A stretch of 59,704 nucleotides of DNA, filler included, from Circinaria calcarea (taxonomy: Eukaryota), in NCBI GenBank assembly GCA_051942165.1. It is 7 parts of 7 records of this genome, joined end to end, with 100 filler letters (N's around TTAATTAATTAA, not from the genome) between each part and the next. Parts side by side here need not be neighbours in the genome. Positions count along the whole stretch, not along the records: positions 42,744 to 51,178 come from JAVECS010001114.1; 6 more parts are not named here. One strand, written 5' to 3'. A model generated the notes under the pieces. It worked only from the letters and a program-made list of their open reading frames with translations. It was not told where the DNA came from and searched no databases. The translations under genes were made by a program, and so were the position numbers. Position 1 is the first letter of the stretch. Each line of letters begins with the position of its first letter. Positions 1 to 59,704 of the stretch are shown piece by piece.

Positions 1-786
1 TTCCATATGTGATCCAGAAAGCCACTACGATACCAGACACGATGCTGAACTCCTCGAGGACCAAGAGTGCTCCTCGAATTTCCGGAGGACTGATTTCTGA
101 AATGTACAGCGGAGCTACCATGCTGAGCATGCCGACACCAATACCTCCAATCAACCGCGCGACCACGAGCATCGAATAGTTAACGGCCGCAGTCTGGAGG
201 ATTGAACCTAGGGTGAAGATGCACACAGCTGCAAAGATCGAGTATTTTCTTGAATACTTGTCCGCAATCCAGCCTTGATTGAGGGCACCGATGAAGGCTC
301 CTAGTTCAATCATTGCGGTCAACAAACCCTTCCATAATCCAGAGCCGGCGACATTCCCAGAGACCCTGTTGAAGCGCGCAAGAAATTGTGGCATGACAAG
401 GATAATCGACACCACCCCTTGACTGGGAGAGGTCAATTGGTCGTCCAGAAATAGGGGCCCATGAAGCCTACTTACTCATAGCCAAATACCTGTTGAATAA
501 TCAACATGTTAACCAGGAATTTAAATGTGCGGGTGGCATCATTACCAATCCCCCCAAGGTCGCAAACGCGGCACACAGCGCAGCATAGTGGTTTGCGAAG
601 ATTCCCTGGAACCCTACCCAGGTCAACTTCCATACCAGAGGCCTTCGCCTTTACAAACAACAGCGTACCTGAACCTCCATAGGTCACTCGAGGTTCCCCA
701 ACGGCTTCAGTATGGTGGACAAAGGCATCATCGCCATTGAACTGTGGGCCAACTTCATCGGTCTTTTCGTTTGTAGTCGCCGTCAT
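1..786 (-). CDS. MFS sugar porter, 5' part, multi-exon, truncated at window start
   Basis: ATG at 786. Spliced reading gives ...CAAFATLGGL/VFGY/DQGVVSIILVMPQF...GWIADKYSRK...ARLIGGIGVGMLSMVAPLYISEISPPEIRGALLVLEEFSIVSGIVVAFWITYG, which are sugar-porter signatures. First intron 668-614. Confidence 0.93.
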
Positions 787-1355
787 GATTAGTTACTTTT
801 CTGGCATTCGGAGTTGGAAAACCTTGGGGTCTTGGGGTACTAGATATCTTGATGGGAGTTTTGATTATTCCATGACTTGACCCCGCAAAGGCCGACATGT
901 TATACGCGAGCCCGTCCCTGTTGACAACGTCACTGAGCATCTGCATGACCGGCCAATTTTCTCGATGCGGATAGCCAAAAGGTCGATGCCGAGGATAGCC
1001 TTTCTGGACCATCGGAGGATACCTTCTCTACGAACCATCATCTCATCAGGTGGAACCTAGCGGAGTGATCAAGACTCGTTGCCCAGTCGGATGTTTTGCA
1101 GTGTATAAGCCCCTAGTTTTTTGCGATTGGGCGTGGTGGGGAATTTTAGTCTTCCTGCTCCCGCTGCTAGGCGGAAAAGGGAACCGGGTGCGGCCACTCC
1201 CGTTAGCTGATCCATACCCATATCCCACATTCTCTCTAGATATTAGCTCAACGACGGCTTGCCCGGTATCTCGGAATAGCCCACATCTAGCAACGTCTTT
1301 TCGGTCGAGCCCGTGCGTTGTTGAAGCATTCGTCTAGCAAGTCGGGCGTGCAGTC

Positions 1356-1484
1356 TCCCTTAAGTTGTTGCAGGCGGACAGAACCGTGCACACTCCAGCC
1401 TCTGGTCCGTGCCAGCCCTAGCTTGACCAAGCCCAATCTTGCATCCAAGGAACGCACGCACGGTTCTGTCTGCTGCTCAAGGGA
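1356..1484. repeat. Diverged inverted-repeat (MITE-like/hairpin) element, copy A
   Basis: Ends TCCCTT...AAGGGA. Inner arms 1374-1389 and 1458-1473 match at 15/16. The spacer aligns by eye with the element at 3333-3481. Confidence 0.75.
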
Positions 1485-1517
1485 TAATCTAGTGTTATCG
1501 CGGAGAAATATTATACC

Positions 1518-3126
1518 ATGAGCGATAACAGCCAAGCCCCAAGAAGTTAGAAAAGAGGATGATATTCGTAGAAAACGAACTGTAAACAAACATAAATTCA
1601 TCACACATTCAAAGCAGTTACAAAACGTGATGACATTGGCGACGAGGACAACATAGCAACCCAGTCGTCGCTGCATGAACCAATGGAAAGAGCATGTGGA
1701 AATGCAGAGATAGATAGGCTGCCGTGGGGCTCATATATACGAATTGGATCAGCTTCAAATACTCCCAGTCACACAACGGACCGTCAAGCCATTAGCAATT
1801 TTGCTAATCAGAAGCCTAAGTCTCAAAGCTTGTCTGTTACCGCGCGGCCATTCAGTTTGCAGCCTACTTTATCTTCACATTGGCCGTCTTTCCTAGCACC
1901 CGAGCACTCATATTCAAAAAAGCTGAGACCTCGGGCTGGTTCCCCAAGCCTATGTTGCAATGAGATCATCGATAAGCCTCATTTATCGTCTTTGGAGTTA
2001 GATACACCGACTTTCACGGTACGAATATCACCCCACCAGATCTCGCTACACCCAGAAGTGAAAAGCAATTGCTGATAAGAACATCATCAGGCTCCCCTCA
2101 AAGGCTCCGAAATGTACGAGTCTAACGGAAGATCTAATAATCCAGCCGATAAGAACTCCTTATTCAGCACCCGCAACGTTACACCGTTGAAGCCAGAAAA
2201 CTTAGTCTCCTCTACATTACCCTTTTCTTCCTACGATCAGTCGTTACGACGCGATACTGCCGTCCCTCCTGATCTCGAGGCGGCAGACGTGAGACTATTG
2301 GATAGAACTTGGCGCCAAGTTGTAAGGCGACAACTTTCGCGGATAATTAAGCGACTTCGGCTACTGCGGCTTTTGATGCGATCATGAATTGGTCACGTAT
2401 CTAATTGGGGATGGCGAGTAAAGATAATAAATCATATTAGAAAACGAATGTCTTCCATCTGTTGAGATGACAGGTGGGTAGCTGCAGTAGCTGGATTCCT
2501 TGGGCCGTAATACCACCGGTAGTATTACAAGCTGAGTAGATCTTAGGGCCAAATATTGAGACGAAAGAGGACTAGGACGGCTGGTTGCCTGACGAAATAT
2601 GTACTGCTTTATGAGGTCTGCTTCCCACTGAGCTTCCGGGTAATTTCTCTTCAACAGTACTCCAATTACAAATGCAATTTCAGAAACTGATTGGTCTGAA
2701 GGTTCGTCTGGTGAAACTAAATGGGAGGTGTGTAACGGGTCTAGGGGAGAGTCGATTTCTTCTGCGTAGGCTGATAATTTCCCCTCCACCATTCTAATGG
2801 ATCGGTGATGCAATACATCTTTCTCGTATTTTTGTTTTGAGCTTATGGTACTCAGGGCTGATGGAGTTTTCTGCTAGATTTAGTATGTGTAGTGTTGAGA
2901 AAGCTACCTACGTACCATAATGTCAGATTTTAACTGCTGAGATCTATCTCCGCAGTTGTAAAAATGTTCTGTTTGGATCAAAGGATGTGATATTGATGCA
3001 AATCTTCAGCATCAGAAATGCATGGAAGCATTTGATGCTGCGGACGCCGCGTACGAGCGCGTACGGTACGCTAGGGATAAAGCAATTGAAGAGGTCGCGC
3101 GTAGCCTATGAGAGCTAAACAATTGA
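1518..3126 (+). pseudogene. Degenerate gene of unknown function with many premature stops
   Basis: ATG 1518 is in frame with ORFs 1683-2075 and 2112-2387, separated only by TAG/TGA/TAA codons that could derive from CAG/CGA/CAA. An intron-like GTATGT...GCTGAG...CAG lies at about 2883-2954, followed by a helical-looking tail (AFDAADAAYERVRYARDKAIEEVARSL*). Confidence 0.5.
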
Positions 3127-3332
3127 TCGATGGATTGCTATCCAACTCGGTTCTCTGTCAAGGGCAGCAGTTGGCTAGTATTTTCGATAGAGTTGCAAGG
3201 TTTGATTGAGCTGCGAGAGCAGCCCTTTTGGACCATTCAACACTGGCGTTCTGTATCAACATAGAGTAGAGGTACATGCTAATTGGTGAGGAATGACGTA
3301 CCTTCACACGCACTGACGGTAAATCAGGTAGA

Positions 3333-3481
3333 CTATCCCTTAAACCGTTGCTCAGGCAGCCCGAACCGTTCGATTTTTGAACGGACCAGTTTCTGGTGCG
3401 TGCCAGCCTAGCTGGCCAATCCTAACCTTGTATCCAAAAAACGCACGGTTCGGGCTGCCTGAGCAACGGTTTAAGGGATAG
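3333..3481. repeat. Perfect 37-bp inverted repeat (MITE-like/hairpin), copy B
   Basis: 3333-3369 CTATCCCTTAAACCGTTGCTCAGGCAGCCCGAACCGT is the exact reverse complement of 3445-3481. TA lies at 3334-3335 and 3479-3480. Confidence 0.92.
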
Positions 3482-3612
3482 AGCAATAAACTTCGCGTAA
3501 TTTTTAAACATCCACACTCCTCAACTCTTATGCCTAAATCATCATCGAACGCATGATACCGAACAACCACACGATATAAATCGGTATAATTGAATCTACG
3601 GTTACATCGAAA

Positions 3613-4816
3613 ATGAAAGCTATGCGAGCATGCAAAACTACCCCCCCGGACAAGGTCCGGGTTTTTCCCACGCTTCCTTTAACCAATGAGAAAAACCTAC
3701 TTCCAACAACACCCGAGAATGAGGCCATTCAAGCAGTTCTAGATACCTTCAAGAAACATTGCCAAGGTACCTTGACTCAAGACACGATATCGTTACCACT
3801 ACCACTTTCGTTCTATGATAAATTATGGGAACAACTGAAGGCCGATGAGTCTCTTCGAGAATACGTAGAGAATAACGTCAGGTAGAAATAATCATTCTCT
3901 TAAACATCTCCAACTAAATTATTTAGATTTGAATACGATCCGGTATTAGCCTTATTGACTATTCAGATGTTACCCAGCCTTCCGCACGACGCAGCCACCG
4001 GCGCAGTCATCGAATCCGTCCTCAAACAACTAGAAAAGCTTAGAAGGGGAAATGGTCCGGAGGCCACCTATGCTCGAGAAATCTGGTATACGATGCAAGC
4101 TTGTATCTGGCTGCAGTTTGATACACGGAGATTTCAAAAATCCCCTGATGGTCAATTCAAACATTTAAAGGCACGTTATCCTGGACTGGTATTTGAGACA
4201 TCGTATTCCCAGCAGAGAAAAGATCTGGAACGATTAGCCAAGAACTACATAAAGCGCTCCAATGGAAACATCCGGGTTGTTGTCGGGATAGATCTGGATT
4301 ATCCAGCTATCTTATCAGCCTCAGTATCCCTTTGGCAGGCAAGATACATCCAGAAACCTGGTAAGACGACGTTCACTGTGGTGATCGAAACGATATACAA
4401 GAACAGGGTGAGAATTATATGTAAATTGATCTGCATAAGCTAAAGCGGTATAGGTCATTCCAGAACTAGATGAAAGCATGATCAATCATGACTGCAATCT
4501 TATTATTCCGTTAGATAAGTTTGGGCACATGAAAATCGCTCCAGACTTAGGAGATAAGCCTATGCCAGAAATCAAGATCACTATGACGGACTTGGCTCAA
4601 GCTGTTCAGATAGCGAGAGCAGGCCTATCTACAGATAGTCTGAATTCGGATATTGATGCTTTGGACGATATAAGGAGTGTATCAGATTCCCCAGAAGAGG
4701 ATGAGGACGAGACCGGATCGGAGGATGAGACTGGATCGGAGGAAGAAACGGCGACAAAGCAAGCGGCAAGATTTATCGTTGATTCGGAAACGGACTCCAC
4801 GTGTTCAACCCCGTAG
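3613..4816 (+). CDS. Hypothetical protein, about 370 aa, with a Uma2/PD-(D/E)XK-like nuclease motif and an acidic tail
   Basis: Exons 3613-3881, 3927-4407 and 4454-4816 join in frame through GT-AG introns. Motifs: RFEYDP..LLTIQMLPSLPHD, KSPDGQF...YPGLVFETSYSQ..KDLERLAKNYI, IRVVVGIDL. Confidence 0.75.
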
Positions 4817-5404
4817 CGTACTTACTCCCACGCTATTTAAGTCGTTGACATCTCTGTCCCGCCCAATTCTTTAAAGCAAGGCGATTCAGCATGTATACCG
4901 CGGTGGCTAGCTGTTGAGTCCGAAGATCGTCAGACAAAAGTCGACTATTAAAGTTGGGGTTTTTCCCTTTCTTTTTGGAGATTTCGGTCGACGGCGAAGC
5001 AAAAGTTTCTGGAGTGGCTAGATTGTCAAAACGCGGCCGAGCACAGCCGCGCGATCATACTCATCTCCATCCATGCCTCCCTGATTCTACCCAACGGATA
5101 TGCTGTGCCATCGGTGCCATAATGTTGGCGTGAATATCTATTATAACCCCGGAAATGCTGGAAAAGTACCTCACGTGTTGATGCTAACTGACTGCCGATA
5201 GTCTGCAAATTATTAGCACTTAGATCACTTGGATATAGTGGATAAGGTAATTAGCCATAAGAAGGATGTGTGTAAGATCAGCACGTATGATCTGGTGGCT
5301 GGGAGGACGGGTAATCGACCTGTGCGAGGTGGGTGGAGATAGAACTGATTTTTTCTGTTTATTGCCCGAAGGCGGGCTTTAAGACACAGAGGCCTTGGTG
5401 AGCT

Positions 5405-6950
5405 AATCAATCAGCTCCTTCCTTCGCATAACATGCCATTCCCTTCCGAAAAAGCGTCCCCGCCGCTAGTGCCCGCTCAGGTTCTCAAGAATTTTTTGGA
5501 TATCTGTTTCCGCTGTGTGGGCCCTCTGCCTGGCCAAGTCTTGGTGTGCCTTGATGGTGGTCAGTTGTTCTTCCAGGGCCTCGATTTGTTCCAAGAAATT
5601 GATAGATACTGATGGGCTATTCCGCTGTTCCTCGAGCTGCCGTTCTAACGATGTGATTCTGGCCTGTAAACGTGCTTGAATCGTCCTTAAAGTGTCCGCC
5701 TGATCGTTCGAGTGATTGATTTAGGTCCCGTAACGTGTCTACTAATGCTTCTAATCCAGTAATTTTCCTCTGTAATTGCCCGATGACCCTCTAGCGATCT
5801 TGCCTTTGCATCGTTGTCGGCGATATGTTCAGTGGGGTCAGTTTCTGGTGGTCGCGCAGCTGTCGGATAAAGACTCGATATATCGCGAAGTGGCTGCCGT
5901 GTGGTGGTTTCCATCGGTGTATCCTGTCCGTCCTCCTCCTGAGCCTCTTCTTGTGCCTTCCGCTTTTTCAGATTGTACACCACGCCGTTGGCTTCGGTCT
6001 CCTTGACATCACTTGCCGACGCTCTTATCCACTAGTCTACGCCCAAAGCGCCGATTTCAATACTCTCCCTGACCATGCTCCTTATTTTTTCCTACTCAAA
6101 TACAAACGGCTGATGCCGGACAGCGGAGTATAATCCTGGATATACATGCATAAGTGCATTGGCAATCCGTTCTTATCTGCTCATCTTCCAGCTCTTCGGC
6201 TTTGCGAGCTGAGAAGCAGGTACCAATTTCCAGGTTTATAGAAGATGACAATCGGACTTGAGCATACGTGACTGTTAATGTGTATTATTTGGTGATCGTA
6301 AACGTCTTTACTCACTCTGGTGCACATGGGTGGCTTGGTTCATGGCCCTCGTCAGTGTCTTCAGTATTGTGAAATTCCGTGACGACGTTGTTTTAACGGG
6401 CCTGCTCTCGGTCGTCCCAAAAGACCATATGCCGGGACAGGGTCCCCAGTCCTACATTGAGCATTGGTGGTGTGAGATGGAGCTAACTCTTGCTCGTGTA
6501 GTTCAAGGGTGGTAGTGGTTATGGATCTGAGGTTGGGAGGTGGGTGGCGCGTGTGTTCTGGTGGAGGACTGTTGGAGGACCTGGCCTCGTAGGGGTGTCG
6601 TACCCAGGGCGCGGTTCCCACACTTCATCGTGTCCCACTGGAACATCTGGATTCCAACTCGAGTAAAGGTATCGTTATTACCCTGCCTCTATTCCGCCTA
6701 TGCTCCTAGCTCGAGCAAGCACTGTCTGGCAACATTCAGCTTATGTATAGAGGGGAAATTCCCGTGCCCCTCTTCACTCCTGCGGTGCTTCAATGCATTC
6801 TCGTATCTCTCATACACAATATTGTAAATATCTTCAATGGTAGCTCGCTCTTTGAAGGGGTCTTGGCCCAGTGCGTCAACAACATTGATGCCATCATACT
6901 CGAGGGGCATTGGAGGGAGCTGCCGAATAGGCTCTAGGGAAGCGATTGGT
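5405..6950 (-). pseudogene. Fragmented coiled-coil protein gene relic
   Basis: Protein-like segments (ERIANALMHVYPGLYSAVRHQPFVFE*EKIRSMVRESIEIG; QLQRKITGLEALVDTLRDLNQSLE; LQARITSLERQLEEQ...LEQIEALEEQL) are broken by TAA/TAG stops and frameshifts. Boundaries are approximate. Confidence 0.4.
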
Positions 6951-8357
6951 CGGTCATGTCTGCTCTTAGATGTTAACTGAGACCTCATAGCAGAATATGA
7001 AGATTCAAAGAGCAAGAACGAGAAAGCCTCGTAATGAGGCAGAAACTCGGCGAACTCAATACAATCAAAGAAACACCTGTAGAATTGGAGCCTGTGTCAA
7101 CATATCTGCTAAGGTATAAACATCATGAAGTTTACATTAGCACGACCTGGTGAGTCCCAAGTTGTAAAATATTGGATACAAACTGAACGAACATCCAGGT
7201 CGTGAAGTTATTCTTATGTCTAGGGAAACGGATGCTCTCCTCGGTACCGTCATGTCTTTGATTCGGGTTGAAAAGAGGTAGGAAAGATGATAAAGGAGGA
7301 AACAAGAAGGCATCTAAGATAGCCGAAGACTAGGCTGAAGATGACCGGGTTACTGGACAATTTTCCGATGATACGTTTCCGTAGAGGCCGAGAAGAAAGG
7401 ATGGAAACGTGACTATGGAAACGTAATTGAGAATTAATCTACGGACTATATATATAGCTTGCTTTGCAAGCTGCCGTGAGGAAGATAGGGAGCTCAATTC
7501 GGAAAAGAGTAGCAACAGGGCTGATGGGACCCGCTCTTTGGACAATATAGTGGTAGACTGGAAGGAAGATTCGGGGTTTAGCATGATGCTAAACCTCTTA
7601 CCTCAACAGATCTCTTAATCATCAAGAACGTCTGGCTGGACTCCCTCCGGAGTAAATGACAAGCACTGCATATTCACTGATGCTTAACCACGTCCCCTTT
7701 CTTACATGCGGAATGTGTTTGATAGCAGCTGGCTTCATAAGGCTTAGGGCAGAATGTCTTACACACGAAAATCTCAATAAGGCCACAGCTTTCGAGTTCT
7801 TTAAAGAGACGAAATCCAGGCGTTGCAGGATTTTCAGAGAGATATGCTAGAGGTAGACTTAACCAGTTATCCTCTAGCACAACGAAGCCACCAGACTCCT
7901 GTATTCTTAACATAATAAAGCTTGCTGAGTAGTGCATTTCACTTCTTGTAGCCAACAATGTGGCCACATAAAAGCAAAAACGTGGTGTCGTGCATTCTTC
8001 ATAGTTACCTAATCAAGGAATGACTGGTCGAATGCCTACCCCTGCAAAGGCCCTCGCGTGTCGTTAGAGTATGACGCTAGTACTCCGTACCATAAACGTG
8101 CTACAGCCTCGAGCTCTAATCTGCTGATCAAGCATGCGCATTGCCTTACTCTGTACGGTGTAACGGAATACTTAAACCCCCGGTATCATTTTATTAAACC
8201 TCGTCAACAGGATCTCATTCGAGGGATTAGAAATCTCGGCGCAAGGGACCCACGAAGTCTACAAAGTACCGCACCTAAGATTGAGGTATTCGAAAAACAC
8301 CCGCATCACCTTGCCGCTGCTAAATAACAAAGCTCAAGAAAGAGTCAAAAGATCAAC

Positions 8358-8474
8358 ATGGCGGGATTCTTTAAGAATTTGTTCGAAGCAATCTTCACCC
8401 CGGGGCCTACTCCAACACTTATAGTCGCGACAAACGTCTCTTTTGCAGCTCTACAAGCTCTGTTGCTTGCCCTC
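8358..8474 (+). CDS. PKR1: V-ATPase assembly factor Pkr1, N-terminus, truncated by contig end
   Basis: MAGFFKNLFEAIFTPGPTPTLIVATNVSFAALQALLLAL matches the characteristic Pkr1 N-terminal IFTPGPTPTL..ATN.SF motif. Confidence 0.85.
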
Positions 8475-8574
8475 NNNNNNNNNNNNNNNNNNNNNNNNNN
8501 NNNNNNNNNNNNNNNNNNTTAATTAATTAANNNNNNNNNNNNNNNNNNNNNNNNNNNNNNNNNNNNNNNNNNNN
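8475..8574. other. Artificial contig spacer
   Basis: N44-TTAATTAATTAA-N44, which places stops in all six frames. Confidence 0.98.
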
Positions 8575-9739
8575 TATCTGGTACATGAAGTACGCACTCC
8601 AACCCAGCCATTTCGAACGGGAAGTCTGGGTCAGAAGGGACCATTCTAAACGTAAAAGCAATGCCATCCTTCTCCGATGTTTCCGTCGGAGAGAACCTCC
8701 TACGTAGTTGTTGGAGTTGGTATTCTCTTGGATCATCTGCTTGAGTCCGGGAGACCGGTTTTTGGACTATCCTGGATATATCTACGGGTCCTGGGTCGTA
8801 CCGCCGTTGCCCGTGTCCAGCAATCGGGGTTTCTATAGCTGGTCCTTGTTGACTACTCGCGGCACCCTCATCTGTTACTTGCCCCTCTGCCGCCAGTCTC
8901 GCGCCACGTTCTGTCGACTTGCCTTTCGGCCTCGCAGCAGCAGCATCAATTTCATTCAGACTGGACGGATCATGGATGTATGGGCAAGCACTTCCAAGGC
9001 GACACCCTAATCCAAGTCAAGTCAGGATTGCTGGAATGGAGAAGAGAAGAAAGCCGACGGCTCGCAATTGAACAATAGAAAGGAGAATTGAGTGCGTCGA
9101 GAAGGAGCAGCTTTCCTTTCCATCAAACCAACAAGATAGACCGATCAGATAGCTCGGCGGGCCATTTGTAAGGTCTGTGACCTATACAAGGTTGCTTGCC
9201 TACTCTAGCTATCGGATCTGAAGGGAATAGAAACCTTTGCAGGCCTCAGCCAACCGCCGTCGATCTGGTCATACATTCGTAATTGCACACGGGGCAAGGA
9301 AAGGAAAGGTGAACGGGCGGACGAGAATTAAGCAACCATGTCCGACATACCAGTCCCCCTTCCAAAGAATTTACACCTGATCGCCTGCTTCGGTTTCTGG
9401 GCCTTTCGGGAGTTTGCCCCTTTTCTTGCCTGAGGTTGCTGTGGCGTTGGTGGCTCAGTGGGTACTTCCGCATGCGTGACTAAGGTTCGAGTACAAAAAG
9501 GCGAAGATCAGCATCGTCGTGTGACTGTTGATTGAAGACTCCGAATGGCATTATTGGCTCGATATCCACCGTTCGATCGACATCTTTGCGGGTGAAGTGG
9601 ATGGTAGCCATCATGCCAAAGTGCCAACGCATACATCTCCCATCGGAAGGGGGCGAAGGCGGGGAAGGGGAGTTTCGGCGGATCTCTCACCTGCATCGAC
9701 TCCAAGCCGGGGGCTGACGTCTGCGCTTGGGGTTGTCAT
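8575..9739 (-). CDS. CCCH zinc-finger protein, 3' truncated
   Basis: Exons 9739-9691, 9479-9351 and 9006-8575 join through phase-1 GT-AG introns. This gives C-KFFGRGTG-C-RLGSA-C-PYI-H (C-x8-C-x5-C-x3-H), then REYQLQQLRRRF...PSDPDFPFEM..LECVLHVP. Confidence 0.85.
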
Positions 9740-11974
9740 TGTTGTTCCTACCAGCCCAGGCTAACCGCTGGATTTGGCCGATCACTGTTCGAGTAGTTCC
9801 GGGGGCACCAAAAGGGGTGATGAGGGGGGATTTCTTAGTAATATGGGCGAGGTTGAGATGTGGGAAGTCAAATCGGAACCGTTTTGTTGGGGGGGGGGAG
9901 GAGATGGAAAACAGGCCAAACGGCCGAGCCGAGCAAGAGGGACGGTTAGATGGGATGAGTTGGCGCGAAGGTCAGCAGGTCCAACCTAAGATTATCACGA
10001 ATCCGTATCGTCCTGGAGGAGGAGGAGATGATCTCCTCCCACTCGATGGATTATAATTAAATGGGTCACGATACCGGAAGAAGAGAGCAACGTCGAGAAC
10101 GTCAAAGTCGTCCGCGGGGAGATTGTGACAGCGCCCATCAGCACTTCAGTCAAGCTCTACGGGGTAGGTGGGTGTGACTCATGGCTGGGACGGGTGGTGG
10201 TGTCGTGTTGTCACTCTCCTCTACCTCTGCAGCAAACGTTTCCACCTCTCCGATCTGATTTGCGCAATCACTGCGCGCCTCGACAAGCCACATCTTCCGT
10301 TCCCCTCCGCAGCCCCGTCGTCATTCTCCAACCAACACAACCATCATCACGGCGAAACCCTCAAACATCCCGAGTAGATACACCGACATCACAGTCCTGT
10401 CGTTGAAACCCATCCACGTGCCGCCCCCTCCCCCTTTCTTCCCAACCCATCCTTCCTTTCCGACCCCACTCAAGCGCCCATAAGGCTCAGCACTTTTCGG
10501 CAGCAGTCAGCACACCCTTCCATTCCCCTTCCCCTCCCACCCCATGGTACCGGATCCCCACCCTATACGCCCGTACTCCGTACTGCCTGCCCGATCCGCT
10601 TCGGCTCATAACATCGATAGCCGTCAGATATGTCGAGGGAAGCGAGTGGGTCCGGGCCCCCCCCCGCCTGTTCTGAGGGAGGTCAAATAGCGTGCTCCTG
10701 TCGGGCTGTATTGCCTACCGGACTCCCCGTTTCTGAGGCACCCCTCACGGCCCTCGAAGCTACCATCCTGCAGCGTATGGTTCGAGGAGCCAAAAGGACT
10801 TTCGGTTTGGGGGTCATGCATACTCGTATCGAATCATCATGACCTGGCCGCTCACCGCTTCTTTGTAGGAAACCATGGCAATCTCACCCCATGCTGATGT
10901 TGAATGGTTTGAACGTTTCCGCGCAACGTCCGGGAGGCCGGAATGACTCAGCCCATTGTCGGACGTGTGGTTGCCATCGACGAGGGCGTTCGCGATGTTT
11001 TCTTTGCATATGCCGTCGGCGGCACGAGGAGGACGTCAACGGGTGTCAGATATTTGACATGCCTATGTACAGTGAGATGCGCTGGGAGGAGCTCCTACGT
11101 CGGGAACTCCCCGGCATGTCAGCAGAGGGTGCGTAGCGCTTTCGGGGACGGCCAACTTGAGTAATAGCATGCCAAGGAAAGACGGTGGGGGAAAACCACT
11201 CCCTGCTTCCCCCCGCCGCGCGCGGTCCGCTGCGGCAATTTGGGCTTATGCTTGAATGTCGTGCGCAGCGTTGGGGCTGATGTGTTCGATCGATCTGCTG
11301 ATGCTGACTGCAGAAATTGCGTTTGAACGTTGCGGCGGCATTGGGCAGTGAGATTTCTCGGGGCCAAGGTAGTAATTTGTCGGAAGTGGCGAGTTAGGAT
11401 GTGGACCGGGTCTGGAGCTGTAACACTGTCACGATATTTGGATTTCACACGTGGTCTTGGACAAAGATAGTGTATTCACATGGAAGCCAAGCTCGGGGTG
11501 AGTCGTTTCAGTTTCAACGGTTTTTGTCCATCTGCATGGTATACCATCTACTTCTAAATAGCTCGTCAACAATACGAGTCTTCCCAAAGGCTTTGCAGCC
11601 CCTAACTTTTCTACCGATCGAAGGCATAAGCCAGTCCGTCGACCAACGCAGCACATGCATGCCCGAGCTAGCGAGGCCTGAAAGAAGAAGCTCGTACAAG
11701 TACACACATGTGAATCTCCATGTGAGACGCGAAATACAATGTGCCGTTAAGCTCCGAAGCACCGGTATCACGTAAACAAAGGCCAGAGGCTCTGTAGTAT
11801 TACGCCCGTCCGGGGACCAAATGCGCCTGTAATGTACCCTCGGTTCAATGATGCCAATGCCGCTCCAACCTCTTTTGTAAATGCAAGATGTACCGCTCCA
11901 AAGTAGAGTCGTCAGAAACGAGATTCGTAAGCTTCGACCTGCCCGGTTGGCAGCCGCAAGGTACATGGTTCGAT

Positions 11975-13686
11975 TCACCATCCTTTCTGATGATATTCGC
12001 CGAGACCGTGGTCAAAATAGTGGTTCCACGAATTGTTCTTCGATGCTGTACCAGATCCTGAAGTATTTGGATACTGCTGCAAGTTCGCCATGTCGTGAGC
12101 AGTGTGCCTTCGCTTCAAAACTGCGTTGGCTGTAGTATTCTTCTGCTGCCGTTCCCAAAGGAGGTGCTTGCGTAGCGATTCCGTAAGCTCAGTGGCGAGC
12201 ATGTTACGACGCGTTGTCCTAGGCGAGAGGCATGGAGGGTGAATGTTAGATGTTGTTATAGGCTTTGACTTGGTGCCACTAGCATGAGTAGTAAGGATCG
12301 AGTCGTTCTCGGGCGAAGTAGCAACTGACGGACCAGTGGGCGAAGATGTTCGCGATCTGTGACGTGCAGGAGTCGACTTGGAGGCCATTGCCGCAACGGC
12401 AGCGGCTCGATCGGGCTGATGCATAAGCGTAGTCAAAAGTGATCGCCTCGAGGTAAGGTTCGGCCTTGAATCCACTCGTTGGAACAATTGCTTGTCATTC
12501 GGACTGGACTGGCCACTCTCGCTGGACGAGTCCTCCCAATCCGAATCGTCCTCCTCTTCGATCGCGCTCTCGGAGACATCCTCGTCATCTTCATCAGATT
12601 CAAAAACATCTTCATCTTCAGACTGTCGGTGGCTAATGATCCGCGACTCAACTTCATCCTTGAAAGAAGTCTGTTTCTTGTCGTGTGTTGGCTTCTTGAG
12701 TACGGCGGTAAGCGAGCTTTGAGGATGCGTTTTCGGCATCTTGTCCTCAAAGGAACTATCCTCTTCTCCAGACGAACCACCAAGGAGAAACATGCTTGCC
12801 TTCTTTTTCGGTTCTTCTGCCTTCGATTGCACAATGGGTTTTACATCAGCCACAGATTCGGCTCCAAGGTGAGAGTGTGATCGAAATGACGAAGATATAT
12901 GACTGGGTGAGAAACCACGGACGACGCTATGAGAGATGTGCAGTTCTGCACTCGTATCGGATCCTGACGTCTGGACAACTTCACGAGCGCTGTCCGGACT
13001 GCTCATCGGGCCCGTATTCGACGATGTGTTAGATGATGATGATCCGGCAGGGCTTTGTTGGGTTTTTCGATCCGATATGGTGGGATGGGCGGCTTCGGTG
13101 GACGGAAAGAACATCGGCATGGCCTCTGCAATAGATGGTGACAGTGGCTCAATGTCTTTCTTCGCCTTGATTGATATTACCATCTTCTCCAAACCCGCCG
13201 AAGTGATATGCTTCTGACTACCCCTACTGGGTGTGTGTGCCTCTGTCGAGTCCTTTCTAGCTGCGGGACGCTTAATGTCGAGTGGCAACGCTCGCGGACG
13301 TTGGTGGCTGTCTAACCTCTCGTCTTCTTCCGATGCGATAGAGTCCACACTAGTAGAAAGCTCGGGGATATCCTTGGAACCGGGCCTTGGACCTTGGATG
13401 TTGATCGCAGGCGTAACGGTGAGTTGCGGTTGAGATTCACAGCAGAAGGTCTCTCGATTCCATATTCTCCAGCTGAGGTTCTCTAGCCGTCGACCCTCTT
13501 CCATGGATTCGGCACATCTGGAGAAAACTGGAGCGATAGATTCATCAGTCTGGGACCGGAATGCGGCGACAGAAGGGAAGTCTTACCCGTCCACATGCTG
13601 AACAAATTCTCCACATTTCTCGTGTCAATCTTGTGCATCTTCCCCGCATCGACTGTCACCACCTGAGCTGCCATCCTTGAGGGCAT
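11975..13686 (-). CDS. DUF1752 + DUF3295 protein (Mks1-like regulator), about 550 aa
   Basis: Exon 13686-13587, intron 13586-13528, exon 13527-11975. Motifs: LFSMWTVFSRCAESMEEGRRLENLSWRIWNR and SPRTTRRNMLATELTESLRKHLLWERQQK...YHQKGW. Confidence 0.9.
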
Positions 13687-14827
13687 TATTATCGAAACAA
13701 TGTGGGCGAGATCGACGACAAGGTATGCGTCGTTGCGCGAGATGAAAAAGTGTTGAGAGTGCTGATGTGCGAAATCGATGTTCGGGTCGTTCGTATTCTG
13801 ACGTGGTGGGTAGATGAGGTGATGACTCAATTCTCAACGGAGACAATCGACTTCACTCCGAAGTCATTAGTTGACGACAGCGTATGGCGAATTACGAGGT
13901 TGGTATGAATGACGGATGCGACGATGGGGATTCAACGAATGTATCTATCCTTTGTGGCCGGTGTCGGTTCCTTTGTCGGCGAGAGAGGAGACAACAGATT
14001 CGAAGGAGGGAAGGGATAGACAAACGCTTCGGCTGGTTTCCGTGCGAAAGGGATGCAATGTGCAAGAGGGAAGCGGCCCCTGTTGTAGTAGTCGTGGTAT
14101 TGGGTGCCGAGTGCTGATGGTGGGCACGATGAGGTGGCTAGGCACTCAGCGCAGTAGAGGGTGCACTGTCGGGGTTACTCCGTGCTCGCCGGCACAGTAG
14201 TCGGTTGTCGGTCAGGGAGGTCCAAAAGGTGGTGCAGGGGGCAAGCGTTGGCAAAGTCAAAAAAACCCTAGAAGTCGGATTCCTGAATAGGCTGGCCGAT
14301 TCTGTCAGGCGCAGGGAAGAGGCTTTGGGCGATTGTTTTGGGGGCACTCGTCTGTTCGGCAAATGCACTGGGGTTGCTGGGGGTCCACGTTCCGGATTTG
14401 TTGGCAAAAGATGCCAATCGGATGTGTGGAGAGGGAGAAGTGAGGCCCTAAGGGGAAAAGGGATATTCGGACGGCCGCGATGGATCCGGGGCAGAGCAGA
14501 GATGGGGTCCAATGTACTGTAGATAAGTCGGCAGGAGGAGGAAGAGGGGGGGGGGAATTCCGGGGTGCGGTGTCTTCTTAATCAGCATGTCCGGTCTGGT
14601 CATTCACCCTTGGCTGACAATGCCCGAAGGACGACTACGACGACTACTTGTTTATTTTCTCTGCTCCCGACTGACCAATTCGCTGGCTAGTTGGATCAGG
14701 TCAAAGAACAGACGGTGAAGGAGCTTAGGAGACGGGCGGGCGAAGGTGTCAGCTTAGCTTCGCGGGGAAGTCGGAAAGAGGATTGGAACCTTGACTCTCC
14801 GCCTAGGCTCTCGTCGGAGAACGAGAA

Positions 14828-14830
<3 letters not shown>

Positions 14831-14860
<30 letters not shown>
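14831..14860. repeat. (GA)15 microsatellite
   Basis: Perfect GA dinucleotide run. Confidence 0.95.
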
Positions 14861-14866
<6 letters not shown>

Positions 14867-17020
14867 CTAGTCATCTCTAGGCCACCGGCCATTCTCCTCC
14901 CATCTCCCCAATCATCCATCCTTCATCCCGGTCTCATCATCGCCGGCTCCCTTTTGATCAAGCAAAGCCTGGGTGCCGTTGAACGAATTGGCAACAGAGC
15001 CTGTGGCCAGATCGCAGACGCCTCTGAGCACAGCCTAACCCCATCTCACCCAGACCCTGAATCGCAGTTTTACCATCCGTTCCCCTTGCCATCGCGATCA
15101 CACTGATATCAAAAATCAAATCACACGCCCACGAGCGGCTTACTGGTTAGCAGCAGAAACCGGCGTGAGCAAAGCCTCGCCGCATCAAAGAGAAGGCCTC
15201 GGCTGCGACAACGAGCGACGGATTCGTCGGCGTGGGGAAATTCGTGGTTGCTGTTAGTAAGAGCGGGCAGGGGGAAGCGTCGCACTTGCTTGGTCGGTGC
15301 TACGGAGTAGACCGGGGGGGTGAATCCTTCTAGAAGATCCCAGCAGCCGGTTTGTCGCGCTCTGAGATTTCAGATCTACCTTACGGAGTACGGAATTGGG
15401 TAGGGGATAATGATTAGGTAAAGGGTACCACAAGTTGCGGGGGAGAGGACCTCCAGCCTTGTGAATGGATCCGGACTTCACCATTGCATCCGAAAGCTGG
15501 AGGGTGGAGCTGCGAACAGGGAGAAAACCCAGTCATCCACGCTGCCCAAAGTCGATCGGGATGAAATTGCAGTACGGGGTACAGAGTACTCAACCCACAG
15601 AGCCGGTTTCGATCGGACGGAAATCAGAGGCCCTCTGGAGGCCAGGCTGAAACTTCAAATATCCCTTTGACCTCCCCACTGGTACTGTAGGAACGCTCCT
15701 TTGCCTCTCAAAGACCGAGGGGCGAGGAACTCTGGTGGGTGTCTTCGGCTGTTGATGTGTCACTCCAGCATGTGTACCGTTGATGGATCCATGCCTTCGT
15801 CATGGCTTGCTTACCCGGTGTTCGGGCGGGCAACGGCAGGATCGTCTTCAGACACCCATCGACAAACCACTCTGGCTGTCGTTGCTCTGGCCTTGGACCA
15901 ACTCTACTTATTTCTTTGCCTTTATTCGTAGACACTTCCCCAGAAGATGCCAAACGGCATCTCCTCCTAGTCTGCTCCTGGTCTGAATGCGGATGCGAAC
16001 ATTACTGTAGCAAACAGTACATTCCGTATTGGTTGGAATTGCTCTATGCGACACGGCATTTGACCAAAGCCACAATGCAGCCAGAAGCGCCTCCAGGGAC
16101 CGCTCCCGGACTGCGATCGCCGCCACCTAGAGCGATCAATGGGTTTCAAATGATGATACAGACCGGTGGCCTGTGCCTGTTGTAGTTCTTGTGGCTCTTC
16201 AGACAGTGTGATACCCTAGGCTACGCCGGCGGAGACAAGTGCACCGTGCTGGATGCTTCGCTCCTCCGTACTCATTTCTCTGGCCCGACCGTCAGATGGC
16301 CAATGCTCAATGCTTGGATGCAGGGTGTGACGCACGAGCCTCACCGCTTTTCCCCAGTTTTGCCTCTTCGCCGTCTGTCATGTCGCCTGCACGAGATGAC
16401 CTGTCAAGCCCAGGCCATCTTTTACCTACGACTATGATTGAGAGAAGAAAAAAAAAATCCAATGGGTGCTCATGATCTGGATGATTGGCATGCGATGAAT
16501 GCTTACAGTATGGCTAGTGATCGTGCCAGGCAGTCAACCGGGATCCATCAGTAGCATCTTAAAATATCGAGATGCATACACACATCGCAGTATCAGCATC
16601 AGCATCATGGCGCGATTTGATATCCATGCCTGCTACCTGGGGGCGGCGAATCCTCGGAAACACGACTTGGATGCTGACAGGCCCCAGTGTCAGCCTTCGT
16701 TTATGCGAGTATCCCTCGGTGGCGCGTGCATATGCAGCATTATTGGCACGTCGGATATATCCAGAGCTCATGTGATGATCATCCAGAATCCTATCATAAT
16801 AACTGGTCTCCCTCCGCACCTGAATTCATCAGTGAGGCCCAATCGAGGCATCACGCCCGTACGAGAGTAGGACGAATACAAGCTTGGCTTCGTCAGACGT
16901 TCGCTGATATGAACGGTTGTGTCGCATCGCTTCCAGGGTACTATATCTTGCTCGATACTCCGTACAGCCATGCAGGTGCGGTGAGAATCGAACAAGCAAG
17001 TCGGTATCGCTGCCGATACC

Positions 17021-17120
17021 NNNNNNNNNNNNNNNNNNNNNNNNNNNNNNNNNNNNNNNNNNNNTTAATTAATTAANNNNNNNNNNNNNNNNNNNNNNNN
17101 NNNNNNNNNNNNNNNNNNNN
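17021..17120. other. Artificial contig spacer
   Basis: N44-TTAATTAATTAA-N44. Confidence 0.98.
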
Positions 17121-18233
17121 GTTGGGGTTTCTTCGAGCTCTCGTAAGCATCAATATAAGTTGTCAAGGAGAAACTTCTTGGAGAATAACATCGCAGTGAA
17201 TCAGCAGAGTAACTGGCCGTCTAATTGTCAAAATGTATTTTCACAATTTGAAAAGTGCATCTGAGCTGTAGAATGGGGTTTTTGAAGATGTGATGAAATA
17301 TTTTCTAAAGGAACCCTATCAGAGCATGAAAGAGATGCGATTGCAAGCCTGCTGTCAAGACCAAGCTGGTAACGGGCTCTAGTCTCTTCTACATCTGAGT
17401 TGACCACTGCATTCGAGTATTGCGCAATGGTTCCAACAAGGTCGTCGGTACTGTGCTGCCAGGGTCGGAACGCTGGTTCAGTTTTCGGCTTCAGGAAGAT
17501 CCCAACTCGTTTGAGATGACATTGGTTGCTATGGTGTGCAATTTGATGGTCCGTACATACTTACGACATACAACGCAATAAGCCGAGCTGGCTGTACCTG
17601 TGATAGCCCTCTTTGTTGACATGACTTTCTCGGTAAGGATGTCTGGAATACTGCTGGTTGGGAGAGTGGAGTCAAAGGGAGAAGACAATTAGCTCGAAAG
17701 ATGCACGTTATGAAGAACGTAATGTAGACGGATATAGAGTTGAAGGTTGCTTGTTAAGGAACCTATAGAGAGCACCTCCTCAGTTATAGGTTGACAGTGT
17801 GGGGGTACCCCGCGATCAAGCATTGGAATATTCAGTCAAGGAATATCTAGAAACAACATGGTGTTTCGCAGATTGGTGTAGGTACGCAATATCTAGAGGT
17901 TGGACCTATGTCCATCAGCTTCCACAGGATCCGAAAGTCACCAGAGCTCTCCATCAAGACACATTCATATAGAACCATAGCACGAGCGGCAGATGTGTTT
18001 AGACGTCCTCAGAAGAAGGCAGTAGAAGGAAAACGCCTCGACGTTGATCTGATCTTGGCAACGTTGCAATACGGTGACCGGTTTAGACCGATATTAGCCA
18101 TCTATTCTACCTATTTCGGATCTGTAGAGTGACGTTCCTCCCAGTAAGGTAAGGTAGGCAAGTACGGTCAACATCACTCTTTCCCTTCCCAGGTCCAGGA
18201 TCAGTATGTGAAGACTGATTAATAACGGTCGCA

Positions 18234-20022
18234 ATGGCTTCTCTCTCTGCTGCAGCGAGTAAGCGGGGACCAACTGTACTTGTATTTCCTAATCCACGCC
18301 TAATCAAACACATAGAATATGCTGAATGATCCTTAGGTCACAGATTCCCGTGAACCACAGCGCCAACGACGATCCCATGAGCGTCCTACTAGTCTACTCC
18401 GTCAAACAACCTCTCGTTTCATCACCGTCGACAGTGTCCTCCAATACGCTTCAGACATCCCTTCCATGCAACAACGCAACCCAGAGAGTCGCCCACAACC
18501 CCTCCGGACTAAATCCGGCAGACCTGCAGCGCCGAAGCTGGCAGGTCGTCTGGTGCCCCCACATGTGCCCGCTCGAAGTACGAAGGTTAGTGAAAAGCTT
18601 GTACTGCTTCCAGAGACCGGCGCAACAGACTCGGAGATCGAAGAGAAGGCAGACTACGAGGAGGATAACGATGCCACACCTGAGAGGGATGATGAGGAGA
18701 TGCTACGGAAAACGGGTGGGAGGAAAGGAAAGAGCTACGCTGAACGGCTGCCAAAGTCGAGGAGAGCAGAGAAGCTGGCTAGGGTGACGGCCTACTGCAC
18801 AGCGCAAGCTTATAAATTGAGAGCCACCGCATCGTTTTTGAAAGACAGGCACGGTGCAAGAACGAAACTTTACGATGATTGCCTGTATGCAGTGTATCAC
18901 CTCCCCTTATTGCCAGGCACAGAAGGGTATAGGATCAGGAGTAGTCCCGTTCTTAAAAGCCCGGGCGGCAAAGCGGTATTAGATGAAGAGATCGAACGCA
19001 GCGAGCGACGAGACTACGGCGAAGGCTTCTTTGAAGAAGATGACGCAGAGCGCTTCAGCATAAGAGGAGGCGAAGGAGGCGAAAGTCCCCGCGACGGAGA
19101 GCCGCCAAAGCATATCAACGGATACCACCGAGACTCGAGAAGAGACAGCAAATCCTCTCACCGAGACCTCAGCCCGCCCCGCATCTCACCCGATGCATTC
19201 GCCTTTGCCGAAATGTTCGTCTTCTCCTACGGCGTCGCCGTCTTCTGGAACTTCACCGAACGCCAAGAGAAAGACATCCTCGCCGACTTTACCTTCTCTT
19301 CCTCCCCCTCGCTGCTCGAACCGACGCTCCTCACTCTAGTCACGGCCCCGCAAAACGAAGACGACTTTGAAACGGAAGAATTCCACTTCGAATACTCCTC
19401 CTCGATCCCCCGCCCCCGCGTCTTCAACGACATGATTACCCTCCGCAGCGGCGACCACATGATCAAGCTCACCATGTCGCACGCCATCGCCCAGAGCACC
19501 AAACTCAGCTACTTTGAGCAGCAAATGGCCAACCAAATGGCCGAAGCCCAGCACGTGCCCCGCCGTCTCGCGCTCACCGGCAAACTCGGCATGAAACGCC
19601 ACGAAGTCGTCAAGATCCTCGGCGCTCTGTTCAAGAGCCGCGTCGACGTCAACCTCTCCTCCAACATGCTCGACACGCCCAATTTCTTCTGGGACTCGGA
19701 GCCGACGCTGCATCCGCTCTACACGGCCGTGCGCGAGTACCTCGAGATCAAGCCGCGCATCCAGGTCCTGAACGAGCGCTGCCGCGTCTTCCTCGACCTG
19801 GCGGAGATCCTGTCGGACAGTATCGCCGACACGAAGATGAGCCGGCTCACGTGGATCATCATCCTGCTGATCGGCCTGAGTATTTTTGTGACGTGCAGCG
19901 AGGTCTTTTTGCGGTTTGGCTTGTTATCGGGTAGGGCGAAGAGGGGTGTGGGAGGCGGTGGGGGGTTGTTGGGGAGTTTTGTGACGCCGGGTGTGGTGGA
20001 GGCTTTGAGTGTGCAGGTTTAG
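18234..20022 (+). CDS. RMD8: DUF155 family protein Rmd8/Sif3-like, about 577 aa
   Basis: Exon 18234-18281, intron 18282-18336, exon 18337-20022. Motifs: RVTAYCTA, EMFVFSYGVAVFWNFT, PRVFNDMITLRSGDHMIKL..SHAIAQSTKL, REYLEIKPRIQVLNERC, plus a C-terminal TM segment. Confidence 0.88.
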
Positions 20023-20176
20023 AAAGGACGGGTGCATATTCACACTTTTCCTGACGGGGAAGGTATTCATAGCGAGGCGCTTTCAAAAAGGGGGGGGGGG
20101 GATTGTTCATAATAGGATGAACCGGAGTCGAAGACATATTTTCCAAGTTCAAGCCAGAGCAAAGATTTTCTTTGTA

Positions 20177-21781
20177 AGAGTATAGAGCATAAGTCATTGG
20201 CCACCCCCCATTTTTTCTAAGTCCGCTCACCGCAGGGTAAATAAATAATTTCGGTAAATTACAGCCCCACCAATATCTATGCTTATTGGCAACGAATATT
20301 ATAGCATTTACAGTAGTCATAATTCCATGTATTTAAAAGCAAAATAAGGTTTTAAATGACCGTAGAATTCGTGTTATTAATTATCTAATAACGGGTAGCA
20401 TACCCACGACGCGTAATAACCTCCTGCAGCTTTGCAGGCGTGTTCTCAATATGATGTATGAACATTATTGGATCCATCTCGTCCCATAGTGCCTGTACCA
20501 CTGCCTTCAGCTTATTTATCGTAATCGAAAATGGCTCTATTTTAGTGATTCTAGTCTTTATCCACCTCCATACCTTTTCAATAGGATTGAGGTCTGGGGA
20601 CGAAGGAGGCCAAGCCATATAAAACCCACGTAGTCCTGCAGCTTTTCGAATAGCTTTAGTATAGCTTATATGCACCTTCACCCTATCCTTTATAAATATA
20701 ATATTTTCCACCCCTTCTTCAAGCCCTTGTATGAAAGGAATAGCGACGTTTTCGAGGACTTGTGTATCGTAGGCTTTCGAATTAACACCTAAGGTATATC
20801 CCCAATAGATTAGCCTATATTCTCTATGAAATGATAGAGGAAAATAAAGGAAATACCTCTACTACCTTCGCATTTTTCTAGGAAAATTAATGGCGATTTA
20901 TAGCTGTAACCTATTGCACCCTATATCATGAAAGAACACCTTCTACTCCTATAATTGCGCTTAATGCATATATGATATTATTTTTCTTTGTTATTTCGTG
21001 TAATCTAGATCCGCCCACGAGCACTCGTCTCGAACGAACATTCGTCTGACCATATAACTCTCGCCCAGGCATTCAGAGTCTAATCCTTATGAAAAAAGGC
21101 CTAGTTGAGCCTCTTTTCAGCTTGTTTAGTGGTAATAAATGGACGCGGGCACGCGATGCAACGGCGGTATTCTAGGCGTTTTAAAGCACGACGAATAGTC
21201 CATCTTGATATATTTAAGTCAATAGATATAGCCAATCGCTTGTATGGAAGACGTCGAGTATGTTAAGATTGTTTTAAAATATGTACTAAATAACGTGCCG
21301 TTCGATTATTGATTTTACGCGGTCGACCGGTGCGTTTAGACTGATCACGTCGTGTAGTCTATGTTAAATTAGCCTAAAAACAGATATATTAGATAGAACA
21401 TACCGGAGCATTGCAGATATTAGCTATAGTAGAGCGGGGTATATGGAGGTTATAAACGCGTTGGAACTGCTTCGCAATAGCGCGTTCAGAAAGGCCTTAT
21501 TGTTTCATAAAACGAGTTTGAGCTTTAGTAGGTGTATGCCATTCGCCTCTAGTGCCTTTACGTGGCGGCGAGGACCCTAGAGGGTCAGGGGTGACGACAG
21601 GCATACTGGATAAATTATTGGAGAGGTGTTGATGTTTTATATGGGTGTGCAGTACTAATAAACAAGGTATCCCAGCTAATTTGGCGAGGTGGGCTGTAAT
21701 TTACCGAAATTATTTATTTACCCTGCGGTGAGCGGACTTAGAAAAAATGGGGGTGGGCCAATGACTTATGCTCTATACTCT
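20177..21781 (-). mobile_element. Full-length Tc1/mariner-type DNA transposon, mutated
   Basis: TIRs of about 91 bp at 20177-20267 and 21691-21781 (2 mismatches). TA flanks at 20175-20176 and 21782-21783. Internal transposase present. Confidence 0.93.
20385..21604 (-). pseudogene. Tc1-like DDE transposase pseudogene with two introns
   Basis: Exons 21604-21404, 21358-20857 and 20788-20385 join in frame (about 368 codons). Motifs: GRPRKI, WTIRRALKR, WSDECSF, WPPSSPDLNPIEKVW. Internal TAG/TAA stops fall at likely Trp/Gln positions. Confidence 0.88.
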
Positions 21782-21958
21782 TACGTTCGAGATGTACATC
21801 CCAACCAGCTGGCGGCTAGGAGCCCATGGCACACAAAGAGAAAGCTCTGGCCTAGATATCCATAAAAGCATTCAAGCATATATCATCCAGCCTCGAGACC
21901 TCAAAAACGCGCTCGCTGTTATTCCACTGCAAAAATGCAAACCACCACACCGTTCCCA

Positions 21959-24900
21959 CTAGACATCCCTAAAAACCTCCGACTGCGCGCTCTGCACATC
22001 CACCAGCGGCACATAAGTCCCCCCGGTATCCCCCCCTCGGGCTCTCCTCCTGCCGCTAAACCAGCCCCTCGCCACATCCAGCACCTTCGCACCCATCCCT
22101 CTCCCCCCATCCGTCCGTGCGCTTCTCAGTTCTCCCAATGCTAGATCGTCTTCATCCTCTTGATCAGTTATCTTCTTCCTCTCCACCATATCGCCTACCC
22201 TTCCGTCCAAGGCCTCGACCGTCATCCACTTTGGCCTTTTCCAGAATTTCAGAAGTAGGCTACTTCCGACAACGCTGACGCTACTGGCTGCCATGGCCGC
22301 TCCGGCAGCCATAGGAGGTAGCATCACCCCACCCGGTAGCCAGAGTCCCAAGCCCATTGCAAAGGGTAAGCCGATGATGTTGTACAGACAAGCCCAACCA
22401 AGATTCATCTTGATCCTTCTAAAAATGGTCCGGGCCAGATGTAGTGACGCGGGGACATTGAGAAGATCCTCGGGCCGCATGAGAACGATATCGGCTGCTT
22501 CCATCGCCACGTCCGTGCCGGATGAGAGGGCGATACCGATATCTGCGGTGGCGAGAGCGGGGGAGTCGTTGATGCCGTCGCCGACCATTGCCACGATTTG
22601 GGATTGCGACTGGAGGTTCTTGATGATTGATTGTTTTTGAGACGGGGAGACACCGGCGTGAATGTTTTGAGTAGGAATACCGACTAGGGTGGCGACGGAG
22701 AGAGCGGTGGGGAGAGTGTCGCCCGTTACGAGGGAGGAAGTGATATTCATGCGATTTAGAGCGAGTATTGCGGAGCGGGCGGTGGGTTTGAGGGTGTCCG
22801 AGAGTGAGAGAGAGCCGGAATACACGAAGTCGATGGCAGTGTAGATTTGGGTAGCACCTGCTTGGGAGATCAAGGAGGTGGGTTTTGATAGCCGGGTAAG
22901 ATTTGATGAACCAGTCGTAATATCGGTTGGAAGAGCGATACCTTGAGATTTGAAATAAGATTCGTTGCCGACGTGTACTCTGTAGCGTTTCCGTTCGGCA
23001 GAAGTGGCAGGCTCGACGTACGCAGAAACGCCTTTGCCTACAGCGGCTTCAAAGTCACCAATGCTACCGTCAATCATTCCATCGCTACCAAGACCTAGTT
23101 CTTCTCTTGCAGCACTGAGGATAGCTTTGCCGATAGGGTGCTCACTGCTCATCTCTGCCAAGCCGACAAGAGTCCACCACAAACGCCGGCGCGATTCTTG
23201 TGCTTCCCATAAGTTCTCTATCTTAGTTTGAGAAACACTCATCTTGCCCATCGTTAGAGTCCCTGTTTTGTCAAAGACAACATGTGTGATTCTCGTTGCA
23301 GTCTCCAAGGCAGCTCCTCCCTTGACAAGAATTCCGTTTACTGCACCAATCCCAGTACCCACCATGACCGCCGTCGGTGTGCTAAGTCCGAGTGCGCAAG
23401 GACAGGCAAAGACAATTACTGATATGCAAAGTTTTAGGCAAACCATCAAACGTCCACCGCTTTCAGGCTTCAAAAACACCATGGGGGGGTGGGGAAGTAC
23501 GTGGCTCACGATCATCCAGAAAACGAAAGTCAATAGACCCAAAGTGATGATGCTGGGAACGAAATATCCGGCGACAATATCTGCCATGCGCTGGATTGGT
23601 GCCCGGCTAGTCTGCGCTTCCTGAACAAGCTTGACAATCTGGCTAAGCTGAGTGTCTCTCCCAGCCCTAGTGACGCGAAAGTCAACTCGTCCTGCGCCAT
23701 TGACGGTACCAGCAAGGAGAAGGCCACCTTTACTCTTCATGATGGGCATCGCTTCTCCAGTGACCATACTTTCGTCAACATAGCTTTGACCTTGGGTGAC
23801 GGTTCCGTCGGCTGGGACTTTATCACCAGGGCGTAAAATCACAATATCGCCGAGTTGTATGAGCTCTGTAGGTATCACTTTCTCTTCGGCTGCACTCCCA
23901 GCATTGTCTGCCATAGGGGTCCCTTTCTTTTCTGCCAAACTACTATCCCAGCTTTCCGCGGCCTTTTCTGCGGCTATAGGATCTGCATAGATTGTTGCCA
24001 TAGATGGTGCCAATGACATTAATTTTGAAAGAGCCTTCGATGTTTGACCCTTGGCCCGATTTTCAAGATACCGTCCGAGTGTGATGAAGGTGATGAGCAT
24101 AGTACTGGTGTCAAATACTGTGCTTGGTCGATTGTGGGGTGCGAAGAGGATTGACACAATCATTGCTGCAACGCTGAAGAAGAATGCTGCCGAAGTACCC
24201 AGAACCACGAGTACGTCCATGGTAGGGGACCCATGCTTCAAGGACTTGTATGCCGAAATATAAAAGCGCTTTCCAATGCCAAATTGCACGGGAACCGTAA
24301 GGGCAAGACACAACACATCACCAACATATAGGCCGGGTAATATTAACATATAAGCACCACAGTCTAACGCTGGTAAAAACGTGGGTATCACCATACTGAT
24401 AAGAAAGACGGGGATTGCAAATGAAATAGAGTATCGAAAACTCCGCCGCCATTCCTGAATCTCACGAGTTTTTGCGAGTGACTCAAGTTGTGCGGTGTTA
24501 TCTTCTGATTCAGCAATCAAGGCATTGTAGCCAAGACCCTCAATCACCTCCACGAGGGCACGGAGCCCAATTAGAGATGGGTTGTGGGAGATCGAAGCGC
24601 GGGAAGTTGAAAAGTTCATCACTACGGATTTGACTCCAGGCAACTGGCGTAAGGTGGTCTCCAGCGATGCAGCCGAAGGGGCATCACGAATGCCGTAAAC
24701 CTTCAACTGAATTGTTGAAATGGCCGCGGAGAGGTCTAAACTTCCGTCTTCAGAGGATAAGACCCTGACGTCAAAGCCAAGTTCGTCAACCATCTCGACG
24801 ATCCGATCCATCGAAAGCTTTTTGGGATCATGAACAATGACTGCACGTTCAGCCAGAAGACTGATATTGAACTGTACCACTCCAGCGACGGACTTGAATT

Positions 24901-25564
24901 TGCCTTCGACGGACGAGGTACAGGAGCCGCAGGTCATGCCGCCTATGGCGATTGTGGTTGTTGTAACTCCTTTCATTCTTTGATCGACCTTCCGCTGTTG
25001 TCCACTGATCGGTGCTTGAGATGCAGATCCCTGTGTCTCCAATATGGTGGCCCCGAATCCTCGATCTTCAATTATATCTGCAATAGCTTCCGGGGTGATT
25101 ATTGAGGAATCGTGTTCCACCACTGCTCGTTCTGCTAACAAGGAGATGCTGAAAGACTTGATGCCAGCAACGTCCTTGAATCCGCTCTCCACGGCAGACG
25201 TGCAGGCGCCACAAGTCATGCCCTCTACTGCCAGCGTAGTCGTCGATGTTTGCGAACCCTCACTTTGCTCTCCGTCCATTTCATCCATCACCTCACTCAG
25301 TGAATCATGATTGCCAAGGACCTGGGAATCTGTCGATAGGACCTCGGCGTCGAAACCACGGTCCTCGATTATATCCTTTATTTGTGCCGCGGATACCTTC
25401 TCGGGATCATGATGAATTACAGCCCGCTCCATCACCAGGCTAACAGAGACGTTTCCCACCCCGTCGACATCTTTGAAGCCACTCTCGACCGACGAGGTGC
25501 AGGCGCCACAGGTCATACCCTCGACTCGTAGAGTTGTCATAGCCATGTGGGCGGTCGCAGCGGT
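21959..25564 (-). CDS. CCC2: P1B-type copper-transporting ATPase (Ccc2/CtpA-like); N-terminus possibly cut by contig end
   Basis: Three GMTCxxC HMA motifs, TGE, CPC, DKTGTLT, SEHP and GDGINDSPA in an uninterrupted 1195-aa ORF that stays open to the contig edge. Confidence 0.96.
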   Translation of the reverse strand, partial: TAATAHMAMTTLRVEGMTCGACTSSVESGFKDVDGVGNVSVSLVMERAVIHHDPEKVSAAQIKDIIEDRGFDAEVLSTDSQVLGNHDSLSEVMDEMDGEQSEGSQTSTTTLAVEGMTCGACTSAVESGFKDVAGIKSFSISLLAERAVVEHDSSIITPEAIADIIEDRGFGATILETQGSASQAPISGQQRKVDQRMKGVTTTTIAIGGMTCGSCTSSVEGKFKSVAGVVQFNISLLAERAVIVHDPKKLSMDRIVEMVDELGFDVRVLSSEDGSLDLSAAISTIQLKVYGIRDAPSAASLETTLRQLPGVKSVVMNFSTSRASISHNPSLIGLRALVEVIEGLGYNALIAESEDNTAQLESLAKTREIQEWRRSFRYSISFAIPVFLISMVIPTFLPALDCGAYMLILPGLYVGDVLCLALTVPVQFGIGKRFYISAYKSLKHGSPTMDVLVVLGTSAAFFFSVAAMIVSILFAPHNRPSTVFDTSTMLITFITLGRYLENRAKGQTSKALSKLMSLAPSMATIYADPIAAEKAAESWDSSLAEKKGTPMADNAGSAAEEKVIPTELIQLGDIVILRPGDKVPADGTVTQGQSYVDESMVTGEAMPIMKSKGGLLLAGTVNGAGRVDFRVTRAGRDTQLSQIVKLVQEAQTSRAPIQRMADIVAGYFVPSIITLGLLTFVFWMIVSHVLPHPPMVFLKPESGGRLMVCLKLCISVIVFACPCALGLSTPTAVMVGTGIGAVNGILVKGGAALETATRITHVVFDKTGTLTMGKMSVSQTKIENLWEAQESRRRLWWTLVGLAEMSSEHPIGKAILSAAREELGLGSDGMIDGSIGDFEAAVGKGVSAYVEPATSAERKRYRVHVGNESYFKSQGIALPTDITTGSSNLTRLSKPTSLISQAGATQIYTAIDFVYSGSLSLSDTLKPTARSAILALNRMNITSSLVTGDTLPTALSVATLVGIPTQNIHAGVSPSQKQSIIKNLQSQSQIVAMVGDGINDSPALATADIGIALSSGTDVAMEAADIVLMRPEDLLNVPASLHLARTIFRRIKMNLGWACLYNIIGLPFAMGLGLWLPGGVMLPPMAAGAAMAASSVSVVGSSLLLKFWKRPKWMTVEALDGRVGDMVERKKITDQEDEDDLALGELRSARTDGGRGMGAKVLDVARGWFSGRRRARGGDTGGTYVPLVDVQSAQSEVFRDV

Positions 25565-25664
25565 NNNNNNNNNNNNNNNNNNNNNNNNNNNNNNNNNNNN
25601 NNNNNNNNTTAATTAATTAANNNNNNNNNNNNNNNNNNNNNNNNNNNNNNNNNNNNNNNNNNNN
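25565..25664. other. Artificial contig spacer
   Basis: N44-TTAATTAATTAA-N44. Confidence 0.98.
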
Positions 25665-26084
25665 AGGCTGTTCCCGTTCACTTAGAATAGCATGCTTATA
25701 GACCGTGTTCAATAGACTCCATACTATTGAGCCTAGGGCAACAGTTCAACTACGTTCTATGTAACCGTGCTATCACCAATCGGAACCTATCATATTCCTC
25801 AATAGGCTCCAAGGATTGCAGCGTCCTTACAAAACGCGAGCTAAAATTTCGAAAGAATAAAAATTATTCTATTATCGTGGGGAAGAACCCCGGGATATAT
25901 TATAGAGAATACGCTAATCTTCCCCGCTATCCCCATATAGCAGGCGCAGCCTACGGTGGAACCATAACGCTATACCTGCCAAATCCGTAACACTTATTTT
26001 ATTTATTTTTATAAATATATTAAATAACCGGTTTTTTAATATATCCGTTCCGGGTTTAATCCCTTTCTAGCCTAGTATATATTA

Positions 26085-26350
26085 TAGTGCTGGCGTTATA
26101 ATTAATATATTCGGAGGCGGCGTTTTAACGAGATATAATTTAATTTTTCTAACGTTTTTTTAAAATGTTTTCGACCAGGCAATATTTTCTGGCGGTAGCC
26201 CGTATACTCGGGTGTAATTGGGCGTTTAGATCTGTAAGAGCTGAATCAATTAAGGCCATATTAATGGAGTAATGATTTTTTGAAATGGTGGTTGGAATGC
26301 GGGGAAAATGCGGCATTGGGCCGGATGCGGCATAGCTCAGGGATCTCTGG
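26085..26350 (-). mobile_element. Truncated pogo/Fot1-like transposon 5' end
   Basis: TA at 26351-26352, then a TIR-like end with ATGCCGCAT twice. ATG 26259 gives MALIDSALTDLNAQLHPSIRATARKYCLVENILKKR*, resembling the HTH-psq N-terminus of Fot1-type transposases. AT-rich decay follows. Confidence 0.65.
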
Positions 26351-26478
26351 TACCCCGTCCTCGCGAAATCCAAGAGACACATTTGGCGTCTGAGCAAGAA
26401 AGTCTCACCTGCTTCGTATCCTCGAGCGCGGCGCCCTTCTGAAGCTACGACTTGGTGTACCAAAAAAAGAGATAGAAG

Positions 26479-27271
26479 ATGGCGACGCCTAAAATATCGG
26501 TTTACTCACTGCCTGGTATGGACAACTGCCCTCATGTTATTGCCACCGGAGGCTAATCTCTTTCTCTACCCCCTAGATCTTAAGAATACCACGGACGATG
26601 CTCTTCCCAATTATTTAACCTCTCTCAAGTTCGAACAATCACACTTGCTTACGGATGTACGGCTAGTTTTGGGCTACAGCGCGGTACTAATCGCTGCAAT
26701 CACGTTTGCCTTCGACTATAAGCTAGGTTGGGACAAGACTAAGGAATATACCCTCTGGGCAGTACTCGCGTACTTCATGTTAAATGGCGCCTTGACGATC
26801 TGGATCTGGGGAATCGAGAAGGGAAAAGTCTTTGCCGGAGAATTCGAGGACAGGCAGGTATATGAAAGGGTGGATGGATGTGCAGTTGGTTGCGATAATT
26901 GACGCAATCAGATTACCATTGCCTCGCACGTATCAAAACACACTCCCATCTATAAACTCAAGGTCCGATACAAAGCCGAGACCTCGGAACCATTCGATTG
27001 GGAGACCTTTGAGCTGTCATCTCCTTTTACCAGATGGTTTTCGGCCGACGGGCATTTCATCGCGAAACCGTTCCAGCAATGGCTTGCTTCGGAAATTCCC
27101 ATAGTCGGTCAAGCAGATCAAAAGCACGTTAGTGGTGGTGTACAGACGTCGGAGCAAGAAATATCGGTGTCAGCACCTAGGAGGAAGGAGGGCCTTAATA
27201 ACAATGTTGTAGAGGGCACGAAGGAAGGAGGATTGAGCGTTGGAACCAGGTCGAGGAAAGGGAAAAAGTAG
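26479..27271 (+). CDS. SPC2: Signal peptidase complex subunit 2 (SPC25 family)
   Basis: Exons 26479-26515, 26577-26857 and 26912-27271. Motifs: DLKNTTDDALPNYL, DVRLVLGYSAV, two TM segments, PFTRWFSADGHFIAKPFQQWL. Confidence 0.92.
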
Positions 27272-27874
27272 TCGTATAGCGTAGACCAGAATCGACATTC
27301 GGTTTGAACCATAGGACCGGTAGGATATCCCATGCTTAGCAGTTTCTTCGTATTCTATGATTGCCTAAAGGCCCAGACTACGTCCATCACGACTTGCCAG
27401 CTAGATGGTGTGGTGGGCTGCTTGTGCAAAAGGCTTGGGGTATGTTCCTCAATCTGGAAATTTCCTGCCGAAAACACTCCCCTCCAGTCAACATTCCGGG
27501 CCGAACCTTGATCTATGAGCGAGAGGTCCGCCTCCTGGCTGCGAAAGTATGATTACGATGCTTGCAGAGCACAATGGACTGCCTGTCACTACATATTCTA
27601 CGGAGTCCCTTAGTCAAGCGCGAGTGCCTAGTTTTTCAGGGCGGGTTTGTGGAGAGCGCGGGGAACTTACCGAGGATGTACACTCAACCACATGAAAGAG
27701 TCGTGTTAATTACATTTATCATACAATTACCCTCACCCTCCACCGTCCTTCAATTCACTTTAGGAACACCACTGACAACATCGATGCCTTGAGGCTTAAG
27801 ATACATCATGACGGTATGAAACGGCCGACCGCTCGACAAGATATAGGTCCGGTCCGTGGCCCTTTGCTATCAGG

Positions 27875-28823
27875 ATGAACTCACTGGAGGCAAGTGTCAA
27901 TTTCCACTCTCATGACCCGCATTCTGAATGGAACAGGAAGCCGTTAAGAGTCTCATACTCAATCCTCAGTATGCCGAAGTACTCGCTCTGCTCAAAGCAG
28001 CCCGCAATGGCGCGGTTTATGGAGCCAAAGTCCGCTTCCCGCATGCGCTCGTGTGAGTCCTTTCGTAGAATGGAGCTGACGCCAGCGTTGCGAATCGAGT
28101 CCGCGGTTTGACGATACGTGCTGATGAATGAGGCGTCATCGGTAGTATGGTCTTCCTCTTCCGATCTGGGACGTATGTGACAGCACTCTTCTTCTACCAT
28201 GCTCCTACTTGAATCCTCATCGAAACTTATAATGATCATAGGCTCAGCGAAAAGCTGCGCGTGATCCTCAAAGCTACCCGAACACACGCTCGTAACCTAG
28301 CCACGTTCGCATTCATCTACAAGACCATTATGCTCCTTCTCCGGCATAATCCCATTTCCCTGTCCTCTACCTCCGTCGCGGGGAAAGAGGGACCCTATGA
28401 TACCTTCTTTGCTGGCCTAATTGGCGGTTACTCCGTCTTCGGACGCGGCATCCAAAGCAGTGTGAATCAACAAATCGTCATCTACGTCTTTGCTCGCGTC
28501 GCCCTTGCATTGGCCAAGTTAAGTATCCAAAAGGGCGGCATCGTACCAGGACCGATGAGAGAGAGAGTGATGACAAGTGCGTGGCCGGCATTTGCCGCAT
28601 TGAGTTGGGGAATGGTAATGTGGATCTTCAGGTGGCATCCAGAGACGATACAGCCGAGTCTGAGAAGCAGTATGAAGTACATGTAAGTGCCTTTTCCCTT
28701 GCTATCAACGGGGAAATGGCATCATTGCCTATACGGTCCGCTGCTAATGGACACAAATCATACAGTTACGTGAATGCGGATCATTGGGATAGCTTCCGGA
28801 ATTTCTTGGTGCATAATACATGA
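27875..28823 (+). CDS. PXMP4: Peroxisomal membrane protein 4 (Tim17/PMP24 family)
   Basis: Exons 27875-27889, 27937-28052, 28146-28172, 28242-28682 and 28766-28823. Motifs: RNGAVYGAKVRFPHALVMVFLFRSG, HARNLATFAFIYK, SSVNQQIVIYVFARV, IQPSLRSSM. Confidence 0.93.
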
Positions 28824-29980
28824 TGTCTTCTGGCAACGGTTCCAGAAATCTGTTTCACCAACGAGATACTCGCCAGCATGTATGCAACTACTGCAGTGGT
28901 TTATGAACAAGGATAGATAGTTAAACTAATCTGCTCGCGATATACCTCCCTACGAGAAGCGATATGTGTAAGATACTCATGCAGGGCGCAAGAACAGATT
29001 GGAGTTTTCGAAGTGGATTCCCAGGATACCACTCAAGTCCAGCCGAGTACGGTATGACTCATCGATTTTCTCCACAGTGTAACCCAGTTCAGTGTCTACT
29101 GAGAGTTCCGAGCCAATGCTCCCAGAACCAGACGAAGATTACCCTGGCCCTGTGTACCCTCACCTCCATCAAGGTCTTCGCCCTGAGTGTGGAACCTCCA
29201 TATCTGTTGGAGAGCGGAGAAGGGCACCCGTCCTCTTCCATCGGCATGTCTTCTTGATGTGATACCTCTGGGTCGAAAAGAGAGCCGTGGAGGAGTGAAT
29301 GTGGTCCTTCGACCCTTGAAGCCTCGGATAAGTCTTCCCGATTGAGAGCATGAATCTGGAGCTTTGAAGTGATTGATTGGCCGACCCCATACGCGGTGCG
29401 AGACTCTCCATAGCCATCTTAGGAGCCGTGTACGAAGTACGCGTGGCAGCAAGTCGCCCATCGTGATCTATTCGTCTCCACCTTACAAAATTCTGAGGTC
29501 CGCTTGGGGCTATCGAACCCAGAATCCGGATTGATATGGCTTCGGCTAGGCCTCATGCCGTGATAACCGATCAAGAACCTCGTAGGATTACGTGTATTTC
29601 ACCAAGGCTCAGGTTCACACAACCATATCGCTCACCAGGATATTTGATGAGAGAAGCTTGCTTTCATAACTGGCCAATGCAAAGAAAGAAAGAGTCATAT
29701 CTTCCGTCATGGTCATAAATAATGACCCCGTTGATATATTGGAGAGAGCTACTCTAACGCAATTTTCGAAGCCCAGAACCTAAATGTACATCGACGTGGC
29801 ATTCGTAATCGTCATTGTGAAAGTCTTATTCATCAGCTACTTTTCACTGATAGCTTCTTATAGATAACCATCTGAAAACTTTGAGACTTGCTGCCGTTCA
29901 CTCACTCGCAGGTTCTGTTCTCACCGGACGCCATGAACTGTGAAAGCCGAAAAGGTGAGAAAAATGACTGGTACACCTTG

Positions 29981-32688
29981 CTAATCCTGGTCCACGTCCA
30001 TCAGCTCCCCGAGCCCAAAATGCTGGGCGAGATCCGTCCCACGCCCGGACCAGGCAGAAGGCATGTTGAAGTTGGCTAGTTCTTGAAACATGCCTTCATT
30101 AGCTACACTGCTCAAATTTGATGCAGGGCTAGGTTCATCAAAGAGAGAGAAATCATGTGTCGGTTTCTGAACTTCATGAGGATATTCCCCGAAAGTCTCA
30201 TCGGCACTCAGGTCATTGGTATGATTAGAGTACGGAGAGTATAACATGGCATCACCTTGCGCACCAGGCGAAAGTGATTGAACTTGGTCCTTCGTCATTT
30301 GGTCAAACGATATGGACGGGTTCCGGCTAAATGCGCCGAATGAACAGGCTTCGACAGAAGTCGCTGGAGTAATCAGCTGAATATTCAGCGAAGTGTAGTC
30401 GTGGTCCATGTTACTCCAATCAAAGTTGGTGCCGAAGATGGTCTCTTCGTCTTGCGGGTTTAACGAGGCTTCGAAAGACGATGGAAAAGTTGAAGAGCTG
30501 GTGACGGGTGCCGATCCCCAGGATGGATGGTGCGAGCTTTCGCCGTACTCTGACACAGTACCTGTACTAAAACTAGGATGTGAGACTTGCCACGCAAGTT
30601 CAGAATTGAAGGGCGTTAGGTTTTCGCAGAACTCCCGAGGATCAGTGGCGATATAATTGGCAGCTACGTCCGACGCAACGATTGAGTTGTTAGTTGAGCC
30701 TTTGCAAGAATCTGCGGCTCGTGGCCCATGGGAAAAGCCAGCTTCTCGGAAATCTGGCGTGGGTGCATCAAACACAAATGAGCCAGGAGTGGACATCTGA
30801 GGTGTTGGAGGCGTTTTGCCCATTTGAGGCTTCTTGCCGCTTTTACCGTTGTTCTTGGATCGAACATATTGCCAGCCATGAGCCTTCTCCATGTGCTGCT
30901 TGCAGTTACTTTCTCTTTTGCTTTCGTATGGACATGGATGATATTGACATTGATACATGGACGGCGTAGCAGAATGCTTGTCGTTGACATGGCGATCACG
31001 CTCTTTTTCTGTAGGCCAGCCATATTCATGATATTTGCAGCCAACATCGTCACATTTCCACGGCCTAGAATGGGTTTTCTGGTGCTTACTGCAAATCTTG
31101 TTAGCTAGGCTCAATTAAGATGAGAACAACTGCATACGTCAGATCGCAAGGCCGCTTGAAGATCTTCTCGCACTCTCTACATTTCTGGACTTCTTTAACG
31201 GCAGGTAGGGCTGATTTGCGTCGACGTGCCATAGACCGAATCGCATCGTCATCCGAATCCTCGCTTACAGATCTCTTTAGACCCTGCTTGTAGTCTGGAT
31301 GGCCTTCCTCTGCTGGGATAACCTCTCCAGTGCGAAGTGAAATGGATTGCCCGTCTTTCGTCATTGCAAGTTCGGCAGGCCGACCGGTTTGACTCAGTCC
31401 TCCGACAAGGCTGAGTTTTTCGCAGCTGGATGGTTAGCACAGTATGAAATAGGGTGAAAAGACGTTGACCTACGGAGCATTTTCACTCTCTTCGCAAGGT
31501 TCGTCGGAAGACGTCGTCAATCTGGAAGTTGCCAACATCGCAGCGTATTGCCGCACCTGTTCCACCAGGTCAAGAAAGTATCCGTTAGTATACGGTCTGT
31601 CAGTAGGCCGTCGTTGGTCGTGCTCGTTGAGGTACTCGACAGTCGTATGTATGCACTGAATCGAGGTGGTGCAGAAGTGGAGAAAGGACGCCTTGGATAT
31701 CGACCATTTCTTACGCCAGAAATCAGAAGATGAGCCAAACTCCAAACAATAGAGAAGGGTTAGAACTTACAGGCGCCAACCATAACAGGACTTTCTCCAA
31801 ATCTCGAAGGCATGTGATTTCCTTGCGCGCAATCCGGTATGGTATGCCACTCACCAAAGGATGGAAGTCTTTCAGTCTCTCATCACGGACGATAGGGAGG
31901 ATAATGTATTTTTGAATGTGTCGACAGGCATCCTTACTGAGGAGATGCTGGGTGCCGGCTTTGGGACCTGAATTGCTGACAGTAAGGCCGTTTATGCCCG
32001 TCTTCACCCTGCCTTCACCCAGCGATGAGGAGACCGAAGAGCAAGTAGTCTCATTCTTATGACGGAGAAGGGCTGATATATGTGTTAAGATCACTAGCAA
32101 TGATGGGGACAACCATGGGGGAGGTTTACCTTGTTTCATGCCTGCATAATCCCCGAGCATTGAAGATTCCGAACTGGTGACTGTAGAGCCAATGCCACTG
32201 TCAGATGTGTGATGTTTTCTAGTTGTGCGACGCTGAGGAGATGAACAGCGAGAACGGTCGGATCCTTGGTCGATGTCCATGCGATCAAGATCGCCAACAT
32301 GGGCATTGAGCATGAAGCGCGGGATCGGTAGGTCCTCGGCCGCCAAGGTACTTTTGCTGTCGGAGGAAAATGATTCCAAACCGGATAGACTTCGATCGAC
32401 GGCGCCTAGGATATGGACAAGGCGGTCATCACCGGCAGCAATGGCCGCTTCTAGGTCCTTGGGGCATGTAGGGGACCTTCTCGGCAGCGACGGTATGTGT
32501 ATAATAGGATTATCCTCTTTGCACGACGGCGATGTGGGTGAGTGGAAGGTCGCGCTCTTTCTCAACGGAAGATTAGAGTGATCTGGGGATGGTGCAGCCC
32601 CATGGCTGTATAAAGGTTGGAAGGAGGTGAGTAGGGGGTTGGCGTTTTGTACGCAACGACGACGGGGATGGGGATGAGAGATATCCAT
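29981..32688 (-). CDS. sltA: C2H2 transcription factor Ace1/SltA
   Basis: Multi-exon. Motifs: LRKSATFHSPTSP, SDSGIGS, ITCLRDLEK, DRPYTNGYFLDL, RSMARRRK, FKRPCDLT/KHQKTHSRPWKC..CKYHEYGWPTEKERDRHVNDKH, SKRESNCKQHMEKAHGW. Confidence 0.92.
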
Positions 32689-33789
32689 CTCATAGGTCAG
32701 ATGCCTCCCGTCTATGACTGTTCGATGATCGTACCTATCAGACTTACAACCCGAAAGAGTGCTGGGGAGTGATGACTCACAGTTTCGTCTAAATGCAAGA
32801 CCCGATCAAGACCACGATCAAGCTTCAGAGGCGTAAATGCCTCAGAGCCGACACTGGCTTGTCTCCTCTGTGATCTTGACGCAGTTCAACCAGTTCAGAA
32901 ACAGCCAACCACGAATAGATCCGATAAAAACAGACGCTGAAAAGCGAGAATCACACAGCCATGGAAGCCAGAAATCACCACTGCAAGCAGCCTAGATGGG
33001 GAAATTTTCTGGGGGTAGAGGCAGTGCGAATCCCAGATAAAGTGGTTCCCAAGGCTGTGCGAGACCTTACAATGTCTTGGGTACGGTAATGCACTCCTGA
33101 CGGCAAGGCTGCGACTATAGAAATTGAACGGCGATCTCACCCGCAACTCATGGCAGAGAGCAAGTGAGAAGGTGGAGTGTAAAGAGAGTGCAGAGGACGG
33201 GGTGACGAGAGTTGCATAAAGAGAAAGAGGAGGAAACGGGTGGTGAAGGAAAGGAGGGTCGCAGAAGGTAGGGACATGTAATGGGATAGGGACATGGCTA
33301 CGAATCTGCCCTACACACCCATGCCAAGTCCAGGCAGCAGTCGGCGTGCGTGGTGACTGTTCAGCCGAGTGGAACGCGGGGATTCTGCCCTACGAGTAGA
33401 GTGGAGGGAAGAGGGAGATGCAGCTGGAGATCCTCAAGCACTGGACTGATGATTGGAGACTGGTCAGTCGAAATGTGGTCTACTCCGCAGATGATGATGT
33501 GGTCCTGCTCACACTTGGTATCTTCCTCTCGGCATGGAGATTCGTCGTCGACCGGGTTTTCGGGGAATTGGTCGGAAAATGAGGCTCTTTTTCCAACGGT
33601 CGGCCGAACCCGAGTCCTTACCGCAAAGGCATTCTTTCTACTCCATCACCAGTTATTAGGTCTTGGGGAGAAAATGCGCCTCAGAGAGCATCATCTACCA
33701 CCTCAATCAGATAGACGGGCGACATTCTATAATAGCATGCACCGTTCGTACCATCGAGAACGTCTGGCTTAATCAGTTGGATTTTGGTA

Positions 33790-34107
33790 CGGTGGCATAA
33801 ATCGAGATTAATACAATATCGAAAAATTTTCCGATTTTTGTTAGAATTTTTTTTAGAATTTTTTTTCTAAATTTAAAAAACTTTTTTTAATTTTATATAT
33901 ATTTAATTAATTCGTATAATAATAAATTATTTTAAGGGGGTATTTATAAATAAAATTACGGTTAATATACGGTTTATAAATAATTAAAAGAATCTCACGG
34001 TTTATAAACGGTTTATAAACGGGTTTATTCCGGTTTATATATATTTTATTATCTATAAACCGTAAAATAGCTTTTATAATTATTAATTTTATAATTATAA
34101 ATTATAT
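33790..34107. mobile_element. AT-rich, RIP-like degraded repeat or TE end
   Basis: Abrupt switch to extreme AT content after TA|CGGTGGCATAAATCG. Residual C/G is mostly in CG dinucleotides, with repeated ACGGTTTATAAA. The contig ends inside it. Confidence 0.65.
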
Positions 34108-34207
34108 NNNNNNNNNNNNNNNNNNNNNNNNNNNNNNNNNNNNNNNNNNNNTTAATTAATTAANNNNNNNNNNNNNNNNNNNNNNNNNNNNNNNNNNNNN
34201 NNNNNNN
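34108..34207. other. Artificial contig spacer
   Basis: N44-TTAATTAATTAA-N44. Confidence 0.98.
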
Positions 34208-34242
34208 CACTCTTATCAAATATTTCCATACATGGAGCAGTG

Positions 34243-35148
34243 ATGTTGTGCAGATCTTTAGGATTACTTGAGCCTGCCGCGTCCGCTTGCTCAACTGTCA
34301 TACTTCGATCACGGAGCGCTTTGATACTCAAAAACAGCCGTGGCTATACTACACAAAGTAGCATTGGGGGGCTACCGACGACTAAAAGGAAACAAGTGAC
34401 TGTCGTTAATGATGATGGCAGAGTACAATGGGGTGCCCTGAGTTTGGGGGAAAAGGTCGCGCGGACAACACAGCAGACATTCAACTTTGGGATCATTCTA
34501 GCTGGTCTGGTTTTGACGGTACAGTTCCCTACACTGCCCGTTGGGATTTGACCTGACAAAAGCAGAGTGGGGTTGCGTACGTCCTCTATTCAGAGGTGTT
34601 TGCCTCAGACAGCGCAACAAATCACTTCGGTCGAGCTGTTGATCTACTTAGATCCGATCAGCGAGCTACAGCACTCCTTGGCCCTGGAAAGCAGATAAAA
34701 GCATACGGTGACCAACATCGGGGTAAGTGGGCACGAGTCCGCGTTGCGTAAGTTATTATTTAGTCACGCATTCAGGTCGAGTCTAAATTGAGAACTCAGA
34801 TCTACCACCCGCAAAGACAGAGATGGTACAGAACATCTCCTAATGCGCTTTATTGTACGTCTCAACATTCTTCGACCTCAGCTCGTGAATGGGCTGACCC
34901 TTGTGTCAGGCTGATGGACCATTAAATTCTGGCGTGGTCAATGTACACATGACCAAGACACCAGACTCTGCTGAGTACAAATACAAATACCTTGCACTCG
35001 ACGTCAAAGGTATGAAGATCCTCAAGTCTCTGAAAAAAATGCTGATGGTTTGGGCTTAGGTCAGCCAAGGTTGTATCTTATAAACACTGACGAAGTGAAA
35101 GACGTCAAGAAAGCCGGCCTGAAGATGTTTGGGGTCAAATGGCGCTAA
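34243..35148 (+). CDS. TIM21: Mitochondrial import inner membrane translocase subunit Tim21; start may lie upstream
   Basis: Five exons. Motifs: VTVVNDDGRVQWGALSLGEKVARTTQQTFNF, a TM segment, IKAYGD, KDRDGTEHLLMRF, YKYLALDVKG, KMFGVKWR*. Confidence 0.92.
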
Positions 35149-36089
35149 TAGATCAACTGATTTTTACTCGTCAGAGAGTACTTGGCGGTTTGAGGCTTGG
35201 ATTGACTCTCATCAAAAAGCCGAAGAGTTACCGCGGCTTTATGACCGCCAATTGGAGGTAACAATCTCCAAGAATGCCTGCGTCCCTTTGCAACGTCTCA
35301 AGTGAAGCTCTATGGAGAAGAACAAGGACAAGCAAAGGATAGGGACGGTCGATGGACATGGCCTTGCATCAATCAGATTGTCTAAGACAACAGGGACTGG
35401 TAATCCCTATCAGAAGATGGCGAACACGGGGATGTGACTTGGCAAGAGCGCCTTGCTGGAAGAATCTGGTCTTGAGTCTCACCAAAATTTTGAAGGGTTT
35501 CTTTTCGCTGGATTGCTGTATTGCTTCCCAATACCGTAATCGCCGAACAAAAGAATAACAACCCTCGATCAAACGACCAACTTCTGGGAATCTGCTGGAA
35601 CGCGGCAATAGCAGTGTGAAGGAAAATTTGCAATCCAAGAGTATCATCTAAGAGTCGGAAATGAAAGATTTATTAGTGTTGTGATGATATATAGAAAAGA
35701 TCTTGAAGCCATGCCAAGCAACACCACATCCACCAATGAAAAATGAGCGAGATCAAAACTTGCGATACCAAAAGGGACTATTATCCTTTGAAAACGCCTA
35801 AATTCTCATCATCAGAAGCAAATGTATTCGGAGGTAGCGACCATGACGTTAGACCTCGAACCAGAGAATTGGGCGCTTCGGAGCCATCTCAGAAATACTA
35901 CCAAGAAGGAACGAAGCTTGGCGGAGATCCCCAAGGTCCGGGTGGATTATAGTTCTATCAGATTGGAAGCAGCTGTCGGCAAACAGGATACCTCAATCCG
36001 GCTACTACCAGCAATTTACATTTCATTCTACAAAATTACTCCTAGTCAGTCACGGTACAAATACATCTACCCGGTGCAGTTACACGATC

Positions 36090-39000
36090 TCAGACCTCCT
36101 CAGCTCTCTCGGTGGAGTGAGCTCTGCCTCCGAAGTGTGGACGCCATCTGAAACCTCGAAAGCGCGGTTGTATTGGTGGTGGGTTTGCCCCCGAAAGAAC
36201 GGAGCTGCTGTGTACGGTATCACGCTTTCCGACGACACCTTCTTCCTCCTTCCTTTCTGAAGTGCCGTTCTTGATTCCCGACGTCGCGGAAGTCTGGGAT
36301 TTTTTTGGCTGTCGCGTCTTCCAGCGATTTGTGAGGTTGTCCTGCAACCTGATCAGGCTCTCCAGGCTAGACGCGAGGCAGTATGTTGCCAGGACGGCGA
36401 CCACTATGAGGATGGCGAAGAGGGTGGTGCCTGCCTCGTCGGGGACGATATTATGGCTCATTGAGAAGATGGACTGTTGGGTGTTAGCTGGCGTGTTTGG
36501 CACTCGTGTTGAAGGAATAGTATGGGAAGTAGTCTTACCGCAATAAAGCTCAAAGGTAGATATGCGATGGTGATATATGTCAACATTCGAATGTTGTTTC
36601 CTTGTTTGATGGCAGTGCGGCTATCCGCCACACTTGTGACGGCTGAGAGCTGGATTGGTAAAAGATTCAGTTCTGAGGCATTCTGAGAGACCGGAAGAGT
36701 ACTCGGTACTTACCCCATCGCGTAGGCCAGTCACTTGTTTGATTTTGAGATCAATCTTGGCGTGGGTTGCAGATAGAAAGTCATGCTGCTTTCCAAACTT
36801 TTCCAACACATCTTTATAAGTCCTCTTCAGCTCGGCGTGGCGTTCCCCACGCTCCTTGATGACACCGTTAGTTGTGCTGGCATACTTGAAGTCTCTCTAT
36901 AGACCGGGAAACCCACCGTGTCCATCTGATGTACAAGCCACTTGTGCGCTTCTTTGATGCTTTTCAATGAATTATCGAGTCTATCGTCGAACATTTTGAG
37001 CGCTTCGAGGCCCCAGAGCATGCTTCTCAGGCTGTCAACTGCATCGTCGGCCTCCCAGTCGTAACCCTCGAGGAAAACTTTTTGCTAAAGGGACAAGAAA
37101 AATCAGCGCATCTGGTTGTTTTCCGCCACGGAGATGGCCCCGACTCACACCCAGCCTCACATATTCATCACATCCCTTCAATGTTCGGTCGATCTCGGCA
37201 GAAAGCTTCTCGCACAGTATACCTAGGAGCGAGAGAAAGACGAGGCTCCTGCCAGTTGACTGCTGGTGTTTAAATAGCTGCAAAACCTGTATCAACTCAC
37301 CAACATCGAATTCCATCTCATGGATCAAAGACGACCAAATGGAGCACGTCCACAAATACCCCTGAGAGTCTCCTGTGATAACAAGAGAGGACGACCGCTC
37401 TTCTATGGTGTGTTGAGTATTGTCATCAATACTCATGTCTCTCTTATTCTGCTTTTGCTGCATCATTTTCGGAGGCGGGAACTTGCCTCGTTGTCGAGGT
37501 TCGGTGTATCTATCCTTCTGAGGTAACGTTGATTTGGGGTCGAGCATATCCGATCGAGGTTCAAATGCCCAGTAAACCAGGGTGATTGTAGTAATCCAAG
37601 AATCGTCTTCGCGTACATTACTAAAACTGCTCAAAGAGCCAAAGTAGCTGTCAAAGGTGTCTATAGCTCTGGGGTGCCACATATAGACAAGCGCCTGCAC
37701 TATCGAAGGGCATAAGCGTTGCGCTAATCTATTTAAGCAAACACTTAGTGAATTGCACGTTAGCTAATCAACAGAGACATTTTCTTACAGTATTCGGTGC
37801 TTGACTCCGCGATCAACCATCTATAACAAGGTCAGTAATTGTGGTCACCTCGAATAGGCGGCTCGGATTTGCCATCCTTACACTGTCGCTAAGGCGTTCG
37901 AGCCCCTTGCTTTGATGACCGTTGAATAGGTTTTGTCTAAAACTTAGCGGCTCCAACTTAGTCTTTATATCTTCCGACACATCTTTAAGATTGCGAAAGC
38001 TCTCCCAGGGGGAGCCATCCAGCACCCAAGCCCACAGTTCATTGGCTTTTGTGTCGCCAGTATCCTCGAGTCGGAGGATATCGTCGAAGAACATTTTCCG
38101 AGAGTTGTGCAACTCAAAACGACTCCAAAAGTATTCGAGACTGAGGTCCCCACGCTCGTTCAAGCCAAGATCGAAGTTACTCAGGTATAATAGGTCTTCT
38201 GCAGGAATCTGTTGATGGATCTCATCACGAGAGTAATGCGGGTGATTTATATAAGAGTCGTTGGAGCTTCTAAAACTCTGTAAATATGTGCGCAGCCCAT
38301 GTCGGAGGTTGGTGTCCTTAGTCTGCCAATTTCGAAATCTGTCCGGAGTGTCTTCGAGTGATTGAACCCAGTCATCTCCGAAGACCATTGGGGTCAAGTT
38401 CTTTTTCAAGTCAAATGTTGCCACATTGCTTTGCGGTAAGGGAGTGAGCGTGACGGGCTTGGTCAAACCTTGCACGTCTAGTTGAAGTTTTTGATTGTCT
38501 ATATTTGTTGATTTCGATTTACCTGCTTCTCTGATATAAGGGTGAAGAAGTGTAGCACAAACAATGGCGGAGGCGTCAATATCCCACCACTGCTTCGACA
38601 TCTGTCTTTTACTTCTATCCCATGTCGGATGAAAGATGAATTCCGTTGATCGGAAGTCGTAACATGCTTGCTTAAGTTCATTGACTTCGGTCAAGTCATC
38701 AAACTCCACGGCTATCCTCAAAGCGGTGTGATGGTTCAAACAAGAGAGCTCCCACGGTGGCTCTTCTGAGATTTTCGATTTTCGTCTAGTAAACCCTGGG
38801 TTGATAATTGTGGTAGGGTTACGACGTTCAATCCGGGAGCGGACATTGGCTATACATCCAATCCTGGAGTTTGCAGATGTAGACTTATGGATCACCTCGT
38901 TACAAATAAGGAGAAGACGGTCAATCTGCTCATCCTCGGTTGTGTATAGATAGATATTTGGTTTCTTTGCTGGTCGTGTGAGTCGAAGAGACATCTGTTC

Positions 39001-41546
39001 GAGGTTTTTGATATATGCGCTCGTCCCGTCTTGGTCTGGAGATGGTCTGCGCTGAATCTTTCTGAGTAAATCGTAAACACAAATCGTGTGATACCACTGT
39101 AGTAGTGCTGTTCTTGGTTCTGCTTCAGGTGGTAACTCTCTTACCGAGAGATCCGGAACATTCTTCCATAGTGACGAGATGGATAGAATGTCTCCGGCGA
39201 TTTCAGGATAGTTGTCCAAAACGTACCAGATAGTAATTGAGACAAAACATGCAGCTTGCCAATATGGTTTCCATGGAGGCCGAACGAGACTATCATATGT
39301 CGAAATCGAGTTCGTCCAATCATCTTGATCGGGCTCGAAGAGTTGAACGTAATGATGTGAAATGGGGCGGATACTGCTGTACGGGTCTCCTTCATCTGAA
39401 ATTCTGCTGTGTCTCCTTGAGATATGAGTTCCCCGCGGGATTTTTGCCATCCATACTAGGACTCCCTTGATGACGGTCTGTAACCTTGATCTATACTTCT
39501 CATATGCGGCCACAGTTTGTTTATCAGGATCATCATCTTGTTTTTCGTTTTCTGCTATATTCTCCGTCGAGACGAAATTTTTAAATCGTTGGTTCAGGAA
39601 TTTGTCCGCTTTGATTAGTAAACGAAGTTGCCAACTGTGAAATATCAGTCATTAGGGAGGGACGACAGTATGTGCTATAAGTAAAAATGCCACTGACAAG
39701 GTGCTTTCAAGATTCACCGATATGTCGAACATCACACTTTGAATAAGTGTAATGGCTTGGGGCTCGTCGGAATCATCCTTTTTAAAACCTAATTCGATAT
39801 CTTCAACGTCGTGAGGCTCGTCTCTACCAAACGAAGCATCGTTCAAGCTTAGAGTAGATTTTATTGAAGCTGGAAGTGAGACATGTAGTGGCAGTAGTTG
39901 TTCATCTTCTAATTGTTGTGCGCTAAACTGCTGAGGCGAGGTATTTTGACCGGTCCTGCTGTCTTCGCTCAAGAGACTGGTTGTAAGAATTCGTAAGGAT
40001 TCTGAATCAATCTTCTGAGATTCACAATTAGGAAGAACTAATGACGAGAACGCTGGAAGCTCTGTTGTTGTTGGTATGGACTTCTTAGTAGAGAGATCTT
40101 TGGATCTGGGGGCCTCAGATCCTGAAAAAGGCTCTCCTCCTGTCTGGGTGGATCCCTCCCGGCTGCTTTCCAGTGATTCATGATTCTCGTATTGAATAGG
40201 TACGGCTGTGACAGAGCATATATACTCAACACATCGGGCGATGGCATGCGTATCATCCACATTAACTTGTTCGTGCTCCTCTTTTCCCCTAGCTAACCAA
40301 ATTCGACTTGTGCAATTAGCGCGGGCATCAGTGACCCCAAGTATCCCCTTAACATCCTCTGAAGACGGCGCGTTCTCCGGCATTCTCGGAGTTGCTCCAC
40401 TACCAAGAGCAAGGGCAAGAATCAGGATACATTCTTTATTCGCCTCTAGCTCGACCTCGTGGTCAGCAGAAATATCAATATATTTCTCAAGATGCTGTCT
40501 CTCTGCTTGCACATCGTCGTTGTTCACACCGGTACTCCTGCAAGATTTGGCTTTAGGGCTCCAGTTTATGGCTGTTCTCTGACCGTCAATGTAAAGTCGC
40601 ATGCTCAAATGGTATTGACAGGATTCTTGAGCCTTGCACATAATATCGTCTGAGGTTCGGCAAATCAGTGTCTTGCTGTCCTCTATGTACTGAACGCTAT
40701 AAGAATACTGCGGCACCGAGTGTAGAACGTTCGTGCAAATGCAGCCAAAACGAATTCTCCCTCCAATTCTGAAGCGAGCAGTTCTTTCCAACGGTGTTTT
40801 TTTATCGGTATTGGAAGTAGGCGTTTCGGTGCTTTCCTCTTCTCCCGGGGTAATGCGTGCAATCTGGTAGATAATTTTATCATCAACAAAAGAGCATGTT
40901 TCGAAAGTTCCAAGCCGGAATGTCTTGCTACTCAACCAATACTGCGTGTGAGGCCATCGATAATTTATAAGACCGTTGGCAGCAACCATCCCAAGTTGAA
41001 ATTCATCACCTGGATCATTTAATAATTGAATACCAAAGGTGCCTTTTCCACCAGTTAGATCCTGATTTTGAACTCTTGCCAGTATAGCGTCTGAAGTATC
41101 AGGAAAATCTCCACGTATGTAAATCAAACCACATTTTGGGTCCGGGGCGGTCAGCTGTAGCAGTTCATGCCAAATGGTGAGCGAGGCGGTGTAGCCATCA
41201 TTTCCAAAATCGGATGATTTGGCTGCTGCATCAGGATCATAGTGCATGAAACATTCGTCTGTATAATGCAGGTTATGTAAGCCAGAACTCCGACTATAAG
41301 GAGATGACTGGACTTCAGGGCTGGCTGACCGCAATCGATGTCATACATCCATTCCCATAAGACTAAGGGCATTGGCTCGGTCTTTCTATTGGCATCTTCG
41401 TCGTCCGCTGATCCTCTTAAGACCTGCAATGACCCTTGCGTAGCTTCGTCTCCTCTCTCGGTTTGTAAGGAGCGCTCGACACTCGCAGCCTCATGGTCAC
41501 TGGAAGTGGGCTGTGCCACCTCGTGGCTATCAAATTGATCTGGCAT
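36090..41546 (-). CDS. Very large (roughly 1,600 aa) multi-exon protein with a C-terminal CorA/ZntB-like two-TM module
   Basis: ORFs 41151-41576, 39652-41334, 37813-39513, 37035-37700, 36827-37021, 36621-36809 and 36090-36503 appear linked by GT-AG introns (not every junction was checked). C-terminus reads NNIRMLTYITIAYLPLSFIASIFSMS plus a second TM. Confidence 0.75.
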
Positions 41547-42171
41547 TTTGATATCGCGTCGAGGCACCTTGACCACACAGCATTACAAGGAGTTTTGAAA
41601 AAGCTGAAGTGAGGGATATACTACTAACTCCCCAAGGACACCTTGATCAGGCTCTGACTAGCTCTACAATTCTATGCTCGTGGTATGTCACACACTATTA
41701 TAAATAGAACTATTAAAAGCTCGTGCAGCACACCATATTGATAATATGTGCAAATTTTTGGCTCACTCACTCCAATTACCCACAACCAACCAACCAAGCA
41801 ACCACTAAGGCCGTGTCCTAATAATGCTCCAGCCTTGAACGCCCCGGAAAGGTATAGCGTCTGATAAGCTTGCAGCTCTTATCATGCAGATATTGTCTGA
41901 ATCCTGCAATACTCATAAGGCTGTGCGATGATCTGGGTTGGTCTTGGTTTGGGCGAGGTACTCGGCACCAAGCAATAGGAATCGGACGAGGAGCAGTGGA
42001 TGGCTTTTACGCCGCTCGCGGTAATCGTCACCGGATGGTCAGGGCCGGATAGGTCAGAGAAGGAGCATGCAAGCGTACAGCGTCGGCTTCTATCCCACGT
42101 GCAGCGGTGTTGGCAATGAATCACGGCGCATGTAGCAGACGCAGAGCTGGGATGGGAAAGAGCTAACGCTG

Positions 42172-42430
42172 GTGCTGGAGGTAGTTTACGGGCTTGGAAT
42201 GCTCTACGCGGACCAAGGAAAGCTGGACGAGACTGAGAAGATGTATCGGCGAGCCCTGAAGGAAAGGAGAAGGCGCTTGGGCGGGACTATGCATCGACAC
42301 TCAGCACGCTCAACAACTTGGGTGACCTCTATGCGAACCAGGGAAAGCTGGACGGGGCGGAGAAGATGTACCGGCGAGCGCTGGAAGGAAGGGAGAAGGC
42401 AACTTGGATGGGAGTACATATCGTCACTTG
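42172..42430 (+). pseudogene. Frameshifted TPR-repeat fragment of the type found in fungal NB-ARC/NACHT-TPR NLRs
   Basis: Two related units of about 125 bp encode LGMLYADQGKLDETEKMYRRAL and NNLGDLYANQGKLDGAEKMYRRALEG.EKA, in different frames. Confidence 0.85.
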
Positions 42431-42643
42431 ACTTGGCGATGTCATTGAGAGATACTGGACGAAGGGGGCACTGAACGATAGGTGCGAATTTTTAGCTGTA
42501 TTGAAGTCTGCAAGCCTCGACTAAGTAAGGTTATGAGACACACCAATAATTAAGGAAAGAGAAGAGCATGTCATCATAAAAGCGAGACGATAGAATAACT
42601 TCCCAGTAAATAGCCACAACCGCGAGCAGAGTAGAAAGGAAGG

Positions 42644-42743
42644 NNNNNNNNNNNNNNNNNNNNNNNNNNNNNNNNNNNNNNNNNNNNTTAATTAATTAAN
42701 NNNNNNNNNNNNNNNNNNNNNNNNNNNNNNNNNNNNNNNNNNN
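42644..42743. other. Artificial contig spacer
   Basis: N44-TTAATTAATTAA-N44. Confidence 0.98.
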
Positions 42744-44709
42744 TGAGGCATCCGTTGGATATAATGTGGACACGAAATCCTTGCCGTATCGACCACGACA
42801 GGAGAGGTCGCTGGACGATCAGCTCTTGCGAGAGCCACGGTTATACCCATTACAGGGGCAAACATCACACTCGCCACGAATAGAAACTCCAGATAGCCGC
42901 AGGTCCCACTCGCGGCAGACTTCAAACTCGAGCCTCGAAGATGAACACAACCCCTCAAACGTGCCTGCTCCATTACAATACCACCATCAGTACACAAGCG
43001 AAGCGAGTGGAATACGGGTTTTGGGCGATAGAGCATCACGAATGGCTGCTCGTCGATCACAATCTGACTCACCCTCGCCATTTTCTGCACAGGGCGACCA
43101 CCAAAGGCCGTCAAGCAAGACCACTGTCTTCGGTGGCACGCTTCCTCGTCCTTCATCGGCATATTCATCGGGCTCTGATCTCGCTCCCCGACGGCGTGAG
43201 CCTTCACCGCAACTTTCGCCAAATCGATATGCTCGTGCCACATCGTCCCAGGGCCGGCGCTCGCCAGAGTCTCGTCCACTTTCATATGTCGATTTACTCA
43301 ATGTGCCCTATCCTCAGCCTTCTCCGGCACCCGCCAACTTGGACAATTCGCTTCTCCAAACCGCAGTCGGCACAAATGCCTCACTTCTCAGTACCCGGAA
43401 GACTCTCGAAATGTACCGCGCCAATGTTAAGAAAACAAATGATCCTGCAATCCGATATGAATTTGCAGTGTTTATGATTAACGCAGCGCAAGAGGCAGCT
43501 GTCAATGAGGAAGGAGACGGCGGTCTCGATGGCAGTCAGACAGGACATGCCTCGAGCACCGAATCACAAACGCAGCTTCTGAGGGAAGCTCGTCATATCT
43601 TGCAACGGCTTTCCGACAGAAGCTATCCATTTGCACAATACTACCTTGCGGATGGATACACATCTGGCCTATTCAGCAACGGCAAAGTGGACAATGATCG
43701 CGCATATCCTTTGTTTGTCGCTGCTAGTAAACACGGGCACGCCGAGGCTGGATATCGTGCTGCTCTCTGCTACGAATTTGGCTGGGGAACACGCAAAGAT
43801 GCTCAGAAGGCCGTTCAGTACTATCGCCAATCTGCTTCTAAAAATCATCCAGGCGCAATGTTCCGGTTAGGAAACGCGTGTATCAAGGGGGATTTAGGAC
43901 TTGACAACCGGTCCCGGGAGGGTCTGAAATGGATGAAGCGAGCTGCCGAGTCGGCAGACTTCCAATACAACTCTGCACCTTACGAACTAGGTGTGCTTCA
44001 CGAAACAGGACACGGCGACGACATTTTTAAAGATGAATCGTATGCCGCCCAACTGTTTACACAGGCAGCAGACCTTGGGCATGCAGAAGCGAGCTATAGA
44101 CTTGGTGATGCGTACGAGCATGGGACGTTGAATTGTCCTAAAGATCCGGCCCTGAGCGTTCATTTTTACAACGGAGCCGCCCAGCGAGGCCATCCTATGG
44201 CCATGATGGCGCTGTGCGCATGGTACATGGTAGGCGCGGAGCCTGTTCTCGAAAAAGACGAGAACGAATCGTATGAGTGGGCGCGGAAGGCAGCCGAATA
44301 CGGTATAGCTCTCTCCCTTTCCTATTTCTGGCATTTTCAAATCTCCCCGAGCTAACACGCAAAACTTCTAACATAATGCCCAACAGGTCTTCCGAAGGCC
44401 GAGTACGCCGTCGCCTGGTTCACGGAAATGGGCATGGGCTGCCGGCGTGATCCGCTCGAAGCCAACATGTGGTACGTCCGCGCCGCCGACCACGGCGACG
44501 AGAGGGCCAAACACCGCATCGCCGCTATCCGTGCAGCCGCCTCGGGTGCATCGCCCATGCATGTTGCTGCTGCTCCGTCGGCTCCGTCTGCTCCGTGTGC
44601 GTCGCCAGACAAAGTGAACCGGAAGAAATCGAGTGCACCGGAGGCGGAGAAGGAGAAGGGGAAGGAAGACGAGGAGAAGGTGAAGGGGAGACGGTGGGGC
44701 ATATTCTGA
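42744..44709 (+). CDS. Sel1-repeat chitin synthase activator (Chs4/Skt5-like family), 5' truncated
   Basis: TLEMYRANVKK and multiple Sel1 repeats (AQYYLADGY, ASKHGHAEAGYRAALCYEFGWG, AMMALCAWYMVGAEPVL). Intron 44303-44386; ends WGIF*. Confidence 0.92.
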
Positions 44710-45709
44710 CGAAACCGTCTGGCGGGTTCTGGGGGGGAGACATTTTTGATGGGCGTTGGAAGCGCGGGAGATTGGCTTTTTGATTCTGGCACGGTCAAGG
44801 GTCTTTTGCATAGCAAAGGGGGCATTTTGTTTGGGGATGGTTGGATTGGGGGATTCTTCTGGGACATTGATGGGTTCTCATCGCTTCAGCGGCGCTTATC
44901 GACTCTCGGGGGAAAAAAAAAGAGGCAAACCGCGGAACAATGGAATGGAAATGGGAATGTGGCTGGCTTGCCCTCCTGATCCTCGGAAATCACATCACCT
45001 ACAACTACAACTACACTATTACCTAGACTAGCCATCAACTTATCCTTTTTGTCTTGCCTTTCCGTCTTCGGTCCTTGGGTCCTGCTTGTCTAGGTAGGTA
45101 GGTAGGTAGGAAAAACCCCTTTCTTCGTTTTTATTAATTTAATTTAATCGATTTAAATCAATTTAATTCAATATTAATTCAGAAAATAAAGGAAAGAAAG
45201 ATTTTGCTATTGTCTTAGGGATTATTTTTCGTTACCCAGTTCGTTATCAATTAACTAACCGTACCCGTCCTTGCTCACCTCACCTCATCCCTTCTATGTT
45301 AATGTCCATGTCCATGTATGGTAGTGGTGTATTATATTAGATTAGATGGATAGAACGAACAACATATCTACCATACCATACCTAACGTGAAAAGAAAGGA
45401 AGAAGAGGAAAGAAATTCTTGGGTGTAGGAGGAAAGGAAGGGAGGGATCTCTCTCCATTCCATTCCATTGCTACATTGCTACAGTTACAGCTACACTATA
45501 TGCTATCCCTCATATGGACCCTGACCTTCTACTCCGTGCTTAGGTAGACGGACAAGGCAGGAGAGGGAGAGGGATAGATGTTACATATAAATTGGAACTG
45601 AATATAAATGGTATTCTATTCTATTAACAATCTCCCAAAAGAAAAGTAACAAGGCCGGATAACCCCCAAAAAACCCAGCAGGTTTCCAAAGGGATTTTTA
45701 TTTCTATAT

Positions 45710-47405
45710 TCACACAAACTCCCCCGCTCTACTCTTCAACTTGGTCCATCCGCTCGTCCCCGTCCCGGTTCCTTTTCCCTCTTTCCCTTCTTTCCCACTA
45801 CCGACGACATCCACTCCTTCTCGGGCCGAAACCCCAGCAGAGCTCACCTTTGCCCCAGCGGGCGAACCGCCAGCGCCTCCCTCATCGCCCCCCTTTGCCT
45901 CTCTCCCATCCGTTCCGTCCTTCCCCATACTCGCATTCCCATCTTCCTCCCACTCACCATCCTCCAGCATCTCCCACTCGGCTCCCATGCGCTCGCTCGC
46001 CAGCATCGCCTTGACCTTCTCGATGATCCGCACGGGACTGACGAGTTTCCAGCCGCGCATGTATTCCGTGCCTTCTGCACTGGCCAGGAAACCGCGGGCG
46101 GAATTATGGGAGAAGTAGCCGATTGTAATTGGGGATTTTGACGACTCGGGGGTAGGTGCGGAAGGAGGGAGGTCCTGGTTTCTTGGCACAGCGGCAGAAT
46201 TTGCGGGAGACGATGTTGACGCTGTCCTTGTTGAAGGTGGAGGCCGGATGCTAGCAGGCGGGGAAACGAATAAAAGCCATGTGTTCCGCCCTATAGCACA
46301 AATGTCTTCCCAGGATTTGGAACAGACGTCCAGTCCTTGCGTCTTGCATACCCAAGCAATATCCCATGCCAGCAGAGTAATGGCGTCAACAAAGTATGAA
46401 TACGCAAGAGGATCTTCCTTAGCTAGAATGTGAAGGGGCTTGTCGAGGTGAAGGGGTCGAGGGCGGGGAACTGGTCGGGACGCAGGAGAAACCGAAGGAT
46501 GAATCGTTGTAGAGGAGGATGATTTGGAAAGAGGAGGGCTCGGGATAGTGGGATTCGTATAGGAAGAAAAGGGACTTGAGATTGTGGGGTAGGGATGTGA
46601 AGCGTTGGGCAAGGAGATTTCGGCAGGAAGACGGAGGGAGAGATAATGCGATGTTAGATGGAGAAGATGGGCAAGGTGAGCGATAGAAGTAGTGATTTGA
46701 GCAGGGTCTGCGTCTGACAGGATGTTGTTAGCCATATTGTACATGTACACCTGCGGGGCAAGGTGATATACTGTTGATTTCTCGAAGATCAACAATGGGA
46801 ACACCACCAATCATGTAGCTGTCTCGGCCTGCCTCGCCTTTCTGACGCTTCCGGGGTTTTAAGCCGTAGAGCTGAGCTGCTTCCTTGCACAAGAAAACTC
46901 GAGCTTCCGCCGACATCTTGTGGGTAGCTTGCCATCGGTTCTCGGATTTGGCAATCGACTTGTGGAATGGCTCGGTCGCGGTAGATTCCTGGCGCTCAAG
47001 ATCCTTCTTTGTGGATGCCAGAGCGGCGCGTCGTTGCGTGAGAAGAGATTTCCTCTTTGCGATGTCAGCCTTAATTTCCTTTACTCCTTCTCGGAGCATT
47101 TCGACGTGGCCGAGGATAGCTTGAGTGCGCTCGGTAGACTCATACTGCTCCGAACCTAGGCGTTCCACATAGAGACGGTTGGGAATAGAAGCCTCCGTGT
47201 TTCGAGGGGACTTGGGTAGTGGTCCAATACCTCCCGTGGCCTGGGCCTTCTTCACGACGTTCTCGACGTCATTCCCTAGGGTTTCCTTTTGAAGGAGGAC
47301 TCGGGCATGTTGGAGCCTTGGCTCATAGATGGCATTTCGGGCGCAAGTCGTGCAGTTAAACGGTAGTCGACTAGTTGCAGGCCTAAGGCAAATCTCACAC
47401 TCCAT
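45710..47405 (-). CDS. Atg14/Vps38 (UVRAG-like) family PI3K complex subunit
   Basis: N-terminal CxxC...CxxC (MECEICLR...FNCTTCARN), coiled coil, EARVFLCKEAAQLYGL, SHYLSLRLPAEI, LLAWDIAWVCKTQG. Intron 46771-46714. Confidence 0.85.
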
Positions 47406-48748
47406 GGTGAGGGTTCTCGTAAAGAATGGGGTGTAGCGGTTATGGGGGACGTCTGAGCTGCCATGATCTAGGCTAGATCCAGTGGAGGTCAATAAGGGAC
47501 AAAATAATGGAACCTAGAGAATGGTTGAATGAGAGAGGTCATAGTTTAAAGAGTGTTTATACGTGTAAGTACTGCGAGGAGGGATGCGGTCCCCGTGGTG
47601 GATGACTCCAGTTTCGAGGGTCAGAGGTTCGATAGAGCGGAATACGGCCTTCGACACCCACGAGACTAGCCTTATCAGAGCCCTTATCTTAGCGCCCGCA
47701 GTGGGTAGCTTCCCCCTTGTACCCTCGAGGTTGAATACGGTATATAAGATGTAAGCAACGAATGTCCGGCTACTGATGTCAAATCTGTCGAGTAAACATG
47801 AAGCTGCCATGAGATGCCGAGGAGGCAAATGGTTCGATTCACAAATGCTGGCAAAACCATCTCCACCGCACCTAGTTAGGAATGGGCTCTAGATGACATT
47901 CGGGACTTACTCAGGGCTTACTTTCATAATCTACGCGTACTGTTTCGTTGACCAGTAGTACATCTTCATCCTTCGGCTATGCCACGGTTTTCTAAGGAGC
48001 AGGCTATTCACCATTCATACGATGAGCTGCGTACATACGATAACTCGAGCTGCATTATTCTGATTAGCGATAAGGGTTTACTATAGGACTGTTGCCCTGT
48101 GTTAAACTAGGTCGTTCGATGCACCGGCCCCATACACCACGAAGGCTATCATTGGCTTACAGTCTACATAGGACAAACAAGTTCTGCCATCCCTTTATCA
48201 ACATATACCCACGGTCAGTCGAAATATACGTCTACTGCGCATCTTCTTGACAGCTTAGAAACTACCCTAGGTGCTACCAAGAGAGGATAAAAACCTAGAT
48301 AATCTATTTATCCTGTACGTGATGAAAACAAGTTCTTTGCAAGTATCTTTATTTTCCTTCTGTCTCTTCTCGTCCCTTTGGGGATCCTCTAAGGAAAACA
48401 CGAATCTGCATTCTTTCCGTAATGGTCCGCATGATTTCCAGGGATGATCTACCGGTGTTGGGGGTAAGAGGGTGACACTAGCTGGGGTTTTGGCACTGGG
48501 AGCGAGATTGGGGTGGGAGGAAATGGCAATTGAGATTGAGATTGAGGGAAGCGGGAAAGCGAGGAAGAGGAAGAGAAGGAAGATTAATGGTGTGATATAT
48601 TTTTGAATCAAGAAAAAGTGAAACATAGTTACATTGGCAAAACGTATACGACAGTACTTTCAAATATCCAGATCCATGCTCGCAGACTACATCCATCCAC
48701 AAACCCACAAACAATCCAAGCCGCATTACTACATAAAGGCGCTACCGC

Positions 48749-51178
48749 TCATTCCAGAAACGTCCATTTCCGGAGTAGTTCCTCGACGACTTGGCTCGTC
48801 TTGTCGTTGTCGGTCGGAAACCAGGGTTTTCTCTCTTCGGTGCCTCGGTCCAGCGGGGGGGGTATCGTGGCACTCTCATTCGTACTGTCATCTTTCGACC
48901 GCAACGACCGCTCTATCGTAGGGGGAGCGTTCGTAGTCACTGCCTCCTTTTCTTTGACAGTACGTGGAGACGGTGGCAACGGCGTATTCTCATCGGAGTC
49001 GCTCAACCACGACGTGGGTTTGGAACCACGTACAATGGATCTATGGGTATAAGTAGCACAGAGAAATCGGGCCGGGCTATGATTTCTAGCGTTATCGCTA
49101 GTCGATTTACGACTCTCCGGGTTAACAACAATAATTTGCGGTGGGCCGTCGACGAGAACCGCTTCTCTTCCTTTAATCCCATGAATTGTTTCGAAATCTG
49201 CCGTGGAAATAGTGTGAGAGAGCTTCGATTCTGGTACGGCGTTGATATCCAGAAGTTGGGATTGAGGTTGTCCCGATTCCAGTGTAACATTTTCGTTATC
49301 TGAGTTCCTCGTTATCACTTGGACTTTGGTCGAGCCTTCTTCAGTCTCCCTCTTGGACTTTTTAGTTTTCGTATCGTCATCCTGCTTTTCCGCTTCACCC
49401 CTGTTCCCAGGCTGGCTGCCGTCTATGGCTACGTGTTTCATTTTAACAATCTTGGGCTTAGGACGGCTTCCCCCCAAAAAGCTGAACTTCGCGCCTAGAA
49501 GTTTGTCAGCTACAACACAGACAAACCGCTTGTTCTGTGAACAGGAGAAGTGAAGGACGGCGCCACATTGCTTCTGAGAGCAGTGGCGCTACTAGGAGCT
49601 GGAGGATGGACCAATGATGAGGGGTGCCGCTTGATAACTTACCTTTCACGGGCTTCTTAGGAGGTGGAGGAGGTGGAGGATGCACATTAACCAACTTAGG
49701 AGGTTCTCTGGGGGGTACTGCTTTCTGTTCTGTTTCTGTGTCTACATCCTCCTTTGCCTTCGCAGCTGCTGCTTCTGCCTTGGCCTGAATTCGATATTCG
49801 TCGACAGACTCCTTAGTTTCTTCTTTGATACCTTCCATCATTAATGCTTCTTGGAATTCGGTAGCTCGCCGTTGAGCTTCTAGTTCTGCCTCGGCCTTTG
49901 CTGTCATATCTTTCTGCGCTACTTCTGTTCTACTGGAAGTGGTCTTGAACCTTGCCTCGATAATATTGGGCACTGCTGAAACTGGTTCGTCAAAGAGACT
50001 ATCAAACTCTGTGGCCGAGGCCGTTTTCCTTCTTCTCCCTCGCGAATAGTGCCGGCGTTCCCTCGATTCTGATATTCTTTCTCGCTCCACTAATTGAGTC
50101 GATTCCTCATCGGTCAATTCTATGTCTGGCGCATATCTAGCCACTTGAACCTTATTCCTCGCATCTTGATCGTCTAATATCTCTAATCTATCAGGGCTTA
50201 TCCTGTTGTCACTATGCTTCTGGCGGGATTTACGAGCTGCTACGGTATTCCGAGCACGTTTGACAGTGAAGACGTCTGATGGATCTTCGATTTGAATTGG
50301 CGGCAATAGCTTATCCTTCTTCTTCGCGTTGACGGCTGAAATGGAAGAGTAGCGAACTCGGTATGAGCTTCTCGATGATGTTTTCCCAGGCGAGGATTGA
50401 TTGCGAGACATAGAGGGCTCCACAACTTCAATGCTCTGGTGCATGGTGCTCTCAGTAGGAAATAGTGGGCCCCTTGTGTCAGCACCCTCATCAAGGAGAT
50501 CATCCGCGAACATCGGAGAGGTGTCCGAGCTGGGGGTGAACAACGGTGAGTCTATTGAGAAAGTTCCTCTCCCTTCCGTCGACTTCGATATTCTTGCTCG
50601 CTCCGCTAATTGATGCCATCGATTATTGGTCAATTCTACGTCTGGCGAATATCTATCTGCTTGAACCTTATTCCTCGTATCTTGATCGTCTAATATCTTT
50701 GATCTATCAGGGCTTATCCTGTTGTCACTATGCATCTGGCGGTGTTTGCGTGGGGACGAAGAACTTGCTGTCCGTAGATGGTGCGGTGCATTCTCATGTT
50801 CGTGGATGACCATTGATGAGCTCGGAAGCCGCCTTTTGGGAACAGAAAGCGCTGATTGACGATTAGTTGTGGTTTCCGCTGTAGCATCGGACATTGGTGT
50901 TGACGGGTTTGGTAGTAATCCAGAGTCGGGCCCATCCTCTTCGCTCTCAAGTCTCGCTTTCCCAAACGAATTTCTTTTTCTTTCGGTGGTCGAGCTATCC
51001 CACACTATGGCATTTTCGGCCAAGACAGGGTGTTCATGCCTCGTTCTCTTAATCTCTTTCATCTTTGTCCTCATTGCATAGTGCTGTATCTCTTCTTTTG
51101 TTAATACCCTTAGAACTATAACATATTCATCCCGTGTTTCAAATCTTTCGTTTCCTTCCGCCAAGACTTCAGGGCTTA
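48749..51178 (-). CDS. Mosaic hypothetical protein containing a cpcA/GCN4-like fragment; 5' truncated
   Basis: ORF is open from the contig edge to a GTAAGT donor at 49642. Acceptor at 49495 joins in frame to ORF 48749-49477. Contains ERFETRDEYVIVLRVLTKEEI, KRARNTVAARKSRQK and an internal direct repeat. Confidence 0.7.
50071..50742. repeat. Pair of 156-bp direct repeats (50071-50226 and 50587-50742) inside a CDS
   Basis: Offset is 516 bp (172 codons). Both copies encode HSDNRISPDR..ILDDQD.RNKVQ..RY.PD.ELT. Confidence 0.92.
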
Positions 51179-51278
51179 NNNNNNNNNNNNNNNNNNNNNN
51201 NNNNNNNNNNNNNNNNNNNNNNTTAATTAATTAANNNNNNNNNNNNNNNNNNNNNNNNNNNNNNNNNNNNNNNNNNNN
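51179..51278. other. Artificial contig spacer
   Basis: N44-TTAATTAATTAA-N44. Confidence 0.98.
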
Positions 51279-51887
51279 CGGTTGACGCCGAAGATCACAT
51301 TCGAGGAGGCTATTGGGGATCTCCATGACACTTTGAATGACGCTCATAGCTTCTATGGCGGTTTCAAAAGGGACTTCGACAACGAAGTGAGCGGGGTGGC
51401 AGTTTACGCCGAAGCACACGTCCTTGGCGAACTGTGGGAGAATAAGGTCCGTAACGTAGAGAGTCGACGAAACCGCCGTACGCTCGATGGGGAGCGTGCC
51501 GATAATTCCTGCCCGAATTTCAGGGCCATGCACCAACAACTCAACGAGAATTTTGACATTGCTATGACGACTCCCCCAGGCCGGAAATCGCGAAACACTG
51601 GTCGAGCCGAAGGTCCAGACATGGCCGATCACATCCGCCTCGTTGCGAAACTCAAGCGCGCCTCGGCGGACATTTTCAATCTTACACGCAGTGTTACCAA
51701 AAAAAGCAGTGACACGAATGCGTTGATGACTGAACTGGAGATGATAATTGCGTACTTAGAGAAGAGCGAGAGCGTATGGAGCCGTGGCCGAGAAGTCGAG
51801 AATGCCTATCCTCAAGATGGCAACGAACCTTTGGGGGAGGATGACTATTCTCCGGAGGTTGATGGTGGCTCGGCACAACGTAGGTGA
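51279..51887 (+). CDS. Hypothetical helical protein, 5' truncated
   Basis: About 200 codons open from the contig edge with protein-like amphipathic helices. No family recognised. Confidence 0.55.
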   Translation, partial: RLTPKITFEEAIGDLHDTLNDAHSFYGGFKRDFDNEVSGVAVYAEAHVLGELWENKVRNVESRRNRRTLDGERADNSCPNFRAMHQQLNENFDIAMTTPPGRKSRNTGRAEGPDMADHIRLVAKLKRASADIFNLTRSVTKKSSDTNALMTELEMIIAYLEKSESVWSRGREVENAYPQDGNEPLGEDDYSPEVDGGSAQRR

Positions 51888-51997
51888 ACCGCATGGTCTT
51901 TGTCACTGGCTTCTCTGACATTCGATAGTTGTGGACAACCAGGAATAACACGCTCTTGGGTCTTATCCGAGCTTGTTAAAAGGTACAAGAAACCGTT

Positions 51998-53195
51998 TCA
52001 GTTGTTTAATCCAGGCCAATCTTCGAGGGTCGTCAATGCATTTGCATGAATCGTGGACAATTGATACTTACCGAAAGTGGTTCTTTCAGAGTTCCTCTTC
52101 GTGACCTGCACCTCGTCACCTACGGCGATAACGCTGGCCGTTGTCGTGCCTGCCTTGAGAAATCCATATCTGCCGAATATAGGACTGTACTTTGTGCCCT
52201 TATCGACCCTTCGATCTTTCATGAGCTTCTTGAACACAGCACCTAATTGCCCCTGAGCCTGCTTGCCAGTAGCGTAGTCAATGTTGATGCTCACGCATCT
52301 CGCACAATTCTGAGTTAAGATAAACTTCGCCTCCTTCGCTGGTTCCTTTTCTCCTTCATCATCCTGGTGTTTCCAAACAAGATCAGCCCAGAAGTCTTCA
52401 TCGTAAGCTGCCGGTGATCCTGAAAGGACGATGTTTGGTCTAAATTTAGTAATGTCCATCTCTTCCCCGCCTAGTAATCGAGAAGACACGTTGTTGAGAG
52501 ACTCTTCGGTTACCACCAGATATGCGGCTACATCTGTGAATTTTATACCGTCCATTGCCTCCTGCTGGGATGTTCTTACTGTTGGTAAATAATTGGCGAT
52601 TGAGGAAAGCCAAGAGTTGACTTGGCTCTCTCCTTTCACTGAAGCATTAGGAGATAGATTGCCAAGTATAGGACGTGTATGAGGACCGATATATACTAGT
52701 ACGGTGTCATATCCGAAGCAACGAGAGAACCAGCCGTTAAACGGAGAGCCCATATTGTATGCCTTGGTGGGGCTTCGGTGCAAAACGATATCCATAACGT
52801 CCAGACCATTTGTATTGGGAAGCAACGGGATATCCAGCGAGCCTTTCTCTCCACCATCTGCAGGCTGATATATCACTCTAATACTACCCCGAGAAGCTTC
52901 GCCCTTGTCTGGACAGTGTAGTTCTTGCTGGAATAGAGCCATTGCCGGAAAGTGAGTGATTGTCATATTCTGGAGACTGCCTCCTGCACCCGTAGATTGA
53001 TCGTCGCGATTGACCTTGAGAAGCATGAAGCGGCGATCATATGGAAAGCCATACTTGGTCACTTCGGTGGATGTTAGAGGGACTCCACGGAGGGACTTGA
53101 TAGGGTAGGTATACAGCTATGGAGGGGTCAGTCCACAGCCTCATCGAGGTACATGAACAAAAGGAACGCTGTGTACTCACCTGGCTGACCTTCAT
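51998..53195 (-). CDS. MOSC domain protein (mARC/YcbX-like)
   Basis: Exon 53195-53181, intron 53180-53117. Motifs: MKVSQLYTYPIKSLRG, YDRRFML, KFRPNIV, YDEDFW, NCARCVSINID, SPIFGRYG. Confidence 0.93.
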
Positions 53196-54231
53196 GGCCA
53201 GTTACGCCGGCTCGGTCAGGTCTCACAGACCTCTAATGTGGATCTATACCTTCTGGGAAGAGGAGTTATTGATAGTTTGGATATTTGGCTCTTCCTGTCG
53301 CGGGTCTCCTTTGGTCTCAGGCTTTTGTTTTCTGTCTGTACTCGATTTGCACAAGACTGGGGACTCCAACCCCACCTTTGGGCGTTAAGGCGTTTAATAA
53401 GGTTGTTTGGGGGAGGGGTCGATCCCGGGTCTGAGCTCGGGTAAGCCCTGGAAATTACGAACTCGGTCACTGCTGTAGCATAGCAATTGAACAATTTAAA
53501 AGCCTTCAACATCCCTACGCGCGCCGGAGGCGAGAAGCTTTCTTTCCACCTCGTTTGAGACTGCTCTCACGATTGCAGTACGGAGTATTCCTCTCCGTGG
53601 TTGAAGAGGCTGAGGACCAGTTCCACTACCCGAGTCATGGCCGAACGTGGACGGCAGCAATGTCGAGAACTCTTATAGAGCGCTGCGTGAGAGATGACGC
53701 TCCGGATAGGAGAAAGGCCTTGGCAGACTGCGCACTGCCAATTGCCCGTATGGTAGAAGGGTGACTCCAAGTACACAGCCTCAATGCTCAGCTCCATATG
53801 GGAGCCTACTCCGATGGTCAAACCGGTGCGCGCGTCATCTGAACACGGTCTGGTTGACGATCCCCGACAATTTCCAAGAGTAACACACTCCCAACAAGCC
53901 GAATGCACCGTCGAGTTTATTCTGCTGCTGTAAATCTCATCTCATCCACCTTACTACAACTACGAAAATAGAAATCCAAAATTCACTTTCCTTACCTCGC
54001 GCTAGTGTCACCTCTAGCCTGACATCAGGCCCCTGACCGGTGAGTAACGCTTCAACCATCGCCCACCACCATCGACCGGAACCATTCCACTACCTTACGC
54101 CTTGCAACTCGCACAAATCCAGCTTTGATCTTAAGAGTCTTCGGGTCACCGTCGCAACCAAAGTCGCATCCTAAACAACCTACGGAGTCCCCCGCCATTT
54201 GCGCCCGGCGCATACATATAAGAATCCAAAG

Positions 54232-56139
54232 ATGGAGTCGACAGGGCTCCGTCGCAAAGATACCACCAAGGGTCCTCCTCTTCGGATCCTCTCGCTAGGT
54301 TGGTCCTCATCTTTCACTCCCCGTCTAGATCTTTTCTACTGACCTCGAGTGCTCAGACGGCGGAGGCGTTCGCGGCTATTCGATGCTCATTCTCTTGCAG
54401 GCGCTCATGTATGAGACATACGTCCAGTGCGAAGGCAAGGCACCCAAGAGGGAAGCTATACCCAAGCCATGCGACTATTTCGACCTCATCGCGGGAACTG
54501 GCACTGGAGGACTGATCGCCATCATGCTCGGCCGCTTACGTCTCGACTTGGAAACATGCAAGGAGGTGTATATCCGGATGACCAGGAGGGTGTTTGAGAC
54601 CGACAAAACTTTTGCGGGTATCCCCTATAGATCGACGCTGTTCAAGGCATCGAAGCTAGAGGAAGCCATCAAAGACTGTGTCCGGGAACATACCATCTTC
54701 GAGGACGAAGGCAACGACGGAACGGCCAAAGGTGGAAGAGAAATCCCACTGACTCCAGCCACACCGGCAAGCGCCTCAAGCGAGCAAGAAATCAAGCGGC
54801 AATCCGTGATGAGCTCGAATAGCACGTTTAGTCCAGTTTCGACCCGCAGCATCATGGGCTCTGTGCGCTGGGGAAATGCAGACGCATGTCTCTACGACTC
54901 GCGTGAAAACCGAACAAAGACGTAAGTAATCTCGTAAATGGTGTAATCACGGTCGGCTGATCCTGTAACAGTGCTGTAACCGCGGTTTACAAAGGTACGC
55001 CGAAGAATGGTAGTTCTGTGCTCCTCCGGTCGTATGACTCTCGGAAAGAACCTCCACCGGAATTCAATTGCACGATATGGCAAGCAGGGAGGGCTACGTC
55101 AGCTATCGGTCTGGCCTTCAAACCTATCCAGATTGGACAATCGGTCTTCATCGACGAGGGTTCTGGGAAATACAATCCAGCTCCTCAGATCTTGGACGAG
55201 GCCGTGGTCAACGAGTATCCCGGTAGAGAACTTGGAGTTTTTGTGAGTATCGGAACTGGAAAGCGGCCAGGTGGTACGACCCACAGACAACAGGAGTGGT
55301 GGGAGGGCTTTGTGGGTGGGGGAATCGGGGACTTTGCTGAAGCCAGGCGAAGATTGATCGCTAAAATCGAAGGATGCGAGAACACGCACCAGTACATGCT
55401 CAATGAACATCTCGCCAAACGAGGCGTCAAGCAGGAGAATTACTATCGTTTGAACGTTGAGGTTGGAGTGGGCGAATTCGGGTTGAACGAATGGAGCAGG
55501 GTAGCCGACATCAGTACTAGTACAAAGAGATACATCAACAAGCCAGAAACACAACGGATGATCAACGACGCAGGCGCGAAGATGGCCCGGATTGAGAGGG
55601 CTAAGCGCAGACATGCCTCATACACCACGGCTGGCGAACTTGACAGCTACGAACAGCCAGGACTGCATGATCTACCACCGCTAGGTGATCCCCTTGCTGT
55701 TGAATTACCAGGCGACGACGCCCCCTCATACTACTCCAGCTCACAACTCGGACCCCAGTACGCTTTAAAACCCTCTCATCTTTATCAACAGGTGCCAGCA
55801 CCACAAGACAAGTTTTCCATCATTTCCTCAGACGAGTTCCCCCAAGTCCTGGACGATACACGGCCCAGACGGTCAGGCGAGATTCAACCCCCGGGCGATA
55901 ATCCACGAACATCCATCAGCTCAATACAATCACAGCGGAGAAGTCACGAAGGTTACGGGCGAATGGAAGCGCCTCCCTTACCCCCAAAGACACCGATTCA
56001 GCGTCTAGACGCGAGCCATGTACCACGATTTCAGATCCCGCCACGAACCAATGGTGCTTCGAAACTTCCTTACCCCGACACTGATGGGCCTCCACCACTG
56101 GTCAACATGGCAAGGAAGCCAGAATTTATTGGGAGGTAG
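54232..56139 (+). CDS. Patatin-like phospholipase domain protein (GTGTG variant)
   Basis: Introns 54299-54356 and 54922-54971. Motifs: RILSLDGGGVRG, PCDYFDLIAGTGTGGLIAIMLGRL, IWQAGRATSA, FVSIGTG, YYRLNV, plus a Pro-rich tail. Confidence 0.93.
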
Positions 56140-57240
56140 ATGAGGGAAGAAGCAAATCACACCGAGTTCTGGATTTGATGAGCCGGAGTTGTTACGGCTA
56201 CATGTATATCAAGCATGATCATTTGGGCGGCGCAGGAACTGGATTTCACGATATACCATGGGAGTTGGTGGAATTTCAAGCGTGAAAGCTTACAGTGTGC
56301 TTACTGCCTCATGACAAGCGTTCGCGTTGCCATGATCTCTTTTTGCCCGATATGTGGGATGATGATTGCAACTTGTATTTTCGAGGAGGCATGTTCAAAT
56401 CGCCACAGCAGGACGAATTCATGGAGTGTGTCGATAGCCCATACCAAATCAGTTTACTTTCTCCTAGATACCATACTCTACTTGTTTATCATGTAAGACA
56501 TATACACATGGATAGCAAAGCAATCAAATATGCGATCAAGGCTGCTGCATAATTATGAATGCGTTGCGTTGGCGGGAGGCGAATACATATATATCCGAAA
56601 TAGAAACACGGGAAAGCGCGATAGCCGTGTCGATCATTGATCTATCGCCTCTCATTCACAGCGCAACAAACGAAAAATAAACAAAAGCTATCAACTCGGA
56701 TAGCAACTTGCTCAGTTTGTAGCCTCCAAAGATACAGTCATTATCATTAAATCTTACCTGTCTTCTCTGCGAAGACTGATCTTGCTACTCAAACGGCGAC
56801 ACTCGCTGTCTCCCCTATCGCGCACTCAAATTAAGACCGTTCCCTGCACAGCCTTCCCTGATCGTCACACCCACCTTTACCACAGCGTACCACCGGAAAA
56901 GGACTGACCGGCGCCTTCTGCCTCGAACTGTCGTAAGCAGCTTCATCGTCTATCCTTCAGTTGCGAGTCCTCCCGACTCGGACCCTCCGCCGCCGACTAC
57001 CTACCGTTCTTCAAAAGAGCCTTTGCGGCCTTTGGGATGCTCCCTACTTCCACGAATTCATGAGGTAGTGATTACGACTTGTGAGCTTTCGTCCGCCCTT
57101 CTTGTACATTCTTTGATCCTGCCTCTGCCGACTGTGTATCGTCGTTTTCACCAAACATCGTGGGCTGTTGACCGGGTTGGATATTGGTCTTTTGTAGGAG
57201 TTTCATACACAGAGCACATTAACAGAGGAGGACCCTCGTC

Positions 57241-59512
57241 ATGGATACAACAGCGCATATGCTCGCCACCAGCCACGAACTCTATGCACGCAATGCCACC
57301 GCGAATCCCAACCCGGCAACACGACCTCCAGCATATAAGGCTGTTGGGATAGCGCTAGCGATCGCCTCTGGTGTGTTTATCGGGGTGTCGTTCGTGATGA
57401 AGAAAGTGGGGTTGCTGAGGGCAAACGTTAAATACCAGGAAGAGGCGGGAGAAGGGTATGGGTACCTCAAAAATGCATACTGGTGGACCGGGATGATACT
57501 GATGATAGTGGGGGAGATATGCAACTTTGTGGCCTACGCCTTCGTGGATGCCATTCTGGTCACACCTCTAGGGGCCCTTTCAGTCGTCATTACCACGATC
57601 CTATCCGCCATTTTCCTCAAGGAACGTCTGAGCTTCGTTGGCAAGATTGGCTGCTTCATCTGTATAGTTGGGTCTGTTGTTATTGTGATGAATGCGCCAG
57701 CACAGAGTTCTGCAGCTACCATACAGGAAATGAAACACTATGTCATCGCACCGGGTTTCCTGAGTTTTGCCGGAGTTGTCATCTTAGCCTGTCTGTTCAT
57801 TGCCTTGTGGGCTGGCCCAAGGTATGGGAAAAAGAGCATGCTGGTATATCTAAGTATCTGCAGTCTGATCGGGGGCCTCAGCGTGGTCGCAACTCAAGGG
57901 CTGGGTGCGGCTGTAGTTACGCAAGCTGGAGGGACCCCTCAGTTCAATCAATGGTTTCTGTATGTGCTGTTGGTCTTTGTTATCGCGACTCTTGTCACCG
58001 AGATCATATATCTCAACGTACGTACAGTCATCTCCAGACTCGTGACTCTTGCTTATGCCTCTACAGAAAGCTCTCAACATATTCAACGCCGCACTCGTCA
58101 CGCCCACTTATTACGTGTTTTTCACAAGCTCAACAATCGTCAGTTCGTCTATTCTTTTTCGCGGTTTCAAGGGTAGCCCCACATCGATCATCACTGTGGT
58201 CATGGGCTTTTTGCAGATCTGCGCCGGGGTGGTTTTGCTTCAGCTGTCAAAATCTGCCAAAGATGTACCAGATACTGCCGTGTTCACTGGAGACCTTGAT
58301 CAGGTCAGGACGGTGGCCGAGCAAGAGCAACCTGAATCTGAGCCAAAAGCCGACGCCATCCGGGGCACGGCTGGCATCATTCGGCAACTTTCAAATGCAA
58401 GATTGAAATGGGAAGCGGCAGAGGCCAAGAAGGTGTACGAGGACAAGATGAAAGACCAGATGGAGCCCATTGGGGAGAACGAGCAGGTCGAATGGGATGG
58501 ACTGAGAAGGAGAAAGACTACGCTCGGAAACTCTGCCGGAGCCCTCCATAGGCGCAAGACACTCCATCCGCCATTGGGTCTTAGTCATTTCCCGGATGCT
58601 GACGACTATGACAGTCAAACTAGACAAAGCGGCACTTCTGGAGGCTTCCAGGGAAGTTTCCTTAGCAGCTTTAGGAGCCGGCGGGATCGCTCAACCCGTG
58701 TCTCAAGCCAGCCCAGGAATTTCGAAGCAGACATCTTGGGTACACATGCAGGTGGCGACGCAGAATCTTTGACGAAAATCCCGGTACCTCCATATGTTGG
58801 CTTAGACAGCGATGTTCCCACCAAGTACTCACACCATCCAGACGGAGCTATGGAAATGTCACATGTGTTTGGACTACCACAAGGCCTACAGCAGGCCAAC
58901 ATAGGCGACTCTGGCCACAGCAGCCATGCTTCACATATCCAACCTAGCAAACCGATCGTGTGGGCAGATACAGTCGAGGATCGTCCACGCTCACAGGCTG
59001 GTCTCGCTCCCGATTCAACCGCACATGGGACCAGACGTCAATTTTCCTTTCAGAATGTCTTTAATCGCCACAAACATGGCCATTCGGCCGATAGCTCCCA
59101 CTCGCGCTCTTCCTGCAAAGGAATCGGCTCTCGACAATCAAGTAAAGAAGCCAGCATACCTGGCATCAAGAGTGCCACCGAGGAGGAGCGTTTGGGTCTG
59201 GTGAAGGGCGATTCGACCCACATGTCTCCATTGCCCGATTACCGTGATGAGGACGACGAGGATCGAAATCCCCAGGATGATAAGAAATCGTCATCAGCAG
59301 CGGATTTGCCTGATTATGAGGCGCCTACGCAACAATGGAGCCATATCGGAGAAGAAGCACCTCAGCTGCGGAACATTATACCGGAAACCAGCAAGTTGCG
59401 GATGAACGATAATGACAGCGACAGTGAGCAAGACTTGGGGAATATTAAGGACTGGGAATATGGGGCGGGCAAGGGTGGTTCCGGTGGTGGCAGGGACCAT
59501 GCCTTTATTTAG
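57241..59512 (+). CDS. NIPA-family (DUF803) magnesium transporter
   Basis: Intron 58018-58066. Motifs: GYLKNAYWWTGM...GEICNFVAYAF..AILVTPLGALSV, YLSICSLIGGLSV, YLNKALNIFNAALVTPTYYV. Confidence 0.95.
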
Positions 59513-59704
59513 TTGGATTTTTTTGGGGGTTATTTGCTAAATAAAATGTATTATCCATTTTTTCCCCGCTATAACTGCCGACAAGTTGTTTTAACTATAT
59601 ACTAGTATCGCCTTGTCTCTTCCATCCCCATATCACAAAGTTTACCATATTCCTATACTATTATCACAGTATATCCATTATGTCACCATCACCCCCAAGT
59701 CACC

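Follow-up and report, generated by a model that had tools for sequence, protein, structure and literature searches.

Double-strand breaks in yeast capture fragments of genomic DNA or cDNA, and exon or domain shuffling forms chimeric genes. Insertions of the FoSTeS/MMBIR type have been described mainly from human constitutional and cancer genomes. One account gives their signature as a templated insertion of hundreds of bp, microhomology of more than 4 bp and copy-number gain (PMC5120786). As for the CpcA/Cpc-1/Gcn4 activators of Ascomycota, one report on Gcn4 homologues names WxxLF as the central activation domain's most important and best conserved element, and gives a C-terminal DBD for 500 of 502 homologues (PMC13004512).

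We describe a gene of the lichen-forming fungus Circinaria calcarea that holds, in frame and between two copies of its own sequence, a piece of CpcA. We consider it probable that a rearrangement in the Circinaria lineage copied this piece of the fungus's own cpcA into a DUF8035 gene by template switching of the FoSTeS/MMBIR type, and that the piece is now a neutral passenger. The locus shares with known FoSTeS/MMBIR insertions a distant-locus template of hundreds of bp, a retained donor, a duplicated recipient flank and one junction with microhomology of more than 4 bp. In contrast to those cases, the Circinaria event is old, fixed and in frame within a fungal coding sequence, and is seen in one assembly only. 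With yeast break capture and domain shuffling it shares a piece of one gene inside another and a chimeric reading frame; classical domain shuffling, however, moves folded domains under selection, whereas the Circinaria insert seems to be a decaying disordered fragment.

The window, that is the whole stretch of 59,704 nt that was analysed, contains the source contig JAVECS010001114.1 at 42744-51178 (8,435 nt), part of the C. calcarea metagenome-assembled genome (MAG). Its relevant features are the following:

51179-51278, no strand: artificial linker (N44-TTAATTAATTAA-N44), which joins unrelated contigs and bounds the contig 42744-51178.
48749-51178, minus strand: host gene for protein Q9187_005092 (P0002, 721 aa), probably of the DUF8035 family; 100% match to P0002.
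50733-50750, minus strand: host codons RKHRQM directly upstream of copy A; 14/18 match to the insert's final 18 nt.
50574-50732, minus strand: copy A of the host segment, 159 nt, P0002 residues 111-163 (repeat, alignment, codon register).
50568-50573, minus strand: GGGAGA, 6 nt, residues G-R, at the 5' junction; without a match in copy B or in the CpcA protein.
50217-50567, minus strand: CpcA-derived insert, 351 nt, 117 codons, P0002 residues 166-282 (tblastn, alignment, tree).
50460-50474, minus strand: RGPLF, degenerate counterpart of WxxLF, with W replaced by R (R197, codon AGG at 50474-50472; alignment).
50217-50261, minus strand: bZIP basic region KRARNTVAARKSRQK, residues 268-282, one change relative to the parent (alignment, profile match).
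50058-50216, minus strand: copy B of the host segment, 159 nt, residues 283-335, running on into unique host sequence downstream (repeat, alignment, codon register).
49495-49642, minus strand: the one intron that the host annotation contains (GTAAGT...TAG, 148 nt), outside the rearrangement.

The annotated coding sequence of the host gene (51062-49643 joined to 49494-48749) reproduces P0002. The reading frame, which the original prediction describes as intact, is indeed open on the minus strand from the contig end at 51178 down to 49506. Since it reaches the contig end upstream, the true N-terminus of the host protein is absent from the contig, which breaks inside the gene, ending 428 nt upstream of copy A. 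In the host frame, SPEVLAEGNERFETRDEYVIVLRVLTKEEIQHYAMRTKMKEIKRT aligns with the conserved block of P0005 and P0006. Both are labelled PF26118 (DUF8035), a family of Ascomycota proteins, in the database, and around P0005 the Atlas places DUF8035 clusters as neighbours, with scores of 0.79-0.81, to be taken as leads only. Unlike in these proteins, the N-terminus of the host is cut by the contig end, and the domain is incomplete in the window. A Pfam profile scan gives no DUF8035 match in P0002, nor any in P0001, P0005 or P0006. A single-sequence AlphaFold2 model of P0002 has a mean pLDDT of 42.9, a hint of disorder only and too weak for a fold search. The insertion site is a weakly conserved, probably disordered middle part of the gene.

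Translation of minus-strand 50567-50217 reads exactly as quoted in the original prediction, which ascribed it to the activation and basic regions of a CpcA/Gcn4 activator without its zipper. The ascription holds: an exhaustive protein search with the insert returns 218 proteins at E ≤ 0.001, 49 of them at E ≤ 1e-10, which are CpcA/Gcn4-like bZIP relatives. The parental cpcA expected in the same genome is there as well. It encodes the 237-aa bZIP protein Q9187_000347 (P0007) of the same MAG, which is retained at full length on a separate contig of 40,526 nt and scores 26.9 bits with bZIP_2, above its cut-off of 22.3. The insert corresponds to its residues 85-201, with 94 of 117 positions identical (80%), as compared with 85-89 of 117 for the orthologues P0008, P0009 and P0003 and with 41% for P0013, named 'General control protein' at NCBI. 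In the tree, insert and P0007 are sisters with support 93/93. Within the window, tblastn finds no further CpcA-like match besides the insert, and a metagenome scan with a CpcA alignment yields 10 loci, all of them distant (34-66% identity on the best segment).

The insert covers its parent's basic region together with the central activation region, and ends in ...ARKSRQK, one codon before the leucine zipper. After SRQK, the chimeric frame continues with host HSDNRISPDR, while the parent goes on with KMERVEELEARILQLE. The basic-region signature (N-x2-AA-x2-SR) is present as RNTVAARKSR. Against Pfam bZIP_2, the insert matches profile positions 6-22 of 54 with E=0.021 and 15.3 bits, below the 22.3 cut-off; the basic regions of Gcn4 and C/EBP in the PDB match it with E=0.7-1.1. 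All 11 full-length relatives in the alignment have the W of WxxLF, and WGPLF of P0007 has become RGPLF in the insert. Homology with the CpcA/Cpc-1/Gcn4 activators thus extends over all 117 residues and keeps RNTxAARKSR; unlike them, the insert is zipper-less, carries R for W in WxxLF and changes at a strongly raised rate, and it lies internally (166-282 of 721), so that its basic region is not at the C-terminus of the 721-aa model. The chimeric protein derives from the CpcA/Gcn4 family but falls outside its membership.

A repeat search with pairwise alignment finds one direct-repeat family, at 50058-50234 and 50574-50750 (177 nt, 85% identical, spacing 516). The repeats of the original prediction are therefore real and spaced by 516 as described, but their host-to-host part is 159 nt by codon register, close to the estimated 156, and the copies are not identical, having diverged at 22 of 159 nt. 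The remaining 18 nt pair the host codons RKHRQM with the insert's own final codons RKSRQK (14/18). Between copies A and B lie only the 6 nt GGGAGA and the 351-nt insert, with the reading frame kept throughout; repeat and exon coordinates agree in placing the fragment, as claimed, in frame between duplicated flanks of an unrelated gene.

The two junctions differ. At the 3' (return) junction there is an exact 8-nt microhomology, CCGCCAGA, at host 50742-50735 and at its insert counterpart 50226-50219. It sits in the predicted resemblance between CGT AAA TCC CGC CAG AAG CAT and the host, which amounts to 17 of 21 nt when the shared CAT is counted. Beside random junction pairs of the contig, exact identity of at least 8 nt occurs in 0.022% of 200,000 trials (chance ~2e-4). 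The parental side of this microhomology and the exact 5' junction are read from the protein and from the insert's own DNA. At the 5' junction, the 6-nt GGGAGA comes with no demonstrable microhomology; it is either filler or diverged sequence.

The single-repeat, insert-free state looked for in relatives is found in both host orthologues that a whole-frame search returns, P0005 and P0006 (40-43% identity). Each matches the host segment once and shows no match to the insert (E ≥ 0.08), hence the insert is a gain and not a loss. With the insert-free C-terminal part as query (residues 336-721), only P0002 itself is recovered, 1 of 7,999 candidates scored.

Microhomology-mediated template switching with duplication of the flank, as first proposed, fits the return junction, and we infer from the arrangement a replicative mechanism acting in a single event. 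A nascent strand on the host gene would have departed after ...ACGGAA, primed at the cpcA locus and copied 351 nt there. It would then have re-entered the host gene via CCGCCAGA, 159 nt behind its point of departure, and a return so placed would cause the 159-nt host segment to be copied a second time. The parental cpcA would be left intact on the other contig, and at the copied end it is expected to read ...CCGCCAGAAG and then to run on into the zipper. To keep the ~440 host residues downstream, an insertion must be in frame and free of stops, which would explain the sense orientation and the open frame.

It is possible, if unlikely, that the same event with the same parentage took another course, either end-joining capture of a cpcA fragment, DNA or cDNA, at a staggered break with long, filled-in overhangs or a tandem duplication of the host segment followed later by insertion at the junction. 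The 6-nt filler and the 5' junction lacking demonstrable microhomology are what end joining often leaves. In addition, the tblastn matches of cpcA relatives at metagenome loci form a single unbroken segment through the copied region (e.g. residues 57-234 at L001), and given this contiguity an intronless cDNA would be indistinguishable from genomic DNA as the source. However, simple end-joining capture does not yield a 159-nt flank duplication such as the one seen here, and the 8-nt microhomology, set in 17/21 identical nt exactly at the return junction, is what a single template switch predicts. The two-step course, for its part, requires insertion precisely at the duplication junction. The divergence of flank and insert is compatible with one age.

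After such a template switch, insert and duplicated flanks would have been drifting at about the neutral rate. Depending on which of three outgroups is used, lineage-specific changes in insert and P0007 number 18:3, 20:1 and 19:3 (p=0.0015, 2e-5 and 0.0009), which makes change in the insert 6-20 times faster than in the parent; the corresponding tree branches measure 0.27 and 0.009. The 15-17% of residues changed on the insert's lineage come close to the neutral prediction from half of the flank divergence (~0.07-0.09 per site). Between flank copies A and B, dN/dS is about 1.4-1.7, a value based on only 3-4 synonymous differences. Of the 31 family-invariant residues, four are altered in the insert, the W of WxxLF among them; with 19 changes at the 86 other sites, invariant positions are not significantly spared (p=0.31). 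Changes are unclustered (p=0.24) and unchanged runs are no longer than chance allows. Little change is seen in the basic region (1 of 16 residues) and none in the acidic stretch SSDTSPMFADDLLDEGADT (0 of 19), although uniformity is not significantly violated. Judged by its sequence, the insert seems to be under relaxed constraint, a passenger drifting without function. Drift at about the neutral rate would make it a tolerated passenger and not a working bZIP or activation module.

That the DUF8035 protein has gained a new property from the insert, be it nuclear targeting by way of the basic region, a residual acidic patch for activation or coactivators, or a decoy for CpcA partners, appears to us quite improbable. 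It would agree with a frame intact across 516 nt, with the single change in KRARNTVAARKSRQK and the unaltered acidic stretch, and with the known natural fusions of CpcA-like modules, e.g. P0112. The intact frame, however, is explained by selection on the downstream part of the host, and without a zipper the insert has no dimerization module. The W to R replacement breaks WxxLF, substitution runs well ahead of that in the parent, invariant sites change as often as others with unchanged runs within chance length, and the region is modelled as coil with pLDDT 32-37, weak evidence from a single-sequence model. The 'new chimeric regulator or decoy' of the original prediction is accordingly the part that finds no support: change is 6-20x faster and evenly spread, and the W and three more invariant residues are lost. 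The more specific proposal that the basic region, likely nuclear-targeting and nucleic-acid-contacting, together with the unchanged acidic stretch would confer on the DUF8035 protein a new role in the nucleus or in coactivator binding, or act as a zipper-less competitor of CpcA, is very doubtful; if true, it would mean that a transcription-factor module has been caught soon after grafting by template switching into an unrelated disordered protein. Both segments are nevertheless compatible with some kept constraint, and the nearly intact basic region may retain a residual function.

An artefact of assembly or binning, joining reads of the host gene and of cpcA, or those of two fungi of the lichen metagenome, into a chimeric contig, could be suspected from a MAG source with a short contig (8,435 nt) broken inside the host gene, but is hardly credible: reads of the two loci wrongly joined would give identical sequence, the junctions have no more than 8 nt in common, far under assembler k-mers, both junctions are in frame, which is very unlikely for a chance chimera of three sources, and repeats and insert have diverged, the copies at 22/159 nt and the insert at 23/117 residues from a parent with which it still has derived residues in common.

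As a probable templated insertion by FoSTeS/MMBIR-type switching, the locus is a clean example from nature, its donor, its recipient, the duplicated flank and one junction with microhomology all being legible in the sequence. It sits in coding DNA of a lichen-forming fungus, and structural-variant data for such fungi are scarce. The locus shows how a disordered protein region can take in 172 additional codons, part of a master regulator among them, with the frame kept, and how such a graft decays when unselected. As an error of copying in DNA repair or replication it is tidy but ordinary; it rests on a single MAG contig and opens no long-standing question.

Further candidates were rejected. 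RIP does not account for the divergence of the repeats, where 13 transitions and 9 transversions run both ways; in insert and copies, TpA/ApT is 0.48-0.63 and (CpA+TpG)/(ApC+GpT) 1.35-1.60. Removal of the insert by splicing finds no GTRHGY donor on the minus strand at 49900-50900, and among 44 in-frame GT..AG candidates that span the insert there is none with a good donor and none of 516 nt. P0031, a repeat protein of 1,700 aa and low complexity, resembles the insert (16 matched stretches) only by chance.

CpcA-like modules are also found naturally fused to other proteins, as in P0112.

The window chains seven contigs of ~8.4-8.5 kb through linkers, and any feature that spans a linker is artificial. 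The contig carrying the chimera has a long minus-strand frame that is 100% identical to P0002 (721 aa; NCBI name 'MAG: hypothetical protein Q9187_005092 [Circinaria calcarea]'). From this match and its 'MAG' name it follows that the sequence belongs to a lichen-forming ascomycete whose genome was assembled from a metagenome.

Features in window coordinates
8475-8574, 17021-17120, 25565-25664, 34108-34207, 42644-42743, 51179-51278: linkers, N44-TTAATTAATTAA-N44, with stops in six frames
42744-51178: contig with the chimera, 8,435 nt
51062-49643 and 49494-48749, minus strand: annotated host CDS, one 148-nt intron, start at the first ATG
50732-50574, minus strand: copy A, host segment, 159 nt by codon register
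50573-50568, minus strand: junction filler of unclear origin, 6 nt
50567-50217, minus strand: CpcA/Gcn4-derived insert, 351 nt
50216-50058, minus strand: copy B, host segment, 159 nt by codon register
About 50705-50592 and 50192-50058: modelled helix pairs of the host unit copies (single-sequence model)

Repeat search and alignment yield a single direct-repeat family, 50058-50234 and 50574-50750 (177 nt, 85% identity). Its spacing of 516 nt is the sum of 159, 6 and 351 nt, or 172 codons, and the frame is kept. Copies A and B differ at 22 of 159 nt. The other 18 nt of repeat similarity pair the host RKHRQM codons upstream of copy A with the terminal insert codons, RKSRQK: 14/18 nt match, or 17/21 when the shared CAT is counted, with an exact CCGCCAGA within. 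Beside random breakpoint pairs on this contig, exact identity of at least 8 nt occurs in 0.022% of 200,000 trials.

The translation first proposed for 50567-50217 was reproduced exactly, and this segment is the sole match of two CpcA-like proteins in the whole window (tblastn). An exhaustive HMMER search with a 122-residue query gave 218 proteins at E≤0.001 and 49 at E≤1e-10; a word-indexed search among longer proteins found nine. In the latter, the top match after the chimera itself is P0007 (80% identity), a 237-aa bZIP protein encoded on a 40,526-nt contig of the same genome ('MAG: hypothetical protein Q9187_000347 [Circinaria calcarea]'). Its orthologues P0008, P0009 and P0003 follow at 76%, 74% and 73%; a lower-ranked match, P0013 (41%), bears the NCBI name 'General control protein'. 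P0007 (26.9 bits) and P0003 (25.7 bits) pass the Pfam bZIP_2 cut-off of 22.3 bits; the insert covers only positions 6-22 of 54 of that profile, under the cut-off (E=0.021), and shows weak likeness to Gcn4 and C/EBP basic regions of known structure (E=0.7-1.1). It aligns with P0007 residues 85-201, the final ones being ...ARKSRQK, after which the parent runs on as KMERVEELEARILQLEMERDHWKD, the zipper, and the chimera as host sequence. These searches, and an alignment ending before the zipper, bear out the original prediction of a zipper-less CpcA/Gcn4-like fragment. Although the insert derives from a gene of this family, the chimera is without zipper, WxxLF and C-terminal DNA-binding domain; it fails the family's defining tests and falls outside it.

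A 12-row maximum-likelihood tree built on the copied region pairs the insert with P0007 as its sister (support 93/93), and the two have in common derived residues absent from the three closest orthologues. It follows that the Circinaria lineage copied a gene of its own. For the host gene, only two relatives were found, P0005 and P0006 (40-43% identity; database mark PF26118), and a search with the insert-free C-terminal part gave no closer one. Both have a single match to the duplicated unit (E=4e-8 to 1e-5) and none to the insert (E≥0.08), so the ancestral state is one copy, insert-free. Precomputed Pfam marks in the database, along with Atlas neighbours, place the host in the uncharacterised DUF8035 group; our own hmmscan did not reproduce these Pfam marks. 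The host gene is truncated at the contig end, its frame being open from 51178 downwards, and a conserved DUF8035-like block (SPEVLAEGNERFETRDEYVIVLRVLTKEEIQHYAMRTK; 51062-51178, minus strand) reaches that end. Gauged by P0005 and P0006, the NCBI model with its internal-ATG start is short of a predicted 100-180 N-terminal residues, roughly.

The layout reads host, unit, filler, foreign template, unit repeated, host; the donor is still present, and the microhomology lies at the exact point where synthesis would re-enter the host. The FoSTeS/MMBIR signature given in PMC5120786 comprises copy-number gain, microhomology >4 bp and templated insertions hundreds of bp long; the chimera's layout and retained donor, with microhomology at the return junction, match it. 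The insert may thus have arisen by iterative template switching of this type, which we somewhat favour as the most likely origin. P0007 parentage, flank duplication and return-junction microhomology support the origin and mechanism proposed at the outset. The same arrangement is rather unlikely to reflect a fragment captured when a staggered break was end-joined, or an insertion that came after a tandem duplication. Distant cpcA relatives at metagenome loci match the copied region as one contiguous segment (e.g. L001 residues 57-234); if the parent is also intronless there, DNA and cDNA templates are indistinguishable.

That reads of two loci were mis-joined is unlikely: the chimera is known from one short MAG contig, breaking 428 nt upstream of copy A, but the shared junction sequence is ≤8 nt, the repeat copies have diverged, the reading frame is kept throughout, and insert and parental protein differ at 23/117 residues where a mis-join would leave identity. 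Removal of the insert by splicing is also unlikely, since the minus strand of 49900-50900 has no GTRHGY donor and, of the 44 GT..AG candidates that bracket the insert in frame, none has a good donor and none measures 516 nt.

A new chimeric regulator or decoy had also been suggested; the insert's faster change and loss of invariant residues argue against it. Lineage-unique changes in insert and P0007 stand at 18:3 with P0008 as outgroup (binomial p=0.0015), 20:1 with P0009 (p=2e-5) and 19:3 with P0003 (p=0.0009), and their tree branch lengths are 0.27 versus 0.009. Four of the 31 positions invariant across 11 full-length relatives are altered (W32R, G78A, R84K and P87L), W32 being the W of WxxLF. 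Invariant sites do not hold significantly fewer of the 23 differences from P0007 than the remaining sites (4/31 versus 19/86; Fisher p=0.31), and a stretch of 19 residues, the longest without change, is within chance (permutation p=0.24). A regulator- or decoy-type function is unlikely.

Between copies A and B, dN=0.17 and dS=0.10-0.12 (dN/dS 1.4-1.7), with 3-4 synonymous differences only. By our own arithmetic, if each lineage took half of the flank divergence, neutral change would alter ~15-20% of residues; the lineage-specific change in the insert, 15-17%, fits this, so a single event followed by drift is consistent. The open frame can be explained without selection acting on the insert itself: a frameshift or stop would cost ~440 downstream host residues, and stop-free insertion is most likely from sense-strand coding fragments. 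RIP was rejected as the cause of divergence: 13 transitions and 9 transversions run in both directions, and RIP indices fall on the non-RIP side.

A single-sequence AlphaFold2 model is poor (mean pLDDT 42.9) and renders the insert as coil (pLDDT 32-37), a weak hint that the insertion site may be disordered. With the same low confidence, each host unit copy is modelled as a helix pair (P0002 residues 120-157 and 291-335); if these are real, a small helical element now occurs twice through the duplication.

The event is a further example of a known rearrangement class and of chimeric-gene birth, here probably neutral. Seen in one assembly, the case is neat and readable, and unsurprising to a specialist. 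Outside the window, the fungal protein P0112 (814 aa) has two successive C-terminal CpcA-like modules, both of which have a zipper as well as LPPI..EDP..KRARNTLAAR.SR; immediately upstream of module one lies an activation-like motif, 'WFPLFPE', preceded by a long unrelated N-terminal part. CpcA modules have thus been duplicated and fused elsewhere too. Long Ser/Pro/Gln-rich N-terminal extensions are predicted in the lichen-type CpcA homologues P0003, P0020 and P0014, also outside the window (343-553 aa versus 237-268 aa in others). They may be alternative starts or translated leaders; conversely, P0007, at 237 aa, may be a short model.
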